From a virus, in the IMG/VR virus record IMGVR_UViG_3300045988_047700, positions 1 through 53,542 of that record: a DNA stretch of 53,542 nt; one strand, written 5' to 3'. The position numbers and the translations under genes were made by a program. The notes under the pieces were generated by a model. That model had not been told where the DNA came from, searched no databases, and was given only the letters and a program-made list of their open reading frames with translations. Shown piece by piece: positions 1 to 53,542 of this stretch. Positions within the stretch are counted from its first letter, which is position 1, and every line of letters begins with the position of its first letter.

Positions 1-55
1 TTGGGATGATGGTTGGAACACGAGAAAGTACCTATTAATATATGCTAAAATGTAT
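1..55. repeat. Terminal direct repeat, copy 1 (circular-contig overlap)
   Basis: The 55 nt at the window start are identical to 53488..53542 (read directly from the sequence). Confidence 0.95.
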
Positions 56-1390
56 GTCTATGTCATCTCCCGTGATAACAACCTTTTCAACACACTCTTT
101 TAGCACCTTGTTTTTCTCGGAATCCGTCAGTGTATCCCACACGTTGGACATCTCTTTTATTTTCTCTATCTTTTCTCCACGTCCGCCTTTCTCCCGGATG
201 TCTTCTGCCTTTAATTCTTCCCGTAGGTTTTTCAGTGTTTTTTCTTCTGCTTGGATGACATCTAAAAGTGTATCAGTGCCGGAGTTGCCGCTTGCGTACA
301 ATGTGTATAGGCGTTTCAGTTTTGCTTCGCTGAGTGATATCTCTTTTTCTATCATCTTCCGAGTGCTTTCAGATTCATTCTCTTTTTCTTCGACATTAAC
401 GATGAATCGTTTAAAACAGTCCTCTACTTCTTTTTCTACCACATCTGCCCGCACTTTTTTATTCTTGCAAGGGTTACCTGTCTTAGATATATGCTCTTTT
501 CCCTTGTACTGTGAGTAACATACTATCTTTGTGTACTTTCCCCACTTCTGCATCCGCATTTTAGTACCGCATTTTCCACAGTAGCACAACCCGGTAAGCA
601 TATACTTGTTGCTCACATAAGCATTTGTGGATCTCTTTTTTATCTCTTCCTGTACTTCGTAAAAAAGTTTTTCGTCTATGATCGGTTCATGCAAGCCTTG
701 GTATGTTTTCCCTTTATATTGTATTTTACCTACATAGGCTATTCGCCTAATGATGTTAGACACGAGCTTCTCCGAATGCATCCCGAGAATTTTTTGAATC
801 CTATCACACGAATATCCGTCCCGGAACATCTGGAAGATAGCTTTTACCTTTTCCGCTTCTTCCGGGATGATATGTAATATCCCATCGTTCCTGTCGTACC
901 TGTATCCATATGGTATCGCGCCACCGCCCATCCACAGTCCACGCTTTACACGTTCCACCATCCCGGCTCTTGTACGCATATAGATAACCTCACGCTCATA
1001 CTGCCCCATGACAGCATTAACGCCAAGCATTACACGATCCATCGGTGTCTCATTCCGCAAATCCTCTGTAGCTGATACTACCTCTACATTGTATTTTGGC
1101 AATAGTTTACTCACAAGCGTAAGAGTATCTACAACATCACGGCTCATTCTGTCAAGCTTATAGATGTATACTGCCTGTATTTCTCCGGCTTCTGCATCCT
1201 CCAGAAGTTTCTGTATGTTTGGCCTTTGAATATTGCTCCCGGAATATCCCCCGTCCACATACCATCTGGCTATCTTCACGCCCCTTTTCTTGGCGAGTTC
1301 CTTTATCTTGTCTTCTTGGACATCAAGACCATACTTTTCGGTCTGTGCTTCTGTAGACACTCTCATATAACCTACATTTAATTTTTTCAT
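35..1390 (-). CDS. Large serine recombinase (integrase)
   Basis: The true ATG is at 1390 (MKKLNVGYMRVSTEAQ...), after GGAGAA. It has a resolvase-type catalytic Ser motif, a recombinase domain, a Cys-rich zinc ribbon (CYCGKCG...) and a C-terminal coiled coil. Confidence 0.9.
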   Translation of the reverse strand: MKKLNVGYMRVSTEAQTEKYGLDVQEDKIKELAKKRGVKIARWYVDGGYSGSNIQRPNIQKLLEDAEAGEIQAVYIYKLDRMSRDVVDTLTLVSKLLPKYNVEVVSATEDLRNETPMDRVMLGVNAVMGQYEREVIYMRTRAGMVERVKRGLWMGGGAIPYGYRYDRNDGILHIIPEEAEKVKAIFQMFRDGYSCDRIQKILGMHSEKLVSNIIRRIAYVGKIQYKGKTYQGLHEPIIDEKLFYEVQEEIKKRSTNAYVSNKYMLTGLCYCGKCGTKMRMQKWGKYTKIVCYSQYKGKEHISKTGNPCKNKKVRADVVEKEVEDCFKRFIVNVEEKENESESTRKMIEKEISLSEAKLKRLYTLYASGNSGTDTLLDVIQAEEKTLKNLREELKAEDIREKGGRGEKIEKIKEMSNVWDTLTDSEKNKVLKECVEKVVITGDDIDIHFSIY

Positions 1391-1408
1391 GTCAATTCTC
1401 CTTTCAAC

Positions 1409-1446
1409 AAAAAAAGAATTGACCAAGATTCTATCAAGGTCAATTC
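1409..1446 (-). terminator. Rho-independent terminator just upstream of the integrase gene
   Basis: GAATTGACC / GGTCAATTC forms a 9-bp stem (1416..1424 with 1438..1446) with a 13-nt loop. It is followed on the minus strand by T7 (1409..1415). Confidence 0.6.
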
Positions 1447-1575
1447 TAAAATATCACTTATGTTTTGTCAACTTCTCTGAAAGAATCCTTTTTACCGCTT
1501 TGCTATGGATTTCATAATTCGAAAGTTCTTCTTTTGTCACCTGTTTGCCGTTCACAAAGATTCTTACCATCCGCA

Positions 1576-1959
1576 TCACTCCTTTTCGGTAGTATTCCCG
1601 CGTTTGTGTCTTTTTATTCCGAATAGCCTTTCTGCCATCTTTCCATCGTCATGTTCTCCCCAAAGTATCCACCTATACATTTCATCCAAGACTTTCCTCC
1701 GATATCCCTGGAAGTCTTTTCTTGCAATCGGTATCCAGTAACGCTTGCTTATATAGTCATATCCGATTCCTGTTATAAGTGAGAAGAACAATATACCAGA
1801 CAAGTCATTGTTCGCATTTTGACACCATTTCAGTAATTCAAGCTGATCGTTTCCACGCATCCTCTGGCATTCATTCAACATCTTCTTTTCGTCTTCTTCG
1901 CTTATATAGTAGATGTCTTTATGTGCCCCTCTCAGATATTTGTCTCTTACTCCGGCCAT
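1576..1959 (-). CDS. Hypothetical protein
   Basis: 127-aa ORF, the last ORF of the leftward operon before the terminator. No motif recognised. Confidence 0.5.
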   Translation of the reverse strand: MAGVRDKYLRGAHKDIYYISEEDEKKMLNECQRMRGNDQLELLKWCQNANNDLSGILFFSLITGIGYDYISKRYWIPIARKDFQGYRRKVLDEMYRWILWGEHDDGKMAERLFGIKRHKRGNTTEKE

Positions 1960-2095
1960 TAATCAATCCCTTCCTTCTTGCATATCCCAATACATCACTC
2001 TTGATTAAGTAGTGGTTTTTCTTCCTTTTAACCGTCTTCTCCTTTTTCTCTTCCAGTACATTCTCCATTAAGTGCATCCTCTAACGCCTTTTTTT

Positions 2096-2659
2096 CTATT
2101 CATATTCTTCCACTACCTCCAACTTCTTCAAATCTTCGATTGACCACGGTTCTTCGTCTGACCATTTAACCATCGGAAGTTCTATGTCAAACTGAAACAA
2201 TATCAATCCCGTCCCCCTTTCCACTTTACAAGGTTTTCTAGAATATAAGCGAAGTGCTCCGTCTTCATCTCTCGCAATATATGGATAAATATCTTTAATG
2301 AAACTCAAAAACGCTCTATCTTTTTCTGAAATCTTCGGTTTCTCAAAATATTCTGCATTTGCCCAAGCTTGCGTTGACTCTCTACAATAAACTGCGTAAT
2401 TAAGAATACATTCCTCGCAGTCGATCTCATCACAGACAACCGTTTTACCAGTATCCTTAGATACAGCAAAGGATCCACCTTTGCACGCAATATCTAATAT
2501 CTCCTCCGCATATTTCTCTCTATTTGTCATCTTTGTGTTGTCCTTTCTTTGGTTCCAATATTGTCTTTCGATTTTATCCGCTTTCGCACCAGCCTTACAT
2601 ATCCCAATTGCTATTAACGTAGCCAGCGTCAGCATTATTCCGGCTGCTATCAGTACCAT
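2096..2659 (-). CDS. Membrane-anchored hypothetical protein
   Basis: 187 aa. N-terminal TM helix (VLIAAGIMLTLATLIAIGI) followed by a Cys-containing soluble domain. Confidence 0.55.
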   Translation of the reverse strand: MVLIAAGIMLTLATLIAIGICKAGAKADKIERQYWNQRKDNTKMTNREKYAEEILDIACKGGSFAVSKDTGKTVVCDEIDCEECILNYAVYCRESTQAWANAEYFEKPKISEKDRAFLSFIKDIYPYIARDEDGALRLYSRKPCKVERGTGLILFQFDIELPMVKWSDEEPWSIEDLKKLEVVEEYE

Positions 2660-2958
2660 CTTCTACCTCCTACCGAAAAATCAAAATCAATCCAATAATA
2701 ACAATCACCATCATCATCATTCCGATGATCCGATCTTTTACCAACATTCATTTGTCGTCCTCGTCTTTATACGATTCCGGTAATGGCATCCAGGCTTCTC
2801 ATTTTTTCTTACCTCTCTTCCGAAAATCTTTCTTGCAATATCCGGTTGGGCAGTACCCACCTCGTCCAAAACCAAATCTTGATTTTTCTGCTTGTTTCCA
2901 ATATTTACAGCTCATACATTTTGCATCTGGCTGTGTAATATTTGCTCCGATTCCGATT

Positions 2959-3156
2959 CTACTCATCTTCATTCTCCTTTACATAATCCGGGCATTCTTC
3001 CATATATTCATATTGGTCTAAATCATCACACAGAATAGTGCATTCTTCGTACTTCTCACATTCCAGACAGCATTTATGGATGTCTTGGTCTACAACGTAT
3101 TTTAATTTACATCCTATAGACTTTATCATTCCAATCAATATATCTTCCGCACTCAC
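2959..3156 (-). CDS. Small acidic Cys-rich protein
   Basis: CCLECEKYEEC motif. The track start is GTG, with an alternative ATG at 3129. It overlaps the next ORF. Confidence 0.35.
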   Translation of the reverse strand: MSAEDILIGMIKSIGCKLKYVVDQDIHKCCLECEKYEECTILCDDLDQYEYMEECPDYVKENEDE

Positions 3157-3403
3157 TACAGTATTTCGGTTTGTTATCTTTCGACACTATGTATTCCTTT
3201 CCACAGTGCGAGCATTTATAATTAATATCTCCCGTAGAATCGACCAAGATAATCGGTCGTATCGGAAGGTTTCCGTATTCTATTAGTGCTTTTCGAAATC
3301 CGTCCCAATATGCTTCTTCCTTTGTTACTTTTATCTCTCTTTCTTTCACTGCTATATAGACGCATAACATAATAATTACGCAAATAGTAAATACTGTTTT
3401 CAC
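3107..3403 (-). CDS. TM plus zinc-ribbon protein
   Basis: 98 aa. N-terminal TM helix, then CSHCGK...CSECG. Confidence 0.5.
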   Translation of the reverse strand: MKTVFTICVIIMLCVYIAVKEREIKVTKEEAYWDGFRKALIEYGNLPIRPIILVDSTGDINYKCSHCGKEYIVSKDNKPKYCSECGRYIDWNDKVYRM

Positions 3404-3417
3404 AATTTACTCCTTTC

Positions 3418-3846
3418 TTAATACCATTCAATCCCAGTTCCTGTATCCACACCATCTTTTATCAACTGTTTAACATTTTTGAATAGTACAGCTTCTATAC
3501 CGCTACGATATCCATAGATAATATCATCATCATATTCTTTTATAATTTCGTATACAGATTTGCAGTGTTCTGCATCAGCTTTTCCGTGACTGTCGCTCGT
3601 GTATAAGAATTCAAGGACCTGTGTATATTTTCCATCGTACTTTTCATCAAGTTCCACGATTTTCTTGTCATACTCTGCGGAAAAGTTCTCGCCTTTGCTA
3701 ACCAGTACATATCTCCAATCATTAAGTTTTTTATAATGTTCATAGATATCTGTTGCAGTTAACTCCGCTACTTTTACACGAAGTCGGTAGAATCCAGAAT
3801 AGCTCAAGTCAATGCTGTGATTTTTGCTGTTTATTGTTAATCCCAT
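3418..3846 (-). CDS. Hypothetical protein
   Basis: 142-aa ORF tightly packed in the operon. No motif recognised. Confidence 0.55.
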   Translation of the reverse strand: MGLTINSKNHSIDLSYSGFYRLRVKVAELTATDIYEHYKKLNDWRYVLVSKGENFSAEYDKKIVELDEKYDGKYTQVLEFLYTSDSHGKADAEHCKSVYEIIKEYDDDIIYGYRSGIEAVLFKNVKQLIKDGVDTGTGIEWY

Positions 3847-3858
3847 AACACTCCTCCA

Positions 3859-4443
3859 TCAATCATGTATATCCAGTACAGTAAGGAATCCGTCCATATT
3901 GTCAGCTACCGCTTTCTTATATTTCTCTTCGAACTTATCATCTTCGACAAATCCATTACCAGTCCACAATTCTCTGGCGATCGCTGATCCGTCTGGCAAA
4001 ATGCATCCAAAGCATCCGAGCTCGTCCAGATTCAAGATGTCTTTCTGTCTTGCTCCGTCAACAAGAATGTATCCATCACGGTATCCCATATTCGGGAAAT
4101 ATGATTCTTCTGTATACGCAAATGGTACTTTTGCATTTCTTTTTAATTCGCTTAACAGTGCAGAATGGAACAGTCTTTCGTTTCTTGGATTGTTTTCCAA
4201 ATACCCCCAGTTATAATGCTCTCTGTTTTTTGAATCGTCTCCATCTACTTTCAGTTTGAGGTAAGCACTGTATCTTCCACCAATCTTATACCAATCCCAC
4301 GTAAACACCGGATATTCTATTTTTTTCTTCTCATCGTCCATATCTTCATCGTCTATCGAATCCCATTCATATGGTTCCATAATCTTTTGAATTTCCTTTT
4401 CTGTAGGTAATTGTTTAGTTAATAAATGTATACAGTAATGCAT
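3859..4443 (-). CDS. Hypothetical protein
   Basis: 194-aa ORF. No motif recognised. Confidence 0.55.
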   Translation of the reverse strand: MHYCIHLLTKQLPTEKEIQKIMEPYEWDSIDDEDMDDEKKKIEYPVFTWDWYKIGGRYSAYLKLKVDGDDSKNREHYNWGYLENNPRNERLFHSALLSELKRNAKVPFAYTEESYFPNMGYRDGYILVDGARQKDILNLDELGCFGCILPDGSAIARELWTGNGFVEDDKFEEKYKKAVADNMDGFLTVLDIHD

Positions 4444-4516
4444 ATTTTTCTTCCTTTCTCCTTAAAAATGGGTAAAAAAATACCAACCACCGAATACTGA
4501 TGGTTGGTAGATGAAA

Positions 4517-4744
4517 TTATGCTTCTTTATACCGTTTCAAATCTGATTCGTCTAGCTTTTCAAAAACAAATCCGCAATCAAGACATATATTCCTTTGCGT
4601 TTCAACCGACATTATATTTGCAGGTTCTGTACAAGTTACATTCCCTTGCACACTTACTTTTTCTGGAATTCGTTTTGTTAAGAATGTACTTCCACTAATT
4701 CTTTCGGTATTTTCGCTTTTACAAAATGGACATTTCATTGGCAT
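4517..4744 (-). CDS. Zinc-ribbon protein
   Basis: 75 aa with two CxxC pairs (CPFC ... CLDC). Confidence 0.55.
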   Translation of the reverse strand: MPMKCPFCKSENTERISGSTFLTKRIPEKVSVQGNVTCTEPANIMSVETQRNICLDCGFVFEKLDESDLKRYKEA

Positions 4745-4836
4745 TTCCTCCCGTATATTTTATACGGAAATTATACCATTCCAACCATCAATATTCAATT
4801 GTCAAGGTACGATAGCTGCTATTTTTAGCTGCTACT

Positions 4837-5238
4837 CTATTTTTCTTTGTATTTCTTCAAAATTTCTGTAATTGCTTTCATGTGTTCCGCTACTTCCGGC
4901 AAATCTTCATCACTGATCCTGTCTAAGCCTTCTCTTTTGAACTCACAAAGGTCATATACTCCGTCTCTTATCTGGCAAAATTCCTCCGCCAGCTCATTCT
5001 CTTTCTCGGCATTATAGTTATATTCATAGAATTTTTCATGCCTGTCATGGTCACCGAATTTATCTGTCGTAATTTTTGTTCTCTTCGGTGTGATTCTGGT
5101 AATTGTTGCTGGAATGATGCGATCATGCCTAAAACTTGACATATATCCAATTCCGACCTCTCTTGCAACACCAACCACATCCCCGACTTTCAATGTGTCT
5201 TTGTCTATCTCTTTTAATTCAATGTACATTCTTCTCAC
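4837..5238 (-). CDS. Hypothetical protein
   Basis: 133-aa ORF that abuts the methyltransferase stop. Confidence 0.55.
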   Translation of the reverse strand: MRRMYIELKEIDKDTLKVGDVVGVAREVGIGYMSSFRHDRIIPATITRITPKRTKITTDKFGDHDRHEKFYEYNYNAEKENELAEEFCQIRDGVYDLCEFKREGLDRISDEDLPEVAEHMKAITEILKKYKEK

Positions 5239-6609
5239 CTACGCAAATCTTAATTGTTCCTGTGTATCGTCTATAATCAAGTTCGGCGCTCTCTCACCAA
5301 CCTTGAGATACGGACAGTTCGCTTCTACAAGTTTCTCTGCCATGATCGGCACAACACTATTTCCAATTCTTGCCACCTGTTTTGCAATCGGGTATTTCTT
5401 CCAGTTATAATCTCTGTCGATAATGTAATCTTTCGGGAACCCTTGCATCACTTTTAGCTCTTCCGGTTTCAGCATTCTCAGAAAGATATCAGATATGATG
5501 TATTTTTCACCTTTGATATCCAAGATTACATTCACCAGTCCAAACCTGTCCTTTGTGGTAATCGTATCCAACGGTCTGTCTATGGATTGTCCGCACCCAC
5601 CGCCGTAATACTTAATCAGAAATGCAGATACCAAACCGAAGTGTCCCGGAGAAGTTGTGATTGTATGTAATGGTTCATCACAGCCTTGACCTATGCCGGT
5701 CTTGTAATATTTCGTGATGAATGCCGTAACCAGTCCGTATCGGTTCGATGTATCAATCGTCTTAATTGGTTCTGTTAAAAGCTGTCCTCTTGAATCACCG
5801 GCTCTTGTTTCTCCGTGATACTAGATGATGTATGCAAGCGCATCATTATCTTTCACAATATAAGGCTTGTTAGCATCAATAATGTATTTCTTAATTCCGT
5901 TCGCTATTCTCTTCTGTGTAGCTTCTGCAAGTGGTTTCTTTCGCTCAAATATTGAACTTCCAAGGTCTGACCAGTCAATGTAATCTCCACAAGGTTTCCA
6001 CTTCTCAAATCCGATGCCGTCTGCACTGTGAGTCTGCTTTGGCCATCTAATTTCTTTTCCGTCTCTACGGAATACTGCATACCATCTCTTTCTTGTGGTT
6101 GGTGCACCATAGTCCGCAGCTACCAGCTCTCTCGTCTCAATATTGGTATATCCAGCTACGTACATCTTTTTCATAAATTTCCGGTATAGCTTTCCCTTTT
6201 TCTTTGGAATAGGTCTGCCTTTCTTGTTCAACTGCCCCCACTGACGTATTTCCTCAACATTTTCCATGATGATTACATCCGGCTTTACCGCTTTCGCATG
6301 GTTTACAATAGCCATCGGCAGCATTCTTATTTCTTGTTTTAAAGGCTTCTTTCCTTTGGCTTTGCTGAAATGTGTACAGTCTGGACTCGCCCACATAAGA
6401 GCCACGTGTTGTTCTTTTACATATTTCTTCAAGTTGACCTTAAAAATATCCTCTGTCAGATGAAGTGTGTCCGGGTGGTTGGTCTTATGCATCAGAATAG
6501 CATCTGGATCATGATTAATGGCAATGTCTACCGGTCTACCAAGTGCCATCTCAATTCCGACCGATGCACCACCGCCACCGGCAAAGGCGTCTATAATTAA
6601 ATCTTTCAT
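5239..6609 (-). pseudogene. DNA (cytosine-5)-methyltransferase interrupted by one in-frame TAG (5821..5823)
   Basis: The N-terminal part has FAGGGG (motif I), SPDCTHFS (PC motif) and ENV. The C-terminal part has QGFPKDY and GNSVVP. I translated 5635..5820 by hand: it is open and in the same frame as both track ORFs. The only stop is the TAG. Confidence 0.8.
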
Positions 6610-6672
6610 ATTTTCGAAAGGAGCCGATATATCTTTGCCCGGCCGGAGCTCCGTACTCCTTTCTGATTGTTT

Positions 6673-6831
6673 TTAATCCAACTCTGTATTTTCATCTACA
6701 AGATCAATTAAGCCAAGTGGTGAAATATCTTCCAGTTTGTATTGCAGTCCATCACACAGTTCTTTGTGCTCACATTTATCACAGTCAATTTCTATTAAAC
6801 TGCAATATTCGGCTAACTCTCTGATTTTCAT
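6673..6831 (-). CDS. Small Cys-rich protein
   Basis: 52-aa ORF below the track cutoff (MKIRELAEYCSLIEIDCDKCEHKELC...). ATG at 6831, TAA at 6673. Confidence 0.3.
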   Translation of the reverse strand: MKIRELAEYCSLIEIDCDKCEHKELCDGLQYKLEDISPLGLIDLVDENTELD

Positions 6832-6864
6832 GTCACTTCACCTCATTTTCTCCTGTGTTCATGG

Positions 6865-7449
6865 TTACTCCTTTACTACGCATCTGCGCTCAGTTGTTAC
6901 ATAATATTTTCCATCGTGTTCAGAGCGCCATTCTCTAAGAAGTTCTTCTTTTTGTTCATCCGTTGTTCTTTCACGTTCAATCTTTAATGGTTTTTCATAC
7001 TTCACAATATGTGTTTTTTCTTCTACTACCAACAGATACCATATAAATTCCGTCTCAATCGGCTTTTTCTCATGGTCTGCTTTCCACTGTTTGAGACTTT
7101 CAATAACCTCTTCTGGATGATTGATTGCAAATTCTTCACAGCCACACTCTCCACTTTTTTCATAGACTGGACAAGCATAGCAATTGTTGTCTTTGCACAT
7201 TTTTGCATACAGCCTAATAGCTTCTTCCGCACTCATTTCTTCTACTGGTTCAAGCATTTCATCTGTGAAATTATATGGTGTTTCAAGTACTTCATAATAT
7301 CCACCATAATTAACTCTTGCGATTGTAATTTCCATTCCTTTAAATTTATTCATTTCAAAATTGAATGTAATACCGCCATAATACTCCTCGCATTTCAAGT
7401 CACTTCTTACTTTTACCTTATCTCCAACCTTATATTTCATCTTCCTCAC
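6865..7449 (-). CDS. Hypothetical protein
   Basis: 194-aa ORF abutting the next gene. Cys-rich middle (CYACPVYEKSGECGC). Confidence 0.55.
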   Translation of the reverse strand: MRKMKYKVGDKVKVRSDLKCEEYYGGITFNFEMNKFKGMEITIARVNYGGYYEVLETPYNFTDEMLEPVEEMSAEEAIRLYAKMCKDNNCYACPVYEKSGECGCEEFAINHPEEVIESLKQWKADHEKKPIETEFIWYLLVVEEKTHIVKYEKPLKIERERTTDEQKEELLREWRSEHDGKYYVTTERRCVVKE

Positions 7450-8577
7450 CTACGCTTTCGTCACAATTCCATTTACTACCACATCGCCTACCGGCAGTAC
7501 CACACATTTTCTTCCATTAACTTCCTTGATTGTCAGGTCACCAATAAAATCCGCATCAATAGTCATCTTTCCCTGTGGAACCTCGATGTTGAACTTCTTT
7601 CCGTCGCAGATGTTACTTGCCATAACAGGCACATTCCCGATATTCTCCCGGTAAGCACCCTCAAACATTTCCATCTTTTCATCTGGTACACCGCTGTTAC
7701 AGAATATCTTTTTCAGTTCGTTCCTATCAATTTTGTACGGCTCCGGGTCTTCTGCATGGCGTTCCATCTCTTCGGATATGCCCTCATAGATATCTTTCAC
7801 GGTCTTACAGTCCGCATCTTCTCCAAGTACATCCTTTAACAACTTACAAAATTTATCTTTCTCTTCATCGGCAGATGCAACAAAATCAATTCCAAGTACC
7901 TCACGAACCATTTCTTCTTGTACCTCGGCAGACTTCCGGGTGTAATAGAGTACGCTATGTACATCCGTCTGCCGGTCGTTAAATGCCGGGAATAAGAATC
8001 CTTTATCCGGCATGCCTACTACCCAGTCGCGGGTTCTCTCTTCCATCCGTTCATCTTTTCCGTTGTAAGTAAGTCCCGGCTTTGAAAGTTTCACCGGGCA
8101 TATGCAGCAAAGAATGAAATCGTATACTTCCTCAGATGCATCTGCCAATTCTTCTCCGTCCGATGTCTTTCCAGGTACGTCATATACTGCATGGATAAGC
8201 ACGATGTAGTAGTTTTCGGCACAGTCATAATACATAAGAATCTTTTCGTAGAATTCGTCCAGTAACGCCGGGTCCCTCAGTTTGCTTTCTCTCAGATTCA
8301 TCAACAATTCATGCTCTTCGCCCTCTGGGTCGCTGCTCCTACTTTCTTTCGGCTTGTATTCCAGGTTCAACAGGTTCTTTCCGATTTTCCCGGATAACGT
8401 CTTTTTGAAGATGTCAAAATACTTAAACGCCTGTTCTTCCGGCAGTGAAAGAAACGCTTCTTCTCTTTCCATGCGTTTCCCTTTTTCTCCATCCACGTAG
8501 CAGCCGGCTATACGGGTGATCGCACAATTCTCCGGTGTGAACTGTTTTCTGATTTCCAATACTTCTTTTTTATTCAT
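7450..8577 (-). CDS. DUF4317-like protein
   Basis: The N-terminus MNKKEVLEIRKQFTPENCAITRIAGCYVDGEK matches my recollection of DUF4317 proteins of Clostridia. Not searched. Confidence 0.55.
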   Translation of the reverse strand: MNKKEVLEIRKQFTPENCAITRIAGCYVDGEKGKRMEREEAFLSLPEEQAFKYFDIFKKTLSGKIGKNLLNLEYKPKESRSSDPEGEEHELLMNLRESKLRDPALLDEFYEKILMYYDCAENYYIVLIHAVYDVPGKTSDGEELADASEEVYDFILCCICPVKLSKPGLTYNGKDERMEERTRDWVVGMPDKGFLFPAFNDRQTDVHSVLYYTRKSAEVQEEMVREVLGIDFVASADEEKDKFCKLLKDVLGEDADCKTVKDIYEGISEEMERHAEDPEPYKIDRNELKKIFCNSGVPDEKMEMFEGAYRENIGNVPVMASNICDGKKFNIEVPQGKMTIDADFIGDLTIKEVNGRKCVVLPVGDVVVNGIVTKA

Positions 8578-9223
8578 CTTCTACCTCCACGAGTTCACCA
8601 TTCTTTAATGTGTACCATGTGTTTTCTTTTACTTTTTCTCCATCCACACGAACCATTAACGATCCTATAAAATCCCACGCTTCTTCTTCCCAGTACCGTG
8701 CATCATTATCAATCCGTTTCCATTCCGCAAGAACAAGGGTGGATCCTTTTACGCCTTTTGCCATTGCTTCTGGTCCCCAAGCGACCGCTACGCTATTTTG
8801 GTTTTCTGCTGCCGACTTTCCCTTGTATCCTGTTGCTGATGATGCTCCGCAGTTTCCTGTTGCTGATGATGCTCCGCAATCCTCATTAGCTTCTGCTTCC
8901 GGTTTAACTCTTTCTTTCGTATATTCGATAGCAGCCTGTACCAATCCGGCAATGCTCACTATTGCACCGATCTTAATCTTCGTGGATGCCACTTTCGTAT
9001 CGTCAGATCTTTTCGATATCTCTCCACTCTGTTCGACTTCATGATATACACTGTGTGCCGGATCATAATATCCAAGGCAATCTAACGGATGCTCGCATGC
9101 ATGGAATCCACAGCTACACGCTTCGGCTTTTTCTTCTTCGTATTCTTTCCCCTCTTCATACCGGAAATCTCTGCAAGTCATGTCTTTATTGAATCCTTTA
9201 TAAGCTTTTATTACTTCTCCCAC
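8570..9223 (-). CDS. Conserved phage protein (KAYKGF...CRDF N-terminal motif)
   Basis: Start moved to GTG 9223, with AGGAGG 6 nt upstream. Contains an internal CGASSATGN/CGASSATGY repeat. Confidence 0.55.
   Translation of the reverse strand: MGEVIKAYKGFNKDMTCRDFRYEEGKEYEEEKAEACSCGFHACEHPLDCLGYYDPAHSVYHEVEQSGEISKRSDDTKVASTKIKIGAIVSIAGLVQAAIEYTKERVKPEAEANEDCGASSATGNCGASSATGYKGKSAAENQNSVAVAWGPEAMAKGVKGSTLVLAEWKRIDNDARYWEEEAWDFIGSLMVRVDGEKVKENTWYTLKNGELVEVEDE
8828..8881. repeat. Tandem 27-bp duplication inside a CDS
   Basis: tcctgttgctgatgatgctccgca(g/a)t(t/c) occurs twice in tandem, encoding CGASSATG twice. Confidence 0.8.
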
Positions 9224-9333
9224 TTTTGTTCCTCCTAAAATCAAATTTCTTCTTTTTCTCTTTCTTCTTTCTTAACCACTCTGCAAGATATTCCTCTTGC
9301 TCTCTGTCTTCCTGTTCCTGTCTTGTCACAAAG

Positions 9334-9486
9334 TCACATCCGAACAGCGTTCTTTTTGCTACGTCTTACTATTCTCCGCTTTTTCTTTGTTTCTCCAGGT
9401 AATTCCGCTTTAGCACTCGCCCAACTACAGTCTGCCAAAGGACAGATAAAACAGTTTGGATAAGTGCATCCATCCGGTTTTTCCAT
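9334..9486 (-). CDS. Small Cys-containing protein
   Basis: 50 aa from ATG 9486, with AGGAGG upstream. CTYPNCFICPLADC motif. Confidence 0.4.
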   Translation of the reverse strand: MEKPDGCTYPNCFICPLADCSWASAKAELPGETKKKRRIVRRSKKNAVRM

Positions 9487-9496
9487 GTTTTTCCTC

Positions 9497-10219
9497 CTAT
9501 GTAATAAGTTTTCTAGCCAGATCATTCATGTCATAGTTCCGGCCATCGAAATTATTGAATCCTTTTTTCTCTTGTCCGCTATCCTCGTACTGTCCCTCAG
9601 ACACTTTTGTGAAGTTGTTCGGGAGTACAAACCAGTCGAATGTTATCTTCCAGTTTTTCACTTTTCCTTGTAAGTACTTGCTTTTCTTCACGTTATCCAC
9701 AGCTTGCAAGACCTCATCTAAACCGTTACTTTCTAACCTCGCTTGCAAATTCTGATATCTTTTGGAACTCTTCTCTATCTTCTTTACAGGTTTTATCCCG
9801 TAGCTTTCCAAATCGTTCCAGGCTTTTATGACAGCTTCAACAGATCCATTGTCTCTTTCCGGCTTTTCTTCCTGTCTGGTCGGCTTATCTTTTTTTTCAT
9901 TCTTCTGTTCGGTCTGGTATCTTGCATAGTTATTCACCGTATATACGGTATATCGGTTTGTGGTTTTACATGTAACCTCACCTGTTTTTCTCAGATGTGA
10001 AAGTGCTGTCCTTAATTCGCTCTCAGACAACCCTGTTTCTTTTGAAAGAACGGATGTCGAAGAAACAAATGAACCTCTTTTGATCTCTTCTCCCCGAAAG
10101 CTTGCATCTTTCCAGTTGGCTTTTAGTAACATATGCAAGAATAACCGACACGTCTTTATATCTGGATACCAGTCCCATTCCAGTATTTTTCTGCTAAGTT
10201 TTATGTAATTCTCGCTCAC
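9497..10219 (-). CDS. Replisome organiser / DnaD-like replication initiator
   Basis: N-terminal YIKLSRKILEWDWY winged-helix pattern. The C-terminal ITFDWFVLPNNFTKV resembles the conserved phage C-terminus (Phg_2220_C). Confidence 0.7.
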   Translation of the reverse strand: MSENYIKLSRKILEWDWYPDIKTCRLFLHMLLKANWKDASFRGEEIKRGSFVSSTSVLSKETGLSESELRTALSHLRKTGEVTCKTTNRYTVYTVNNYARYQTEQKNEKKDKPTRQEEKPERDNGSVEAVIKAWNDLESYGIKPVKKIEKSSKRYQNLQARLESNGLDEVLQAVDNVKKSKYLQGKVKNWKITFDWFVLPNNFTKVSEGQYEDSGQEKKGFNNFDGRNYDMNDLARKLIT

Positions 10220-10587
10220 ACCTCTTCAATATCCACCTCAATTCTCGGATTTTTCTTATCAACATAGAATTCATCCGTGAATCCCACTATGTTTTTCCAT
10301 CCATCGTCCTGCAAGACTTTGGTATCTACTAATGCGTCTTGGATACACTTTCGCCCAAATGCGCTCACATTATCCAAATCCCGTCTCTTGTCCGGTTCAT
10401 ACCATCGGTAGTGCATACGTACCTTTCTTGTTATTCGCAATCTTCCGAATTGCTCATATATAGCTTGCATCACACGGGATTCATTATCTTTCTTCATATC
10501 CGCACCCTTGTACCTGTTTGTATTCATGGCACGGATATAATCATTCATGTTGTTCAGTTTCCCTTTTATGATTAGTATGTAATGCAT
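10216..10587 (-). CDS. RusA-type Holliday junction resolvase
   Basis: 123 aa. LNNMNDYIRA...RRDLDN...K.IQDAL pattern, positioned next to replication and recombination genes. Confidence 0.6.
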   Translation of the reverse strand: MHYILIIKGKLNNMNDYIRAMNTNRYKGADMKKDNESRVMQAIYEQFGRLRITRKVRMHYRWYEPDKRRDLDNVSAFGRKCIQDALVDTKVLQDDGWKNIVGFTDEFYVDKKNPRIEVDIEEV

Positions 10588-10948
10588 TGTATTCCCCCGC
10601 CATTTTCCAGCTTTTAAACGTCTGCTTCATGCACCGCCTTTTAAAAAGGCTTGCCCTCGCCCTCGAAAGTTCTGTGCCTAAATACTCTTTCAGTGCTCTT
10701 TCGTCCTCTGGATCACCCGGTATCGGCCTGAATATTCCATATCCGACATTGATGATGCAATCTCCATTGCAGTTTTCTTTCTCTATCATTTTTCGCAGTC
10801 GTCGATCAATAACAGGGTTTGCCGGGCGTTGCATGGCGTTTCTATGTCCATCCGGTATTCGGTTAAAATAGCTTTCTGCCGTCTCTCTATTCTTTCCCAA
10901 CGCTTTTCTCCTTTCTGCCGGAGTGTGGCTTCTCCGGCCGTGATACAA
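10541..10948 (-). CDS. Hypothetical protein (start uncertain)
   Basis: TTG start in the track. Overlaps both neighbours and the alternative-frame ORF 10786..11022. Core MQRPANPVIDRRLRKMIE...GDCIINVGYG. Confidence 0.4.
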   Translation of the reverse strand: MYHGRRSHTPAERRKALGKNRETAESYFNRIPDGHRNAMQRPANPVIDRRLRKMIEKENCNGDCIINVGYGIFRPIPGDPEDERALKEYLGTELSRARASLFKRRCMKQTFKSWKMAGEYNALHTNHKRETEQHE

Positions 10949-11042
10949 TATCTTGTGCTGTGCATATCGAATTGGGTGAGATGATATGCGTTAGAACCTG
11001 TTAATAGTTCCATTTTTGCCACATGAATCTATATTTATTTAG

Positions 11043-11339
11043 TTACAACCTGTTCTTTCCGAACACCTGTATGAACTCTTCTCTTGTCCCGTAGTGTTCT
11101 TCAAAATATCTCTGTGCCATCTGCTTAAGTTCTAAGTCCAACCCCCTGTTTGGGTTCCCGTGTACGCTTTCTGGTGTAAATTCATGTAAATGTGGTGCTA
11201 ACGGAATCACCAATCCGTATTCTTCCGATTTTTTTCTGTACGGACCATAGAAAATGTGGTGTCTGTGACAGTTTGGACTTCCCGTAAAGTAGCAGTGCTC
11301 CATATCGTCAGTGAATACACTTTTAAGTCTTTTCGCCAA
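11043..11339 (-). CDS. Small His/Cys-cluster protein (HNH-like?)
   Basis: CYFTGSPNCHRHHIF...HLH...VH motif cluster. The family was not identified. Confidence 0.45.
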   Translation of the reverse strand: MAKRLKSVFTDDMEHCYFTGSPNCHRHHIFYGPYRKKSEEYGLVIPLAPHLHEFTPESVHGNPNRGLDLELKQMAQRYFEEHYGTREEFIQVFGKNRL

Positions 11340-11883
11340 TCTTCACACCCCACCTTTCTTTCATTTCGCTTATCTGGTTCGGTGTCATGGTCTCTATTCC
11401 AAGTTCTTTCGCTTCGTACACAGTCCCGTCAATCAGTTTTGACATTTCATCGGTATCATAAGTATGCGACCCTCGCATTACCAGATTCACCCGAAATACT
11501 TTCCCTTTCTGATTGGTGGTTGTCCTAGATGTGGGTTGCAGATGAACAAATTCCACATTGTATGCGTCTATATCATCGTCCAACGGGAGCGGAACTAATG
11601 CATCGTTAATGGTTTCATACTGTCCGTATTCCGCTATTAGCTTATTTTTTATGTACACCTTGCTATTCCCGGTCGCATCTGCAATCTTTCCAACCAGTAC
11701 ATGAAAGTAAGAGTTTGCATCGAGACTTCTTTTTTTCTTATATGCCTTAATCGTTATTGTAATCTGCTTACCTCTAAGATTCTCAAATGCCTGTCTTGCG
11801 TCTTCATTTAGCGTCAGACTGGCTTTTTGCTTATTGGTGGCAAAATCCACCGCTAAGCTATCAAAAGTCCCTGTATAGTCCAT
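11323..11883 (-). CDS. Hypothetical protein, possibly a NinB/Orf-like recombination mediator
   Basis: RSLDANSYFHVLVGKIA resembles the NinB motif, and the gene is adjacent to ERF. Weak evidence. Confidence 0.4.
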   Translation of the reverse strand: MDYTGTFDSLAVDFATNKQKASLTLNEDARQAFENLRGKQITITIKAYKKKRSLDANSYFHVLVGKIADATGNSKVYIKNKLIAEYGQYETINDALVPLPLDDDIDAYNVEFVHLQPTSRTTTNQKGKVFRVNLVMRGSHTYDTDEMSKLIDGTVYEAKELGIETMTPNQISEMKERWGVKIGEKT

Positions 11884-12546
11884 TTACGCACCAAACATCT
11901 TTCTGGCTTCTTCTTGGTTATCCCGGAACCACCCGTACTGCTGTTGTGTCAGATCTTCAATCTTCTGTGCACTGTATCCGGCTATAGCCTTTACTTCATC
12001 AATTTTGTTTTTTTCAAATATCTTCCGAAGTTCTTTTATCTGCCCTTGCGTAATCTTTCCATCATTGGCTTTCTGTTCTTTCTTTCCACCGCTTTTTTTA
12101 TCGGCTCCCGTCTGCTTTGCATATTCGTTCGTATCCGGGTCCTTAGCATCATCCAGAAGAAACAGTGCATTCATTGCGTATTTTCTTGCATAGCTTGATG
12201 CTGATCCTGTCACTTGTGATTCATCCATCTTTGGTTTTGTCTCTGGCTCCCTTGCATATCCAGGAACAGAGATTTTTTTGCCTGTGTTGCAATCGGTAAA
12301 TACTGCAACAGCTTTTACATACACTCTTCCGGCTATCTCCGTTATCTCGTCATGTATGGTCAACAACACGTTGTACTCTCTGCTATATTTTTTAAACTCT
12401 TCCAAGATGCTTTCTGCACTTCTGTAATCGTAACCGCCAAAGTCATTATGTTTGTCTTTCGGGACATTCATTTTCGTTTGGATTTCTGAAAGCTTTTCTT
12501 CGATGTCAAGTTCTCGCTTGTCCTGTTCTTTCTTCTCTTCTGCCAT
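11884..12546 (-). CDS. ERF-family single-strand annealing protein
   Basis: FGGYDYRSAESILEEFK and GSASSYARKYAMNALFLLDD signatures. Confidence 0.8.
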   Translation of the reverse strand: MAEEKKEQDKRELDIEEKLSEIQTKMNVPKDKHNDFGGYDYRSAESILEEFKKYSREYNVLLTIHDEITEIAGRVYVKAVAVFTDCNTGKKISVPGYAREPETKPKMDESQVTGSASSYARKYAMNALFLLDDAKDPDTNEYAKQTGADKKSGGKKEQKANDGKITQGQIKELRKIFEKNKIDEVKAIAGYSAQKIEDLTQQQYGWFRDNQEEARKMFGA

Positions 12547-13463
12547 TACACATCTTTCCTTTCAAAGTAGACACCGAGAGAAGTTAATGCCATCTCAATT
12601 TCTTCCAGTTCGGCATCCGTAGCCTTAACCGTAAATACTACTGTCTTCGAATCTTCCGTGGTGAGTTCCGCTGCTTTCACTTCGTCCACCGTCTTAATCT
12701 GGTCGATGACTTTCTGTTCCGCTTCTGTCTTAAGTCTTTCCTCTTCACGGATTCTGGCACGTTCTTCTTCCCTTACTCTCTCACGCTCTATTTCAAGTTC
12801 TCGATCACGTCTTTCCTGTTCCTCTTTCTCTTTTCTCCGTAAGATTTCCGCTTTTTCCTGTTCGTAGCGGTTAATCATCTGGATAGCAAGAGCAAGGTTA
12901 TTGTTCTCCATGTACAGGTTCAACGCCTGTTCCTCTTTTTCGGACTTCATAGCCTTAATGGTTGTGATATCTTGTCTGGTCTGCATAACCTTTAAGTTTA
13001 TCTCTTCCCGGATAGATTTCATCGTGGTGGATGCATTTGTCCACTTTTCACCGTAGATTTTTTCCAACGGCATGTAGTCATGCAGTTCTTCTTCCACCAA
13101 TTCGTTGTACAGGTTCTGGATTTCTGCTTTTTTCTCTTCCACACGCTTCGCTTCAAACTCTTTCACCTGTCCGTCAATCAGTGCGATAGGTTTATCAATC
13201 ACTCCGATCAGCTCTTTCACCTTGCCCTCAAACACTTCGTAAGGCTTCATGTACTCTTTCTTCACTTCAACCTTGCGGTCGTTTACTGCCTTTCTCAGCT
13301 TTCTAAGGTCTGCCAGATCTCCTTTGGCTTTCTGCTTGTCCTCTTCTGCAAACTGCTTTGTCTCATACACTGCCATCTCTGTTTCAAGAGATTTCTTAAT
13401 GTCATCAAAGTTTCCGGTTATAACTCCCATCGTCTGATTTATGGTCAATTCCAATTTTTGCAT
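12546..13463 (-). CDS. DUF1351-like coiled-coil protein
   Basis: 305 aa, immediately upstream of ERF. Long charged coiled coil (ERRDRELEIERERVREEE). Confidence 0.5.
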   Translation of the reverse strand: MQKLELTINQTMGVITGNFDDIKKSLETEMAVYETKQFAEEDKQKAKGDLADLRKLRKAVNDRKVEVKKEYMKPYEVFEGKVKELIGVIDKPIALIDGQVKEFEAKRVEEKKAEIQNLYNELVEEELHDYMPLEKIYGEKWTNASTTMKSIREEINLKVMQTRQDITTIKAMKSEKEEQALNLYMENNNLALAIQMINRYEQEKAEILRRKEKEEQERRDRELEIERERVREEERARIREEERLKTEAEQKVIDQIKTVDEVKAAELTTEDSKTVVFTVKATDAELEEIEMALTSLGVYFERKDV

Positions 13464-13563
13464 TTCGTTTACCTCCTAAAGTTCTTTCACGATTGTTTTG
13501 CACTTGTTTTTTTCTGCCACCTTGTCTGCAAGCTTATGCACATAAGCCTTGTCCATATCTGTT

Positions 13564-13812
13564 TCATAGGCATATGCCCCGATACGGTATTCTAAGTCCG
13601 GTTTGCAGATCATCCATATCTCTGCCATCTTCTTTTCCTCCTGTGATCTCTTTCACGCATTCTTCACATAACGTCTGTCCGTCAAATGTGTATAAACTGT
13701 CACCACTGTATACAGGTCTTCCACAGCATGTGCAATATTCCTGTTTTTCTTCTTCCGGCTCCGGCGGTATGGTCTTCCAATGGTCATAGCCTTTAATGCT
13801 TTCCATCTTCAC
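13564..13812 (-). CDS. Zinc-ribbon protein
   Basis: 82 aa with CTCCGRP...CEEC. Confidence 0.4.
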   Translation of the reverse strand: MKMESIKGYDHWKTIPPEPEEEKQEYCTCCGRPVYSGDSLYTFDGQTLCEECVKEITGGKEDGRDMDDLQTGLRIPYRGICL

Positions 13813-14014
13813 CCCACCCCATCAGCTTCAAGATCATATCTCGCTCAACATAGCTGTTTTTGCAGACATATCTTTTCAGTGTGTCCAGTTGCGCTTTCAG
13901 GTAGGCATATCTGTATACTGAATTTTCGTAGTCGCTCACAATATATGCTACCGCATCCATTACGCTCTGTAAGCTATCTTTTTTCTCTTCCCCCATGTTC
14001 AAATCTCCTTTCAT
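13793..14014 (-). CDS. Hypothetical protein
   Basis: 73-aa ORF. No motif recognised. Confidence 0.4.
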   Translation of the reverse strand: MKGDLNMGEEKKDSLQSVMDAVAYIVSDYENSVYRYAYLKAQLDTLKRYVCKNSYVERDMILKLMGWGEDGKH

Positions 14015-14439
14015 GTGTTATAATTTTTTTGAATGTTTTTCTGAGTGCTTGACTGGATTTTCCATCGGCACTCTTTTTTATACACATCCGGCTATCATAA
14101 CCGCCAATGCGTATAGTGTTATCACAAGTGCTATCCTGTAGTAGTTAAGCTTGTCTTCCATGCGCTCTACCTCCTACCCGATCATAAGTGTCAGCATTGC
14201 AATGAATGTGACTAACCATAAGCAACGCCAAAAGATTAATTTTCTTTTCAACTTGCGGATGATCTCTGTTGCCATTGTCATGTGTGCTTTTCCTCCTGTT
14301 CCTCAGATTTGCGAATTACAGGAGAATGTGTTATAATAAACCTGTATTCGCTAAGTGTTCTTTAGCGGTACACCGCCCTGTCTGGTATGTCGGTACCAGC
14401 GGGGCACTTTTTACGCCCTTTTTATCGTCAGACCGATTG

Positions 14440-14770
14440 TGTCTGACATATATCTATATTCTTTTTATTCTTATTCTTCTTTATATTCTTCTATTGTTGT
14501 CAACTGGCTTGCGAATTGATTGTTAATTGATTGTTATGTGGCTTGCTAACCGTTTTCACTTGACAAGCAGTTTTGCCTTATTTTTCAAGGGTTTTAGCTT
14601 GTCATTTGCTTGTCAACTGGCTTGTCAAAATTTTCGATTTTTTGAAAATTTCTTTAATTTTGGCTTGTCAATTGATTGTTATCTGAGTGTCGTTTGGCTT
14701 GCGACCAGTTGCCGTTTTGCCCTTATTTTTCAAGGGTTGTGGCTTGCTAAGTGGCTTGCGATTTGACCAA
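14440..14770. repeat. Iteron array with an AT-rich flank (putative origin of replication)
   Basis: Seven exact GGCTTG cores lie in one orientation (14506, 14540, 14619, 14662, 14696, 14741, 14753). They fall into sub-families GGCTTGCGA, GGCTTGCTAA and GCTTGTCAA. There is one inverted copy (14560..14568), ATTGATTGTTA x3, and a ~32-bp duplication (14570..14601 vs 14714..14746). An AT-rich stretch lies at 14450..14500. Confidence 0.6.
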
Positions 14771-14835
14771 AAATCAACTGCTATTTTCGCATTTACCTTT
14801 TTCAATAATTTGAATACATTGAAAAATAAATATTT

Positions 14836-15507
14836 TTAAGCTTTTTTACTGCCTTTCGTACCTGTTTTTTTCACCTTTTTATGTACGTTATTACCGCCAA
14901 TGATGTTCCCGTTTTTGTCCAGTTCGTCCCAAACATAGCGCCCTTTACCTGAGTTTCGCCACTGTGAAAAACCTCTCAATTCTCCGTAGTCAAGCCATTC
15001 TTTTATGAGTTTTACATGACTGTCTACCATGCACTGAACTGTAAATTCCATTGTTGTGCCAACCGGAACGGTCTCTGAACATGCAAGGGATATTCTTTCT
15101 CCCTGTGGTGTGTTTGCCCGGAGCGGTCTCTGACACGTTCCCATATCCCCGTCAAAAATCAGAGGTATTTTGCGATCTTTCACAAAAATAAGACCGTCAA
15201 TCTCCTTTTTGTACGCTTTGATTTTTGATGATTCACTACCTTTAACCTTACGGAGCATTCCGCATGAATCTTTGAACATTCCTTTTACCTGGTAGTCATA
15301 TACGAACGGCTTTCCGTCTTCGCTTTTGTGAAAAATCGTCATTGATTTCTCTTCTACTGCATCCACACCAAGTGTTGCTACTTCGTCCTCACGGGACGGT
15401 GCATCCGGTGCCTTTGATGCGATATAAGTCCGGTGAATCTCCTTATCCGCACACTGTGAACCTAATACTTCCTCAGTGAACGTTATTCTTACTTTTAATT
15501 CTTTCAT
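14836..15507 (-). CDS. Conserved early protein of unknown function
   Basis: 223 aa from ATG 15507 (AAAGGAGAAAAAG upstream), starting MKELKVRITFTEEVLG. First gene of the leftward operon. Confidence 0.6.
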   Translation of the reverse strand: MKELKVRITFTEEVLGSQCADKEIHRTYIASKAPDAPSREDEVATLGVDAVEEKSMTIFHKSEDGKPFVYDYQVKGMFKDSCGMLRKVKGSESSKIKAYKKEIDGLIFVKDRKIPLIFDGDMGTCQRPLRANTPQGERISLACSETVPVGTTMEFTVQCMVDSHVKLIKEWLDYGELRGFSQWRNSGKGRYVWDELDKNGNIIGGNNVHKKVKKTGTKGSKKA

Positions 15508-15966
15508 GATGCTTTTTCTCCTTTTCAATTTGTTTTGGTTGCTCTGCTGAGCTAAGCATTTCTGTTCCATTTCATGGCTTTTCTTCTCTGTTCCATTTCT
15601 CGTCTGCGCCCCTCCGTTCTGTGCCCTTCATCTCCTATCACCTCTATGCCCTTCCGTTTCTACGCTATTCCAACTCACATCAACTCTGCGCTGCTCCATG
15701 CTATTCCGTTTCAGAGCTTCTCTCTTCAATTCCTTATCTTTTCGTGTCTGTTCATGCTGATCTGATACTTTTCGAATCCGTGCTAAGCGTCACAAAGCCA
15801 TATCATTTCTTTTCATTTCCATCTCAGTTACATTCAGTGCTTAACATTTCAGCTCCATAGCCTTTCCGCTCTTGGCTCTTCCATTGCATGTTGTCTTTTC
15901 TTCTGGATTCTCCTATACTGTTCATACAGGCACTGCCATGCCGAGTAATTCAGAAAGGAGTATTTT

Positions 15967-16128
15967 ATGACCAGAAATCAAGATTTAATCAATAAAACAG
16001 TTGAGATTACCGTAGCCAAACTTTCAAACTCCAACGCTTCTACGAATAAAGACGGTGGAGAACGTGTTGCTGAATTCATGCAGGAAATCTACAACAAATT
16101 AGTTTACCTTAGCGAAAAGGAAAACTAA
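15967..16128 (+). CDS. Small hypothetical protein
   Basis: 53 aa (MTRNQDLINKTVEITVAKL...). GAAAGGAG lies 7 nt upstream of the ATG. Confidence 0.45.
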   Translation: MTRNQDLINKTVEITVAKLSNSNASTNKDGGERVAEFMQEIYNKLVYLSEKEN

Positions 16129-16290
16129 TTAAACTTTGCTCTGGCAGACATCAGCTCAGCCAGAGCTCTTGTCATTTCGGCCAATTCCTGGCTTTCGTAA
16201 ATAGATGCAACACGTTCTGTTTCTTTCTGCAAAAAGTCACACAGTTTTTCAATGGTGTTATCTACTTTTAAAAGTTTGTCCTGTTCCATG
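16129..16290 (-). CDS. Small helical hypothetical protein
   Basis: 53 aa (MEQDKLLKVDNTIEKLCDFLQKE...). GGGAGGTG lies upstream of ATG 16290. Confidence 0.4.
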
Positions 16291-16332
16291 TTGTCACCTC
16301 CCTGTATTCAATTGTTATGGTTCCGGCATCCA

Positions 16333-16482
16333 TTAGGTTTTTTTCGCCGGAGTGTCCGGCTTCTTTTCTGCTTCATCTGCCAGGCCCTCTATTCTTCCAA
16401 GAAGATAGCCTTTTTTAAATTCTGATAAATTCGGCAATGCCTTACTAAGCTTCTCAACTATCTTTTTCTCTTTCTCACTCAT
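16333..16482 (-). CDS. Small hypothetical protein
   Basis: 49 aa (MSEKEKKIVEKLSKALPNLSEFKKGY...). AAAGGAAG lies upstream of ATG 16482. Confidence 0.4.
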   Translation of the reverse strand: MSEKEKKIVEKLSKALPNLSEFKKGYLLGRIEGLADEAEKKPDTPAKKT

Positions 16483-16535
16483 GCGCTCACTTCCTTTCTG
16501 TGCTATACTCTCCTTTAGAAAGGAGGGATAAAAAT

Positions 16536-16808
16536 ATGGATTTCGAATTACCAGTGATGGCTACCAATCCCCCATTGCCACATTCTGTTTATGAGAAAAT
16601 GGAAAAAGAGGAAAAGTACGAAGTCATCAAAGAAATAGCTGATTCTGCAAAACTTTTAGCCGATTCTGCTGTTTCCGATGCAAAAAAATCTAAAAAGCGT
16701 GCAAATATTGCTACCTTAGTTTCCATATTGTCGTTGTTAACTGCTTTTCTGACTAATGTAGATAAGATAATAGCCAACGTACATTTCTTAATAAGTCTTT
16801 TCCGCTAA
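16536..16808 (+). CDS. C-terminally TM-anchored hypothetical protein
   Basis: ATG 16536 after AAAGGAGGG. C-terminal hydrophobic helix (IATLVSILSLLTAFL). Confidence 0.45.
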   Translation: MDFELPVMATNPPLPHSVYEKMEKEEKYEVIKEIADSAKLLADSAVSDAKKSKKRANIATLVSILSLLTAFLTNVDKIIANVHFLISLFR

Positions 16809-16881
16809 AAATAAGATTTATTAAGATTGATGCAACTCCGATGATTATTGCTACCGTTGATTGGTCTATCTTTCTTTTCAT
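16753..16881 (-). CDS. Small TM peptide
   Basis: 42 aa (MKRKIDQSTVAIIIGVASILINLIF...). GGGAGGTGA upstream. Overlaps the 3' end of the convergent ORF. Confidence 0.3.
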   Translation of the reverse strand: MKRKIDQSTVAIIIGVASILINLIFSGKDLLRNVRWLLSYLH

Positions 16882-16900
16882 CTTTGCTATCACCTCCCTG

Positions 16901-16995
16901 TTTGACTTTGTGTGATTATAATACCATACACAGTCATACTTGTCAACCTTTATTTTGTAAAAAAGTTTGACTTTGTATGACATATGTGATACTAT
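16901..16995 (+). promoter_or_regulatory. Switch-region operators and promoter of the XRE gene
   Basis: TTTGACTTTGT(G/A)TGA is a direct repeat at 16901..16915 and 16966..16980, with a partial inverted copy (TCATACTTGTCAA, near 16934..16946). TTGACT (16967..16972), 17 nt, TACTAT (16990..16995). Confidence 0.5.
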
Positions 16996-17017
16996 ACAAT
17001 TGTAAGGAGGTGATAAC

Positions 17018-17380
17018 ATGGAAAATCGTTTGAAACTTCTGCGCAAAGAGCTGAAAATGTCACAAGAGGAATTTGCTAAAAAGGTGAATTTGACAAAGAA
17101 TTACATTTCTTTGGTAGAAACTGGGAATAGATCTCTTGCAGACAGAACTGTAAAAGATATTTGCAGAATTTTTAATGTAAACGAAAATTGGTTACGTGGT
17201 GAAGATGCAGAAATGTTTTTGGAGAAATCCAAGAATGAGCAAATTGCAGATTTATTATCTGACATACTTTCAGCAGACGAAAAAAGTTTCAAAAAACAAT
17301 TGATTTCAGCTTTGGCAAAGTTGGATGACGACGGATGGGACACTCTCGAAAAAATAATTGATTCTATTCCTAGGAAATAA
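17018..17380 (+). CDS. XRE-family HTH regulator (Cro/CI-type)
   Basis: MSQEEFAKKVNLTKNYISLVETGNRSL is a canonical HTH_3 motif. AAGGAGGTG upstream. Confidence 0.8.
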   Translation: MENRLKLLRKELKMSQEEFAKKVNLTKNYISLVETGNRSLADRTVKDICRIFNVNENWLRGEDAEMFLEKSKNEQIADLLSDILSADEKSFKKQLISALAKLDDDGWDTLEKIIDSIPRK

Positions 17381-17383
17381 GAA

Positions 17384-17420
17384 AAGGACAAGGGTAATGC
17401 GCAAACCCTTGTCCTTTTCT
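17384..17420. terminator. Rho-independent terminator
   Basis: AAGGACAAGGGT / ACCCTTGTCCTT 12-bp stem followed by a T-rich tract. Confidence 0.7.
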
Positions 17421-17604
17421 TATTATCCTATAAGTTTTTCTACGATGCGATGTATGATTTTAAGCACTTCTATATCATCGCATTGATTTATAAGCTTAGT
17501 TATTCTTTCTATGTACCAATTTCTTTCTTCGTCCACATAAATCCCTCCAATATCCCGACACGTCATTCCAGTAGCGATTACTTACATTATAGAACATATG
17601 TTTG

Positions 17605-17763
17605 TTATCTGTCAATGTTTTCACTGATAGCATCTTTTACTATAAGATAGATGTACCGCATTAGGCGAGGGTCACGGATGCCTTTTATCATCCGCTTGAT
17701 TTCGTTTTCATAAGTATCAGTCCATGTTTTGTTGCTCTTGCTGTTCATTTCGTCCTTTCCCAT
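17605..17763 (-). CDS. Small hypothetical protein
   Basis: 52 aa from ATG 17763, with AGGAGGTAATC upstream. Confidence 0.4.
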   Translation of the reverse strand: MGKDEMNSKSNKTWTDTYENEIKRMIKGIRDPRLMRYIYLIVKDAISENIDR

Positions 17764-17785
17764 TAGATTACCTCCTATCAATGGC

Positions 17786-17813
17786 TTGACAAGTGCCATT
17801 TTTGTTTTATAAT
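17786..17813 (+). promoter_or_regulatory. Sigma-70-type promoter upstream of the repressor gene
   Basis: TTGACA (17786..17791), 16 nt, TATAAT (17808..17813). TTGGCTA / TAGCCAA inverted motifs lie downstream (17863..17910). Confidence 0.5.
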
Positions 17814-17944
17814 GATACATTGTAATACTTAAATAAATTATAACTCAAAACCATAGTCAAGATGTTGGCTAAAATATCGTATTTTTCTTACAAAAAAAGT
17901 GAAAAATAGCCAAGATATTAGCCTTTTCGACAGGATGTGACATA

Positions 17945-18679
17945 ATGTTAACGAAAAGAGAAATGTTGGATAACTTTGCACATAACATCGAAGAAGAGCG
18001 GAAAAGCCTTGATTTTACGCAAGTTCTCTTCTCCAAGATGCTGGGTGTTTCTGTGTCCACATACAAAAATATCGTTTCACGGAAGACTAATAATCTTGAC
18101 GTTTTCTTAGCACTAAGGTTGTCGGAACTAACTCATAAATCTATCCCTGATCTCTTAGGGCATTCTTCTAAGGAATACGAGGTATTGGGAAAGTACAGGC
18201 AATTGACCGACAGACAACGTGCGTATATTCTTGGCAAGATGGATTATGAAATCTCTATGAAAGTGTTGGAAACGGATCCTGAAAACATGTTGGATGTTCT
18301 ATGTCTCACTGGTGAGATGGCTGACGGTATGATATTGGATTCCTCACACGAAGAACGGATATACTGCCCGGAATACATAAAAAAGTACGGCGAGACATTA
18401 CATTGTGGCATAAAGATAACGAGCAACCACTTGCTCCCTGTATATGTAAAGGGTGATATCATCTGCATATCCAAAAGAGTGCCAAGAAACGGTGATACCG
18501 TGATTATTATACATAAAGAAACAGGACGTGCGTATATAAGGCGGTATGTGCAGAGAGGTAAGATAAAGTTAGTCCCGATCAACGGCTTCGGTGATGTCAT
18601 AGAAGTTGATCCAAATAGTTTTGAAGACATGGAACAATGGGTAAGGTTTGGAGTTGTGATTGCGGTATTAAGAAGATAG
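17945..18679 (+). CDS. CI/LexA-like repressor (HTH plus S24-like domain)
   Basis: N-terminal HTH (FTQVLFSKMLGVSVSTYKNIVS). The C-terminal GIKITSNHLLPVYVKGDII...NGDTVIII...AYIRRY...KLVPIN aligns by eye to the LexA S24 domain. Confidence 0.7.
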   Translation: MLTKREMLDNFAHNIEEERKSLDFTQVLFSKMLGVSVSTYKNIVSRKTNNLDVFLALRLSELTHKSIPDLLGHSSKEYEVLGKYRQLTDRQRAYILGKMDYEISMKVLETDPENMLDVLCLTGEMADGMILDSSHEERIYCPEYIKKYGETLHCGIKITSNHLLPVYVKGDIICISKRVPRNGDTVIIIHKETGRAYIRRYVQRGKIKLVPINGFGDVIEVDPNSFEDMEQWVRFGVVIAVLRR

Positions 18680-18705
18680 CATACTATGTATGCGGAGGTA
18701 CTTAT

Positions 18706-19191
18706 ATGCAGAATAAAAAGGTCTTGGAATTAGATAGCTTTTTCGGGAAACTTGTTGCTTGTGATGAATATGTAGAAATTATTCCTATGTATGTAACAGA
18801 TTCTCGAAAACAAGGGAGAAAATTCTATTATCAAAACATTAGCGGTATAACATGCAAGGAACCAAGTGTTTGGTGGGGACCTGGATATATACAATTTATA
18901 ATTCCGGGAGAACAGGCCAAGCAAATAAAATGGATGGACAAAGGATGGAAGAAGGCGGTTAAAAATGATCCAAATTCTTTACTTCTTTCGGTTATAGGAA
19001 AAGATTACAAAAAAAGATATAAAGAATTTATGGATTTTCTAAACAAAAAGATAAGTGAAAAACCAGAATCTACCGCAGAAATCGTAAATGATCTAAATCA
19101 GTTAAAAACATTGAAAGAACTTCTTGACTGTGGAGCAATCAATAAGCAAGAATTCGAAGAAAAGAAAAGAAAAATACTTAATAGAATATAA
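18706..19191 (+). CDS. SHOCT-domain protein
   Basis: ATG 18706 after GGAGG. The C-terminal LKELLDCGAINKQEFEEKKRKIL is the SHOCT motif. Confidence 0.65.
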   Translation: MQNKKVLELDSFFGKLVACDEYVEIIPMYVTDSRKQGRKFYYQNISGITCKEPSVWWGPGYIQFIIPGEQAKQIKWMDKGWKKAVKNDPNSLLLSVIGKDYKKRYKEFMDFLNKKISEKPESTAEIVNDLNQLKTLKELLDCGAINKQEFEEKKRKILNRI

Positions 19192-19225
19192 TCATAGCAT
19201 ACTATATAATGAGGGAGGAATTAAA

Positions 19226-19801
19226 GTGAAAAAGAAAAAAGGTGGATGTCTTAAAACTATACTTATAGTGTTCGGAGTATTCGTAGTAATTGGAGCTATA
19301 GGATCGTTGACAGGAGGAGACAAAAGTGAACCTAAAAAAGTAAGCACTTCTTCTGGTAAAAACGATGAAAGTTCTAAATCTGGAACAGTGGATGAGAAAA
19401 AAGAATTTCAGGTCGGTGAAACAGTATCTCTTAAAGACGTTAATGTAACATTGGTAAGTTCCACAGAATCAGCCGGAAGTGAATATGTGAAACCGGATGA
19501 TGGAAAAGAGTTTTTGATACTTGAATTTAACATCGAGAACAATTCTTCAAAAGATATCAATATTAGTTCTGTAGCGAACTTTGAAGCTTATTGCGATGAT
19601 TTTTCGTTGAATCAAGACATTCTCGGACAGCAAGCACCAGAAGCAGAGGGAAAGACGCAATTAGACGGATCAGTTGCTTCTGGAAAGAAGATGAACGGAA
19701 TCATTGTATATCAAGTACCTACAGGCTATAAGAACTTCGAAATTAATGTTGCACCTGATTTCTGGTCAACGAAAGATATAAAGTATGTAATTAATAAATA
19801 A
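19226..19801 (+). CDS. DUF4352-like membrane-anchored protein
   Basis: GTG 19226 after GAGGGAGG. TM anchor (LKTILIVFGVFVVIGAIGSL) followed by a beta-rich domain (GKEFLILEFNIENNS). Confidence 0.6.
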   Translation: MKKKKGGCLKTILIVFGVFVVIGAIGSLTGGDKSEPKKVSTSSGKNDESSKSGTVDEKKEFQVGETVSLKDVNVTLVSSTESAGSEYVKPDDGKEFLILEFNIENNSSKDINISSVANFEAYCDDFSLNQDILGQQAPEAEGKTQLDGSVASGKKMNGIIVYQVPTGYKNFEINVAPDFWSTKDIKYVINK

Positions 19802-19806
19802 TTCAA

Positions 19807-19845
19807 GATCCCACTACTGGCGAGAAAACAGTAGTGGGATCTTTT
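19807..19845. terminator. Bidirectional rho-independent terminator
   Basis: GATCCCACTACTG / CAGTAGTGGGATC 13-bp stem plus TTTT. It lies between convergent genes. Confidence 0.8.
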
Positions 19846-19876
19846 GGTATTGTATGTAAAGTGTAATGCTCTTATC

Positions 19877-20866
19877 TTATTTCACAACGCCGGATAAGAG
19901 CCAGTAGGTTGTTATAAGTCCTACTTTTCCGTCCGGTGTGAGATCCCTGTTGTTCTGGAACTTCTTCACACATGTGGTCAGATAGTCTGTCCACCCCTCA
20001 TTATAAGACAGCTTTGTAAAGCCATATACGTCTCTGAGTGTGCGTCTAAGCCATCTGATAGCCGTGATACAGTTGTGTGTCTGCCCTGCCCATAAGATAT
20101 GCGTTTTAGCAAAATTCTGTGAGCCGACACCGAATTTGTCATCAACAGACAGTGCGTTGGTATCAAACCCTTTGTTCATGGCTTTCTGCCATGCCCCTAC
20201 ACGGGTGTTTTCCAGGTAATATCTCTTGTCACCTTTCCAAGATTCATCTACCGGTTTAGGTGCCGGTGCTACAGTCGGTTTCTGTACTGGAGTTACCGTA
20301 CAGCCCAAATCCTTATAGAGATAGTTTACATCTACATTTCCAGGAATTCCAGGAATAGAGCCTTTCGATGTGTACTGCCACATATCAATTCCGTCTACTC
20401 CGGCAGATTTAGAGCCGTAAGATGCAATCCACAGAGAATATCCCCATGTCTGACCGATATAGTTCTTATACCAAGATGTAGATGCATAAATTCCGGCTTT
20501 ATAGCCATGTGCCACCATTGCGTCACAAAATGCTTTTGCATTGGCTTTTGCAACGCCCTGTGTTCCCGGCTGTTCGCTGTCAAAATATACAGGCCATGCC
20601 GGAGAATGTCCCTTTAGAAGTCTTAATGCATGGTTGATTTCTCCCTGTACTGCACCTGTAGTCTTTGCGTAAGAATACAGATATACACCGTAAGGAATAC
20701 CAAGACGCTCACATTCAGATACATTTCTCAGCCATTTTTTATCATCCTGTCCGGTCTGATCTTGTCCATATCCGCATCTAAGGATAGCACCTACAATGCC
20801 AGATGCTTTTACTTTAGTCCAGTCGATGTTCCCGTTATGTTCAGAAACATCGACTACCCTATTCAA
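19877..20866 (-). CDS. Endolysin: GH25 muramidase plus PG-binding domain
   Basis: VVDVSEHNGNIDWTKVK is a GH25 N-terminus. The C-terminal KKFQNNRDLTPDGKVGLITTYWLL is a PG_binding_1-like repeat. Confidence 0.9.
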   Translation of the reverse strand: MNRVVDVSEHNGNIDWTKVKASGIVGAILRCGYGQDQTGQDDKKWLRNVSECERLGIPYGVYLYSYAKTTGAVQGEINHALRLLKGHSPAWPVYFDSEQPGTQGVAKANAKAFCDAMVAHGYKAGIYASTSWYKNYIGQTWGYSLWIASYGSKSAGVDGIDMWQYTSKGSIPGIPGNVDVNYLYKDLGCTVTPVQKPTVAPAPKPVDESWKGDKRYYLENTRVGAWQKAMNKGFDTNALSVDDKFGVGSQNFAKTHILWAGQTHNCITAIRWLRRTLRDVYGFTKLSYNEGWTDYLTTCVKKFQNNRDLTPDGKVGLITTYWLLSGVVK

Positions 20867-21035
20867 TATATCCCTCCTGTTTTAAATGTTCTTTCGTTTC
20901 CGCAATCTCAGTTGCATGCTCTTTCACAAACTTTTCTGCATCTGCTTTTTCCATGCCGTAGTGTTCTGCCAATTCGTCTACAGTATAACCGTAGGCACAG
21001 CTTTTGATTACTTCACAAGTGGTCTCTTCATTCAT
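20859..21035 (-). CDS. Small soluble protein upstream of the endolysin (not a holin)
   Basis: 58 aa (MNEETTCEVIKSCAYGYTVDELAEHYGMEKADAEKF...). No TM segment. Overlaps the endolysin start by 8 nt. Confidence 0.4.
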   Translation of the reverse strand: MNEETTCEVIKSCAYGYTVDELAEHYGMEKADAEKFVKEHATEIAETKEHLKQEGYIE

Positions 21036-21080
21036 TTTTTTTCATTTCCTTTCTATAAGATACTATAATTATGGCAAAAG

Positions 21081-21173
21081 TTCAGAAAAATATCGTTCCC
21101 GTATTTTTCTGAATTAAATAAAGATATAAGAGTTTCTCACCCTCTGTTAAAAGGCGAGAAACTCTTATATCTT
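21081..21173. terminator. Two large perfect hairpins (12-bp and 18-bp stems)
   Basis: TTCAGAAAAATA / TATTTTTCTGAA (21081..21113) and AAGATATAAGAGTTTCTC / GAGAAACTCTTATATCTT (21121..21173), between the fibre genes and the lysis genes. Confidence 0.6.
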
Positions 21174-21419
21174 TTCAGAGAAATGCAAAGTATAAGATAG
21201 AGCATACTGGAAAAATCCAGTTTGCAGCTGCTTTTTCGTCAACAGCCGGATATTGCAGAATTTATGTATATAATAGTTCCAGCGAAATCGTGTACAGAGA
21301 ACAACTTAATCCAGAACCTATCCCGGCTAACGAGGTAACTACTGGTCAGTTCCAAGTTTACGATGATTGGGAATTTTCGGCCGAATCCTATAATGCACGC
21401 CGAAGTATGCGCTTACTTA

Positions 21420-21989
21420 TTAAGCGGATGGATACACATATTCCAACCTATAATTAACTCGCATTGGCCCCTCTCGATTTGCAGGATAGAAATACTGGAA
21501 TATTTCACCCTTCCAGATTTCTGGGGCATAAAAATGCACTTCTTGTGCCTCATCGTCTCCATTGTACGTTTTTACGATAAGCCGTGGTGTAACATAATCG
21601 TCTCCGAACAAGCTTTTTAACTGTTCGGTAGAAAATATTTTTGCGTAACCAATGTTCATGGCTATATCGACGATCTTACTGCCAGATACCACCTTTACCA
21701 GACCGCCATATAGAGTGTATATTTGCTGTTCATCTGTATTTTTAATTATATTTTTATTTAACTCACTAGCATATTCAACGATAGTTTGGTTGTTTAGTTC
21801 TGTAAATCTCCAAGTAGATGCAATTCTTTTTTTAATGGAATCAAACAGAACTCCTAATTTCGTCCTGCTTGTTATTGGAGTAGAATCCTCTATGATAATA
21901 TCATCTGTATCGTTCACTTCTGTGACTTGTGGAAGATCTTTTATGTATTTTCCGTATATTTTCTGCACTTTTAAATTTTCATTAGCCAT
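21420..21989 (-). CDS. Tail-fibre-associated hypothetical protein
   Basis: ATG 21989 (MANENLKV...), 9 nt after AAGGAGG. Last gene of the tail module. Confidence 0.5.
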   Translation of the reverse strand: MANENLKVQKIYGKYIKDLPQVTEVNDTDDIIIEDSTPITSRTKLGVLFDSIKKRIASTWRFTELNNQTIVEYASELNKNIIKNTDEQQIYTLYGGLVKVVSGSKIVDIAMNIGYAKIFSTEQLKSLFGDDYVTPRLIVKTYNGDDEAQEVHFYAPEIWKGEIFQYFYPANREGPMRVNYRLEYVYPSA

Positions 21990-22716
21990 TTGCATCATCC
22001 TCCTTTGCTACTGCTAATGTTTGCGTGGCCATGCTTTCAAGTTCTGAAATTCTTCGTTCAAGTTCATAGATATCGTCTTCTGTAAGTATTTTTTTTAAAT
22101 TTACTCCATTATGCCAATAAGGTTGTGAACGACTTTGAATAACAATATTTGCATTAATATCACCAAATTTTAATTTTACTGAAACGCCAGATTCTTCGCT
22201 TTCTGTAGTTGCTTCAAACAAATTATAACTTGATTCATTTATTTCCCTTTTTAGGTTTCCCGTCATACTCCCTCCGGCTGTCGGGACATAAGGTTGTCCG
22301 GATCCGGAGAAAACTTCATTTGCCGGAAAGTTAACATCTGTTTCTCCGTTTACTTTTCTTTCACATCCACCGATCGTTACAGTTCTTTCTGCTCCCCATC
22401 GTTCTGTAGTAATTCCCTCTGTTCCGTCAAAATTTGTGCCATTAATTTTAATACTATTCTTCAAACTCGAAGCTTTTATGTTCGATAATTTGATTGTAAG
22501 CGTCTCTCTACCATCTGTATTTCCACTCCCACTTGCATCTCCTGTTATAGATACCAAAAACGGAGCAGCAAGCTTTATGGCTTTTTCTACTGTCATTAAA
22601 GTTTTCAGCATTCCGATAGTTAGTTGTAAATCTTCGGTTTTGGTGTGGAGTAAGACAACATCATCATCCGAAAGACTATCTGCTTTATTTAATTCTTCTA
22701 TATATACATCTGCCAT
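21982..22716 (-). CDS. Tail fibre protein
   Basis: 244 aa, positioned after an Mtd/Hyl-type N-domain protein. C-terminal coiled coil. Confidence 0.5.
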   Translation of the reverse strand: MADVYIEELNKADSLSDDDVVLLHTKTEDLQLTIGMLKTLMTVEKAIKLAAPFLVSITGDASGSGNTDGRETLTIKLSNIKASSLKNSIKINGTNFDGTEGITTERWGAERTVTIGGCERKVNGETDVNFPANEVFSGSGQPYVPTAGGSMTGNLKREINESSYNLFEATTESEESGVSVKLKFGDINANIVIQSRSQPYWHNGVNLKKILTEDDIYELERRISELESMATQTLAVAKEDDANG

Positions 22717-22720
22717 TTTA

Positions 22721-23140
22721 TCACCTACTTACTATTGCGTCAGACAAATCGTCTACCAGCGTCTCTACTTTTTTCACAAGATTATCATAATCTGTTTTCT
22801 TTACATATATTTCATCACTTTTATGCGAAGAATATACAGTCGACGTACTGGTCCGTGTGTCATCGATACCGACTTTCCCGGCCACAATTTGATTAGCTTT
22901 ATCTATAGCATCTTGTGCCTTTTTCGATGCATTATTCGCATCTTTTATGGCTTGCTGTATGCTTTTTAAATCAGCTTCAAAATCTTGTTTTGTAGCCAGT
23001 TCTTTTATTGTCCCTGCAGAAAAGCATATAAAAACTTTTTGATCTTCTACAGCTTCGTCTATAGTAACTGCAAATTCTCCGGGAAGCATCTTGTTTGCAT
23101 CAAAATCTTTTAATTGTCCCCTACGCATTTGAATTGCCAT
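22721..23140 (-). CDS. Fibre protein with a hyaluronidase/Mtd-type N-terminal domain
   Basis: ATG 23140 after GAAAGGAG. The MAIQMRRGQLKDFDANKMLPGEFAVTID motif. Confidence 0.6.
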   Translation of the reverse strand: MAIQMRRGQLKDFDANKMLPGEFAVTIDEAVEDQKVFICFSAGTIKELATKQDFEADLKSIQQAIKDANNASKKAQDAIDKANQIVAGKVGIDDTRTSTSTVYSSHKSDEIYVKKTDYDNLVKKVETLVDDLSDAIVSR

Positions 23141-23154
23141 ATATATTCTCCTTT

Positions 23155-23679
23155 CTATCCAGGAATCCACTGTACAAGCGAAACTCCGGGTGGCGGTTGT
23201 ATTGGTCCCTGTCCTCCGCCATTGCCAGAATCTCCCCCGGCAGTATATCGTAGTACATAATTCCATCCTTTTGAGTAATTGTAATACCTGCAAACCCATA
23301 TCTCTGTGCCCGTTTGATCTCCTGGTTCTGGATGCCCTCTACTGGATGAAGCTTGTACCATCTGTCCTCCACCGATATACATAGCTGTATGATACTTTAC
23401 GTTCAAAAGGACATCCCCTCGTTGCATACCGGCACCTGTTGAACGATTAACGCTTGATGTAACATCGGAAAAGCCACATGCCCGAAAAACGTTATACATA
23501 TTCCCGGTATATGTGGCACCGTTTGATTTTACCGGAACTCCAGCCTGTTGCCATGCCGATATCAAAAGAGAGGAGCAATCATAATCTGGATTTCCCCACC
23601 GATTAGCTTGGCTGTAGCCATGCCGGTTGTCGTTGGCTATTCCGATAGCCCATTGAACCGCACTTTCTGTTTTTGTCAT
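23155..23679 (-). CDS. NlpC/P60 (C40) cell-wall peptidase, tail-associated
   Basis: GNPDYDCSSLL catalytic-Cys context with a downstream YHTAMYIG His. Gly/Pro-rich tail. Confidence 0.75.
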   Translation of the reverse strand: MTKTESAVQWAIGIANDNRHGYSQANRWGNPDYDCSSLLISAWQQAGVPVKSNGATYTGNMYNVFRACGFSDVTSSVNRSTGAGMQRGDVLLNVKYHTAMYIGGGQMVQASSSRGHPEPGDQTGTEIWVCRYYNYSKGWNYVLRYTAGGDSGNGGGQGPIQPPPGVSLVQWIPG

Positions 23680-23691
23680 ATACTATTCTCC

Positions 23692-25965
23692 TTAAAATAC
23701 CGTACCGCTTGCTGTTCTTCCAGCGACCAATTTCCCATTTTTGTAATCTAAGTAACTTCCGTCCGAGAATACTGCACGTCCAGTTTTTGTTTGTCTTCCT
23801 CCAGTTATAAGCTTGTCTGTATTAATGCTAATTGAATTGCCCCATATCTCGGTAGTTCCATTATTTTTAAGGATTACAGAAGAATGTCCACTACCACCAT
23901 ATGCATATATACTCAGTCCTTCTGAACCATCGCCTGTAGATTTTACATATTCTACTATTCCGACCAGTGTACCTTTGCCACCATATATTTCAACATGTCC
24001 ATTATTTATCCTAATGGCATATTTGTCGCTCGGATCATTTGAGTAATATCCGTTTACCCCTAATGTTCCGACAACTTTTCCGCTCGCATTTTCGATAGCG
24101 CAATGACCGTTTGTGTTGTTGTAACCACCAAGTGTCAGAGTTCCAGAATGGATCCAGTCACAGTTAATACCTACAGCGGAAAGTACATTAACTACTGCAT
24201 TTCCATTAGAATCCAAACCGGCGTTCCATGTCTTACCACCATCTGTAGACACCGCAAATGCATCACCAACCATTTTCCAGATAATGTTCGAATCTTCCAA
24301 CCGTTCTTTGTTGTGGAGATAAAATATAACTGATTTATCTTCTTTGATTTCTTCGGTCTTAAAAAATCCCATCCCCTGTGTCATTAAGGCTGTAAGGGAC
24401 TGAACGGCTTCATCATATTTACTAATCTTTTTTTCGGTAATTTTCGAAGATTTTTGAATAGCTTTGGTTTCTGCGCTTACATATTTACTACTGTTTCTCA
24501 CAGAATTTTCAGCCGAGCATTTAAGTTGAGTAAATCCAAGGAAGTTAAATGTAATGTCTGTAAGAATCGTCCTGTTCGTCTTTCCGGCACGATCAATCAC
24601 ATAGGCAAGATCCATAAACTCTGCCAAAGGATAAGATAAATGTTCACCAGAAAAATTCATAAATGTTAATCCTACAAGCTTTGCCCCCACTGTATTTACA
24701 AGAAGATTTTTATCTTCAATAAGCGAATTTTCTATTGACAAAATGTACCCATCAGTGCCGTAAGTATATGTGTTTTCATTATCCGTTGTTTGCACGCCTG
24801 TAATCTTTATATTTTCAACTCCGGTTGTTAATCCGATCTTCCACTGTGTTAAAAAGTGGAAATTATCAGCCAACTCAAATGTTCCATCATCGGCATTGTT
24901 TCCGCTTGTGTAGTAAGTAGTGGCATCGGAAAGAATATATCCACTTGTCTCTTCCGCATCTACCAAATGAACACCTAATGTACGTCCGTCTCTGAGCCGG
25001 AATCCATCATGTTGCTTTGATATTAAGTGATAAGGATTTCTCTGTTTGCGTTCTACCGAACGATACATAATCCCGCAAGAATCATCCGTTAACAGCTCTA
25101 ATCCATCGTCAAAATAGCCACCGTCCATGTTGGAACCGCTTGCGTACAACTCTTTGTTCCAGTCAAGATCATCGTAAAAAAATTCATTAATATCATCACC
25201 AAAACTTCCACCGTCCATATTTGAATATGTCACATACTTTTCAGTAATGATGTCTGTCTCAAATTGACCGCCGTCATAGTTTTGTCTTGGATCATCAAAC
25301 CACCCACCGTCAAGATCAGTCATTCCATCAAAAAGTGTCATGTCGTAATCTGTAATCTGCAAATGGTTGTCTGCATTCATCCATGCATTTCCACCAGCGA
25401 TCATGGATATTAATCCAACAACCTGTCTGTGAGTGGTGTTTGTCGGTGCTCCTTTTACGGTTATATCTTCTCCGTTAAAATGTACTGTGTCTAACTGTAC
25501 TCCGCACGTTCTGCAAGAATCTATCAATATTTCAGACAGTTTGAGGGGATATTTTAAATGCGTTGTATAATCACGATCAAGCTTATATGCATCATCGTAA
25601 GCAGAAAAGCTTACTGTATCTCCATAGCTTTCTGGATCAATAACGGTATATGTACCGCTTTTTATAGTCAGATCACCTATATCCGTGCTAATTGACTTAT
25701 ACAATGTTATCTTTGCACCGAGAAAGCTATGGACTCTATATCTGTCATCTGCGTTGTACAGTTTTACTGTAATTTTTCTGGACACAACATTACCGAGTGG
25801 CAAGCTTTGTGTACCAGCTCCATCAACAATGTTATTTCCGGATATTAGAAATTCAGATTTCCCGAGATTTAACACTGTGCCATCCAAGAAAGTAACCCTT
25901 GCAGATGGATGCCAGTCACTACGTCCGTATATAGCTTTCTTATATGCATTGCTAATGTGTATCAT
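23692..25965 (-). CDS. Tail tip / tail-associated (Tal-like) protein
   Basis: 757 aa, second ORF after the tape measure gene. Confidence 0.6.
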   Translation of the reverse strand: MIHISNAYKKAIYGRSDWHPSARVTFLDGTVLNLGKSEFLISGNNIVDGAGTQSLPLGNVVSRKITVKLYNADDRYRVHSFLGAKITLYKSISTDIGDLTIKSGTYTVIDPESYGDTVSFSAYDDAYKLDRDYTTHLKYPLKLSEILIDSCRTCGVQLDTVHFNGEDITVKGAPTNTTHRQVVGLISMIAGGNAWMNADNHLQITDYDMTLFDGMTDLDGGWFDDPRQNYDGGQFETDIITEKYVTYSNMDGGSFGDDINEFFYDDLDWNKELYASGSNMDGGYFDDGLELLTDDSCGIMYRSVERKQRNPYHLISKQHDGFRLRDGRTLGVHLVDAEETSGYILSDATTYYTSGNNADDGTFELADNFHFLTQWKIGLTTGVENIKITGVQTTDNENTYTYGTDGYILSIENSLIEDKNLLVNTVGAKLVGLTFMNFSGEHLSYPLAEFMDLAYVIDRAGKTNRTILTDITFNFLGFTQLKCSAENSVRNSSKYVSAETKAIQKSSKITEKKISKYDEAVQSLTALMTQGMGFFKTEEIKEDKSVIFYLHNKERLEDSNIIWKMVGDAFAVSTDGGKTWNAGLDSNGNAVVNVLSAVGINCDWIHSGTLTLGGYNNTNGHCAIENASGKVVGTLGVNGYYSNDPSDKYAIRINNGHVEIYGGKGTLVGIVEYVKSTGDGSEGLSIYAYGGSGHSSVILKNNGTTEIWGNSISINTDKLITGGRQTKTGRAVFSDGSYLDYKNGKLVAGRTASGTVF

Positions 25966-26336
25966 AGTGGATTCACCCCGATTATGTTAAAACTAAGGGA
26001 TTTGTACTTTTCTTCTCCCTCTTTTAATGTCCCGATATCTACACTTCCTTGTGTGACGTAAAACGGTGCTTCTCTCCATCTTCCGTAATACACGGAAAAA
26101 TAATATAGTTGCACCTGCCTTTGATTTACAATCATCTGTAAAAGGCTTGCCATTTCCGATATGCTTATGTCGCTTCCCTCATAAGCGTAAGATTCTACCG
26201 TGAACATCGGTTCATTGCACATAACGCCACTCATTAATCGCTCTGTTCCCTCTGTAGAGGTAGTGGCAAAGCTGAATTTGAATGTGTCTGGCTGATGAAT
26301 AGTCCGACCATTAATCTTAATCACTTGCTGTGCCAT
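25962..26336 (-). CDS. Putative distal tail protein (short)
   Basis: 124 aa, immediately downstream of the tape measure gene. Confidence 0.4.
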   Translation of the reverse strand: MAQQVIKINGRTIHQPDTFKFSFATTSTEGTERLMSGVMCNEPMFTVESYAYEGSDISISEMASLLQMIVNQRQVQLYYFSVYYGRWREAPFYVTQGSVDIGTLKEGEEKYKSLSFNIIGVNPL

Positions 26337-26341
26337 TTTAC

Positions 26342-29098
26342 CTACCTCCCGAGTTCGAATACATTCTGTCCATTGGACATCTGCATATCTTTTGCTGTAT
26401 TAATAAGCTGTTCAAGTACCGTTCTGCTGTCCAGATTTACCACAAGTTTTATCATTCCTGTGCCTTTACCGCTTTCTTCACTTACGATTTTTCTTAACAG
26501 ATTTTCCGGCATCTCCAAGTTGTTTCCCTTTGTCTGGTCACCAAGCACCGCTAAAAACGGATTTCCGGCCGGAATAACCGCCCCTTGTGCAAGGTAAGGA
26601 ACCCTCGTGAAGTTCGCATGAGAAAGATTGATTCCTTTACCGCCGATACCCGGAACCCAATCCGGCACCTTAATATGATTCAATCCATCAATCAGATTAT
26701 TAATTGCTTTGACAATCGTCTGTCCCATTGCATTAAACAAAGCAATAACCTCATTGACCGGGGCTTTGAATATCGAATAGATCATATTTGCTTCGGCTCG
26801 AAGAATGTTCAATAATTCTTTTCCGGCAGCCTTGAATTGACCTGTAAAAACTAATTTAAAGAATGAGATAAATCCAGAACATATCTGCTTTATACTGTCA
26901 AAAACACCTTTCACGGTACTTAATAAAACTTCTATTCCCTCGCCCAATACTCCGAGTTGAGCATTCCAATCAACGGCAAATACCCCTTTTATCCAGTCTA
27001 TAAGCTTTGACATTACAGCTTTAAGTTGATCCCAGTGAGTAGCTATTAATATGATTGCTGCTATTGCTGCTGCTATTGAAATAGGAACAATGCCAAACGT
27101 AGAAACTACTTGACCGATAACGCCAATTAATCCACCACCGCCTTTTAGAATGTCAATTAATGTTCCTATGTGTCCAGCAAATCCAAGAACTGCGCTTGAT
27201 ATAGTTGCAATTAAAGGAACTATCTTTGATGTAGCAAACGCTGTAACTAATGCTGTACCAATGGCATCAACAATCCACTGATGTTCACCAAGGAAATCAA
27301 ACAAGCCAGCAAGTACATTAATAAGCGCCGGAAGACCGCTCTCTATCAGCCATGTAAGCATCGGTAATATAATGTTCGTATACAATCTTTCTAAGAAACT
27401 TCCAATAGCTTCTATCAGCGGTGACATAGATTCAAACAGATTCTTAATCGAATTAAGTAACGGGTAAAAGTTCAATGATCCCGCCCACTGAGCCGTATCC
27501 CACACAAGACGATTGATGATATCAAGCACCTTTTGGAAAGCATCTGCTATAGCCTGTATAATGGCCGTTCCTACGGCGTTTTTATTCCATGCTATATCTA
27601 ATTGCCTTGCGATGTTTCCAATCGTTGTAAGCAATCCCTGTGCGATCTGTAACATGGTAGACAGTATCTGTGTGCCTGTACCATTCGTCCAGACTTCCAA
27701 CATACTACTGCCGACACTCTTTGCCAGTGCTCCAAGTTCCGATAATGCATACTTAGCAGCATCAATTGTGTTCTTTCCCTCACGTTCCCACGCTTCTTTA
27801 AATGGTTGGAATATCTGCCCCAGCACATCCTTGATTTTTTCGAAAATCGGCGGTGCATCTATTGGAACTTCTTCAAACATTTTGCTGATTGGTGTTCCGT
27901 TTGCACCGGATCCAGACGGTGTTGTGTCGGTATCCTTATTTGTTGTGTAACGATTAATTTCATCAAGGGGTGACAGGTAGTCTTTCGCTGCTTTTGTGGC
28001 TTTCTTCGTAGACTTGGCGGTCTTGTCCAGACTGGCAGCATAATCTTTTTGTACTGCCAGTGCCTTTGTGTATGTTTTATTCCCGGCAAGATACCCGAAA
28101 AACATTCCTACATAGGTTATGGCTGTGCTGATAAGGTCAATGAATCGTGACAGTATCGGTGTCACAACTTCCAGAATCGGACTGAAAGCTGTAGCAAATG
28201 CGTTTTGCAATCTTATAAGGCTTCCCCACAAAGTAGATATATTTGCGTTTGTGGTTTTGGAATATTGAGCAAGATTGTTAAATCCACCAATAATCCCTTG
28301 TGTAAGAGCACTAAGAATTCGAAAAACACTGCTAAACAATACAGACATCGTAAGCATTCTTCCGATACTCATTCTTGCTGATCCGGCTGATTTACTCGTG
28401 TTTTTAAATGATCTGTTTAACTTTGAATTAGAGTTTTCTGTCTTTTTATTCGCATTATTAACGCCAAAGAGTTTATCTTTAAGAGAGAGTAATTCCATGT
28501 CATATCTTCCGAGTTTGTTTTTTATGTCAGAATACGATGTATTCAACCTGTTCTGCATGTCAGCAAGTCTTCTTTCCGCAGCAGCAAGTTTTTCAACTTC
28601 GGCTTGCGGAGCTTCTACACTCTTAATTTCTTTAAACGCTTTGCCACTTTTTTCTAAATCAGCCAATTTATTTTTAGCGTTTTCGATCGAATTTGACCAC
28701 TCATCCAAAGTACGTTGCTGATCTTTATATATATTAGAATTGATATCTCCACCATTAGAAACAAACCACTCTTGTGCCTTTATGAGTTGGTTCATTTTTT
28801 CCGTAGTGGTTTTTATCTCATCCTGTAACTTCTTATATTCCGTAGTAGGAATGTTCTGATTTGCATAGGATGCTACCTTTTGCCGTAACGATTCTACCTT
28901 TTGTTCTTGTGCGCTGTATTCGTTATTCAGTTTTGCAAAAGCATCTATTTGCTTGTTGATGGCGTTTTTTGCAGACGTTCCCAAATTATTCACCCTGTCT
29001 GCTGCTCTTCGTAATCCAGCTTCAATTTCTTGTGAACCCGCCTTTACGCCATCAGTTCTGATTTTTGTGTTAATAACAATACTTCCATCTTCTGTCAT
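26342..29098 (-). CDS. Tape measure protein
   Basis: 918 aa. N-terminal coiled coil and a long Gly/Ala/Ile-rich hydrophobic centre, located between the chaperones and the tail tip gene. Confidence 0.85.
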   Translation of the reverse strand: MTEDGSIVINTKIRTDGVKAGSQEIEAGLRRAADRVNNLGTSAKNAINKQIDAFAKLNNEYSAQEQKVESLRQKVASYANQNIPTTEYKKLQDEIKTTTEKMNQLIKAQEWFVSNGGDINSNIYKDQQRTLDEWSNSIENAKNKLADLEKSGKAFKEIKSVEAPQAEVEKLAAAERRLADMQNRLNTSYSDIKNKLGRYDMELLSLKDKLFGVNNANKKTENSNSKLNRSFKNTSKSAGSARMSIGRMLTMSVLFSSVFRILSALTQGIIGGFNNLAQYSKTTNANISTLWGSLIRLQNAFATAFSPILEVVTPILSRFIDLISTAITYVGMFFGYLAGNKTYTKALAVQKDYAASLDKTAKSTKKATKAAKDYLSPLDEINRYTTNKDTDTTPSGSGANGTPISKMFEEVPIDAPPIFEKIKDVLGQIFQPFKEAWEREGKNTIDAAKYALSELGALAKSVGSSMLEVWTNGTGTQILSTMLQIAQGLLTTIGNIARQLDIAWNKNAVGTAIIQAIADAFQKVLDIINRLVWDTAQWAGSLNFYPLLNSIKNLFESMSPLIEAIGSFLERLYTNIILPMLTWLIESGLPALINVLAGLFDFLGEHQWIVDAIGTALVTAFATSKIVPLIATISSAVLGFAGHIGTLIDILKGGGGLIGVIGQVVSTFGIVPISIAAAIAAIILIATHWDQLKAVMSKLIDWIKGVFAVDWNAQLGVLGEGIEVLLSTVKGVFDSIKQICSGFISFFKLVFTGQFKAAGKELLNILRAEANMIYSIFKAPVNEVIALFNAMGQTIVKAINNLIDGLNHIKVPDWVPGIGGKGINLSHANFTRVPYLAQGAVIPAGNPFLAVLGDQTKGNNLEMPENLLRKIVSEESGKGTGMIKLVVNLDSRTVLEQLINTAKDMQMSNGQNVFELGR

Positions 29099-29158
29099 GT
29101 ATTGTCCTTTCTACCGCTAAATATTTGCGGTCAGCGGGTATCTCCACATGATACCCGG
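29099..29158 (-). promoter_or_regulatory. Conserved bipartite hairpin element E1 (upstream of the TMP gene)
   Basis: Minus strand: TAACCGGGTATCATGTGGAGATACCCGCTGACCGCAAATATTTAGCGGTAGAAAGGA. It aligns with E2, with compensatory changes in both stems. Confidence 0.6.
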
Positions 29159-29749
29159 TTAATTATTTACGAGTCCGAATACTCTTCTTAATTCTTCTTT
29201 TTCTTCTTCGCTTCGCTCTGGTGTCGCTTTAAGATCAACAAGTTCTTTGTTGCTAGAATAGAATTCTTTTTCCCAACTATCCAATTTCTTCCCTTTCGAG
29301 ACTTTTTCACGAATGTTAGTGATAGTGCTGAATAGAGATTCTCCAATCTCCATGAAAAGTCCCATGAACGTCCACCAATGTAAGTACTCTTTCTCACGAA
29401 TATCCTCATGTGCCACTTTATTAATGGCCGGAATTAGAATCTTTGCATCTTTTTTCCAATCCATAAGTTGCGGTTTTTTCTTATCTCCCTTAAATCCGCA
29501 GTCGATAAACTCTTTCGCCGTCTTTAAAGCTTCTTCCCAGTCTTCTATCGGAAGATTATCAAAGTCTTCGTAGAATATAGCCAGAATCGTTGTGTATATC
29601 TCCAAGTTTTTTTCTTCCTCTGACATTCCGGCTACTATATCGGGATCATTAATAGCACAAAGAATATCTAACACGGCTCTGTAATCTGAGCGTATTCGAT
29701 ATTCTTTGCCGTTTACTCTAACAGATTTTGGAAGTTTCCAGACATCCAT
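29159..29749 (-). CDS. Gp15-family tail assembly protein
   Basis: MDVWKLPKSVRVNGKEYRIRSDYRAVLDI N-terminus, positioned before the TMP gene. Confidence 0.6.
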   Translation of the reverse strand: MDVWKLPKSVRVNGKEYRIRSDYRAVLDILCAINDPDIVAGMSEEEKNLEIYTTILAIFYEDFDNLPIEDWEEALKTAKEFIDCGFKGDKKKPQLMDWKKDAKILIPAINKVAHEDIREKEYLHWWTFMGLFMEIGESLFSTITNIREKVSKGKKLDSWEKEFYSSNKELVDLKATPERSEEEKEELRRVFGLVNN

Positions 29750-30192
29750 TAGTTATGGTACTTGGCCACGTACTTATTTACACGGCGCTGTACCTTCGTT
29801 ACGTTTGTGTTCAGTTTTGTTTCAATGACTTTTGCAACACTATCAATTACAATTTCGAGGAAAATTCTTCCATCATTCATTGGCGAAAACGGTCCGAGAA
29901 CCTGGAAAAACGCTTTTTCTGCATCTCCATTAATCAGATAAGACATTTTCTCTGCAATTTCCTTTTCTGCTTTTCTGGCAGCTTCAATGCTGTCATCTTC
30001 CGGCATCTTGTAATTTTTCCAAAATCGAACGACTTCTTCGTATCTGTCAACAATGTTAGTGTCAGTCGGTGCAAACACTATATTTCCAATAATTTCACCA
30101 AACTGGTTTTTGATCGGAATTTTGACTCGGCCATCATTTATCTTAATAACCAGTTCGCTATCATTTCTTTTTTTTGGTAACTTGTTGCTCAT
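29749..30192 (-). CDS. Tail assembly chaperone-like protein
   Basis: 147 aa, between the major tail gene and the Gp15-like ORF. Its stop overlaps the next start (TAATG). Confidence 0.5.
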   Translation of the reverse strand: MSNKLPKKRNDSELVIKINDGRVKIPIKNQFGEIIGNIVFAPTDTNIVDRYEEVVRFWKNYKMPEDDSIEAARKAEKEIAEKMSYLINGDAEKAFFQVLGPFSPMNDGRIFLEIVIDSVAKVIETKLNTNVTKVQRRVNKYVAKYHN

Positions 30193-30216
30193 ATTATTCC
30201 TCCTGTTAATAAAGCG

Positions 30217-30753
30217 TTACAGTACTTCTTTTCCTGTAGAAAGACTATGTGGGATTGCTCCGGCCGTAAATTCTGGATTGCCAGAAGCAAGCGAAGTAGC
30301 ACTTACATATCCCTCTGTCCTCTTTCCATCGGAAGACACCTTGAACGGAATGTTTACACCAGATGTATCTCCACCATAAGACTGAGGTTTTACCATAACC
30401 TCTTCGACATATGCAAGGTGGTTTGTCGCACTTGTATCTTCCACAAGGACTTCCAACATAAGTGTTTTGCAGTCCGCTCCTTTCAAACGTTTCATTGCAA
30501 TATCCCTAATCTTCGGATACAGCTTTTTGTCCGGGTTTGCATAGTATGTATCTGCATCCATAGACGGCTCATATCCATTATCTGTTGTTTTTGTCTGACC
30601 AAGAATGTTCTTCTTCGTCTCTGTATCCGGGTTCAGATCGACCGACATATCGTCAATGTCATCACCAAGGATTTCCCACGTAGCACTTGCTACTGTCTGC
30701 TTGAAACTATAGTCCAGATAATGTGCGAGTGCTTCTCTGCTAAGATTTCCCAT
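30217..30753 (-). CDS. Major tail protein
   Basis: 178 aa. Position, size and strong RBS fit, and it is preceded by element E2. Confidence 0.65.
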   Translation of the reverse strand: MGNLSREALAHYLDYSFKQTVASATWEILGDDIDDMSVDLNPDTETKKNILGQTKTTDNGYEPSMDADTYYANPDKKLYPKIRDIAMKRLKGADCKTLMLEVLVEDTSATNHLAYVEEVMVKPQSYGGDTSGVNIPFKVSSDGKRTEGYVSATSLASGNPEFTAGAIPHSLSTGKEVL

Positions 30754-30814
30754 ATTATAGTCCTTTCTACCGTTAACTTTTTACGGTCAGCGAACATCTC
30801 CAATTGATGTCCGG
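30754..30814 (-). promoter_or_regulatory. Conserved bipartite hairpin element E2 (upstream of the major tail gene)
   Basis: Minus strand: TAACCGGACATCAATTGGAGATGTTCGCTGACCGTAAAAAGTTAACGGTAGAAAGGA. Confidence 0.6.
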
Positions 30815-31333
30815 TTAATTAGTTCTTATGAATACATTTCTGTATTTGAGAGACATACTAATCACCCAGTCTTGCACATTGTTTTCGTAAGTTTTGTCAA
30901 GGTATGATGGTGTGATTCTTGTAATCTCTTCTATTTTTCGTTCCTCTGTAAGTGTTGGGTAAGATGTAAGCTTATGCTTTTCGCCATCAATCACGACTGT
31001 TTGTCGTTCCAACCATTTACCTACACTATCAAGAAATTCCTTGATATCCGCTTTCATATTCGGAGAATCACGGGATGTCCTGTACACGATATAAAATGGG
31101 TAATTGCAAAGCTGATTCACCTTACCTGTTATCGATTTTTTCTCCTGTGCAACCACCGCACCGGATACCGGATAGAATGCTATTCCATCATCTTCTTTCA
31201 TGGTGGAGAATTTAAACACTTCTCCGGTTTCCAATCCCGGATACTGATTCAGCAAATCTTTAAGTGCATTTGTTACAATGTCGTATCCGTCAACATCGTA
31301 TTTCACTGTTTTTTTACTATCCACCGCCTGCAC
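30815..31333 (-). CDS. Head-tail joining / minor capsid-family protein
   Basis: 172 aa, in the connector module between the capsid and tail genes. Confidence 0.5.
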   Translation of the reverse strand: MQAVDSKKTVKYDVDGYDIVTNALKDLLNQYPGLETGEVFKFSTMKEDDGIAFYPVSGAVVAQEKKSITGKVNQLCNYPFYIVYRTSRDSPNMKADIKEFLDSVGKWLERQTVVIDGEKHKLTSYPTLTEERKIEEITRITPSYLDKTYENNVQDWVISMSLKYRNVFIRTN

Positions 31334-31775
31334 GTTTCTTCACTCCTTTTACCCATGTATCGCAAAATTCATCTTTAGCAGCATCAAACCAATGATCTGT
31401 TGCAAAAGGGTTTGGTTCCTTTGAGAACTGAATATCACGGTCTGTTACCACCTTTTTCGCCCCAGGTCTCGCCCACGGTGATCCTGTTTCCGGGTCTACC
31501 ATAACTTTCCCCATGTACAGATATCTTACGTAAGGACCATATCCGGCATAAACTTTTCCACTACCTTTCAAGGCTTCATTCTGCGTATTAGTTGTATCAA
31601 TCATCATCCCGTCTCTTTGTGGAATATACTTTTTTGTGCCTGTCCATACCTGTTCATCTAACCAAAGCTGAGCATCTTGGAATTGCTTTTCGAATCGGTC
31701 AAGATTCACATTCACTTTGATGTCAGCTTCAACTATCGAGATGTTCGGAAAATGGAACATTCTGCTACGTGCCAT
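31317..31775 (-). CDS. Head-tail joining / minor capsid-family protein
   Basis: 152 aa. The pattern GKVYAGYGPYVRYLYMGKVMVDPETG recalls minor-capsid/tail-completion families. Confidence 0.5.
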   Translation of the reverse strand: MARSRMFHFPNISIVEADIKVNVNLDRFEKQFQDAQLWLDEQVWTGTKKYIPQRDGMMIDTTNTQNEALKGSGKVYAGYGPYVRYLYMGKVMVDPETGSPWARPGAKKVVTDRDIQFSKEPNPFATDHWFDAAKDEFCDTWVKGVKKRAGGG

Positions 31776-32237
31776 TTACTTTCCCCCTATCTCAAAATGT
31801 GGGATAAGTGTGTATGTTCCGACATTGGTGATTAAGAATACATTGTCGTGATTTTTGTTCATATAATCGTAAAAGCCACCGTCTCTCCGGCTCTGATAGT
31901 CTTCGTCTTCTATCATCTTTTCGTCATGTTCGCCCTCAATGAAAAAGTCACCGCTTGCAAATGTGACGGTATGTCCAAGTGTATCGTTAATTTGTTTCGC
32001 CCATTTTTTAGGCTCAAGATACTTTTTGCCAGCTACTACTTTTTCATTGGATACCATACGATACAGAACATGGAGCGTTGCCGTGTCAGCCGTATCAAGT
32101 CCTGTTTTTTCAATGTTTGCAGATTTATCAACAATGAGCTGGACACCTTTAATTACGGTCGGATACCAAAATATTTCATCCTTTTGATTCACATATTTGT
32201 TGAATACAGTTATGGTTTTGTCATACATTGGTATCAC
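31776..32237 (-). CDS. Head-tail joining protein
   Basis: 153 aa, in the connector module. Confidence 0.5.
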   Translation of the reverse strand: MIPMYDKTITVFNKYVNQKDEIFWYPTVIKGVQLIVDKSANIEKTGLDTADTATLHVLYRMVSNEKVVAGKKYLEPKKWAKQINDTLGHTVTFASGDFFIEGEHDEKMIEDEDYQSRRDGGFYDYMNKNHDNVFLITNVGTYTLIPHFEIGGK

Positions 32238-32243
32238 CTCTCG

Positions 32244-32384
32244 TTAATAAAACTTCTTACCGCATTTTTTACACTTCCATATGTGCCTTGTTTCTTTTAT
32301 CCCATTTCCGATATCTTCCAGATACGTTCCGGCATGGATTTTCTTTTTGTGTTTGCAAAATAATTTATTGATGATTCTTAACAC
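32244..32384 (-). CDS. Small zinc-ribbon-like protein
   Basis: 46 aa from GTG 32384 (GAGGAAAG upstream): LRIINKLFCKHKK...HIWKCKKCGKKFY. Confidence 0.3.
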   Translation of the reverse strand: MLRIINKLFCKHKKKIHAGTYLEDIGNGIKETRHIWKCKKCGKKFY

Positions 32385-32391
32385 GCTTTCC

Positions 32392-32874
32392 TCATAATCC
32401 GGCATACAAAAGGCAAATGCCCTTGTCGTTGGTTACTCCGGCAAGATACTCTGTAGCAACGTTTAGCAACAAGGCATTTTCCACTTTTTTATCCATAGCT
32501 GCCTGAGCATACACATTGCTACTTATATTACTTCCAGTAACATAGGATATGCTTTCGTTCCCCGAAGAAACAGAAGAGACGGCCTTGTTAACGACCGTCC
32601 CATCTTCTCTCTGTATAGTTCCTATTGTATCCATAAAAGCCTTTTTAATCTGATCAATTTGATACATGGTATCAGCAACCGCACAGACAGCCTTTTGTAC
32701 TTTCGTTTTAGCTCGCTCATTTTCTGGAAGTCCGTCTACAAGGCGGTCGAAAGTATATTGGTCTATGCGGTCACTGGCACGATCTGCATATTTTAGGAAG
32801 TTACTTTCCGGAACAGCATCACCATAGAATTCGTTTTTGTAAAATTCATAATCTGTGTACGCCATAATACTCAC
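32392..32874 (-). CDS. gp6-like head-tail connector protein
   Basis: MAYTDYEFYKNEFYGDAVPESNFLKYADRASDRID pattern, positioned after the capsid gene. Confidence 0.6.
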   Translation of the reverse strand: MSIMAYTDYEFYKNEFYGDAVPESNFLKYADRASDRIDQYTFDRLVDGLPENERAKTKVQKAVCAVADTMYQIDQIKKAFMDTIGTIQREDGTVVNKAVSSVSSGNESISYVTGSNISSNVYAQAAMDKKVENALLLNVATEYLAGVTNDKGICLLYAGL

Positions 32875-32878
32875 CCTG

Positions 32879-33031
32879 CTACTTCTGATCTGCTTTTGTG
32901 GTAGATCTTCTGCCTTTGTTTTCGCCTTTAATTTCTTTGTATTTGTTTGTATTGTTCTCCATCAACTGAGCACTCGTTTCATGCTCAGTTGATAAAATTC
33001 TTCCTGTTTCCAAGTCTTCAAACCGTCTCAT
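32879..33031 (-). CDS. Small hypothetical protein
   Basis: 50 aa (MRRFEDLETGRILSTEHE...). AAAGGTGAG upstream. Confidence 0.35.
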   Translation of the reverse strand: MRRFEDLETGRILSTEHETSAQLMENNTNKYKEIKGENKGRRSTTKADQK

Positions 33032-33033
33032 GC

Positions 33034-33885
33034 TTACTCACCTTTCTTATTTTTAAAGATAAGGTCAGGCATTACAGATTTTGTTCCGTAATGGTAGAAG
33101 AGTTCAATGCCATATGCTTCTGAAAGAGGAATCTTCTCAGCACTGTATGGTGTGGATTTAACAGGCTGTGCGATAGCTCCATCCACCATCACGATCACAT
33201 CAACGTCTGTCGGCATGTGCACGCATGAGAATGTTTTTACGCCATGATAAGCGTAGAACTCTTCGTCAGCCACGCCAACACCCGGCACTGTAACTTTGTC
33301 CAGATATGTGCGGATTTTTCCGTAGAATTTCGGTGTACAGATCATGTTCATCATAGAACGTGGTACTCCGTCCACATATTCATTCTTGGTAGTTTCGCAC
33401 TGCTGAATCATGGTTTCAGCCTGTTCCTCAATAGCTGTAATACCTGTTAAATCAACTTCTGTCGCATCTGTTCCGGCAACTTTGAAGAACTCAGTGTCGA
33501 GTTCTGCGATCATTCTAAGCGCATGGTTTGCTGTTCTTTTTGCAATAAGTCCCTCTACTCCGAGAAGAGATACGTCTTTTTGTTCAACCTCTTCTACGAT
33601 TTCCTTATCTACATCAATCGGAATCGTAACCGGCTTTCCTTTTACTCCATCACCTTTAGATGCACCTCTGGCGGTTCCGTAATTCTTAGATGTCGCATTT
33701 GCGAATCGTTTTGCTTCTACGGTTCCGGCAGACGGATCACCGGAAAGTTCGGTATTCTTCATTTTTCCAGAAATAGTGTTCTTCTGGACGTTTTCGATGA
33801 CCTTTCCGTACTCTTCTGCAAGAAGCATTTTTCCGGTTGGGTCAAGTAACATGTTTAATGATGTAATTCTTGTTGTTTCTGCCAT
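33034..33885 (-). CDS. Major capsid protein
   Basis: 283 aa directly after the scaffold gene. GAGGAG RBS. Preceded by element E3. Confidence 0.75.
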   Translation of the reverse strand: MAETTRITSLNMLLDPTGKMLLAEEYGKVIENVQKNTISGKMKNTELSGDPSAGTVEAKRFANATSKNYGTARGASKGDGVKGKPVTIPIDVDKEIVEEVEQKDVSLLGVEGLIAKRTANHALRMIAELDTEFFKVAGTDATEVDLTGITAIEEQAETMIQQCETTKNEYVDGVPRSMMNMICTPKFYGKIRTYLDKVTVPGVGVADEEFYAYHGVKTFSCVHMPTDVDVIVMVDGAIAQPVKSTPYSAEKIPLSEAYGIELFYHYGTKSVMPDLIFKNKKGE

Positions 33886-33953
33886 TTTTGTTCTCCTCTA
33901 ATTCTTTAAGGTCAACGACTATCCTCTATTGATAGCCGGTTCACAGTATGGTT
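33886..33953 (-). promoter_or_regulatory. Hairpin element E3 (upstream of the major capsid gene)
   Basis: Minus strand: GAACCGGCTATCAATAGAGGATAGTCGTTGACC. It shares AACCGG-hairpin-CG-YTGACC with E1 and E2. Confidence 0.5.
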
Positions 33954-34562
33954 TTACCAAACAGTTCCAGGAACAAACGGCTCTGCTTTCTGTTCACTTC
34001 CACCTTTTTCTGTAGGTGTTGTGAATACAGGTGGTGTCTTACCATCCGTCACGAAAGCATCTTTCTGAGATTCTTTCAGTTCTTTCATGTAATCATCAAG
34101 ACCAAGAATCTTTTCACCCTCACGTTTCAGACCCTTGTCTTTAATCATGTTGATGATTCCTGTTTTGGCAAAATCAGAACTGAATTTCTCGCCCGCAAGA
34201 GCCTTTGTCAGAACATCGTTGAAGTCTCTTTCTTCAATCTTCTGGTTGTACTCTTTTTCACTGGCATCAAGCTTGTCTTTCCATTCTTTTTCCGCATTCT
34301 CAGCTTTTGTCTTCCACTCATCACGTTCTCTTGTGATCGCATCGAAGTCTTTTCCCTCGAACCCGTCCAAAGTCTCTTTCGCTGTTTCATACTGTGTTTT
34401 AAAGTTGTCACGTTCCTGTGTCAGAGTTTCTACTTTTCGTGTCTGCTTATCATAGTCAGATACGCTTTTGTAATTCTCTTTCACTGCATCTTCGATTGTC
34501 TTTTTCTGCTCATCTGTAATTTCAAGACCAGCATCTTTGATAATCTGAATAATATTTTTCAT
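33954..34562 (-). CDS. Scaffolding protein (GP20-like)
   Basis: ATG 34562 after GAGGAGG. Charged coiled coil; MKNIIQIIKDAGLEITDEQKK... Confidence 0.8.
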   Translation of the reverse strand: MKNIIQIIKDAGLEITDEQKKTIEDAVKENYKSVSDYDKQTRKVETLTQERDNFKTQYETAKETLDGFEGKDFDAITRERDEWKTKAENAEKEWKDKLDASEKEYNQKIEERDFNDVLTKALAGEKFSSDFAKTGIINMIKDKGLKREGEKILGLDDYMKELKESQKDAFVTDGKTPPVFTTPTEKGGSEQKAEPFVPGTVW

Positions 34563-34643
34563 GTTGCATATCCTCCTCAACGTCTCTTATTAACCGCTTC
34601 GTCTGCGGTAGGGATTCAGACAGATGAACCTCTGTCGGGGTAA

Positions 34644-34731
34644 TCGGGACACACGGAATCGAACCGTGGACATAAGTCTTTTTTTAAAAGAGATGATTGT
34701 GACTTTTGTTCTACCATTGAACTATATCCCG
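34644..34731 (-). ncRNA. tRNA-like element with an aberrant anticodon region
   Basis: Acceptor CGGGATA / TGTCCCG. D arm GTTC-AATGGTA-GAAC. T arm CACGG-TTCGATT-CCGTG. AAGTC and GACTT are separated by 22 nt instead of a 7-nt loop. No encoded CCA. Confidence 0.5.
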
Positions 34732-35115
34732 TTAGTGGTTGGTGTAAGTGTTCCCTCTATACAGTTCCAACCACTGTTACGGCTATTTGACGGTCAATCT
34801 GCATATTGTTCCGTAACTAACTCTATACAGAAAAAGGATAGCCGGACATAACTCCATGTACTGGTCTGTACACTATCCTTTGCGGAAAGCTGGTGCTTTA
34901 TCATATTATATCTTTATGAGGTAACATAAGATGACGATTCCCCAAGTCCGCAACCTTAGGGGGAAAGCCTAACGGGCGTTTGACCGCCCTTTAATCAGCA
35001 TTCCGCTATTAGGCTTTATTGAAAGGATGTGTATCAAGCAAGAAAAGAAAATGTCCTATGTGATTCACCGTATATATCGTAACATTAATATATATAGTAC
35101 TCCGTACCCATGTTT
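34732..35115 (-). ncRNA. Hairpin-dense non-coding region (candidate large structured RNA)
   Basis: No ORF on either strand. Long-range helices: 34734..34742 with 34767..34775, 34836..34841 with 34873..34878, and 34964..34972 with 35009..35017, the last with a nested GGGCG/CGCCC hairpin. Confidence 0.4.
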
Positions 35116-35538
35116 TTACATTTCCGCAAGCTTCTTGATTTGCCTTTGAATCTCTTTACGTTCTTCTGCAAAATCTGAATCCATCACCATAGATGAAAGC
35201 ATGTCGTACACTTCTACCATAAGTTTCCCGACACTTTCCATCAGTTTGTCTCTGTGCGCTTGATCTCCGTTCTGCTGATACATCTCTTTCGCCATAATGT
35301 ACTGGTCATATAGTGCATCAATGTTTTTATCGTACTTTCCGTTACTGTACTTCTTGATAAGGTTTTCTGATGCATCCGCAATCATCCCTGGTACGCTTTC
35401 ACATTCCAAAGATTTCATATTGCACAATGTAGATGTAATCATGTACATTGCCTGTAAGTTAGACATATTTAAGTCTTTCTTTGCAGATGCTTTTTCACGT
35501 TCAAGCTGTTCTTCCAAAATCTTTTTTATCTCGCTCAT
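35116..35538 (-). CDS. Helical hypothetical protein
   Basis: 140-aa ORF, last gene of the cargo operon. Confidence 0.55.
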   Translation of the reverse strand: MSEIKKILEEQLEREKASAKKDLNMSNLQAMYMITSTLCNMKSLECESVPGMIADASENLIKKYSNGKYDKNIDALYDQYIMAKEMYQQNGDQAHRDKLMESVGKLMVEVYDMLSSMVMDSDFAEERKEIQRQIKKLAEM

Positions 35539-35541
35539 TTA

Positions 35542-36132
35542 TTACACCCCGATTCCTTTCATTTTCTTTTTGTATTTGTCGTGAATCTCCGATTGGATTT
35601 CTGTGATGTATACCATGTCGTATCCGGTAGATATGAGGTCGTTAATCATACATTCTACAGTTTTTAATTCTTCGCTTACATCCTCTACCAAACATTCCAC
35701 GAACATAGCATCAGCCACATGACCGTTTTCTCTTAGTGTGTGTGCGTACTGTTCGTACACTTCCTTTGTTTCGGATTCCCAATTGTGGTACTCAACAAAT
35801 CCATCTTCTACGGCTTTCTGCTTTGTGCTTTTCCCAACGCTTAACCGTTTGGCCGTTCGCCACGCATCCGGGATAACATTCACTTTTCCATCAAACACAT
35901 CATCAATAAGCTGATTGTGATGGTTTATAAAATATCGGCACACTTTCCTACGTTCCAAGCTTTCCGCAATGTGCTGGTACTCATGCATCCGCTTAAAGCC
36001 TTTTAAGCCAAGGAAATCGAAGTAGTCAGCAAACTGTCCGTGCATCATGACCGCTCCGATAAACCGTTCATTGATTTCGGCAAAGATTTCTTTCGGAGTT
36101 TTAACATCTAGGTTGCTTTTAAAATCAATCAT
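35542..36132 (-). CDS. Ferritin-like four-helix-bundle protein
   Basis: EINERF...L.GFKRMHEYQHIAE (ExxH) and NWESETKEVYEQY...FVECLVEDVSEE resemble ferritin di-iron helices. Alignment by eye only. Confidence 0.45.
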   Translation of the reverse strand: MIDFKSNLDVKTPKEIFAEINERFIGAVMMHGQFADYFDFLGLKGFKRMHEYQHIAESLERRKVCRYFINHHNQLIDDVFDGKVNVIPDAWRTAKRLSVGKSTKQKAVEDGFVEYHNWESETKEVYEQYAHTLRENGHVADAMFVECLVEDVSEELKTVECMINDLISTGYDMVYITEIQSEIHDKYKKKMKGIGV

Positions 36133-36149
36133 AGAAACTCACCCCTTTT

Positions 36150-36578
36150 CTATGAGAGCTTTTTAATGATGATATTCGCATCCTTAACCAATGTTTCGAC
36201 TGTGCCAACGTTGCCAACCGATACAGTGACGCTACTTCCGGCCGGAACTGCAATCAATGTAGTTGCTCCGACATTCTGATACACATTTGCCGTTGCTACT
36301 GTATAATCCATTTCTGTACCGGCAATCGGTTCTCCGTTCTGTTTGATAGATAACGCTACTGCGCCTGTTGTAGCTGATGTAACATTTCCATTAAACTCAA
36401 CTTCGACCGCCATCGGCAGATTTCCACGGTTTGTGATTTCAAAAAGTCCACTGCCGTTGTCATGTGCAAGCCACCCTGTGTTACAAGCACATCTACGGCT
36501 TTTCACTCTTGTTTCCGTAAATAATACATTCTGATTTGTTGCTACTGTCTGAGCGTTTTTAGCAATAGAATTTAACAT
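36150..36578 (-). CDS. Beta-rich protein (BclA-C/C1q-like?)
   Basis: ATG 36578 after AAAGGAGAA. All-beta pattern, Gly/Asn/Thr/Val-rich. Confidence 0.4.
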   Translation of the reverse strand: MLNSIAKNAQTVATNQNVLFTETRVKSRRCACNTGWLAHDNGSGLFEITNRGNLPMAVEVEFNGNVTSATTGAVALSIKQNGEPIAGTEMDYTVATANVYQNVGATTLIAVPAGSSVTVSVGNVGTVETLVKDANIIIKKLS

Positions 36579-36640
36579 ATTTTTTCTCCTTTCTAAAAAA
36601 GAGAGCAAGCGCATGCCTACTCTCTTTAATCTTCGCAAGA

Positions 36641-36847
36641 CTACTTTTTCGTAGATATGGATTCTTCCAACATGCTTATGATTTTGTTTTGGTTTTCAAT
36701 TATTTTTAAAAAATACTTACTGTCTTGTTCGTGCAAGTGTTTTTCGATGTCAGAATTACTCGCCTGTGATAGATCACTGTTAAAATTCGCAATCTGTAAA
36801 GCAACTCCGTACACTGTCAGAAAGTCAAGTAGTGATATATCGTTCAC
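36641..36847 (-). CDS. Hypothetical protein
   Basis: 68-aa ORF abutting its neighbours. Confidence 0.45.
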   Translation of the reverse strand: MNDISLLDFLTVYGVALQIANFNSDLSQASNSDIEKHLHEQDSKYFLKIIENQNKIISMLEESISTKK

Positions 36848-37516
36848 TTACATCACATTCCCACTTGCACAGCAACCATTGCCAAATGCGTTATACGCAA
36901 AGTATGGACTGCAAGACATATAAGCCGGTTTTGGTGTCGGTCTCACTGCATCAATAATGTTATTGGTCTGTGATACCTGTGAGATCTGCCAATATGCTGT
37001 CTGCAAATCTCTGTCACGATCAGCAAGCTTGTCTCTCAAGTTCTGAATCGTGTTATCCTGGATTAACTGGCGTGTAGCCTGTCCATCTGCCAAGATGCTT
37101 TCTTTAATATCACAGCAACACTGTGCCATCTGTGCCTGCATGTTCTGTGCCTGTAATGCTGCATCATATCTACTCTGTAAGATCTCTTTCTGTGTGTTGC
37201 AGCAACACTGAGCCTGCTGAGCCTGTAAGTTCTGCAAGCCAAGCTGTGTGGTATAGCGGTTCTCTAATACGTCTCTCTGTGTCTCGCAAGCTGTGTTAGA
37301 CACATTCTGATTTGTGTTAAAGATATCTCTTTTCACGAATTCGTCAGAGACAAAAGCGTCCTGTGCTCCATTGTTGTTTCCCCATCCGTTACCGCAAAAC
37401 AGGAAAGCAAGAATGATGATCCAGAACCATCCACCGTCACCCCACATGTTTCCATCGTTGTTTCTTGTGACTGCTGCTACATCGGCAGCACTAAGTGTGT
37501 TTAATCCCTCATTCAT
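36848..37516 (-). CDS. TM-anchored Gln-rich protein with repeated AQCCC motifs
   Basis: GGWFWIIILAFLFCGNGWG TM segment. An internal repeat: LQNLQAQQAQCCCNTQKEILQSRY then LQAQNMQAQMAQCCCDIKESILADG. Confidence 0.55.
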   Translation of the reverse strand: MNEGLNTLSAADVAAVTRNNDGNMWGDGGWFWIIILAFLFCGNGWGNNNGAQDAFVSDEFVKRDIFNTNQNVSNTACETQRDVLENRYTTQLGLQNLQAQQAQCCCNTQKEILQSRYDAALQAQNMQAQMAQCCCDIKESILADGQATRQLIQDNTIQNLRDKLADRDRDLQTAYWQISQVSQTNNIIDAVRPTPKPAYMSCSPYFAYNAFGNGCCASGNVM

Positions 37517-37568
37517 GTTGGTTCTCCTTTTCTTTTATTTATCAAGACGTGTGCACTCCGTCCGGATA

Positions 37569-37823
37569 TCACTTTATTTTATTGATAATGTCGTTTGGAT
37601 TCATGCCATTTTGCTGGCACATCTCCATAAATACATCTTTCGGGTTTCTTCCTTGGCACATATCCATAGCCTTTTTGATGTTCGGGTTGCTCTGCGCCAT
37701 ATTCTGTAACATTGCTCCAGGATTCTGTGTATTTTGCATCATCCCCATCATTCTTTGAATCATTCCGAATGGACTGTTGCCACCCGGCATACCTCCCATC
37801 ATTCCCATTAACGGATTACTCAT
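37569..37823 (-). CDS. Met/Gly/Gln/Asn-rich low-complexity protein
   Basis: MSNPLMGMMGGMPGGNSPFGMIQRMMGMMQNTQNPG... with repeated NP motifs. Confidence 0.5.
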   Translation of the reverse strand: MSNPLMGMMGGMPGGNSPFGMIQRMMGMMQNTQNPGAMLQNMAQSNPNIKKAMDMCQGRNPKDVFMEMCQQNGMNPNDIINKIK

Positions 37824-38247
37824 GCGTCAGCTCCCCTTTCTGTTCTTCCGGCTGAGGTTTCAATGTATCCAGTAATTTGTTGAATTCTTCTCTTGTTACG
37901 TACTTAGCGTCCATGTTTTCCGCTACAGGTTGTGGATTGTTCGCCTGTACCTCATGAAATTCAAAAGCTTTAAACGTAACACTTCCCACGCCGTCAACAG
38001 ATTTAACATAAAAGTATGGCGCATTGTTATCCATCATCCAAGCCGTTGTTCCCGGCTGTACAATCTGATTTCTTGCCCCGTCAATTCCGGCTACCTGTAT
38101 CCAGTTCACATTCGGCTGTGGCTGTGTCTTGTATTGCTGTTGAGCCTGTGATAAGTTGTCTATCCGTTGTCGTAATGCCATCTGGTCTTGCATATAAGCA
38201 TCCTGTGGCATGTACGGTGTATATGACATATATGGATTCATACTCAT
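37816..38247 (-). CDS. Hypothetical protein with a Gln/Pro/Met-rich N-terminus
   Basis: 143 aa, first gene after the terminator at 38297..38331. Confidence 0.55.
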   Translation of the reverse strand: MSMNPYMSYTPYMPQDAYMQDQMALRQRIDNLSQAQQQYKTQPQPNVNWIQVAGIDGARNQIVQPGTTAWMMDNNAPYFYVKSVDGVGSVTFKAFEFHEVQANNPQPVAENMDAKYVTREEFNKLLDTLKPQPEEQKGELTHE

Positions 38248-38296
38248 ACCTCCTGTAAATTAGCATTTGTTGTTCTCTATGCTTTCATTTTACGCA

Positions 38297-38331
38297 TAAA
38301 AAAGAGACCTTAACAGTTCGTTAAAGTCTCT
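38297..38331 (-). terminator. Rho-independent terminator
   Basis: AGAGACTTTAAC / GTTAAGGTCTCT stem (one mismatch), followed on the minus strand by T6. Confidence 0.7.
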
Positions 38332-38346
38332 AAAAAGTATCACTTA

Positions 38347-38493
38347 TTATTTTGCGCGTTTTGAATTTTTAATATGTTCCGCAATGACACTACCGCACCC
38401 ACGGCAGTACATTTTACCATCTTTTTCTTTTGCACACATGCAATTATGGACTTCACCACATTTTTCTTCGTTTACTTCTACATAATCTTTCAT
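38347..38493 (-). CDS. Small zinc-ribbon protein
   Basis: 48 aa (MKDYVEVNEEKCGEVHNCMCAKEKDGKMYCRGCGS...). AAAGGAC upstream. Confidence 0.4.
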   Translation of the reverse strand: MKDYVEVNEEKCGEVHNCMCAKEKDGKMYCRGCGSVIAEHIKNSKRAK

Positions 38494-38511
38494 ATTTTTC
38501 TATGTCCTTTC

Positions 38512-38832
38512 TTACAGTACTCCCAGTTCTTCAAACACTTTCATGATTTTAGGAAATTGAATGGCGAACCAGTCAACGATTGTTTCTTCATGTCCGAACT
38601 GTTTATAATGTTCAAAGTTTGCCTGTAATCCACTTTCAGCAAGAAAAGCATGTATGATTTCATGCCTTAATTGCTTTTTCATAAGTTTTTCAAAATCACC
38701 AACTTCGCTTACATTATTGTTTCTGATTTTGATTACATGCGCTGTATAGTCGCAAAAACCATCAATCGTTTCTTCTTCAAACGCTTCTCTAATTATTTCG
38801 TATTCAGTTCCAAGAATATTTACTTTTTGCAT
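38512..38832 (-). CDS. Small HExxH metallopeptidase-like protein
   Basis: 106 aa with LRHEIIHAF (HExxH). Confidence 0.55.
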   Translation of the reverse strand: MQKVNILGTEYEIIREAFEEETIDGFCDYTAHVIKIRNNNVSEVGDFEKLMKKQLRHEIIHAFLAESGLQANFEHYKQFGHEETIVDWFAIQFPKIMKVFEELGVL

Positions 38833-39294
38833 TTATTTCTCCACTAACTCAAATCTATACTTCTGCTTCACATCCGGGTGTTTCTTCCTGTCTACTTCGC
38901 TCACAAACATTCCATAAGGTCTGCACCACACGCCATTAGAGCATTCGTAAACTACCTTGAACTGTCCCGGCATTTCGCTATCTTGTGCAATATACAGAAC
39001 TTTCACTGTTTCGCCCTTGAAGTGCCTGCACACCTGTCCGGGTTCAACTCTTCTATTGCTCACTGTCGGCGGTTCGCTGTTGAAATACTTCTCGCATTCT
39101 GCCAAATCACAGTTCTCTCTCATAAGCGGATGCTTTTCATCCAGCTTCTTAATCTCTGCTTTCTGTACGTGAATGTGTTGTCCTACAAGTGGAAATCCAC
39201 AGCCGTAAAGCATTTTTGCCTTAATGTGGTGTGGTTCAAGTCTGCCTGTCGGGTCTATAAGATATCCACTTATTTTAAAAATCTTAGGTATCAT
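38833..39294 (-). CDS. DUF1653-domain protein
   Basis: The C-terminal CRHFKGETVKVLYIAQDSEMPGQFKVVYE...WCRPYGMF matches the DUF1653 pattern. Confidence 0.55.
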   Translation of the reverse strand: MIPKIFKISGYLIDPTGRLEPHHIKAKMLYGCGFPLVGQHIHVQKAEIKKLDEKHPLMRENCDLAECEKYFNSEPPTVSNRRVEPGQVCRHFKGETVKVLYIAQDSEMPGQFKVVYECSNGVWCRPYGMFVSEVDRKKHPDVKQKYRFELVEK

Positions 39295-39298
39295 ATAA

Positions 39299-39925
39299 TC
39301 ACCTCTCCAATCTTATGATCGTGTGAAATTCTTTTTCAGATAAGGCACTTTCAGTCACGAGCCAAAGGCTATCGTCAGCAATATTCCTAGAAGCATATAC
39401 TTTGAATAAAAGTCCAGAAACAATAACATTTTGGCATTTATTTGTCATTGACAAACCATCAAGACTTTTTGTAGGGACAGCAAACGACAGCACATATGTA
39501 CTTTCTGCCCCGGTTAAGAGTTTTTGATAGTCCATGTGTTCAGAAATAATTGTTTCCCCGGTAGAATAAAATTTAATATTCCACCCGATACGGTTTTTTA
39601 GATCAATCATTGCATCTGCCGTCATGTTCGGCGTTTCATCGACTACCGTTTCCTCTGCCGGATACATTTCCCAATCTTCCGCAAGCATATCTTCTTGTGT
39701 TGGTGTCCAGTTTGGCTGAAAGCTTCCTTTTCTTGTGTAACTCATAATGCAGTCCGAGAATTGTTCATCTTCTGGTGGAATCGGAAGAAACGTTTTTGTT
39801 GTTAAACCTTTGTTTCTCCCAATAAAAATAAACTGCCTTTTCCCATTAAAAAAGTTTTCTTTCCATACATTACGTGTAACTTTCTTTCCTTTTTTCATGC
39901 ATTTTATGGCTTCTCCGAAGTTCAT
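39299..39925 (-). CDS. DUF2829 (Tad2-like) domain fused to an unknown C-terminal domain
   Basis: MNFGEAIKCMKKGKKVTRNVW ... NWTPTQEDMLAEDWEMY is the DUF2829 signature. About 115 extra C-terminal residues. Confidence 0.65.
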   Translation of the reverse strand: MNFGEAIKCMKKGKKVTRNVWKENFFNGKRQFIFIGRNKGLTTKTFLPIPPEDEQFSDCIMSYTRKGSFQPNWTPTQEDMLAEDWEMYPAEETVVDETPNMTADAMIDLKNRIGWNIKFYSTGETIISEHMDYQKLLTGAESTYVLSFAVPTKSLDGLSMTNKCQNVIVSGLLFKVYASRNIADDSLWLVTESALSEKEFHTIIRLER

Positions 39926-39927
39926 GC

Positions 39928-40128
39928 CTATACCACCCTTTCAATCTTATCATTTACTCTTTTACTCAATCTCTTGACTGTAGACACACTCACATTCATT
40001 TGTTCTGCACAGTCCTCTAAAGGCATAGCTTTAGCACGGAGCCGGAACAGTTTTAATTCATCCGATGTAAAGTTGCATTCTAACTCAAAATAGTCAAGTT
40101 CTGGTCGTGTAAAAGAGTATATTTTCAT
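39928..40128 (-). CDS. Small sigma-70 region-4-like / late transcription regulator
   Basis: 66 aa. HTH: CAEQMNVSVSTVKRLSKRVNDKI. Confidence 0.5.
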   Translation of the reverse strand: MKIYSFTRPELDYFELECNFTSDELKLFRLRAKAMPLEDCAEQMNVSVSTVKRLSKRVNDKIERVV

Positions 40129-40484
40129 AATTCCTTTGGTTTTTTGTCCGTCATAGCATTTACAAGCTCTTCCCGAGTTTTTTTTAAACCCTCAATGTTA
40201 TTCCCTGTGATTTTGTTTTCGATCAAATTAAACATACTTCTCATTAATAGATTCATATCATCCCTCGTATTCCTTATGTTCTTATAATCGTTATCAAGCT
40301 TCTGATTAATCCCTGTGATAGATGTTTCAATGCTCGTTATTCGCTTTTCAATCTGTTCAATACGGTTGTCCTGTTTTTCTTTTGGTGCTTTCCATGATTT
40401 GTACCACCCGGAAAGCACAGCAACAGCACCGCCGACAACAGATATAGCACCGCATATAGCAAGTATCTGTGTTATTAGTTCCAT
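40125..40484 (-). CDS. TM-anchored coiled-coil protein
   Basis: N-terminal TM segment (ILAICGAISVVGGAVAVL), then coiled coil. Confidence 0.5.
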   Translation of the reverse strand: MELITQILAICGAISVVGGAVAVLSGWYKSWKAPKEKQDNRIEQIEKRITSIETSITGINQKLDNDYKNIRNTRDDMNLLMRSMFNLIENKITGNNIEGLKKTREELVNAMTDKKPKEL

Positions 40485-40487
40485 GTG

Positions 40488-40760
40488 TTACGCTCCATAA
40501 TTCAATCCGATTCCGGCTTGTCTGTATATCTCTTTTCGCATTCTCTCTTTCAGTTCCTCTACATCAATAGTGACTGTCGTGTTTTCTGCAACCTTTACAT
40601 TTCTGTAATCATGAGCCTTTAATACAGGTGATGCCATATCTTCAATAACCGGTGAGGTAAAAGGTGTAAGATACGCTTCTTTCTCCAACCGCTTATTCTT
40701 GCACCTGTCTTTAAACGGACACTCTCTGCACATTTTTGCCATTCTTGTCAATCCACTCAT
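40488..40760 (-). CDS. Hypothetical protein
   Basis: 90 aa with N-terminal CRECPFKDRC. Confidence 0.5.
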   Translation of the reverse strand: MSGLTRMAKMCRECPFKDRCKNKRLEKEAYLTPFTSPVIEDMASPVLKAHDYRNVKVAENTTVTIDVEELKERMRKEIYRQAGIGLNYGA

Positions 40761-41989
40761 TTTACATCACCTTTCGCATTAAGATATCTCTGTGCTGCTT
40801 TTGCTGATTTCACAGCCTGTGACCTATCCCACTGTGCTACCCGTAGCCGTTCCGAATATTCTTTAAGGTCATTTTCTTTGCAGTAATCACGATACTGCTT
40901 ATTCTGCCGTCTGAGTACCGCTGATTTGCGGTCATACATTTGTTGCAATTCGAATTTAAGCTTATCATCTCCGCTTGCATCTATAGCAGTCTGCAAATTC
41001 TGAATCTCTCTCTTGCTGTTGCGAATGCGTCTTTCCATAAGCCGTTGCTTTTTCGCACGCTCTTCTGCCTTGATATTGTCTTCGCTCGACAGGTTAATAT
41101 CCGCATATGGATTGTTTTCACCGTCACCGGATCCGAAAGAGTGTCTGCAGTTCACGCCACACAAACCGGTCACCGTTCCGTAGCCTGTTGATGTTCGGAA
41201 GTCCGGGAACCTCTTGTCTTTGCCTGTCCTGGAATAGAATTTTCCTTGCCACCAAAAGTGGTTCGTTGGATTGTTACCGCCATCGCCAATTCGTGCACCC
41301 ACATGTGCAGATACTAAGATGGTATCCCATTCCAATTCTTCCATTCGTTTTAATGCGATTGCTCCGGCGCACTGGCTTATACCTGTGCGGACAGTCATCA
41401 TTGTGGCTGATTCAATGCTCATTTCTCTACCGGACGGATACGATACTTTAACGCCTTGCCGTATCATCCTTTCAACAGCATTTCTGACAGCTTGTGTGTA
41501 TGATACGGCACCGCTTGATGCCATGCGGTAAGCTGTGTCAACCTCTTTCAAAAACAACTTCTGCGCTTCATCTGCCGTTGTTCGTGTAAGGTTTCTCCAT
41601 TCTCCACACGTATCGTTAAAATCTTTTTCCAGTATTCTTAGCAATGCCGGAGATTGCAATAAGGGCGTAGGTGATAGTCCTACCGCCCTATATATCACAT
41701 CGTCTCTCTCGATAGCTTTTATACCAGCTTCTTCAAATGCGCTTTTAAGCTCTCTCTCTTGCTTTTTTGTTTTGTCAGCAATCTCTTTTTGTATGTCTTC
41801 CAGTAAGTATCCGGATTCTTGCAACACCTGTATCTGCCACCTGTCCGTAGCCGTAAAGAGATAGTCTTCCCCACGACCTATACGCACCATTATGCGATCA
41901 ACGATCATGTCCATGATGTTCTTGTGCATGTCCGATGTTATCTTTTCCGCACCCTCGGTCACATGGAAGAGATATTCAGGCGTCAGCAT
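40757..41989 (-). CDS. Minor capsid / head morphogenesis protein (SPP1 gp7-like)
   Basis: 410 aa. The GYGTVTGLCGVNCRHSF motif is typical of the minor capsid protein 2 family. Confidence 0.7.
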   Translation of the reverse strand: MLTPEYLFHVTEGAEKITSDMHKNIMDMIVDRIMVRIGRGEDYLFTATDRWQIQVLQESGYLLEDIQKEIADKTKKQERELKSAFEEAGIKAIERDDVIYRAVGLSPTPLLQSPALLRILEKDFNDTCGEWRNLTRTTADEAQKLFLKEVDTAYRMASSGAVSYTQAVRNAVERMIRQGVKVSYPSGREMSIESATMMTVRTGISQCAGAIALKRMEELEWDTILVSAHVGARIGDGGNNPTNHFWWQGKFYSRTGKDKRFPDFRTSTGYGTVTGLCGVNCRHSFGSGDGENNPYADINLSSEDNIKAEERAKKQRLMERRIRNSKREIQNLQTAIDASGDDKLKFELQQMYDRKSAVLRRQNKQYRDYCKENDLKEYSERLRVAQWDRSQAVKSAKAAQRYLNAKGDVK

Positions 41990-42072
41990 TACTTATCCTT
42001 TCTGTTTGGGATCTTCGTTATCAGAAGCAGAAAAACGCAAATTACAATAATATTAATAGTACTTGTTGCCAT
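41989..42072 (-). CDS. 27-aa TM peptide downstream of the holin
   Basis: MATSTINIIVICVFLLLITKIPNRKDK. Its ATG lies 2 nt after the holin stop, and its stop overlaps the next ATG (TAATG). Confidence 0.3.
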   Translation of the reverse strand: MATSTINIIVICVFLLLITKIPNRKDK

Positions 42073-42074
42073 GA

Positions 42075-42368
42075 TTATTCATCCTTTCCAATCTGCTTAA
42101 TAATCTGATTGACGTATGTACTAAGTCCGGCTACAAGAATTCCCTGTACAACAGCTGTAAACAATGCCATCGAAATACTCTGCATTCCAGACAAGTCACA
42201 TGTCGCAATCACATATAGACCGCAAATAATAATTCCAACTGCACCGAGAAAAATAGGAATATCATTGTCTTTGATTCTTTTGGAACTTTTCATCCACATT
42301 CCCAAAAAATAAAGTGCAATAGATACTACCACCAGTTCTGGTTTTACGTAATTAATAATCTGTGTCAT
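42075..42368 (-). CDS. Holin (multi-TM, Hol44-like)
   Basis: ATG 42368 after AAGGAGTG. 97 aa with three hydrophobic helices; INYVKPELVVVSIALYFLGMWMK pattern. Confidence 0.6.
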   Translation of the reverse strand: MTQIINYVKPELVVVSIALYFLGMWMKSSKRIKDNDIPIFLGAVGIIICGLYVIATCDLSGMQSISMALFTAVVQGILVAGLSTYVNQIIKQIGKDE

Positions 42369-42633
42369 AATATCACTCCTTTTCTTCATTCTATATTTTT
42401 CTGTTTTCGCAAGCGTCCCCCTGCTCATTCCCACTAGCCTTATAAGTACATTCCATATAGCAGTCTGCATCATTCTACACAATCGTTGTTCCGGCATAAG
42501 TAGTTAATTCTTGGTAGGATTGGATTTCGGATGGTTGTTAAGTCTCGTTCAATTGGCTTGTTCAGGTTATAATATAATACAACTGGATTTCCCGCATCTT
42601 TCTCCATATCTAGTTAACTAAATCTTCCTTTAA

Positions 42634-45591
42634 TTAAGCAAAGTAATTGTCGGACATATTTGAAATATTAATGATCGGCTGTGTCCATATTTTTTCACCA
42701 TCTTCAAATGTAACAATTGATCGCACGTACTTTTCGGTTCCTGTTAATTTATATTTTGCCATTTCCCCTATTATAGTATCTAACAGTTCACCATTTTCTT
42801 TCTTAAAAGAAACAACAGCATTTGCATCTCCTGTTTCAACTATAACTTCACCATTTTCAAACGATATTTTATTTAATTTTTTGTCAGAATTTGTTGTTGC
42901 ATAAAAATTCCCGCAGCAAAGATTTTTCATAATTTCTATTCTTGACAATGTATCACTAAAAACCTTTACACAGCCATTCTTAAAATCATTGGCAACATGC
43001 TGATCAGAAATAGCTATTCCCCATGTAATTACTCCGTTATCCAAAAGAGTTTCCCATGCAAAATCTGTTTCTTTATCATCGGGATGTCTCTCTTCTCCTT
43101 TTGAGTGTATTAATCCGTCATATACTTCGCAAAATCGTAATCCATTATCAACTTCTTTCATCATATTAGATGTATAGTATGTTGAAATATACATAGGGTG
43201 AGCCATTGAAATTATTCCACCAACAGATTTACATATATCTACCATATCTTGAATACTTTTATATTCTGATATTGTAATGTTATCCTGTATGTTATATAAG
43301 CACATATGCTTTATTGGGTGTTTTGCATCGCTTGGAATAGATACTTCAAAGCTATCACATAACCATACAAAATTTTCAGGTAAAGTTATAGGGTGTGTTG
43401 GTTTTCCATTATAATAGTTAATGTGACTATAATCAGTAATAGTCATAAAATCATATCCATTATCCTTATAATACTGGCATAACTGCTCTGGCGTCATATA
43501 TTGAGTTTCCCCGCTACCAGTACCAACTGTATGACAATGCAGTTGTCCTGTCAAAGTAAGATTTCCACTATTTTTATAAGGATTATAACAGCGATATATG
43601 CACCCATCCGTTTCATATGTGTCATTAGGTTTTAAATTTTCGTTTATATTACTGTTTTTAATTTTTTCTATATCCTTGCTGTTTTCTGCAATGTTATCAT
43701 TAATATCGACTATATTTGCATTTACTATTGATAAATTATTTTCAAGTTTTTCAAACCTTTTAAGACCAGCTTTGTATTTCAACGAATAAAGTCCTTTATT
43801 GTATCTATCAATAGATCCAGACACTCTGAAACTTACTTCTTCGGATAAAAAGGTATGTGTTGCTGTTTTAATATCAGAATATCCTGTTGAATTTGCAACA
43901 GTAATCACGTTTCCGTTATTATCATATGTCACGAAAACAGCTCCATCCGATGACAAAGTATACTCAATCATATCACCAGGAATACAAGGAATCTTATTTG
44001 ATGTAGCAATCGCGGATATTGTTTGAACATATGTACCAGTTTCTTTATTCAATTTATAATTTGGGTTTTCCAAGATAATATCTTCTGTTAAAAAAAGTTC
44101 AGATAAAAGAATATAATTTTTCTCTATCCTTTTTGAATTTTCTAAAAAATGATTAGAGTCGCACACTTCATACACTTTTAGGTTCCACTGAACATTTCCA
44201 CTTAATCGTAATGTATTAATGTTGCTTATTGAGGGACTGTACCCATAAAACATATAACCTATAGATGATAAAATCTCAACAGACGATGCTATTGTATCTA
44301 TCATCTTATCAGTTGAATTTGCAGTTCCTGCTTGCACCGTATATATACCGTCAACAGATGGTATGATAAAAAACGCATACTTTTTATTTATATCCAAAGT
44401 TCTTATTGATATATAATAATTATCAATTATATTTCCATCTTCAATATATAAAAGCATACTACGTTGCATTAGTTCTAAGTCTTCCTTTAGTGAACCAATA
44501 TCCTCTTTGTTGGTTGTAATCTGCTCCCGATCGGCTGTGAACTCTTCCGCCACTGCCTGCATCTTACCCAGCTGTTCACTTCCAGCTGTCTGAATGTCTT
44601 TGACTGCTTTCTCACCAGACGCTACAATGTCTGTCTTGAGTTGTGTCCCAGTTTCAATCTTTTCTCCAAGAGAAGTGTCCAATGCACCGGCTTGCTTCAC
44701 AGTCGCACTCAAAGTCTCATTAACCGTTCCTGCTATCTCTATGGATTCATCTAATGCATTCTTGGCAGTTCCTGCTTTCTGTGTGGACGTATCCAACTCT
44801 GTCTTTGCAGTTTCTGCCAACTCCGTAGACTCGTCCAATGCTGTCTTAGTGTCACTAGCAGTCTCAATAGATTGTTCAAGTTCTTCATTGGAAGCACTAG
44901 CATTTTCAATAGTCTGTTCAAGTTCTCCCTTGGAATTCGCAATCTGATTCTGAATCCGTTGGATCTCATTATCGGTATGATTGATAATCTTCCTTACAGA
45001 AGTCTCTTCCTGTTCCCGGATAGCTTCGATTGCTTCTCGCTTTTTCTCTCCGACTTCCTTAAGCGCATCTTCCTTGGTCTTTTCTACTACAGCCGCACTC
45101 TCCGATGCACTAGAAGCATACTTACCGGCTTCTGTCGCACTTGCCTTTGCATTCCGCTCTGCTTTCTCCGCTCGTTCTGCACTGGCATTAACAGCTTCAA
45201 TAGTTTCGTGAAAGATATTCGGTTCTGGCAATGGTCCTTCTGATGGGTTCTCTGGTTTGGTTCGGGACTTTACGTGCAATACAATTTCGTATTCTGTACT
45301 ACCAGAAGTTTCATCTGTTAGATATATGTAGGCGTATATGCAATAATCATATGTGCGTCCATCGTTTTTCAACAGTTCATTTGGAATCTGGACTTCTGTC
45401 GCACCATCCACTGTGGTTCCAATTCTTGTAATCGTACTTCCACTCTTTTCATTCAAAGAGAACTGTATTTCTACAGCTTTAGGGAATTCCACGCCAGTGA
45501 TTCGAAGTATCTGACCGTAGTCATGCTGCCAAAGTCCGGTGAATATTTCTTTGTAAGTCGATTCTAATTTGCATTCAATAATATTGTTCAT
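42634..45591 (-). CDS. Fibre-like protein with a C-terminal PHP phosphoesterase domain
   Basis: 985 aa from ATG 45591 (AGGTGGTG upstream). N-terminal fibre/BppU-like domain, a long Ala/Glu/Thr coiled coil, and PHP motifs HCHT, ITDYSH, AHP and SDQH. Confidence 0.65.
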   Translation of the reverse strand: MNNIIECKLESTYKEIFTGLWQHDYGQILRITGVEFPKAVEIQFSLNEKSGSTITRIGTTVDGATEVQIPNELLKNDGRTYDYCIYAYIYLTDETSGSTEYEIVLHVKSRTKPENPSEGPLPEPNIFHETIEAVNASAERAEKAERNAKASATEAGKYASSASESAAVVEKTKEDALKEVGEKKREAIEAIREQEETSVRKIINHTDNEIQRIQNQIANSKGELEQTIENASASNEELEQSIETASDTKTALDESTELAETAKTELDTSTQKAGTAKNALDESIEIAGTVNETLSATVKQAGALDTSLGEKIETGTQLKTDIVASGEKAVKDIQTAGSEQLGKMQAVAEEFTADREQITTNKEDIGSLKEDLELMQRSMLLYIEDGNIIDNYYISIRTLDINKKYAFFIIPSVDGIYTVQAGTANSTDKMIDTIASSVEILSSIGYMFYGYSPSISNINTLRLSGNVQWNLKVYEVCDSNHFLENSKRIEKNYILLSELFLTEDIILENPNYKLNKETGTYVQTISAIATSNKIPCIPGDMIEYTLSSDGAVFVTYDNNGNVITVANSTGYSDIKTATHTFLSEEVSFRVSGSIDRYNKGLYSLKYKAGLKRFEKLENNLSIVNANIVDINDNIAENSKDIEKIKNSNINENLKPNDTYETDGCIYRCYNPYKNSGNLTLTGQLHCHTVGTGSGETQYMTPEQLCQYYKDNGYDFMTITDYSHINYYNGKPTHPITLPENFVWLCDSFEVSIPSDAKHPIKHMCLYNIQDNITISEYKSIQDMVDICKSVGGIISMAHPMYISTYYTSNMMKEVDNGLRFCEVYDGLIHSKGEERHPDDKETDFAWETLLDNGVITWGIAISDQHVANDFKNGCVKVFSDTLSRIEIMKNLCCGNFYATTNSDKKLNKISFENGEVIVETGDANAVVSFKKENGELLDTIIGEMAKYKLTGTEKYVRSIVTFEDGEKIWTQPIINISNMSDNYFA

Positions 45592-45661
45592 CTTGTCACC
45601 ACCTATTCTGTTACAGTTCCCGTTCCGGCTGTTAGTGTTTTCTGTATTACATCTTTCATTT

Positions 45662-47059
45662 TTACTCCTCCCCGAACAATCCACTGTCTGGTTTGTTTTG
45701 CTCCTGTGCTTCTTTAATCATTGCTTTCGCTTCACTTTCGGTCATGCTCTCAAATTTCACAAAATACATCCACGCCGGAACCTTGCCCTGTAAAACATAG
45801 TTCCACCACCGTGATCGATCATCCTCTAAGTTGTATACAAGGTCTTCAAAATCGCATGCTGTTTGGTAGTTCGTTGCCGGTATAGTTCCGTTTGCTGTGC
45901 CGACAGCATACAGAATATAGATGATTCTGTGTAATATGCCATCATGGTTTTTCCCATCCAGAATGTTGCGAAACGCCTGGATGGTATGCAATGTCCGTCT
46001 ATCATCAGATTCTACTTGCGTTGCTGTCTGTATGCCTTGGTTCTGATCGAAAGAGAAATATCCGTTTGAGAATCCGCATTTATATCCGATGATGGACAGG
46101 TAGAAGTTAATAGCGCTTACTCTATCTGTTACAAGTAGAGTAGGCACATGTTCATGAATGGTATTGTCTTCATTTATCCCTTGTTCCAATCCCCTCACAA
46201 ATCTTGGTAGCTCGATCCCCTGTGCGTTTGCGAATTGTATAGCAGACTGCGATACAAATGTCATGTGTTGACTGTCTTCCTGTTCGTCTCCCATCTTGCT
46301 AAGGGCAATATCCAACCACCTCAATTCTTCGATGCATTCCGAAAACGCCGGAACAGTCAGTGGAGATTCCTTGTCAATCGCATTTGCGTAAGGATTTCGC
46401 CAGTAGACAAACAGTGGATATTCTAACCCATGTACGTACACTTCCGGCTCAATGTCTTTCCACTCATCCACCCTGTCAAGTGTGATCTCTGTACCGAGCA
46501 TATCTTTGTTGTCAGATTTATAGGCCTTGCTGGATATATGGTATACACGTTCCAGTCCGACATCTTCAAATCTGTGGTACTCAGCTTTTGTGTAGTATTT
46601 GTCATTTTTCTTAAGGAAAGAGAAAAAGATAGCTGCTAACGCATCCCCGTCCGTGTTTGTGTCTGTGATTAAAAAGTAATCGGGATCCAAAAATTCCACA
46701 TCATCACCGTTGCTCTTGACCATCATTCCACAGGTCGCACAGCTTTCCTCTTGTTTCTCCTGTAAGGTGTTCATCACTCTGTCAAATCTCTTTTGCAGTT
46801 CATTATTCCCTGTAATCTTGATATCCGTATTAAACAGTGTGAGGTTCGCTATCTCACGACAAATCACGTTTGAAAACCTTGTCGGCTTTATCTTTCCACT
46901 GGTACACCACTTTGGCACACCAGATCTCATGCTTTTATACAGTGACAGGGCGGTATCCATATCAGAAGACCGCCCTGTTTCAATTCCGAATATGTTTTTA
47001 GCGTCATTTACTTTAACCATTTTGTTCCATACCGCCTTAATCTTTTCTATTAGTCTCAT
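45662..47059 (-). CDS. Portal protein (SPP1 gp6-like)
   Basis: 465 aa, immediately downstream of TerL. Confidence 0.8.
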   Translation of the reverse strand: MRLIEKIKAVWNKMVKVNDAKNIFGIETGRSSDMDTALSLYKSMRSGVPKWCTSGKIKPTRFSNVICREIANLTLFNTDIKITGNNELQKRFDRVMNTLQEKQEESCATCGMMVKSNGDDVEFLDPDYFLITDTNTDGDALAAIFFSFLKKNDKYYTKAEYHRFEDVGLERVYHISSKAYKSDNKDMLGTEITLDRVDEWKDIEPEVYVHGLEYPLFVYWRNPYANAIDKESPLTVPAFSECIEELRWLDIALSKMGDEQEDSQHMTFVSQSAIQFANAQGIELPRFVRGLEQGINEDNTIHEHVPTLLVTDRVSAINFYLSIIGYKCGFSNGYFSFDQNQGIQTATQVESDDRRTLHTIQAFRNILDGKNHDGILHRIIYILYAVGTANGTIPATNYQTACDFEDLVYNLEDDRSRWWNYVLQGKVPAWMYFVKFESMTESEAKAMIKEAQEQNKPDSGLFGEE

Positions 47060-47071
47060 TGTTTCACTCCA

Positions 47072-48394
47072 TTAATACTGCCATCTTAAGCGTCTTCTTA
47101 AGAATGTGTAGCAGAAATACCTTGTATCATCCATAGCGTGGTCATTTTCTTTAATAACTGCATCCTCACTCTTTTCTTCATCCCATCGGTACATACCGAA
47201 TTCGTTAATACAGTCTTTGCAGTCTTCGTATATCTTAAGCATGCCTTTGTTTAACATAGTCGTAACCACACGTATACCGTCAAGCACATCATTATCTGCT
47301 TTCTTTACTGTATATTCTCCGTATTTCTTAATTACTTCAATGAATGATGCGGCAGACGGATCTATGATGATACAATACACCTTTCTATCACCTATCAGCT
47401 CTTTCAGCATCTTATAGTATGCTTCATCATCCACTCTCTTACCGGTCTCACGACTGTTATAATACACTTCTGCTTCTCTCTGCGCCGTTCGCCCGTTAAA
47501 CGCCCACAGTCCGGCAGAGAACGGATTGACTGTACCGTAGTCAATAGATACGATGTATTCTTTCGCTCCCGTCATGTGTTCATGTGCCACGTGCTTCTCT
47601 TCGTCAAACATCTGATAGACCAGTCCCTCAGCCACACACCACAATCCTAAGATATACCGTTTGAAGAATACGCCTACATACATGCTTCGGTATCTCTTCT
47701 TGATTGCTTCAGACAGAGACAGGTTATCATCCATTGTAAAATGCAGATACAGGATATTCTTCTGATCGCACTTATCAATCCAGTTGACTTTGAACCAGTG
47801 TCGAGGTCCGTCCGGGTTGCAGTTGAACCAGTATTTAGAACCTGTCACTGAGCATCGTCCTGTTGCCTGGTTGACAAACGATTCCGGCATTAATGCCACT
47901 TCGTCAAAAAACATTCCGGCAAGTGTGATTCCCTGTATCAAGTCCTGAGAACGTTCATCTTTACCGCCGAATATGTAGAAGAAATTCTGCACATTTCCCT
48001 TGCTGACCACAATAAGGTTGTCCGACCGATGGTCTACCACCGTATATCCACGGCTTTTTAACATCAGTTTCAGCCAGAACAGCACATTGCGCCGAAATGA
48101 TCCAATAGTCTTTCCGGCCATGCCGAAATTCTGTTGATTGAATGTGCTCATTGCCCACAGAACATAAGACAGTGACATACACAGTGTCTTACCGCTTCGG
48201 ATAGCTCCGTCAGCTATGATTCCCTCTTTGCTCTTTACAGGACTGGATTCACACCACCAGGTAAGTACTTTCTTCTGTTTAACAGAAAAAGGCTTGAACT
48301 CAAATCCTTGCTTCTTAGCCTTTTCTTTCATGGCAACTGCATGCTTCATAATGCTTTGCCGGATGTTCTGTATTCTGTTCTCAATGTTACTCAT
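47072..48394 (-). CDS. terL: Terminase large subunit
   Basis: Walker A DGAIRSGKT. ATG 48394 overlaps the TerS stop by 8 nt. C-terminal nuclease-like acidic motifs. Confidence 0.9.
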   Translation of the reverse strand: MSNIENRIQNIRQSIMKHAVAMKEKAKKQGFEFKPFSVKQKKVLTWWCESSPVKSKEGIIADGAIRSGKTLCMSLSYVLWAMSTFNQQNFGMAGKTIGSFRRNVLFWLKLMLKSRGYTVVDHRSDNLIVVSKGNVQNFFYIFGGKDERSQDLIQGITLAGMFFDEVALMPESFVNQATGRCSVTGSKYWFNCNPDGPRHWFKVNWIDKCDQKNILYLHFTMDDNLSLSEAIKKRYRSMYVGVFFKRYILGLWCVAEGLVYQMFDEEKHVAHEHMTGAKEYIVSIDYGTVNPFSAGLWAFNGRTAQREAEVYYNSRETGKRVDDEAYYKMLKELIGDRKVYCIIIDPSAASFIEVIKKYGEYTVKKADNDVLDGIRVVTTMLNKGMLKIYEDCKDCINEFGMYRWDEEKSEDAVIKENDHAMDDTRYFCYTFLRRRLRWQY

Positions 48395-48851
48395 CAGTCC
48401 ATACCTCGCCCGCTGTTGCATTTAAGGCATCAAGGAAGTTATCAGTGCTTTCTTCCTCCGGTGTAGAATCTTTGTATTGTGCTTCCAATTTGGCAAGTTC
48501 GATATTCATTCGTCTATCGTCCATATTGCGCTTGAGTAATTCTTGTGCACACCTTGTGCGTTCGGATAATGGAGCTTCGAGATCGAATTGGTCTTTAATC
48601 TCTCCACGCATGACAGATGTAAGATACTGCATAACTTCCGTGATATCTGCGATACGTGCGTCCTCTATTTGCTTCTGTCGTTTCTGTATATACTCTAAAA
48701 TATGAGGATTCTTGAGGTTATCAGCTCCAGTCCTATATGCAGTCCTCTCACTGTATCCGGCTTTCTTTGCTGCTTTCGTAGCATTTGCACAGATTAGGTA
48801 TTCATCTGCGAATGCTTTCTGCTTCGGAGTGAGTTCTTTCCCTTTCGACAT
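48387..48851 (-). CDS. terS: Terminase small subunit (P27/Terminase_2-like)
   Basis: LTPKQKAFADEYLICANATKAAKKAGYSERTA HTH motif. Confidence 0.85.
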   Translation of the reverse strand: MSKGKELTPKQKAFADEYLICANATKAAKKAGYSERTAYRTGADNLKNPHILEYIQKRQKQIEDARIADITEVMQYLTSVMRGEIKDQFDLEAPLSERTRCAQELLKRNMDDRRMNIELAKLEAQYKDSTPEEESTDNFLDALNATAGEVWTDE

Positions 48852-48882
48852 CTACCCACCCTCTTCCATATATCCATCCATA

Positions 48883-49215
48883 CTACTCACCGCCCTTGTC
48901 TGTTCTACATATTCTCTTTCTAAGATTGCTGTATCTGTCTGTAATGACATCCAGTGCAATGTTGAGTGCTTGTATTGTTCCATTCTGTCTGTTGTGTTCT
49001 TCTACCAGTCTCTTATTCTTTGCAATAAGTTCCTGTACTTCGCACAGTGCCCGTTCTCCGACAACCTTTGCGTTTTCTACCTCTTTTTGCAGATACTCAT
49101 TCTTTTCGTTCAGCTTTTCGTTTTCTTCTTTGAGTTCGTTTGCTCTTCTCATAATCGGAGCAATGTCGCTCTCTTGTATTACATCTGCCGGAATTATCGT
49201 CTTTTCTCCAATCAT
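48883..49215 (-). CDS. Coiled-coil hypothetical protein
   Basis: ATG 49215 after GGAGGGCGG. 110 aa. Confidence 0.5.
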   Translation of the reverse strand: MIGEKTIIPADVIQESDIAPIMRRANELKEENEKLNEKNEYLQKEVENAKVVGERALCEVQELIAKNKRLVEEHNRQNGTIQALNIALDVITDRYSNLRKRICRTDKGGE

Positions 49216-49469
49216 TCTTTCACCGCCCTCCATATATCATTTAAACAATTTACAATCTCTATCTGTGATGCTGTTCGGAGAATTTCATAATCATAATATT
49301 TCCATTCCCCGTTTTTCTTTCGCTCTAATACTCTGGTAGATAGGATGTGCATGGTAATAAGTCTATTTTGCTCCACGGAATAAAACTGACTTGTCCCCAT
49401 CTTTATAACTAATCCTTTTTGCAGTATTGCTTTCTGTAACTTTTTAGCAATGCTATTTAGATTTGCCAT
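49212..49469 (-). CDS. Hypothetical protein
   Basis: 85-aa ORF. Confidence 0.5.
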   Translation of the reverse strand: MANLNSIAKKLQKAILQKGLVIKMGTSQFYSVEQNRLITMHILSTRVLERKKNGEWKYYDYEILRTASQIEIVNCLNDIWRAVKE

Positions 49470-49475
49470 GCTTAT

Positions 49476-49961
49476 CTACCTCCCGGCATTAAACCATGCA
49501 TCAAAATTCTTCATTCTTCTTTTCCTTGCCCGGTCATAAGTGGTTGTTGTCCGGCTTGCATCATGCATAGCACTTGTATCCCCTTTCTCTATCTTTTGGT
49601 TAAACTCATGCATCTTATCCTGTGCCTTATTACTTGCTGTCAAAAGATTTCTATACTCTTTTGCAAGTCTCTGATTCTTGTACAGTGCGTCCGCACTTCC
49701 AAGCTTTGCTATTTTTCTTCTCGTTTCATTTAATCTGTCTCTATAATATTCGCTTATTCTTTTTGCTTCTTTTTTGTCCTTGACAGAATCAATAAAATCT
49801 ATTTTTCCGCTCTGAGCCGATCTTTCTAACTTAACATCTTTCTTAACTGTTCCACTTCCACGCAATGCATCACTTTTCTTGGATGCATTGTAGAATAACC
49901 TTGCCCCCCCCTTGGTCACAGGGGTTCCGCTTATCGCACTTGTGCTACCTCTACCACCCAT
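49476..49961 (-). CDS. Basic hypothetical protein (MGGRGS N-terminus)
   Basis: 161 aa. Contains a G8 tract (49904..49911). Confidence 0.5.
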   Translation of the reverse strand: MGGRGSTSAISGTPVTKGGARLFYNASKKSDALRGSGTVKKDVKLERSAQSGKIDFIDSVKDKKEAKRISEYYRDRLNETRRKIAKLGSADALYKNQRLAKEYRNLLTASNKAQDKMHEFNQKIEKGDTSAMHDASRTTTTYDRARKRRMKNFDAWFNAGR

Positions 49962-49965
49962 TCGA

Positions 49966-50292
49966 TCACCGCTTTCCTCTTATCTTTATGAATTTATCTG
50001 TCACTTCTGCTTTATTCTTTTTCCTTAATCCATCCGGCATTATCTTTCCGGATTGTTTCGTGGTTCTTTCGTATATCTTGTCCTTAGATGGGTCTATCAT
50101 CTTTCCTACATGTGCTTTGGTTACTCTTCTTTTCTCTGTATATTCATAATTCACAGCACTATCTTTACCCATCGTGATTTTTACATCTTCATACCCGTAT
50201 TCTTTTGCCATTCTCTTCAATCTATCAACCAAGACTTTTTGCTTTGGTGTATAACGGGTAATATTGCTTACACTTCCACGCTCCCCCCCCAT
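49966..50292 (-). CDS. Basic hypothetical protein (MGGERGS N-terminus)
   Basis: 108 aa. A G8 tract includes the start codon G (50283..50290). Confidence 0.5.
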   Translation of the reverse strand: MGGERGSVSNITRYTPKQKVLVDRLKRMAKEYGYEDVKITMGKDSAVNYEYTEKRRVTKAHVGKMIDPSKDKIYERTTKQSGKIMPDGLRKKNKAEVTDKFIKIRGKR

Positions 50293-50293
50293 T

Positions 50294-50923
50294 TTATTTA
50301 CCTCTTTTCCTTTCCGTCAGTTCTTCTCCGAACGACTTAATCTTTACAATGTTTCCTGTACATTCTTCCGGTACCTGTCCGTAAAATAGTACTGTCTCAG
50401 GTTTCAATCTTTTCAGCATCTCATTATATCCGTCCACGAACAGTGCTTTCCGCTCCATACTATTCATCACTCCGACACTGGATACTGCTACAGCACCGCC
50501 TACCGGCTCCCCGTCAAAACACCACTCAAACGATTCTCTGTCACTCCAACTGATGGTAGGCATCACATCAATACCGTACATCTGCATATATGCACCTATC
50601 CAGTGTTTGCGGAAGTGGTTGTAAATCTGTAATGCTTTTGGAAAATCAGTATAAGTGCTAAAATCCGGCGACATGATAAATCGAAACTGAGAAAGCATGT
50701 TTATGTAAGCATCTGGCTTATTCCATAATCTTTGGAATTGGTAATCGTCAAGAAAGAAATGCACGCCTTTCCCGGCTCTGTCTTTGCATGTCTTAGCTTG
50801 GTTAAATCCAATAAACTCGCACGGTTCATACTTTGTAGGTTGTATCTCTGGTATTCCGAACTCATTTACAATGTCGAATATCATTCGTTGCTGATTCTCA
50901 TAATTCATATTTTCTTTATACAT
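50294..50923 (-). CDS. DUF4417-like protein
   Basis: ATG 50923 after GGGAGGTG. VHFFLDDYQFQRLWNKPDAY...SPDFSTY pattern. Confidence 0.6.
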   Translation of the reverse strand: MYKENMNYENQQRMIFDIVNEFGIPEIQPTKYEPCEFIGFNQAKTCKDRAGKGVHFFLDDYQFQRLWNKPDAYINMLSQFRFIMSPDFSTYTDFPKALQIYNHFRKHWIGAYMQMYGIDVMPTISWSDRESFEWCFDGEPVGGAVAVSSVGVMNSMERKALFVDGYNEMLKRLKPETVLFYGQVPEECTGNIVKIKSFGEELTERKRGK

Positions 50924-51017
50924 AAAAATAGCACCTCCCACGATAATTACATCTTACCGTCAGAAGTGCTATTTCATTGTCCCCGTTATTTAGTTTTATT
51001 TCTATTTTGATACTTAT

Positions 51018-51046
51018 ATTTTACCATAAAATGCACATTTTTTCAA
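51018..51046 (-). promoter_or_regulatory. Sigma-70-type promoter for the DUF4417/terminase operon
   Basis: Minus strand: TTGAAA (51046..51041), 17 nt, TAAAT-like TAAAAT (51023..51018), with an upstream TG. Confidence 0.5.
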
Positions 51047-51078
51047 TGTTTGGTTGCTCTATGTTCATTTCTTTGATA

Positions 51079-51107
51079 TTGACTTTTTATCTTTTTTAGA
51101 TTAATAT
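51079..51107 (+). promoter_or_regulatory. Near-consensus sigma-70 promoter of the small-RNA gene
   Basis: TTGACT (51079..51084), 17 nt, TAATAT (51102..51107). Back-to-back with the minus-strand promoter 32 bp away. Confidence 0.55.
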
Positions 51108-51159
51108 ATATCTATCAGCAATCTTTGTTGATTCTCACGGCTCCATGATTTTCGTGAGT

Positions 51160-51195
51160 GTCGTTCCAGTCAATGGTGGAACGTTGAGTTGAAAG
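51160..51195 (+). CRISPR. Solitary type I-C-like CRISPR repeat unit (single copy)
   Basis: GTCGTTCCAgtcaatggTGGAACGTTGAGTTGAAAG has a 5' GTCG, a 7-bp hairpin and a tail ending TTGAAAG. Canonical I-C repeats read GTCGC-hairpin-GTGGATTGAAAC/T. Confidence 0.45.
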
Positions 51196-51227
51196 ATGTT
51201 AGAATTTAAGAAGAAATTCAGAATCTA

Positions 51228-51254
51228 GGTATAGCTTTTAGCTATGCCTTTTTT
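51228..51254 (+). terminator. Rho-independent terminator of the small RNA
   Basis: GGTATAGC / GCTATGCC (one G-U pair) plus T6. Overlaps the last codons of the convergent cas8c-like gene. Confidence 0.7.
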
Positions 51255-52093
51255 CTTTCATATTCTTTTACCCATTTCTTGTATTCTTCCGGCAATTCTT
51301 CTTGATCCTTTAAAATCTTATATGCCCAAGAATCACCCTCGTAAATCATGAATTGTAATGTGTGAATAATTTTCTGAGACGCAATGTACCCAGGCGCTAT
51401 CGTTGGCATCCCGTCCAATTGCTTCGGTGTTACCATAAATAATTTCGTTTGATCTGCCGGATTGCGAATCCCCTTAGGGTACTTGTCTGGTATATAATCT
51501 GGTTCTCCTGTAATTCCGCAAATACCATTCTTCTCGAGTGTAGAAATATAATAATCTCTCCACTGCGTGCTTATAGTTCCTCTATCCATTAATCCGGCAT
51601 AGACTACTTCATCCCTATATCTCGAATTAAAAAGCATATGTGTCTCTTCCTTGGTTAACACAGAAAATATTATCATAAGTTTTTCCTCTGATGTATCTAA
51701 TTTTTCAGAAACTGGTTTGATATCATAGCGTATAGTTCTTTTGCTCAAGTATTGATATGTGCTCTTCGCTACCGGGTCATCTACGCTTTCTATATATTTC
51801 CTCAACTGCTCCATATATGCTGTATGACGGTTTTTATATTGTGGATAGTCTCCGCATACATATGACATATTGTCGTGAATCGGGTGTGGCGCTATCCCAG
51901 ATGTCCTACTTTCTGAATTGATCGTACACGGGATGGAGCACCTTTCGTTCTTCGTTGCTGTTGCTCCAATGAAATTTCCATATGCATCTATCAAAACTCT
52001 GACATCTGGTCTTATTCTGATATGTGCAATCGGAATAACGCTTTCCACTCCAAGTATTTCATATTGTTTTAAAATTTCGTTCCATTCGCTCAT
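51242..52093 (-). CDS. Orphan Cas8c/Csd1 N-terminal-half homologue
   Basis: 283 aa from ATG 52093. MSEWNEILKQYE..., IPCTINSESRTSGIAPHPIHDNMSYVCGDY (compare Csd1 vP..kRTSGIAPnfLwDn.eYvLG) and GICGITGE (compare G.C..TGE). Full-length Cas8c is about 600 aa. Confidence 0.6.
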   Translation of the reverse strand: MSEWNEILKQYEILGVESVIPIAHIRIRPDVRVLIDAYGNFIGATATKNERCSIPCTINSESRTSGIAPHPIHDNMSYVCGDYPQYKNRHTAYMEQLRKYIESVDDPVAKSTYQYLSKRTIRYDIKPVSEKLDTSEEKLMIIFSVLTKEETHMLFNSRYRDEVVYAGLMDRGTISTQWRDYYISTLEKNGICGITGEPDYIPDKYPKGIRNPADQTKLFMVTPKQLDGMPTIAPGYIASQKIIHTLQFMIYEGDSWAYKILKDQEELPEEYKKWVKEYERKKA

Positions 52094-52103
52094 TTTTCCC
52101 ACT

Positions 52104-52484
52104 TTATGCAATTTCAATCACTTCTGCTTCTTCAACAATTACTTCGTTTTCGTCATTCCCATAAGAGTAAGAATCCCCACCGATTATTACAATGTTGTTT
52201 CCATCGTAGATAGATGATTCTTCAATAGCTCTTTCGATTATCTCTTTTGCTTCTTCTGCATCATCAGTGTCAATCAGTTCAAACATTGCGTATCCACATA
52301 TGCCGTCCATTTCCTCTGGTTCTTCTGTGTCATATGAACTGCACTCATATTCTTCATTCCACTCAAAGCTGTTTCTGCAAATGTCACCAATTTTATATTC
52401 TTCATCCGGGCAGCAATGGCGAATTGCTACCACACTATAATCATTTTCTTTAATTGTTTCTAAGATTTTTTCTACATTCATCAT
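52104..52484 (-). CDS. Highly acidic early protein
   Basis: 126 aa, Asp/Glu-rich throughout. AGGAGG 8 nt upstream. First gene after promoter P1. Confidence 0.6.
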   Translation of the reverse strand: MMNVEKILETIKENDYSVVAIRHCCPDEEYKIGDICRNSFEWNEEYECSSYDTEEPEEMDGICGYAMFELIDTDDAEEAKEIIERAIEESSIYDGNNIVIIGGDSYSYGNDENEVIVEEAEVIEIA

Positions 52485-52514
52485 TGTTCTTACCTCCTAT
52501 AATGTGTTCCTCTC

Positions 52515-52555
52515 TTAACTGTCTTTATTATATCATAGTGGTGTCCACTAGTCAA
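52515..52555 (-). promoter_or_regulatory. Consensus promoter P1 with embedded palindromic operator
   Basis: Minus strand: TTGACT-AGTGGACACCACTATGA-TATAAT (17-nt spacer). Palindrome TAGTGG-ACA-CCACTA. 40/41 identical to 53304..53344. Confidence 0.7.
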
Positions 52556-52561
52556 TAGTTT

Positions 52562-52744
52562 TCATTTATTTTTCTTTATAGTTATCACACCGTCTTTTTC
52601 TTCTAGGACAACACTTCTATCCTCTTCCGTAACGCCTAGTGCCTTTATCATCCCTACCGGAATAGAAATCCGGTAGTTTTTCGTGTTCTTTCCGGATGTT
52701 CCGCCGGCTTTGTTTATCATTACGTTTCTGCTTACTTTCTCCAT
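52562..52744 (-). CDS. AbrB/SpoVT-type DNA-binding protein
   Basis: 60 aa. YRISIPVGMIKALGVTEEDRSVVLEEKDGVITIKK is a SpoVT-AbrB swapped-hairpin motif. Confidence 0.65.
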   Translation of the reverse strand: MEKVSRNVMINKAGGTSGKNTKNYRISIPVGMIKALGVTEEDRSVVLEEKDGVITIKKNK

Positions 52745-52763
52745 TGCTATCTCCCGAAATTAA

Positions 52764-52997
52764 CTACTTCAAATTTACGTGTTCGCTTTTGTCCCAACAA
52801 ATATATTTTTTTACCATGTTCAAAAATAAAATGTGACAAAAATCCGGCTTTCTGCTTCGTGGTTTATAAGTTTCAATTGAGACTTTAGCAAAATCACTGT
52901 TTCCAATTTTATCAACAGCAATTATTTTTATTCGCCATTTTGAATCTACTGCTCCATATTCAATCATAGCATTTTTTAATTGATCCTGTAACCCCAT
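52764..52997 (-). CDS. Hypothetical early protein
   Basis: 77 aa. GGGGGAAG upstream. Confidence 0.5.
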   Translation of the reverse strand: MGLQDQLKNAMIEYGAVDSKWRIKIIAVDKIGNSDFAKVSIETYKPRSRKPDFCHILFLNMVKKYICWDKSEHVNLK

Positions 52998-53013
52998 ATT
53001 CTTCCCCCACTTT

Positions 53014-53274
53014 TTATGCTATCGTTGATTTCGGGATCCATGCTTTCCATCCCTTATAACTCCCTACCACATCACCAGTCGAAAGGACAACTTCTACTGC
53101 CTTTTCGCTTTCTTTCAATACCTCAATAACTTTTACGACAACATATCCATTCTCTGATATAACCATTCCATTTTCATCTCTGCTATAGATATCAATATAT
53201 GAGTTATATCTTTCAGCGGTGTTTTGTATTTTATCAATAACCCATTCTTTTACTTTTACATATCCTGTTGTCAT
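53014..53274 (-). CDS. Hypothetical early protein
   Basis: 86 aa. AGGAGGTAAAAAG upstream. First gene after promoter P2. Confidence 0.55.
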   Translation of the reverse strand: MTTGYVKVKEWVIDKIQNTAERYNSYIDIYSRDENGMVISENGYVVVKVIEVLKESEKAVEVVLSTGDVVGSYKGWKAWIPKSTIA

Positions 53275-53303
53275 CTTTTTACCTCCTGTGTTATGCTCCT
53301 TTA

Positions 53304-53344
53304 TTAACTGTCTTTATTATAACATAGTGGTGTCCACTAGTCAA
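53304..53344 (-). promoter_or_regulatory. Consensus promoter P2 with the same palindromic operator
   Basis: Minus strand: TTGACT-AGTGGACACCACTATGT-TATAAT. Near-identical copy of P1. Confidence 0.7.
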
Positions 53345-53487
53345 GTAAAAAATAAAAAGATTTCAATTGTTTTCAAAATCTTTTTCTCTTAATCTATATA
53401 TTTACATTTTACAGGTCCGTCTTTATTTTTCTTAATCATCTAATAGAATCTTGGTCTTTTCTTCCTTTTCTCCACTTCCTACCGCTG

Positions 53488-53542
53488 TTGGGATGATGGT
53501 TGGAACACGAGAAAGTACCTATTAATATATGCTAAAATGTAT
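53488..53542. repeat. Terminal direct repeat, copy 2
   Basis: Identical to 1..55. The length fits a k-mer assembly overlap of a circular genome. Confidence 0.95.

What the first reader, a model, noticed from the sequence alone, without database searches (positions are those of the whole stretch)
34563..35115. ~550-nt ORF-free, hairpin-dense region ending in a tRNA-like element, inside the structural operon
No ORF exists on either strand between the cargo operon and the scaffold gene.

The minus-strand RNA would contain several long-range helices:
- AAAGCCTAA...TTAGGCTTT, enclosing a GGGCG/CGCCC hairpin.
- GGATAG...CTATCC, enclosing TGTAC/GTACA.
- AGTGGTTGG...CCAACCACT.

An 88-nt element follows, with textbook acceptor, D and T arms (GTTCAATGGTAGAAC; CACGGTTCGATTCCGTG). 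Its anticodon stem AAGTC/GACTT encloses 22 nt instead of 7, and no standard anticodon loop can be drawn.

The size, the prophage location and the adjacency to a tRNA-like sequence recall the large ornate RNAs ROOL and GOLLD. I cannot confirm the consensus from memory.
Basis: partly seen in the sequence, partly recalled or inferred. Interest (0 to 1): 0.65.

Follow-up and report, generated by a model that had tools for sequence, protein, structure and literature searches.

The report
Structured phage leader with tRNA mimic
The gene-free stretch is the folded RNA leader in front of a gut phage's scaffold and capsid genes; it holds a tRNA-shaped element with a ruined anticodon loop but a strictly conserved body, which most likely serves as a cutting signal for the host's tRNA-processing enzymes and is not a ROOL/GOLLD-type giant RNA.

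Summary
Window 34563-35115 (minus strand) is non-coding, hairpin-rich, and contains an 88-nt tRNA-like element (34731-34644; Rfam tRNA 50.9 bits, 22-nt anticodon loop, no ARAGORN call). It is not ROOL or GOLLD: there is no Rfam hit even at E<=10.

Comparison with about 300 related loci shows a modular 5' leader of the scaffold-capsid operon of uncultured gut Clostridia siphophages:
- A conserved three-helix 5' module preceded by a 16S-tail-like CACCUCCUUUC tract.
- A lineage-specific hairpin insert of about 230 nt.
- A "tRNA slot".
- A conserved two-hairpin 3' module running to the Shine-Dalgarno sequence.

Both modules show strong covariation and are absent from Rfam. In relatives the slot holds ordinary tRNAs (Ile-UAU, Met-CAU, Gln, Lys and others), or tRNA-likes with a deleted, shrunken or expanded anticodon arm, or nothing. 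The discriminator base lies 1-2 U before the 3' module in 41 of 42 called tRNAs.

In this lineage the tRNA body is far more conserved (pi 0.005) than synonymous sites (0.085), while the loop is hypervariable.

Best explanation (inferred, confidence about 0.5): a tRNA-derived signal in the same transcript (cis), cut by RNase P and RNase Z like a plant-mitochondrial t-element, that sets the 5' end of the scaffold-capsid mRNA. RNA end mapping is needed.

The parts
35054..35115 (-). AT-rich spacer after the stop codon of the upstream 140-aa gene. It includes an A/U hairpin (35100-35070) and is the most variable part of the region. Relatives carry two alternative versions.
   Evidence: Alignment A1; pi 0.16, 29 of 62 sites variable.
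35021..35053 (-). U-rich tract (35053-35033) followed by a 16S-3'-tail-like (anti-Shine-Dalgarno-like) tract. It reads ACACAUCCUUUC in the window and ACACCUCCUUUC in 51 of 52 relatives.
   Evidence: RNAalifold pairs UCCUUU with the scaffold SD. The tract is also conserved in distant lineages L128, L136, L154 and L195.
34964..35017 (-). 5' module, a three-helix motif. It has an outer stem (AAAGCCUAA/UUAGGCUUU), a mini-hairpin AGC-GGAAU-GCU, a joining strand GAUUAAA, and an inner hairpin GGGCG-GUCAAA-CGCCC. The unpaired nucleotides are conserved.
   Evidence: Covariation on alignment A5: 93.5% of cells paired, 11 of 15 pairs changed on both sides, 0 of 500 shuffles reach the score, slid registers reach at most 51%. 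Model R1 hits once in the window, at 34964-35032 with 84 bits, and in 19 of 68 related loci.
34732..34963 (-). Hairpin-rich insert specific to this lineage. It contains P-b (34962-34940), an A/U hairpin (34935-34900), P-c (34881-34833, with an inner GUGUAC/GUACAU hairpin, followed by UUUUUCUG), two CTGTATAGAG repeats (34830-34821 and 34764-34755), a GUUACGG/CCGUAAC hairpin (34817-34776), and a 9-bp hairpin (34775-34734) that ends 2 nt before the tRNA-like.
   Evidence: Fold z = -2.49. Compensatory changes in P-b and in the inner P-c hairpin. No similarity beyond about q177 in 187 loci of other lineages, nor elsewhere in the window. The 3' half is highly conserved within the lineage, pi 0.007-0.016.
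34644..34731 (-). tRNA-derived element of 88 nt. Acceptor stem CGGGAUA/UGUCCCG, U8, D arm GUUC-AAUGGUA-GAAC, anticodon stem AAGUC/GACUU, T arm CACGG-UUCGAUU-CCGUG, discriminator A, no encoded CCA. Predicted RNase P cut between 34732 and 34731. Predicted RNase Z cut between 34644 and 34643.
   Evidence: Rfam RF00005 at 50.9 bits. No ARAGORN call. Body 2 of 66 sites variable, pi 0.005.
34679..34700 (-). Expanded 'anticodon' loop ACAAUCAUCUCUUUUAAAAAAA (22 nt). There is no U33/anticodon frame. It is hypervariable: 14 alleles of 21-27 nt among 46 close relatives.
34567..34643 (-). 3' module. UUACCCCG, hairpin 1 (GACAGA-GGUUCA-UCUGUC, 34636-34619), UGAAUCCCUA, hairpin 2 (CCGC-AGACGAA-GCGG, 34608-34594), an A-rich linker, and the SD GGAGGA (34576-34571). 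The scaffold ATG is at 34562.
   Evidence: Covariation on alignment A4: 90.5% of cells paired, 6 pairs changed on both sides, 0 of 500 shuffles reach the score, slid registers reach at most 47%. Model R2 hits once in the window with 91 bits and in 49 of 68 related loci, always abutting the scaffold start.
33954..34562 (-). Scaffolding protein gene (PF06810), the first gene served by the leader. The major capsid gene follows at 33885-33034.

Best explanation
Window 34563-35115 (minus strand) is the non-coding, structured 5' leader of the scaffold-major-capsid operon of an uncultured siphophage of gut Clostridia.

It is built from modules:
- A family-wide 5' module: a 16S-tail-like CACCUCCUUUC tract plus a three-helix motif.
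- A lineage-specific hairpin insert.
- A 'tRNA slot'.
- A family-wide two-hairpin 3' module that runs into the Shine-Dalgarno sequence.

The 88-nt element in the slot descends from a phage tRNA. Its loop still contains CUUUUAA, the Lys-UUU loop seen in a sister allele. Its anticodon loop has expanded to 21-27 nt, so it can no longer decode. It keeps everything that RNase P, RNase Z and the CCA-adding enzyme recognise: acceptor stem, T arm, D-loop GG and a U-rich, CCA-less trailer.

Proposed mechanism:
1. The long late transcript is cut by RNase P at the 5' end of the element (between 34732 and 34731).
2. RNase Z cuts after the discriminator (between 34644 and 34643).
3. This detaches the upstream accessory-gene mRNA, which is left ending in the 9-bp hairpin 34775-34734. 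It also detaches the anti-SD-like tract.
4. The scaffold-capsid mRNA then starts at UUACCCCG, directly before two protective hairpins, with a free SD.

The element therefore acts like a plant-mitochondrial t-element, a punctuation mark in the transcript.

Shown here: non-coding status, purifying selection, covariation of the modules, the slot architecture, and the fixed tRNA-leader junction. Inferred: transcription through the region, the two cleavages, and their effect on mRNA stability and translation.
For: 1. tRNA model hit of 50.9 bits with a 23-nt loop insertion. The tertiary-contact nucleotides U8, A14, G18G19 and the UUCGAUU T loop can be read directly.
2. Slot architecture. A T loop lies 97-108 nt before the scaffold ATG in most of 70 unique upstream regions. 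ARAGORN calls ordinary tRNAs there in relatives: Ile-UAU, Lys-UUU, Gln-UUG, Thr, Gly, Ser and Sup-UUA. In a metagenome sample of 118 loci, 48 hold called tRNAs, 33 hold uncalled T-loop-bearing tRNA-likes, and 37 hold none.
3. Fixed junction. The gap between the discriminator and ACCYYG is U or UU in 41 of 42 called tRNAs, and R2 model hits begin at the tRNA 3' end. A CCA-less trailer starting with U is what RNase Z substrates look like in Bacillus, where RNase P acts first on long 5' leaders (PMC1874595).
4. At least 10 independent tRNA-like types have lesions only in the anticodon or D region while keeping the acceptor stem and T arm. These include 22-23-nt, 16-nt, 14-nt and 5-nt loops, arm deletions, and 40-44-nt acceptor+T-arm minihelices.
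5. These aberrant classes still evolve by compensatory change. The acceptor stem is GCCUUUG/CAAAGGC in one and GCCUUCG/CGAAGGC in another (L151 vs L353). The T stem is GCAGG/CCUGC in one and GCGAG/CUCGC in another (L355 vs L259). In the window lineage, pair 6:67 alternates U.G and U-A.
6. Selection. The tRNA body has pi 0.005 (2 of 66 sites variable), against 0.085 (36% variable) at third codon positions of the adjacent scaffold gene, while the loop has 14 length and sequence alleles.
7. Both flanking modules are supported by covariation and occur only here in the 53.5-kb window.
Against: - There is no transcript data.
- Some relatives have the same 3' module with no tRNA-like at all (L128-131, L145, L148, and 37 of 118 metagenome loci). 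A tRNA-shaped signal is therefore not obligatory for the leader to work.
- Detection of tRNA-likes relied on an intact T loop, so elements with a decayed T arm would have been scored as 'none' (ascertainment bias). The 'none' cases I read looked like unrelated hairpins rather than tRNA remnants.
- Sister alleles B and C in the same lineage have two acceptor-stem mismatches, which is not ideal for RNase P.
- A stable hairpin 2 nt upstream of the predicted RNase P site is unusual for pre-tRNA leaders.
Confidence: 0.5

Rival explanations
1. Dead tRNA. The element is a recently inactivated phage tRNA pseudogene (a slippage insertion in the anticodon loop of a tRNA-Lys-like gene). It has no function of its own and merely sits inside a functional leader.
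For: - The loop still contains CUUUUAA, and a sister allele in the same slot is called tRNA-Lys(UUU).
- The loop changes are typical slippage products: A-run length changes and AUC(C/A) duplications.
- All type-A carriers are close relatives (90-96% identity), so little time has passed.
- Leaders without any tRNA exist.
Against: - The body is about 17-fold less diverse than synonymous sites of the adjacent gene in the same genomes, and is the most conserved stretch of the whole region.
- Anticodon-arm-only lesions recur in at least 10 independent lineages.
- Compensatory changes keep the acceptor and T stems within aberrant classes.
Confidence: 0.15
2. Trans-acting tRNA mimic. After excision the big-loop RNA is a stable product that works in trans. 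It could be a decoy or sponge for a tRNA-targeting host defence (an anticodon nuclease of the PrrC, RloC or PARIS type), or an antisense regulator whose loop pairs with ribosome-binding regions, as in the RNase P-processed C4 RNA of phage P1.
For: - The region lies next to an accessory island that encodes a Tad2-like anti-Thoeris protein. Relatives carry Tad2-like and Acb2/Tad1 genes nearby.
- Two unrelated alleles (A and B) both have loops of about 22 nt. Several big loops are pyrimidine-rich and resemble the anti-SD: B has UUUCCUCUUUCG, and L151/L353 have GUUUCCUUCCUUGA.
- Loop B and the L151/L353 loops pair with their own SD region better than 96-99% of random genome windows.
- Phage tRNAs with altered anticodon loops are proposed to evade anticodon nucleases (PMC10264068, found).
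Against: - The window's own loop (type A) is not more complementary to its RBS region than chance: p = 0.53 against genome windows and 177 of 1000 against shuffles.
- Single changes in the putative target site are not compensated (L019, L056).
- Other lineages keep only an acceptor+T-arm minihelix with no loop at all, which fits a cis signal better than a decoy for an anticodon nuclease.
- Loop hypervariability looks like slippage, not a targeted arms race.
Confidence: 0.12
3. DNA-level element. The conserved sequences are promoter, operator or other protein-binding DNA for late transcription, not RNA structure.
For: - Part of the lineage-specific insert (34732-34830) is highly conserved without informative covariation.
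- It contains a 10-nt direct repeat, CTGTATAGAG twice, 66 nt apart.
Against: - Many compensatory base-pair changes in five helices argue for RNA-level selection.
- The sigma-70-type scan finds nothing convincing: 2 sites against 4.9 expected.
- The repeat is not enriched elsewhere in the window.
Confidence: 0.06
4. Working decoder. The element is a functional tRNA with an expanded anticodon loop or a short intron that is removed before use.
For: - The Rfam score is well above threshold.
- ARAGORN in intron mode can draw a tRNA-Met(CAU) with a 5-nt intron.
Against: - No 7-nt loop with U33 can be drawn.
- The ARAGORN solution needs a stem (AAAAG/CUUUU) that is broken in most relatives, which have CUUUG or CUUUA.
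- Bacteria have no splicing system for 5-15-nt tRNA introns (established knowledge).
- Loop length varies between 21 and 27 nt.
- There is no group I intron signal.
Confidence: 0.03
5. ROOL/GOLLD-like large ornate RNA. The whole stretch of about 550 nt is one large structured RNA of that kind.
For: The size, the phage context and the adjacency to a tRNA-like sequence resemble what is described for ROOL and GOLLD (PMC5737381).
Against: - No ROOL or GOLLD hit at the gathering threshold or at E<=10.
- Relatives have the two end modules directly adjacent with nothing in between (L128, L145).
- The middle 207 nt are confined to one lineage.
Confidence: 0.01

Closest known systems
t-elements of plant mitochondria (tRNA-like structures that mark mRNA ends; Forner et al. 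2007, PMC1920247)
   Same: - tRNA-shaped sequences embedded in mRNAs that keep the acceptor/T-arm part but cannot decode.
- They lie directly at the borders of protein-coding transcripts.
- They are proposed or shown to be cut by RNase P and RNase Z, which creates mRNA 5' and 3' ends.
   Different: - Here the setting is a bacteriophage late operon in Firmicutes.
- Cleavage has not been shown.
- The slot is interchangeable with real tRNAs and is coupled to a conserved two-hairpin leader.
- I found no description of such elements in phages, within a limited library.
Co-transcribed tRNA-mRNA units (E. coli thrU-tyrU-glyT-thrT-tufB operon) and MALAT1/mascRNA
   Same: A tRNA or tRNA-like lies in the same transcript as an mRNA or long RNA, and RNase P/Z processing defines the end of the partner RNA. 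This rests on established knowledge and was not tested here.
   Different: In the tufB operon the tRNAs are fully functional. mascRNA is eukaryotic. Here decoding capacity has been lost repeatedly while the processing determinants remain.
Phage-encoded tRNAs (codon supplementation or evasion of anticodon nucleases; van den Berg et al. 2023, PMC10264068)
   Same: Relatives carry ordinary tRNAs for A/U-ending codons in the same slot (Ile-UAU, Lys-UUU, Gln-UUG and others). The window's element clearly descends from such a gene.
   Different: The window's element cannot decode: it has a 22-nt loop. ARAGORN rejects it.
C4 RNA of phages P1/P7 and CI RNA of P4 (RNase P-processed antisense RNAs acting on an RBS in the same transcript)
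   Same: A small structured RNA encoded upstream in the same operon, released by RNase P. Its loops are complementary to a downstream ribosome-binding region. This rests on established knowledge.
   Different: Loop-to-RBS complementarity is not significant for the window's allele. It is suggestive only for allele B and for L151/L353.
ROOL (RF03087) and GOLLD (RF01998)
   Same: Large non-coding regions in prophages, often next to tRNAs (PMC5737381).
   Different: No sequence or structure match. The window's region is modular and mostly lineage-specific in its middle.

Membership tests
ROOL (RF03087) / GOLLD (RF01998) | Match to the family covariance model | tested here: not met
   cmscan over the whole window at gathering score and over 34300-35400 at E<=10 with permissive filters. 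Neither family is listed.
tRNA (RF00005), as a fold | Cloverleaf scoring above the Rfam gathering score, with conserved tertiary nucleotides (U8, A14, G18G19, T loop UUCRAUU, G53-C61) | tested here: met
   50.9 bits against a gathering score of 29, model positions 1-71 of 71. The tertiary nucleotides were read directly.
tRNA, as a decoding adaptor | Seven-nucleotide anticodon loop with U33 and a defined anticodon | tested here: not met
   22-nt loop (21-27 nt in relatives). ARAGORN in default mode makes no call.
tRNA, as a decoding adaptor | Aminoacylation and CCA addition | not testable with these tools
   No CCA is encoded (A73 is followed by UUA). Testing needs tRNA-seq or charging assays.
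tRNA with group I intron / tmRNA | Intron_gpI or tmRNA model match, or an ARAGORN tmRNA call | tested here: not met
   No such hits at E<=10. ARAGORN -m finds nothing. The extra sequence is only about 15 nt.
t-element-like processing signal | Acceptor stem plus T arm retained while the anticodon arm is dispensable, located at an mRNA border | tested here: met
   At least 10 independent aberrant types keep the acceptor stem and T arm. The 3' end lies 1-2 nt from the conserved leader in 41 of 42 called tRNAs.
t-element-like processing signal | Cleavage by RNase P and RNase Z that generates the mRNA ends | not testable with these tools
Testing needs RACE, dRNA-seq or in vitro cleavage.
C4/CI-type cis-encoded antisense RNA | Loop complementary to the downstream RBS region beyond chance, with co-variation of loop and target | tested here: inconclusive
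   Type A: -5.9 to -8.1 kcal/mol, p = 0.53 and 0.18. Type B: -14.1 kcal/mol, p = 0.013. L151/L353: p = 0.02-0.04. Target-site changes in L019 and L056 are not compensated.
Protein-coding or decayed coding sequence | A conserved reading frame, or similarity to proteins | tested here: not met
   Only ORFs of 33-75 aa, crossed by indels that are not multiples of three in relatives. Compensatory RNA pairs are present and diversity is lower than at synonymous sites.

The most novel reading that the evidence does not exclude
Excision of the tRNA mimic is a built-in post-transcriptional switch, in two parts.

1. In the unprocessed transcript the 16S-tail-like tract CACCUCCUUUC of the 5' module masks the scaffold Shine-Dalgarno sequence. 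RNase P/Z cutting at the tRNA-shaped element severs the two, which licenses high-level scaffold and capsid translation from an mRNA capped by the two-hairpin module.
2. The released anticodon-disabled tRNA mimic persists as a stable RNA with a function of its own in trans, for example as a decoy for tRNA-targeting defences.

Together with the two undescribed conserved motifs, this would define a new class of phage regulatory RNA that is widespread in gut Clostridia phages.
Probability: 0.15. Interest if true: 0.85.

Novelty: new variant of a known kind. Interest (0 to 1): 0.66.

Why it matters
- If the tRNA-shaped elements are processing signals, phages use the host's tRNA maturation enzymes to punctuate their late mRNAs. 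That principle is known from organelles, and I found no report of it for phages.
- It would explain why many phage "tRNA genes" look defective to tRNA finders yet persist.
- It warns against counting such elements as decoding tRNAs in codon-usage studies.
- The two flanking motifs are covariation-supported RNA structures missing from Rfam 15. They occur in front of the scaffold gene in hundreds of human and animal gut phage contigs. This gives a tractable entry point into how capsid-protein stoichiometry is set after transcription in uncultured Clostridia phages.
- The leader could also serve as a compact part for controlling expression in Firmicutes.

Tried and rejected
- ROOL, GOLLD, group I intron, tmRNA, Y RNA and other Rfam families: no hit at E<=10.
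- ARAGORN relaxed and intron modes: only an implausible 5-nt-intron tRNA-Met. A low-threshold run also produced a spurious 196-nt-intron call on the opposite strand.
- Anticodon loop pairing with the scaffold RBS (suggested by inverted repeat I6): not better than shuffles or random genome windows for the window's allele.
- Sigma-70 promoters and intrinsic terminators inside the region: 2 promoter-like sites against 4.9 expected, and 0 terminators. The P-c hairpin plus U-run is terminator-like only loosely.
- The CTGTATAGAG repeat as a genome-wide regulatory site: no other exact copy in the window.
- Homologues of the middle 207 nt: none by blastn or nhmmer in 187 loci (1.1 Mb) of other lineages, nor in the rest of the window.
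- Donor of allele B elsewhere in IMG/VR: only the same four contigs.
- Cultured or annotated phages: no DNA match to the region. The nearest scaffold homologues are unannotated faecal contigs at 32-42% identity and C. difficile phages at about 30%. The 3' module is found only in two metagenome-derived records.
- Hammerhead-like reading of the 5' module (CUGAUUAAA ... GUC): rejected by eye because the core CUGANGA/GAAA is not present.
- A pseudoknot between the hairpin-1 loop (GGUU) and AAUCC: the columns are invariant and the second leader family pairs in a different register, so this is unresolved.
- Literature searches: no description of tRNA-like elements upstream of phage scaffold genes.
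Full report
**1. Observation**

Genes in this part of the window run on the minus strand. The upstream 140-aa gene ends at 35116, and the scaffolding gene (PF06810 / phrog_194) starts at ATG 34562. The 553 nt between them contain only short mechanical ORFs: 33 and 36 aa on the minus strand, 40 and 75 aa on the plus strand.

The minus-strand RNA folds better than all 100 dinucleotide shuffles (z = -3.63).

Rfam's tRNA model matches 34731-34644 (minus strand) at 50.9 bits (gathering score 29), with 23 nt inserted in the anticodon loop. ARAGORN finds no tRNA or tmRNA. In intron mode it only offers a tRNA-Met with a 5-nt intron, whose stem is not conserved in relatives. No ROOL, GOLLD, group I intron or any other family appears even at E<=10.

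**2. Context**

The window is a siphophage-type genome or prophage of about 40% GC. It encodes a large terminase, a portal-sized gene, a 1016-aa protein, a holin, minor capsid protein 2 (40757-41989), then about 5.6 kb of small genes, then this region, then scaffold, major capsid and head-tail adaptor. The small genes include a protein with a Tad2-like anti-Thoeris domain (39299-39925).

There is no close cultured relative. The nearest annotated scaffold genes are in C. difficile phages at about 30% identity. Distant homologues lie in Lachnospiraceae, Oscillospiraceae, Faecousia, Ruminococcus and Agathobacter MAGs. Close relatives are IMG/VR contigs and human-gut metagenome contigs.

**3. The region is under selection as RNA**

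- Seventy IMG/VR relatives carry the region at 90-96% identity. Fifty-two unique versions were aligned (A1).
- Among the 46 unique type-A versions, nucleotide diversity is 0.16 in the AT-rich spacer. It is only 0.02 in the 5' module, 0.005 in the tRNA-like body (2 of 66 sites variable) and 0.011 in the last 81 nt.
- Third codon positions of the adjacent scaffold gene in these relatives (64 sequences, 42 unique) have pi 0.085, with 36% of sites variable.
- RNAalifold finds compensatory changes in the outer stem AAAGCC/GGCUUU (G-C to A-U in 5 sequences, G.U in 2), in P-b, in the inner P-c hairpin (C-G to U-A in 6), in the T arm and in both 3' hairpins.
- Indels that are not multiples of three cross every small ORF.
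- The region is therefore neither coding nor a decaying gene.

**4. Modular anatomy**

Scaffold homologues at 30-88% identity were traced to contigs.

3' module:
- In nearly all of them, the roughly 80 nt before the scaffold ATG read (U)UACCCCG, hairpin 1, U.AAUCC.UUA, hairpin 2, an A-rich linker, then AGGAGGAU.
- On 20 diverse sequences the two hairpins are 90.5% paired, with six pairs changed on both sides. No shuffle reaches the covariation score (0 of 500), and slid registers reach at most 47%.
- A covariance model (R2) finds it once in the window (34567-34644, 91 bits).
- R2 finds it once in 49 of 68 related loci, always abutting the scaffold start.
- A second, related two-hairpin leader type exists in another branch (L143, L156-L169).

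5' module:
- A subset of lineages also shares a 5' module. It starts with a U-rich tract and the dodecamer ACACCUCCUUUC. Eleven of its bases equal the 3' tail of Firmicute 16S rRNA (my knowledge of the rRNA sequence). The window itself has one substitution, giving CACAUCC.
- A three-helix motif follows: an outer stem, a mini-hairpin AGN-GGAAN-NCU, the strand CUGNUAAA, and an inner hairpin with loop GUCNNA.
- This motif is 93.5% paired, with 11 of 15 pairs changed on both sides (0 of 500 shuffles; slid registers at most 51%).
- Model R1 hits once in the window (34964-35032, 84 bits) and in 19 of 68 loci.

Arrangement:
- In L128-131 and L145 the two modules are directly adjacent.
- In the window they are separated by a 232-nt hairpin-rich insert plus the 88-nt tRNA-like.
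- Of that insert, about 207 nt (q178-384, window 34938-34732) have no detectable relative in 187 loci of other lineages or elsewhere in the window.
- The inserted block is flanked by UUUCCCC (34966-34960) and UUACCCC (34643-34637), where L128 has a single UUUACCCC. This looks like an insertion into that site, but that is my inference only.

**5. The tRNA slot**

- A T-loop motif lies 97-108 nt upstream of the scaffold ATG in most of 70 unique upstream regions.
- ARAGORN calls ordinary tRNAs there in many relatives: Ile-UAU (L136-138, L179, L205 and others), Lys-UUU (L065-67, L150), Gln-UUG, Thr-UGU/CGU, Gly-UCC, Ser-GCU and a UUA suppressor.
Of 118 usable loci, 48 have a called tRNA abutting the leader (15 Met-CAU, 15 Ile-UAU, 11 Gln-UUG, and others), 33 have a T-loop-bearing element that ARAGORN rejects, and 37 have none.
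- The distance from the discriminator base to ACCYYG is one or two U in 41 of 42 called tRNAs. The tRNA 3' end and the start of the leader are therefore locked together. In all 42 of these the discriminator is followed by U rather than CCA. Some prophages in MAGs (L149-L152) encode CCA.

**6. The rejected elements are tRNAs damaged only in the middle**

Types seen:
- The window's type A: 21-27-nt loop, 14 alleles.
- Type B in four sister contigs: unrelated 6-bp stem, 23-nt loop.
- L330: 16-nt loop. L151 and L353: 14-nt loop on a palindromic stem. L329: 5-nt loop.
- L154 and L153: anticodon arm replaced by a 10-14-nt linker.
- L213 and L318: Ile tRNA with deletions in the anticodon stem.
- Two different acceptor+T-arm minihelices of 40-44 nt: the L132/L195 group and the L271/L345 group.
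- L355 and L259: about 115 nt, with two extra hairpins.

 Rfam still scores several of them at 35-55 bits.

Within aberrant classes the remaining stems change by compensation:
- Acceptor stem GCCUUUG/CAAAGGC vs GCCUUCG/CGAAGGC (L151 vs L353).
- T stem GCAGG/CCUGC vs GCGAG/CUCGC (L355 vs L259).
- One-sided G.U/A-U changes in the minihelices and at pair 6:67 of the window type.

Type C in three sister contigs is called tRNA-Lys(UUU). It has a 6-bp anticodon stem, supported by an A-U to G-C change in L067. Like type B, it has two acceptor-stem mismatches, because all three alleles share an identical 5' half up to position 25. Types B and C therefore look like recombinants that break inside the tRNA.

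**7. Proposed mechanism**

What is kept in every variant is what RNase P, RNase Z and the CCA-adding enzyme read: the acceptor/T-arm stack, the T loop, usually the D-loop GG, and a U-starting, CCA-less trailer. What is lost is what the ribosome reads. The junction to the leader is fixed.

In Bacillus, CCA-less precursors are cut by RNase Z directly after the discriminator. RNase P acts first when the 5' leader is long, and it can cut CCA-less precursors (PMC1874595).

I therefore propose that the element is a punctuation mark in the same transcript (cis):
- RNase P cuts between 34732 and 34731. The upstream accessory-gene RNA is left ending in the 9-bp hairpin 34775-34734.
- RNase Z cuts between 34644 and 34643. 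The scaffold-capsid mRNA is left starting at UUACCCCG, a few nucleotides before two stable hairpins. A 5'-proximal structure of this kind is known to protect Firmicute mRNAs from 5'-exonucleolytic decay (established knowledge, not tested here).
- The cuts would also sever the 16S-tail-like tract from the SD. RNAalifold pairs that tract with the SD, but the pairing cannot be tested by covariation because the SD never varies.

All of these steps are inferred. No transcript data could be used.

**8. Rival explanations**

- A neutral pseudogene is disfavoured by the diversity contrast, by the recurrence of anticodon-only lesions, and by compensatory changes in aberrant classes. It is not excluded for this young lineage.
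- A trans-acting role (decoy for tRNA-targeting defence, or a C4-like antisense RNA) is attractive. The anti-defence island is adjacent, and loops B and L151/L353 are anti-SD-like and pair with their SD regions (p = 0.013-0.04). But the window's own loop does not (p = 0.53; 177 of 1000 shuffles), and the minihelix types have no loop at all.
- DNA-level function is possible for the invariant stretch 34732-34830 with its CTGTATAGAG repeats. It cannot explain the covarying helices.
- A working decoder and a ROOL/GOLLD member are rejected.

**9. Comparison with what is known**

The closest analogue by mechanism is the t-element of plant mitochondria (PMC1920247). Others are co-transcribed tRNA-mRNA operons and MALAT1/mascRNA. 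By descent the element is a phage tRNA.

I found no report of anticodon-disabled tRNA-likes locked to a conserved leader in phage head operons. The searchable library is limited, so this is not proof of novelty. Neither flanking motif is in Rfam 15.

The slot region also attracts other non-coding cargo. A skipping-rope RNA lies between the 5' module and the tRNA-like in L154, at the family threshold. A RAGATH-21 RNA lies about 350 nt upstream of the slot in L208.

**10. Verdict**

The ROOL/GOLLD reading is wrong, but the claim of a structured, functional RNA with a tRNA-like element is right. The best-supported reading is a modular capsid-operon leader with a tRNA-derived processing signal. 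That makes it a new variant of a known principle, with two apparently undescribed conserved RNA motifs attached. The mechanism remains untested.

Noticed in passing
window 39299-39925 (-), also 38833-39294 (-): A 208-aa protein with an N-terminal Tad2-like (Thoeris anti-defence 2) domain (PF11195, E = 1.8e-18), followed by a DUF1653 protein. The roughly 5.6 kb of small genes between minor capsid protein 2 and the leader look like an accessory or anti-defence island. In relatives, Tad2-like, Acb2/Tad1-hairpin, LemA and DUF6275 genes sit upstream of the minor capsid gene instead.
   Followed up: partly
window 42075-42497 (-): A Hol44-family holin gene (PF16079, E = 6e-25) lies inside the head-morphogenesis block, between the 1016-aa gene and minor capsid protein 2. 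This is an unusual place for a lysis gene.
   Followed up: no
window 42634-45684 (-): A 1016-aa ORF directly after the portal-sized gene has no Pfam match at E<=0.001.
   Followed up: no
L154 2248-2325; L208 684-757: Other Rfam non-coding RNAs in or near the same leader region of relatives. A skipping-rope RNA (RF02924, 36.8 bits, right at threshold) lies between the 5' module and the tRNA-like in an Agathobacter MAG. A RAGATH-21 RNA (RF03097, 84.6 bits) lies about 350 nt upstream of the slot tRNA in an IMG/VR contig.
   Followed up: no
L355 and L259 (metagenome contigs), about 125 nt before the 3' module: A tRNA-like of about 115 nt whose anticodon arm is replaced by two hairpins. One has a conserved 7-nt loop UGCAAAU on a covarying stem (GAAG/CUUC vs GGAG/CUCC). 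The T stem also covaries. It may be a distinct structured RNA class with a tRNA-like domain.
   Followed up: partly
L147 2318-2389 (Lachnospiraceae MAG); L208, L276, L325: In L147 the slot tRNA has anticodon UUA, which ARAGORN calls a stop (ochre) suppressor. In L208, L276 and L325 the tRNA-Gln(UUG) is 89-90 nt long with a variable region of about 20 nt, which is unusual for tRNA-Gln.
   Followed up: no
L336, L343, and L145 upstream of its 5' module: A different conserved module can precede the same 3' leader: ACCUCCUU.., CACACG, UCCUUAA.AGAAACGG-hairpin, GGAGGUUGAAAAGCGG-hairpin, CGUGUG. It contains both an anti-SD-like and an SD-like tract.
   Followed up: no
L143, L156-L169 (IMG/VR and a Lachnospiraceae MAG): A second leader family in front of scaffold genes at about 50% identity: UUGCC, AGCUAU-GGAGUAA-AUAGC, AACUCAAUCGUG, CCGG-ACUGA-CCGG, and so on. 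It has the same two-hairpin plan and again sometimes a tRNA or tRNA-like upstream, for example a 72-74-nt 'tRNA-Ser(GCU)' that lacks the long variable arm.
   Followed up: partly
L065-L067 versus window, breakpoint at tRNA position 25 (window about 34707): Homology between sub-lineages breaks exactly after the D arm of the tRNA-like. The identical 5' half is joined to three different 3' parts, two of which leave acceptor-stem mismatches. This suggests that the tRNA sequence is a recombination hot spot between phages.
   Followed up: partly

Follow-up and report, generated by a model that had tools for sequence, protein, structure and literature searches.

Two kinds of phage-encoded RNA that imitate parts of CRISPR-Cas systems have been described, the Racrs in 2023 (Camara-Wilpert et al., Nature 2023, PMC10651486) and the Cracrs in 2024-26 (Liu et al., bioRxiv 10.1101/2024.10.29.618823). 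A Racr is one repeat-like sequence in a viral genome, outside a cas operon or array; RacrIC1 is a solitary type I-C repeat unit that lies beside AcrIC5 in a (pro)phage and has its own or a shared promoter, and Racrs, which are clustered with anti-CRISPR genes, are proposed to compete for Cas subunits (PMC10651486). Cracrs join a degenerate repeat (psiR) to a spacer-like segment (psiS) in the layout psiR-psiS-terminator (or with a 3' psiR) under a promoter of their own; CracrVA1 has a rho-independent terminator, type I-C examples have been reported, conservation may be confined to the seed, and the genes often adjoin those of anti-CRISPR proteins (bioRxiv 10.1101/2024.10.29.618823). On the host side, chromosomal crRNA-like RNAs of type I-C, encoded between cas3 and cas5c and with promoter targets identified, repress Nezha, Gabija and other defence genes; their shape was shown experimentally and includes one psiR, a Cas5c cut at the 3' base of its hairpin, an 11-nt tag and a 3' end in a downstream hairpin (bioRxiv 10.1101/2024.12.27.630466). 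Among proteins, AcrIB3 (a Cas5 homologue) and AcrIB4 (a homologue of the C-terminal part of Cas8b) are orphan viral homologues of Cascade subunits that form old clades of their own and are proposed to be faulty subunits (Katz et al., bioRxiv 10.1101/2023.06.24.545427).

The DNA analysed here (the window) is a stretch of 53,542 nt, the IMG/VR virus record IMGVR_UViG_3300045988_047700, and has terminase and portal genes. Its plus strand carries, at 51079-51255, a sigma-70-like promoter, two leader hairpins, psiR, psiS and an intrinsic terminator, which is the Cracr layout and is matched again by three sister families (B, C and D). The reading that we favour, with modest confidence, is that this phage gene specifies a crRNA-like RNA of type I-C, an anti-CRISPR of the Racr or Cracr sort that would load the host I-C Cascade and probably steer it to a regulatory site. 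RNAs of this kind are already known; what is new is the example of phage look-alike CRISPR parts, in gut phages.

Organization of the transcription unit

The original prediction had placed the unit in a 318-bp gap between a DUF4417 gene and a cas8c-like gene. The gap measures 300 nt (50942-51241), and both neighbours had been named correctly: the DUF4417 gene (50294..50941, minus strand; Pfam E = 1.3e-60, with a PHROG match) is on the promoter side, and the convergent cas8c-like gene (Cas_Csd1, E = 1.6e-19) is at the other end. The predicted elements were all found, at the predicted positions or 1-2 nt off, and the part list needs one addition, a first leader hairpin that had been missed.

A consensus scan returned the promoter-like site just as predicted (51079..51107, plus strand), with TTGACT at 51079-51084, 17 nt of spacing and TAATAT at 51102-51107; transcription would start near 51114. 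The added hairpin, ATCAGCAA-tct-TTGTTGAT (51114..51132), is seen in both the MFE and the centroid fold prediction of the leader, and is followed by the 6-bp hairpin CTCACG/CGTGAG (51134..51158), which has the conserved loop motif CCATGATT. The 36-nt psiR (51160..51195) consists of GTCG, a stem-loop and a tail; its 7-bp stem pairs 51162-51168 with 51177-51183 around an 8-nt loop (51169-51176), and the 12-nt tail (51184-51195) contains the predicted 11-nt 5' tag TGAGTTGAAAG at 51185-51195. The 32-nt psiS (ATGTTAGAATTTAAGAAGAAATTCAGAATCTA, 51196..51227) is of spacer length and had been taken to be unstructured; it folds alone at -2.8 kcal/mol, equal to its own shuffles (z = -0.1). The statement that the unit holds no ORF needs qualification, as psiS can also be read as a 10-codon ATG..TAG frame, which has no Shine-Dalgarno sequence. 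The intrinsic terminator, AGGTATAGC-ttt-GCTATGCCT and then T6, is present as well, with limits of 51227..51255 in place of 51228..51254. Its hairpin (51227-51249) is the only terminator-like site that the terminator scan gave between 50500 and 51700, and presumably ends up as the hairpin at the 3' end of the mature RNA; the terminator and the stop codon of the Cas8c-like gene overlap.

The 36-mer, as predicted, and likewise the 32-mer are single copy in the window even with up to 3 mismatches. The generic I-C repeat architecture (GTYG, a perfect 6-8-bp stem, a loop of 3-9 nt, 4-7 nt, TTGAAA) occurs once in the window, and only 2 of 300 dinucleotide shuffles contained any occurrence. The unit matched no Rfam family at gathering or permissive thresholds, and no GenBank phage or plasmid was matched when the region was searched by BLAST.

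Conservation of the unit and its sister families

The window unit belongs to family A, whose conservation extends over some 30 contigs of related gut phages and one prophage in a Lachnospiraceae contig. It is 92-99% identical in 16 IMG/VR relatives and the prophage copy; both promoter hexamers are kept in all relatives, psiS is nearly invariant, and the terminator is conserved with G-U-compatible changes (TATAGC to TATGGC). The plan psiR-(31-38 nt)-terminator was found in four sequence families (A-D), three of which adjoin a Cas8c-like gene, with a different geometry in each. In family B, 31-34 nt separate GCRTCAGAC..GTCTGTGAGTTGAAAA from the terminator, and the unit is on the strand of the Cas8c-like gene and precedes it by about 390 nt; one locus of this family, L028, contains two units, with two repeats and a spacer for each. 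In family C, the distance from GTCGTCACAGAC..GTCTGTGTGGATTGAAAT to the terminator is 32 nt; the unit is oriented divergently from the Cas8c-like gene, and its repeat is fully canonical (GTCG...TGGATTGAAAT) in a layout like that of the window. Family D has the leader and psiR of the window with a different psiS of 37-38 nt; most of its units carry a TTGACT or TTGATT box and a -10-like hexamer in the same region, separated by a different spacing sequence.

The stems are supported by covariation. All 6 pairs of leader hairpin 2, the hairpin already contained in the original prediction, are maintained in 13 distinct sequences of families A and D, 4 of them with changes on both sides, and the covariation of the psiR stem includes a change from A-U to G-C at the top pair. 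In the A + D alignment 98% of the cells pair and 6 pairs change on both sides; none of 500 shuffles reached its score, and slid controls collapsed. This conservation and covariation, the three further independent families and the similarity to Lachnospiraceae repeats given below bear out the structural reading first proposed, that of a stand-alone unit in which one I-C-type repeat is followed by a segment as long as a spacer and then by a terminator hairpin in the place of the 3' handle.

In families B and D psiS is conserved over its first 11-17 nt and diverges freely beyond them, a likeness to the seed-only conservation of Cracrs. The only variable positions among the first 12 nt are 6, 10 and 12 in family B, and 5, 6 and 12 in family D. 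When a type I guide pairs with its target, the bases at positions 6 and 12 are flipped out of the duplex, and variation concentrated there is as expected if psiS pairs in the Cascade manner. The seeds of families A, B and D also resemble each other. Since psiS is so nearly invariant in family A, the seed argument comes from families B and D, and extends to the window solely through the homology of leader and psiR.

Likeness to type I-C repeats and the host

Comparison of psiR with CRISPR repeats gave 26 identical columns out of 36 (~72%) with the Lachnospiraceae I-C repeat GTCGTTCCCCTTGCGGGAACGTGGATTGAAAT, from which the host's own repeat may differ. The two have a 5' GTCGTTCC and the 3' stem GGAACG in common; psiR has a larger loop (8 nt) and a deviant 5' tag, with GAGTTGAAAG in place of GGATTGAAAT, 3 of 11 positions being off the host tag. 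Among the units the tag is variable (GTTGAAAG, GTTAAAAG, GTTAAAAA). A canonical type I-C repeat measures 32-33 nt, starts with GTCG at its 5' end, folds into a stem with a 3-5-nt loop and carries an 11-nt tag whose last letters are ATTGAAA(C/T). The type I-C architecture initially ascribed to psiR stands as regards GTCG, the 7-bp stem and the ending ..TTGAAAG, whereas its length, its 8-nt loop and its tail of 12 nt, one above the canonical tag, are unlike such a repeat, and psiR is best called a degenerate repeat on this comparison.

Arrays with GTCGTTCC..GGAACGTGGATTGAAAT are found in Blautia, Faecalicatena, Hungatella, Enterocloster, Mediterraneibacter and others. The prophage copy (L075) adjoins murD-ftsW-ftsZ-spoIIGA-sigE, and the FtsZ of this contig is 85-88% identical to Faecalicatena, Dorea and Merdimonas proteins; by sequence, this places the host in the Lachnospiraceae, near Dorea and Faecalicatena. 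Some spacers of I-C arrays are partial matches to these phages, in two cases next to a TTC PAM; such matches would reflect selective pressure by type I-C systems, and we count them in favour of an anti-CRISPR function.

Locus L289 encodes one of the full-length Cas8c proteins nearest to the phage family. Its I-C repeat, GTCGAGATCC..TGGATCTAAAT, was compared with psiR and does not resemble it.

The Cas8c-like protein encoded next to the unit

The orphan gene at 51242..52117 (minus strand) encodes a homologue of the N-terminal half of Cas8c, of 291 aa from TTG 52117 or 283 aa from ATG 52093. A single-sequence search of the PDB gave no match, but profile and fold searches succeeded. The Pfam match (PF09709) covers profile positions 5-206 of 559, a profile search matched D. 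vulgaris Cas8c (8dej_I), and the best five Foldseek matches of its AlphaFold model (pLDDT 77) in the PDB are all Cas8c chains (probability 1.0, TM at most 0.63, 274-280 columns). True Cas8c proteins are 595-685 aa long; the family profile aligns to roughly their first 240-300 residues, and the C-terminal Cas11-like half is missing. The identity to Lachnospiraceae Cas8c is 24-31%. No other cas genes, and no cas3-cas5-cas8-cas7 operon, were found around the gene. In an exhaustive profile search about 30 short clusters scored 152-366 bits and full-length Cas8c at most 141 bits; the short proteins form a clade apart from full-length Cas8c.

This family comprises 74 viral loci, of which 30 have a psiR-psiS-terminator unit no more than about 500 nt from the gene; these units represent three sequence families and three geometries, unrelated to one another. 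This recurrent linkage is the least expected result of the analysis, and the association of a crRNA-like RNA with a viral Cas8c fragment appears to be new. The remaining 44 loci have no such RNA nearby, about 14 phage contigs have the RNA gene without the Cas8c-like gene, and family D never has the latter. Each thus occurs alone, which makes the two parts separable, like ordinary co-located anti-defence genes. Judged from its sequence, the protein is a candidate anti-CRISPR, most likely a second, separable anti-I-C factor that could act as a faulty large subunit without the Cas11-like C-terminal half. It resembles AcrIB3 and AcrIB4 in being an orphan viral homologue of a Cascade subunit with its own clade. 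Whereas AcrIB4 corresponds to the C-terminal part of Cas8b, this protein represents the N-terminal half of the I-C large subunit, which reads the PAM, and its anti-CRISPR role is putative. Recurrent linkage to a crRNA-like RNA, as seen here, is not mentioned for AcrIB3 or AcrIB4 in those parts of the published account (bioRxiv 10.1101/2023.06.24.545427) that were compared.

Search for targets of psiS

The host set consisted of 86 genome and 80 gut metagenome I-C loci and then 8 further ones; 167 loci amount to 1.55 Mb. With a TTC PAM and at least 9 seed nucleotides, the window psiS had no match in the ~175 I-C loci, a sample that probably does not contain the true host, and none upstream of 53 distinct cas3 genes. 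The original prediction had suggested looking for a protospacer with a TTC PAM, and none was found in IMG/VR (2.9 million viral contigs), in GenBank phages, in plasmids or in the I-C loci; allowing any pyrimidine at position -1 in IMG/VR, or querying with a degenerate consensus that combines the seeds of families A, B and D, also gave no target, and searches without a PAM constraint gave no convincing match. Among the host loci examined there was no tag-plus-seed counterpart of the CreR/CreA kind outside ordinary array spacers.

In two lineages, a AATAATATGAA motif that precedes cas3 by 25-26 nt matches family D over TTC + 8 nt. Four other candidates were rejected: a TTC + 11/12 nt match in L244 lies inside the cas3 coding sequence; an 11/12 nt match upstream of cas3 in L213 has no PAM and is not conserved in sister loci; the only 19-nt match, at a gene start in L166/L167, is flanked by AGT and at chance level; and a 10-nt match in L225-L231, 5.5 kb upstream of cas5, was dropped.

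Proposed function of the unit

We infer from the anatomy of the unit how it would be transcribed, processed by Cas5c, loaded into Cascade and brought to a target so as to inhibit the host system. The promoter would give an RNA of about 140 nt, in which host Cas5c would recognise the psiR hairpin and cut at its 3' base, leaving a tag of about 11 nt (TGAGTTGAAAG) on the 32-nt body, with the terminator hairpin standing in for a 3' handle, which is the shape of the host I-C crRNA-like RNAs. Because the body is of spacer length, we propose that a full Cas5c-Cas7c backbone can assemble on it, and that Cas subunits would thereby be diverted from host crRNAs. The first 11 to 17 nt of psiS would most likely park Cascade, without cleavage, on a short PAM-flanked host site, for which a cas promoter or 5' UTR is our best guess.

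Like a Racr, the window has one repeat-like sequence outside any cas operon or array, and its sole cas-like neighbour is the orphan truncated Cas8c homologue. Unlike in Racrs, a body of defined, spacer-like length is conserved together with a terminator hairpin, and the seeds appear to be under constraint. Among the rows compared of the Racr solitary-repeat list (PMC10651486), psiR is absent and the repeats are mostly near-identical to host repeats (many rows at 90-100%), as against ~72% for psiR. The known Cracrs were recognised by their similarity to host CreR/CreA, and at least 9 of their PAM-proximal nucleotides match a cas or creT promoter; the searches gave no such counterpart and no such match for the window psiS. 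The unit further differs in its 8-nt psiR loop, its deviant tag, its conserved two-hairpin leader and, when compared with the shortened I-F Cracrs, the full spacer length of psiS. The host I-C crRNA-like RNAs are chromosomal and have known promoter targets, whereas this RNA is viral and no target was found.

A possible though less probable account, already raised in the original prediction, is a pure decoy of the Racr type, which would soak up Cas5c, Cas7c and Cas8c into non-targeting or aberrant complexes and for which psiS would matter by its length only. The empty outcome of the broad target searches agrees with it, as do the spacer-length spacing maintained in four families, the divergence of psiR, which is no copy of a host regulatory RNA, and the precedent of RacrIC1 adjoining an Acr gene. 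A spacer that counts for its length only would not give the pattern seen in families B and D, where the 5' 11-17 nt are conserved with variation at 6 and 12, and the similarity of the A, B and D seeds likewise speaks against it.

We think it unlikely that the phage programs a chimeric Cascade, in which the viral Cas8c N-terminal half would replace host Cas8c on a host Cas5c/Cas7c backbone built on the viral guide, to form a Cas3-blind DNA binder, possibly with a non-TTC PAM, that silences host or rival genes and starves the host of functional Cascade. The closeness of the two genes in three geometries would fit, the viral protein spans the part of Cas8c with the PAM-reading N72 and Q212 and has no C-terminal domain, and a different PAM would explain the absence of TTC-flanked targets. 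Yet the PAM-free searches were equally unrewarding, and the RNA gene without a Cas8c-like partner, as throughout family D, and the 44 loci of the protein with no RNA nearby are at odds with a joint machine.

The other function first suggested, a single-spacer mini-array that borrows the host Cascade, may hold in the sense of a guide; in the classical sense of an array that acts against rival phages or plasmids (superinfection exclusion) through host Cascade and Cas3, it is highly improbable. Viral mini-arrays are known, psiS has the length of a spacer, and L028 has two repeats and two spacers; but the search of 2.9 million viral contigs and of GenBank phages and plasmids gave no full or near-full protospacer, psiS stays the same from one relative to the next and its seed is common to families, unlike acquired spacers, and the window has a single, degenerate repeat where the definition needs two or more. 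That the hairpins are terminators or a phage regulatory sRNA and resemble type I-C by chance could draw on the tag being off the host consensus, the terminator at the end of a convergent gene and the lack of an Rfam family, but is scarcely credible given the rarity of the architecture in shuffles, the covarying stems, the canonical repeat of family C in a like layout, the link to a Cas8c homologue and a minus strand on which no T-run follows the hairpin, which also speaks against the hairpins being only bidirectional terminators.

If the favoured crRNA-like reading is right, RNA-based anti-CRISPR activity reaches Lachnospiraceae phages that are abundant in the human gut, and also type I-C, whose compact system is used in genome editing. 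Repeat finders that go by identity would miss a mimic this divergent, so the number of such RNAs is probably underestimated. That a crRNA look-alike and a truncated Cas8c recur side by side offers a concrete and testable case of a protein and an RNA mimic of one complex. Should psiS indeed be seed-directed, the seed motif shared by the families may mark a conserved regulatory site, and the cas3-upstream site matched by family D is the current lead.

Other genes near the unit

The prophage copy has no DUF4417 gene, which shows that the unit does not include it. A gene at 52104..52484 (minus strand), which overlaps the Cas8c-like gene on its upstream side, encodes a very acidic protein of 126 aa for which Pfam and PHROG searches gave no convincing family; a PHROG search likewise gave no function for the neighbouring small acidic proteins. 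In phages that lack the Cas8c-like gene, the gene for the 126-aa acidic protein directly adjoins the RNA gene.

A type I-C crRNA-like RNA gene beside a viral Cas8c homologue

The window is a phage genome, with the small and large terminase subunits, the portal protein and others encoded on the minus strand. Between its DUF4417 gene (50294-50941, minus strand) and its Cas_Csd1-like, or Cas8c-like, gene (51242-52117, minus strand) lies an intergenic gap of 300 nt, not the 318 bp of the original prediction. The small-RNA gene with an I-C-like repeat that had been proposed for this gap is confirmed; its elements, all on the plus strand, are a promoter-like TTGACT-17-TAATAT (51079-51107, by consensus scan), leader hairpin 1 (51114-51132), leader hairpin 2 (51134-51158), a 36-nt repeat-like element termed psiR, GTCGTTCCAGTCAATGGTGGAACGTTGAGTTGAAAG (51160-51195), a 32-nt spacer-length segment termed psiS, ATGTTAGAATTTAAGAAGAAATTCAGAATCTA (51196-51227), and a terminator with a 9-10-bp hairpin followed by T6 (51227-51255), which is the region's only terminator-like site by consensus scan and is on the plus strand. 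Both the 36-mer, as had been claimed, and the 32-mer are single copy in the window even at three mismatches, and the generic I-C repeat architecture has a single occurrence there and turned up in only 2 of 300 dinucleotide shuffles. Three consecutive hairpins are predicted in the leader fold, the whole unit folds with z = -4.0, and psiS, described earlier as unstructured, indeed folds no better than its shuffles. The unit matches no family in an Rfam search.

We identify this element as a viral gene for a type I-C crRNA-like RNA of the kind represented by Racr (viral solitary-repeat RNA anti-CRISPRs) and Cracr (viral crRNA-like regulatory RNAs), very probably a mimic of I-C crRNA with an anti-CRISPR role; we infer transcription, Cas5c processing, Cascade loading and inhibition. 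Its layout matches that of host I-C crRNA-like RNAs, shown by experimental mapping to have a single psiR, an 11-nt tag and a hairpin that contains the 3' end (bioRxiv 10.1101/2024.12.27.630466). The kind of RNA is thus already known; what is new is a divergent psiR that would escape identity-based finders and is absent from the available part of the SRUFinder list, a conserved, structured leader, and the recurrent pairing of the RNA unit with a viral homologue of the Cas8c N-terminus.

Two minor features were noted: psiS can be read as a 10-codon frame, MLEFKKKFRI (51196-51228), lacking a ribosome-binding site, and elsewhere Rfam reports a tRNA (50.9 bits; 34644-34731, minus strand) in which 23 nt are inserted behind the anticodon stem. 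ARAGORN predicts no tRNA at any position of the window.

Relation to type I-C repeats

A loose-pattern genome scan found arrays in Blautia, Faecalicatena, Hungatella, Enterocloster, Mediterraneibacter, Merdimonas, Roseburia and other Lachnospiraceae, with the repeat GTCGTTCCCCTTGCGGGAACGTGGATTGAAAT or a near variant. The I-C likeness of the 36-mer holds against these repeats, with which psiR shares the 5' GTCGTTCC, the 3' stem GGAACG and 26 of 36 aligned columns, but psiR departs from them in its longer loop (8 nt), a tail 1 nt longer and its tag (TGAGTTGAAAG in psiR vs TGGATTGAAAT in the host; GTTGAAAG, GTTAAAAG and GTTAAAAA among relatives). The phage element is best called a degenerate repeat. 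Four bacterial contigs, from Lachnospiraceae, Luteolibacter, Lientehia and Faecalibacterium genomes, also contain solitary near-canonical I-C repeats, with a terminator hairpin behind a short segment that spans ~28-32 nt in L092 and L159 and less in L103 and L147. These may be regulatory crRNA-like RNAs of the host, or copies of such units in prophages.

Conservation and covariation of the unit

With the Cas8c-like protein as query, 74 IMG/VR loci were collected, in 16 of which (protein identity 90-98%) the whole intergenic unit is kept at 92-99% identity, including the promoter hexamers and a near-invariant 32-mer; these belong to family A. A prophage copy lies on a 113-kb metagenomic contig beside murD-ftsW-ftsZ-spoIIGA-sigE, and its host is assigned to the Lachnospiraceae because the FtsZ is 85-88% identical to proteins of Faecalicatena, Dorea, Merdimonas and [Clostridium] hylemonae. 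Scanning IMG/VR with the 3' half of the repeat gave 36 contigs in two groups, family A and a sister family D, which has the same leader and repeat (GTCGTTCCgatcaatggcGGAACGTTGAGTTGAAAA) and different 37-38-nt bodies and terminators.

Across 13 distinct sequences aligned from A and D, 98% of cells are paired in leader hairpin 2 and the repeat stem, and six pairs show changes on both sides, including A-U to G-C atop the repeat stem. The covariation score was reached by 0 of 500 shuffles, and pairing falls to 30-51% when partners are slid by 1-3 columns. This stem covariation contradicts the alternative that the hairpins are only bidirectional terminators: the unit is a gene for an RNA rather than two terminators.

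Leader hairpin 2 (51134-51158; equivalents in the relatives L249, L250, L256, L276 and L279) covaries between A and D, and its loop motif CCA(T/C)GATT is kept in both; in Racr and Cracr RNAs, a structured leader has no role that we know of. A 17-nt indel directly upstream of the -35 box, at window position ~51074, is seen in about half of the relatives (L001-L003, L010-L012, L014 and L016).

Linkage to the Cas8c-like gene

Three mutually unrelated sequence families have a unit of psiR, psiS and terminator beside the Cas8c-like gene, each in its own geometry. In family A the unit is convergent with the gene and sits immediately downstream; in family B (12 loci, protein identity 48-53%) it is on the same strand ~390 nt upstream, reads GCRTCAGAC-loop-GTCTGTGAGTTGAAAA before 31-34 nt and a terminator, and is present twice in L028 and in L065; in family C (L050 and L051) it diverges from the gene, with the fully canonical repeat GTCGTCACAGACagcaaaccGTCTGTGTGGATTGAAAT, then 32 nt and a terminator. 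A unit lies within ~500 nt of the gene in 30 of the 74 loci, no other convincing unit exists elsewhere in the 74, and 44 loci have the gene without an RNA unit. Conversely, in ~14 contigs the family A RNA gene occurs with no Cas8c-like gene and abuts the gene for a 126-aa acidic protein that is further upstream in the window; the Cas8c-like gene is never present in family D contigs. The linkage is therefore not obligatory, and is the behaviour of separable anti-defence modules tending to co-locate, as with AcrIC5-RacrIC1 (PMC10651486) and AcrIF24-CracrIF. The acidic protein, of no known family (52104-52484, minus strand, its gene sharing 14 nt with the start of the Cas8c-like gene), is possibly a further anti-defence gene product.

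Decoy or guide

Tag and 3' hairpin are separated by 32 nt in families A and C, 31-34 nt in B and 37-38 nt in D, and this spacer-like distance in all four families argues that the RNA is measured by the Cas7 backbone. The seven variants of family B psiS have ACATT-TTG-A in common, varying within nt 1-12 at 6, 10 and 12 only and diverging beyond, and the five of family D have ATAT--TTATA, varying at 5, 6 and 12, keeping TTG at 15-17 and diverging after. Positions 6 and 12 are unpaired in type I guide-target duplexes, and three random variable sites of 12 would hit both with a chance of 10/220 per family, which favours seed-directed binding, as in Cracr RNAs and their host counterparts CreR. The psiS of family A shows no variation, so for the window the seed inference rests on homology with family D. 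Within the mimic reading, we lean slightly towards one that includes seed-directed binding.

The protospacer with a 5'-TTC PAM suggested for the 32-mer did not materialize: no such target was found in IMG/VR, nothing significant among GenBank phages and plasmids, and no TTC-flanked seed of at least 9 nt in 86 genome loci, 80 gut-metagenome I-C loci collected through Cas5c or 8 further loci collected through the nearest full-length Cas8c; nor was a host-encoded counterpart with the psiS seed present in the host loci examined. That the RNA is instead a pure decoy, with psiS mattering only for its length, we rate as less likely, given the seed pattern of families B and D. The sole long psiS match, its first 19 nt against the start of an unrelated phage gene (MLEFKKRGIDIQLFAEG...; L166 3798-3817, L167 11065-11084), has an AGT flank, is at chance level and is probably fortuitous.

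Seed-directed binding still has one lead. Families A (ATGTTAGA), B (ACATTATT) and D (ATATTATT) have closely similar seeds, whose reverse complement, PAM complement included, is TAA(C/T)(A/G)TGAA. Two unrelated I-C lineages from the gut have the 11-mer AATAATATGAA 25-26 nt ahead of the cas3 start codon, where it overlaps a TTGACA-17-TAATAT promoter in L168-L183 (~26 nt) and adjoins the ribosome-binding site in the 5' UTR in L289-L291 (25 nt); these are two of its four distinct occurrences in ~1.6 Mb of host loci. Read on the opposite strand, the 11-mer gives a TTC PAM and then 8 nt that agree fully with the family D seed and differ by 1-3 nt from the seeds of B and A. Such a match falls short of the length needed for a target, but its position fits. 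The family A equivalent, TCTAACATGAA, was seen upstream of none of 53 distinct cas3 genes. One gut I-C locus has AAA+ATGTTGGAATTT ~90 nt upstream of cas3 (L213 ~986-1025), where ATGTTGGAATTT agrees with the window's seed at 11 of 12 nt and differs at position 6; sister loci have an indel there, and the match is probably chance. The hairpin GTCCAATTTATTGGAC that follows it also occurs upstream of cas3 in another species (L245 ~7471).

The Cas8c-like protein

The Cas8c-like product has 283-291 aa, and its Pfam Cas_Csd1 match covers profile positions 5-206 of 559. Its 71 close homologues are likewise all short, at 236-333 aa apart from one of 464 aa, and the family profile matches D. vulgaris Cas8c (8dej_I, residues 67-190). 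The only significant PDB fold matches of its AlphaFold model (pLDDT 77, pTM 0.75) are five Cas8c chains (probability 1.0; TM up to 0.63 over 274-280 columns). The viral protein is thus homologous to Cas8c, corresponding to its N-terminal half. An exhaustive profile search scored ~30 short clusters at 152-366 bits and full-length Cas8c (595-685 aa) at no more than 141 bits, the latter aligned only over about the first 240-300 residues; this gap, together with 24-31% identity to the Cas8c of Lachnospiraceae loci, marks the protein as an old, separate viral clade.

The PAM-reading residues of Cas8c are N72 and Q212 in D. vulgaris, and the viral protein retains the half that bears them, without the Cas11-like C-terminal half. 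A chimeric complex of the RNA with this viral Cas8c fragment we regard as improbable. Cas homologues described as anti-CRISPRs include AcrIB3, a Cas5 homologue, and AcrIB4, a homologue of the Cas8b C-terminus, in a study that lists 358 orphan viral cas genes (bioRxiv 10.1101/2023.06.24.545427).

Pressure from type I-C spacers

Spacers of I-C arrays in the examined loci partly match these phages: one from L151 matches clade A at 24/29 nt and one from L174 clade B at 28/35 nt, both with a TTC PAM, and one from L165, a mouse-gut Clostridiaceae genome, matches the DUF4417 gene (50498-50531) at 28/34 nt and relatives at 30/34. The matched phage stretches are relatives of the true protospacers, not exact matches. 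The mismatches of the L165 spacer fall at spacings in multiples of three, a pattern suggesting that this spacer was acquired from a related phage.

Follow-up and report, generated by a model that had tools for sequence, protein, structure and literature searches.

The window, that is, the whole stretch of 53,542 nucleotides analysed here (IMG/VR record IMGVR_UViG_3300045988_047700), is the genome of a complete temperate gut phage. Close to one end it carries a gene for a homologue of the N-terminal domain (NTD) of Cas8c, here called Cas8cN, together with the gene of an acidic protein, a small candidate regulator and a convergent small-RNA unit (Table 1). The Cas8cN product begins with MSEWNEILKQYE; an alternative TTG start at 52117 would give a longer protein, and the homologues begin at the ATG instead.

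Table 1. Features of the Cas8cN locus in the window
Feature	Position	Strand	Description
Small-RNA unit	51079..51257	(+)	Convergent to Cas8cN; promoter, two hairpins, spacer-like segment, terminator; predicted transcript 51114-51257
Small-RNA promoter	51079-51107	(+)	TTGACT-17-TAATAT
Hairpin 1	51134-51158	(+)	
Repeat-like hairpin and handle	51160-51195	(+)	GTCGTTCCAGTCAATGGTGGAACGTTGAGTTGAAAG; hairpin at 51163-51182
Spacer-like segment	51196-51226	(+)	31 nt
Intrinsic terminator	51227-51249 plus T run	(+)	Overlaps the Cas8cN stop codon (51242-51244)
Cas8cN	51242..52093	(-)	Cas8c N-terminal-domain-only homologue; 283 aa, ATG start
Acidic family A protein	52104..52484	(-)	126 aa; 37 D/E vs 7 K/R
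Promoter/operator cassette	52487-52555		69 nt including the RBS; contains the sigma-70 promoter
Sigma-70 promoter	52527..52555	(-)	Near-consensus (11/12), TTGACT-17-TATAAT, TG-extended; upstream of the acidic gene and Cas8cN
Palindrome	52536-52550		TAGTGG-N3-CCACTA, between the promoter hexamers
AbrB/MazE (SpoVT)-type DNA-binding protein	52562..52744	(-)	60 aa; directly upstream of the Cas8cN promoter
Second promoter/operator cassette	53276..53344	(-)	69 nt, 87% identical; upstream of small ORFs 53014-53274, 52764-52997 and 52562-52744, which it is predicted to drive

No other cas gene accompanies this one, as the first-pass annotation had stated. Among the 79 ORFs of the window, Cas8c/Csd1 is the only Cas family recognized by NCBIfam (all 19 families listed), Pfam and PADLOC. 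Searches by tblastn with Cas5d, Cas3, Cas7 and the C-terminal halves of Cas8c detected nothing in the window or in 105 related loci, the gene lists of the relatives' loci contain no other Cas family, and a direct-repeat array is absent from the window. The INPHARED phage collection gave no match, either as DNA or by tblastn. IMG/VR predicts the hosts Fusicatenibacter, Blautia_A and Enterocloster for relatives of the window phage. Anti-Thoeris-type genes are found in the Cas8cN neighbourhood; a Tad2-like ORF was not located to a position within the window in the ORF scans.

The Cas8c N-terminal domain and its family

The gene had been read as an orphan, half-length Cas8c/Csd1 homologue on account of three motifs, which prove to be blocks conserved in genuine Cas8c. 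Cas8cN matches the Pfam profile PF09709 (Cas_Csd1) at E 1.5e-19, scoring 70.6 bits where the cut-off is 27, its residues 11-212 corresponding to profile positions 5-206 of 559. The Cas8c models of PADLOC reach E 2.7e-29 at the lowest, and TIGR01863 gives 40.4 bits, below its equivalog cut-off of 218.65. Aligned by hhalign with 50 full-length Cas8c proteins (probability 100, E 7e-50), the family matches Cas8c residues 1-282 of 627 with Cas8cN residues 1-251, and residues 252-283 form a helical tail specific to the family. With an AlphaFold2 model (pLDDT 82.6) as the query, Foldseek matches nothing in the PDB at E<=0.001 except Cas8c from I-C Cascade, with five chains at E 2e-6 to 2e-4, and the retained domain is the NTD. 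Homology to the Cas8c NTD is thus shown in sequence, and the model shows the predicted fold to be that of the same domain. The gene is truncated as had been proposed, and "half" overstates its length, since nothing but the NTD is present, about 44% of Cas8c.

Single-sequence and library searches were negative: phmmer against PDB sequences, with either Cas8cN or one full-length Cas8c as the query, gave nothing significant (Cas8c in that set was reached by profiles only), and neither the BFVD viral structure library nor any PHROGs family contains a match to Cas8cN.

Genuine Cas8c/Csd1 (PF09709, TIGR01863; PDB 8DEJ, 8G9U) has the same NTD motifs and fold, but it also has wedge, adaptor and Cas11-like C-terminal domains and stands among cas3, cas5c and cas7c in a cas operon beside a CRISPR array; Cas8cN lacks all of these. 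In Neisseria lactamica the NTD spans residues 1-259, the wedge 260-348, the adaptor 349-457 and the C-terminal domain 458-582 (10.1101/2023.08.05.552134). Cas8cN also lacks the LISxND...RGR block, which is near-invariant in full-length Cas8c, and its gene lacks the internal Cas11c ORF of genuine Cas8c. Nearly all core motifs of the NTD are kept, and conservation within the family is highest in the block that surrounds the PAM-interaction loop. Residue Q212, the glutamine wedge of D. vulgaris, maps to a G/A position of Cas8cN, in a profile alignment too uncertain there to be interpreted.

The NTD serves both PAM recognition and Cas3 contact. In the N. lactamica I-C system the Cas3 helicase domain touches the Cas8 NTD and inserts its anchor loop into a conserved pocket, and the recruit loop lies in the wedge domain (10.1101/2023.08.05.552134). 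The earlier view that the protein stops before the Cas3-recruiting half is therefore correct for the recruit-loop wedge and incorrect for the anchor-loop pocket, which the NTD itself holds.

Every one of the 71 close homologues is short; 70 of them measure 236-333 aa, and the other is a 464-aa fusion. Among 1.84 billion representatives searched, the short family scores 180-397 bits vs at most 144 bits for full-length Cas8c, and it is monophyletic against 83 full-length Cas8c N-termini (neighbour-joining bootstrap 49/50), so that by sequence it is a clade apart from bona fide Cas8c. Its diversity equals that of Cas8c itself, and its length and end point are conserved. The median dN/dS of 0.14 over 83 pairs shows purifying selection.

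The gene occurs on phages and conjugative elements of Lachnospiraceae and at prophage ends, and only outside cas operons. The family is found at 94 IMG/VR loci, and its most abundant clade (P0012) comprises 202 contigs. Phages of about 50 kb among the relatives share the synteny of the window and have Tad4 close by; a conjugative-element locus with TraG shows an RHH gene followed by the acidic gene and Cas8cN; prophage-end loci consist of a consensus promoter, Cas8cN, an overlapping HTH_3 gene of 62 aa and a terminator; and in P0017 an HTH is fused to Cas8cN. Probably the Cas8c NTD was captured a single time from a type I-C system and diversified afterwards on Lachnospiraceae mobile elements. 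One member is named "type I-C CRISPR-associated protein Cas8c/Csd1" by NCBI, which calls for caution with annotations of this kind.

Neighbouring genes, promoters and the repeat-like RNA

The very acidic protein noticed upstream of Cas8cN is inherited with it, in either gene order, across clades of 39-100% identity. Its 22 homologues (acidic family A) are all unannotated, and the best PDB match of its model (pLDDT 80) is RbcS-like and not significant (E 0.087). The promoter in front of both genes is strong by consensus, as the first-pass annotation claimed; the word "early" was an inference. The product of the gene directly upstream matches PF04014 at E 4e-5, just under the Pfam cut-off, and phrog_2329, and is a candidate aca-like regulator. 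The consensus promoter with its palindrome in the window, and the HTH_3 gene, RHH gene or HTH fusion in loci of relatives, make the Cas8cN loci look like anti-defence loci of acr/aca-like architecture.

The convergent small RNA has a fold z-score of -3.9 and is nearly invariant in 23 relatives, although the dS of the adjoining gene reaches 0.48; the changes in its stems are G-U compatible on the (+) strand only. Since the terminator covers the Cas8cN stop codon, the two units are predicted to overlap by about 13 nt, in agreement with the 13 nt first reported. This RNA, first described as repeat-bearing, has a repeat-like hairpin and handle. Measured with a covariance model built on published I-C repeats, it scores 8.6 bits (E 7.4, not significant), and we regard it as a probable diverged repeat whose I-C likeness is weak. 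The handle differs among close relatives (GTTGAAAG, GTTAAAAG, GTTAAAAA), and Rfam has no family for the RNA.

Over 616 kb of related loci, the same model is significant only in L079/L080 (28 bits) and L024 (21 bits), two different clades in which the repeat units lie less than 600 bp from the Cas8cN genes, each with its own promoter and terminator. A further locus, L104, has two repeat-like units beside Cas8cN that are not significant against the model. Stand-alone I-C repeat-like RNA units adjoin Cas8cN in at least three clades, and a survey for co-occurrence, as had been proposed, is positive for these and negative, within the flanks examined, for most clades, including P0012 and the conjugative-element clade. 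Two candidates were set aside: a hairpin with ATTGAAAT at about 7237 in L084, L091 and L098, since almost no spacer-like segment follows it, and a 211-aa gene in the place of the RNA in the 60% clade, which is a zinc-ribbon protein and not a Cas fragment.

A metagenome scan for arrays of the form CGTTGAGTTRAAAR-N28-42-GTCGTT returned 78 stretches, of which 77 hold a single match and the remaining one a match on each strand; none is array-like, so that no cognate host array was found. The spacer-like segments have only AT-rich chance matches in the window and in the related loci L001-L105.

Proposed subunit mimicry and competing readings

That Cas8cN interferes with type I-C CRISPR in some way seems to us probable, by a modest measure. 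The most likely and best-supported reading is that it acts as an anti-CRISPR against host type I-C by subunit mimicry, as suggested, from context, by a monophyletic family confined to mobile elements, by purifying selection, by acr/aca-like loci and by acidic and I-C repeat-like neighbours. The link to type I-C in particular comes from the significant repeat mimics near Cas8cN in two clades (L079/L080 and L024).

As for the particular mechanism, we tentatively propose docking at the foot of Cascade, by analogy and with less than even confidence. Cas8cN would be made from a consensus promoter of its own, either as the phage enters or during lysogeny, and the free NTD would take the docking site at the foot formed by Cas5c, Cas7 and the crRNA 5' handle, where the mobile NTD of host Cas8c normally sits. 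A complex bearing Cas8cN would then assemble in which PAM recognition is uncoupled from R-loop formation and Cas3 recruitment, following the same defective-subunit logic as AcrIB3. The acidic partner and, in some clades, the repeat-mimic RNA would be separate or cooperating inhibitors of one locus. Some observations weigh against docking. Structures of I-C Cascade show a flexible Cas8c NTD and a Cas8c body that is anchored through its middle and C-terminal parts, so that a free NTD may bind Cascade weakly, and the conserved PAM-loop region is not obviously needed by a pure assembly poison. Given the conserved pairing with the acidic protein, what acts may be a complex of both proteins, directed at some other target.

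Cas8cN could instead be a Cas3 decoy: a free NTD would expose the groove that in Cascade admits the anchor loop only once the R-loop is complete, and would titrate Cas3 away from Cascade, in the manner of AcrIF3, which provides a precedent. The N. lactamica anchor-loop pocket and the retention of the whole NTD core agree with such a role. However, Cas8cN lacks the wedge-domain recruit loop, which provides the second part of the "handshake"; we consider this reading unlikely.

A distinctly unlikely alternative joins Cas8cN and the phage RNA to host Cas5c and Cas7, giving either a dead-end sink for Cas5c or a mini-Cascade, blind to Cas3, by which a host promoter would be silenced (Cracr-like). 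Once cut by Cas5c, the RNA would resemble a mature I-C crRNA, with its handle at the 5' end, 27-42 nt in the middle and a hairpin at the 3' end. Such layouts lie beside Cas8cN in the window clade, L079/L080, L024 and L104 (two units), viral crRNA-like RNAs are known to reprogram Cas proteins and often occur alongside Acr proteins (10.1101/2024.10.29.618823), and the PAM-loop region is conserved. Retargeting of host Cas5/Cas7 by the phage RNA, which the first-pass annotation had offered as an option, is poorly supported: most clades, the most abundant ones included, have no RNA within the flanks examined, none of the spacer-like segments has a target among the sequences searched, the handle varies among close relatives, and the window RNA has only the 8.6 bits given above. 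We speculate, as a quite improbable extension, that Cas8cN forms a single system with its acidic partner and the crRNA-like RNA, rebuilding host Cas5c and Cas7 into a Cas3-blind complex; this complex would be either a sink for the single Cas5c needed in crRNA processing or a silencing machine programmed by the phage. Such an assembly, if real, would amount to a viral "hybrid Cascade" in which one viral subunit and a viral guide are combined with subunits of the host.

Exaptation of the NTD outside CRISPR is very unlikely; the protein would then, for example, bind DNA, serve in regulation or, together with the acidic protein, counter a different defence system. Such a role would accommodate the tight co-inheritance with acidic family A, whichever gene comes first, the anti-Thoeris-type genes nearby and the case of AcrVIA2, a Cas homologue acting on an unrelated system. 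Yet significant I-C repeat mimics adjoin Cas8cN in independent clades, and nearly all core motifs of the Cas8c NTD persist.

It is highly improbable that the free NTD is a decoy for rival Acrs, soaking up inhibitors of the AcrIF2, AcrIC4, AcrIC5 and AcrIC9 types that bind at the PAM site, so that a copy on a prophage or conjugative element would keep the CRISPR immunity of the host working against superinfection by phages. Several I-C Acrs do bind the Cas8c NTD at this site, the PAM-interaction-loop region is the family's most conserved block, and many copies reside in lysogens or conjugative elements; the repeat-mimic RNAs and other anti-defence genes alongside point to counter-defence instead, and the Cas8cN promoter of the window phage looks active on infection.

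A non-functional fragment of a decayed phage-borne I-C operon, the origin that the first-pass annotation had named as a refutation of its own reading, might be suspected from a partial cas gene without partners; it is effectively refuted, because a dN/dS of 0.14 and the lack of any Cas5, Cas7, Cas3 or Cas8c C-terminal remnant in 105 loci, together with the conserved length and end point in a family as diverse as Cas8c and with promoters and regulators of its own, mark a gene that by its sequence is no remnant.

Comparison with known systems

As a homologue of a Cas subunit carried by mobile elements outside CRISPR-cas loci, Cas8cN is a viral cas gene. Orphan viral cas8c genes have been predicted before (Katz et al., 10.1101/2023.06.24.545427, Table S3), and six of those UViGs (3300045988_008992, 3300029739_000022, 3300029729_000184, 3300029101_000235, 3300030432_000005 and 3300029660_000034) are also among our IMG/VR matches. 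The two sets are the same family, which was therefore already catalogued. The table holds tblastn entries only, with no domain analysis or function, and is silent on the acidic partner, the HTH partners and the repeat-like RNAs. The opinion that nothing comparable had been described was consequently too strong, also in view of AcrIB3, AcrIB4 and AcrIC5-RacrIC1; it stands for the pairing of a Cas-derived protein with a repeat RNA, of which the literature searched yielded no description.

A 2024 review asks why viruses have widely recruited CRISPR repeats as inhibitors and Cas proteins apparently not (PMC11656645). The Cas8cN family would be a second and abundant example of cas gene co-option, spread over many gut Lachnospiraceae phages and conjugative elements and using the PAM-recognising end of the large subunit, not the Cas11-like end. 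As an experiment already run in nature, it would help to show which surfaces of Cas8c are enough for binding to Cascade or Cas3, and it could yield an off-switch for type I-C genome-editing tools; the unannotated acidic family and the new I-C repeat-mimic RNAs are further candidate inhibitors.

The closest precedents are AcrIB3, a Cas5 homologue, and AcrIB4, a Cas8b homologue, both Acrs that inhibit type I-B (Katz et al., Nature 2024; 10.1101/2023.06.24.545427). Like Cas8cN, AcrIB4 of Listeria is a large-subunit fragment that lies on a mobile element outside a cas operon and forms its own clade. AcrIB4 inhibits its cognate type I system in experiments, whereas Cas8cN is known here from sequence. 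The two have no region in common, AcrIB4 corresponding to the final ~90 residues of Cas8b, where the Cas11-like C-terminal domain lies, and Cas8cN the opposite end, an NTD of ~250 residues from subtype I-C. AcrIB3 has lost one interaction element, a "hook", and gained a new loop, and it takes the place of the host subunit when Cascade assembles (PMC13131331). It differs from Cas8cN in mimicking another subunit at full length, not as a single domain, and its incorporation was seen by immunoprecipitation, while that of Cas8cN is inferred. AcrIF3 also mimics part of a large subunit (Cas8f) and offers a possible model for a Cas3 decoy; it has no detectable sequence homology to Cas8f, imitates a helical bundle and binds Cas2/3, whereas Cas8cN is plainly homologous to Cas8c and corresponds to a different domain.

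For the RNA, the nearest parallels are the I-C acr-racr operon AcrIC5-RacrIC1 (Camara-Wilpert et al., 2023; PMC10651486) and the viral Cracr RNAs (10.1101/2024.10.29.618823), in which an I-C inhibitor protein likewise adjoins a solitary I-C repeat RNA, with its own or a shared promoter. AcrIC5, which is small and acidic, has no relation to Cas proteins, in contrast to the Cas-derived Cas8cN, and RacrIC1 follows it by 11 nt on the same transcript, whereas the RNA beside Cas8cN is a separate unit placed convergently, divergently or upstream.

Domain content of the Cas8c homologue

Cas8cN, the 283-aa stand-alone homologue of the N-terminal domain (NTD) of Cas8c, the large subunit of type I-C Cascade, begins with MSEWNEILKQYE; a longer reading frame could start at the TTG at 52117, homologues start at ATG instead. 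Its match to Pfam Cas_Csd1 (E 1.5e-19; 70.6 bits, cut-off 27 bits) is confined to positions 5-206 of the 559 in the profile, the NCBIfam equivalog TIGR01863 gives 40 bits, below its cut-off of 218, and the best PADLOC Cas8c model reaches E 2.7e-29. Profile-profile alignment of the family with 50 full-length Cas8c proteins (probability 100, E 7e-50) pairs residues 1-251 with Cas8c residues 1-282 of 627 and leaves the final ~32 residues without counterpart. The AlphaFold2 model (pLDDT 82.6, pTM 0.77) retrieves five PDB matches with Foldseek at E<=0.001, all of them Cas8c chains of type I-C Cascade from N. lactamica and D. vulgaris (E 2e-6 to 2e-4, probability 1.0, query TM 0.40-0.56), and none among the BFVD predicted viral structures. 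Pfam, PADLOC, profile-profile and Foldseek results all point to Cas8c, and the orphan partial Cas8c/Csd1 proposed in the first-pass annotation is a real feature. In N. lactamica, Cas8c consists of the NTD (1-259), a wedge (260-348) that holds the Cas3 recruit loop, an adaptor (349-457) and a Cas11-like C-terminal domain (CTD, 458-582) (10.1101/2023.08.05.552134). Judged by this map, Cas8cN is the NTD alone; the earlier description as half-length captured a partial, front-end Cas8c, yet overstated its extent.

Shortness is uniform in the family. The Csd1 match is N-terminal only in all 71 homologues from a word-indexed search, 70 of which measure 236-333 aa, the remaining one being a 464-aa fusion. 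When 1.84 billion representatives were searched exhaustively with HMMER, the short family reached 180-397 bits and full-length Cas8c (595-666 aa) followed at no more than 144 bits; a neighbour-joining tree splits the short proteins from 83 full-length N-termini (bootstrap 49/50), with a diversity similar to that of the full-length set. The alternative that the gene is left over from a decayed cas operon, raised at first pass, is rejected by this uniform shortness, the bit-score gap and the separate clade, together with a median dN/dS of 0.14 among 14 close relatives (dS up to 0.48). Nearly every conserved NTD motif is kept, including the block surrounding the PAM-interaction loop (S60, R63, P69, H70, D74, Y78), C192-T195-G196 and Y236-Q240-K241; the LISxND...RGR block, invariant or nearly so in full-length Cas8c, is replaced by a low-confidence loop.

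Genomic setting and the co-inherited acidic family

Both ends of the window (1-55 and 53488-53542) carry an identical 55-nt sequence, and the window is therefore a whole genome of ~53.49 kb, either circular or terminally redundant. Its genes for a serine recombinase, CI-like repressor, ERF, terminases, portal, holin and endolysin mark it as a temperate phage. Among 79 ORFs of the window, Cas8c/Csd1 is the sole Cas family found by the complete NCBIfam list, Pfam and PADLOC, and tblastn with Cas5d, Cas3, Cas7 and four Cas8c C-terminal halves gave no match, in agreement with the absence of further cas genes noted before. One ORF matches a Tad2-like anti-Thoeris domain, two matches to cytosine-5 DNA methyltransferase occur, and Tad4 lies a few kb upstream of Cas8cN in the related phages L001-L006 (near 37-940); together these matches point to a broad counter-defence repertoire. 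A DUF4417 gene (PHROG 940, annotated "nuclease") recurs no more than ~1-2 kb from Cas8cN in different phage lineages. A gene-poor stretch separating divergent modules contains two direct-repeat pairs (one of 50 nt with a spacing of 156 nt, one of 31 nt with a spacing of 145 nt) that resemble iterons or operators, and a 69-nt direct repeat (81% identical) precedes two genes of the structural region.

On the minus strand, a promoter/RBS cassette is followed by three small ORFs, a second cassette copy (87% identical), the acidic gene and Cas8cN. Both copies contain a near-consensus promoter (TTGACT-17-TATAAT with TG in the second) whose hexamers flank the palindrome TAGTGG-N3-CCACTA, which resembles a repressor operator common to the two. 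The predicted strong promoter described earlier is near-consensus in sequence, and the very acidic preceding protein is present.

Coordinates of the principal features in the window and in related loci
Feature	Sequence	Position	Strand
Serine recombinase	window	35-1426	-
Two direct-repeat pairs	window	14505-14746	
CI-like repressor (HTH plus S24)	window	17945-18679	+
69-nt direct repeat	window	29100-29168; 30756-30824	
DUF4417 gene	window	50294-50941	-
DUF4417 gene	L001	7810-8442	
DUF4417 gene	L079	6166-6828	
RNA unit, convergent with Cas8cN	window	51079-51257	+
Cas8cN	window	51242-52093	-
Acidic protein (126 aa; 37 D/E, 7 K/R)	window	52104-52484	-
69-nt promoter/RBS cassette, second copy	window	52487-52555	-
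AbrB/MazE-like ORF, last of three small ORFs	window	52562-52744	-
69-nt promoter/RBS cassette, first in gene order	window	53276-53344	-
Acidic-family gene	L001	5605-5988	
Acidic-family gene	L019	6275-6661	
Acidic-family gene	L024	9641-9982	
RNA units	L104	3140-3300; 3340-3480	
RNA unit	L024	9368-9480	
RNA unit	L079	3770-3925	-

IMG/VR holds 94 Cas8cN loci, and their settings vary. The 60% clade (P0012, 202 contigs) is carried by ~50-kb phages with window-like synteny and Tad4 upstream. In the 40% clade the gene adjoins TraG on a conjugative element, in the order repeated operators, RHH gene, acidic gene, Cas8cN. The P0035 clade occupies prophage ends adjoining host genes; there a consensus promoter precedes Cas8cN, an overlapping 62-aa HTH gene and a terminator, and the acidic protein follows in its own unit. 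P0017 carries an HTH fused N-terminally to Cas8cN, and P0011 a ~180-aa extension with a P-loop-like motif. The 242-aa P0058 is named a full "Cas8c/Csd1" by NCBI, a label that could misdirect the typing of CRISPR systems in genomes.

One very acidic family (113-128 aa; motifs IR..IGD, LDGTCG and YxYGNDExEVI) is co-inherited with Cas8cN in five deeply diverged clades, at identities down to 39% and in either gene order; other clades have unrelated small acidic proteins. It has no annotation, Pfam family or significant PDB fold match, and may either be an inhibitor itself or act as a partner of Cas8cN.

Repeat-like RNA units

The small transcription unit convergent with Cas8cN consists of a promoter (51079-51107), two hairpins, GTCGTTCCAGTCAATGGTGGAACGTTGAGTTGAAAG, a 31-nt segment and a terminator (51227-51249) that overlaps the Cas8cN stop codon, as the claimed gene overlap had implied. 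It is near-invariant in 23 relatives despite diverged synonymous sites in the adjacent gene, and its stem changes are G-U compatible on the plus strand only; solely the handle differs among close relatives (GTTGAAAG, GTTAAAAG, GTTAAAAA). A covariance model built from seven sequences of Camara-Wilpert et al., comprising type I-C repeats and solitary repeat units, places the diverged I-C-like repeat exactly, at 51160-51195, but with just 8.6 bits (E 7.4), a weak I-C likeness for the RNA labelled "repeat-bearing".

Across 616 kb of related loci, significant matches are limited to L079/L080 (28 bits), phages of the 48% clade with a divergent unit 150 bp upstream of Cas8cN, and to Enterocloster lavalensis L024 (21 bits), with its unit placed ahead of the acidic gene and Cas8cN. 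Where L024 has one unit, L104 has two tandem, more diverged ones; these two loci have the downstream segment in common and differ in the repeat hairpin. The independent, stand-alone units are each driven by a separate promoter and run through a hairpin plus (G)ATTGAAA-type handle and a segment of 27-42 nt to a terminator hairpin, the layout of a mature I-C crRNA. The suggested co-occurrence of gene and RNA applies to these loci; within the flanks examined, most Cas8cN clades have no such unit.

Candidate function and known Cas-derived inhibitors

Inhibition of type I-C immunity through mimicry of the large-subunit NTD is the most likely candidate function. In the favoured model, Cas8cN would dock at the Cas5c/Cas7/5'-handle foot of Cascade and exclude or uncouple the host Cas8c NTD, and the resulting complex would stall before it can form an R-loop and recruit Cas3. 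The subunit mimicry suggested at first pass is plausible and has precedents in AcrIB3 and AcrIB4, although its docking step is weakened by the mobility of the NTD in Cascade structures. A serious rival is that the free NTD would act as a Cas3 decoy, since this domain contains the pocket that receives the anchor loop of Cas3 (10.1101/2023.08.05.552134). Cooperation with the repeat-like RNA may occur in RNA-bearing clades, but cannot account for the family in general.

Liu et al. (10.1101/2024.10.29.618823) describe crRNA-like RNAs of viruses working together with Acr proteins, and an I-C acr-racr operon has been demonstrated (Camara-Wilpert et al., PMC10651486). Katz et al. catalogued 358 orphan viral cas genes, with cas8c matches in Lachnospiraceae phages in their Table S3 (10.1101/2023.06.24.545427). 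Six UViGs are common to that list and our IMG/VR matches; the family had therefore already been flagged, as predicted genes only. Table S3 also contains orphan type I-C cas7 in Lachnospiraceae/Ruminococcaceae phages, on contigs other than the Cas8cN loci, and further I-C subunits may therefore be co-opted too. In the literature searched we found no description of a Cas8c-derived inhibitor, nor of an acidic partner conserved beside Cas8cN or of repeat-mimic RNAs recurring there. AcrIB3, a Cas5 homologue, and AcrIB4, a homologue of the Cas8b CTD, become part of a Cascade that is defective and in this way inhibit type I-B systems (Katz et al., 10.1101/2023.06.24.545427; Nature 2024). Whereas AcrIB4 mimics the CTD of Cas8b, Cas8cN corresponds to the opposite end of Cas8c and is a candidate I-C inhibitor: a domain-swapped variant among the Cas-derived candidate anti-CRISPRs, a class already known.
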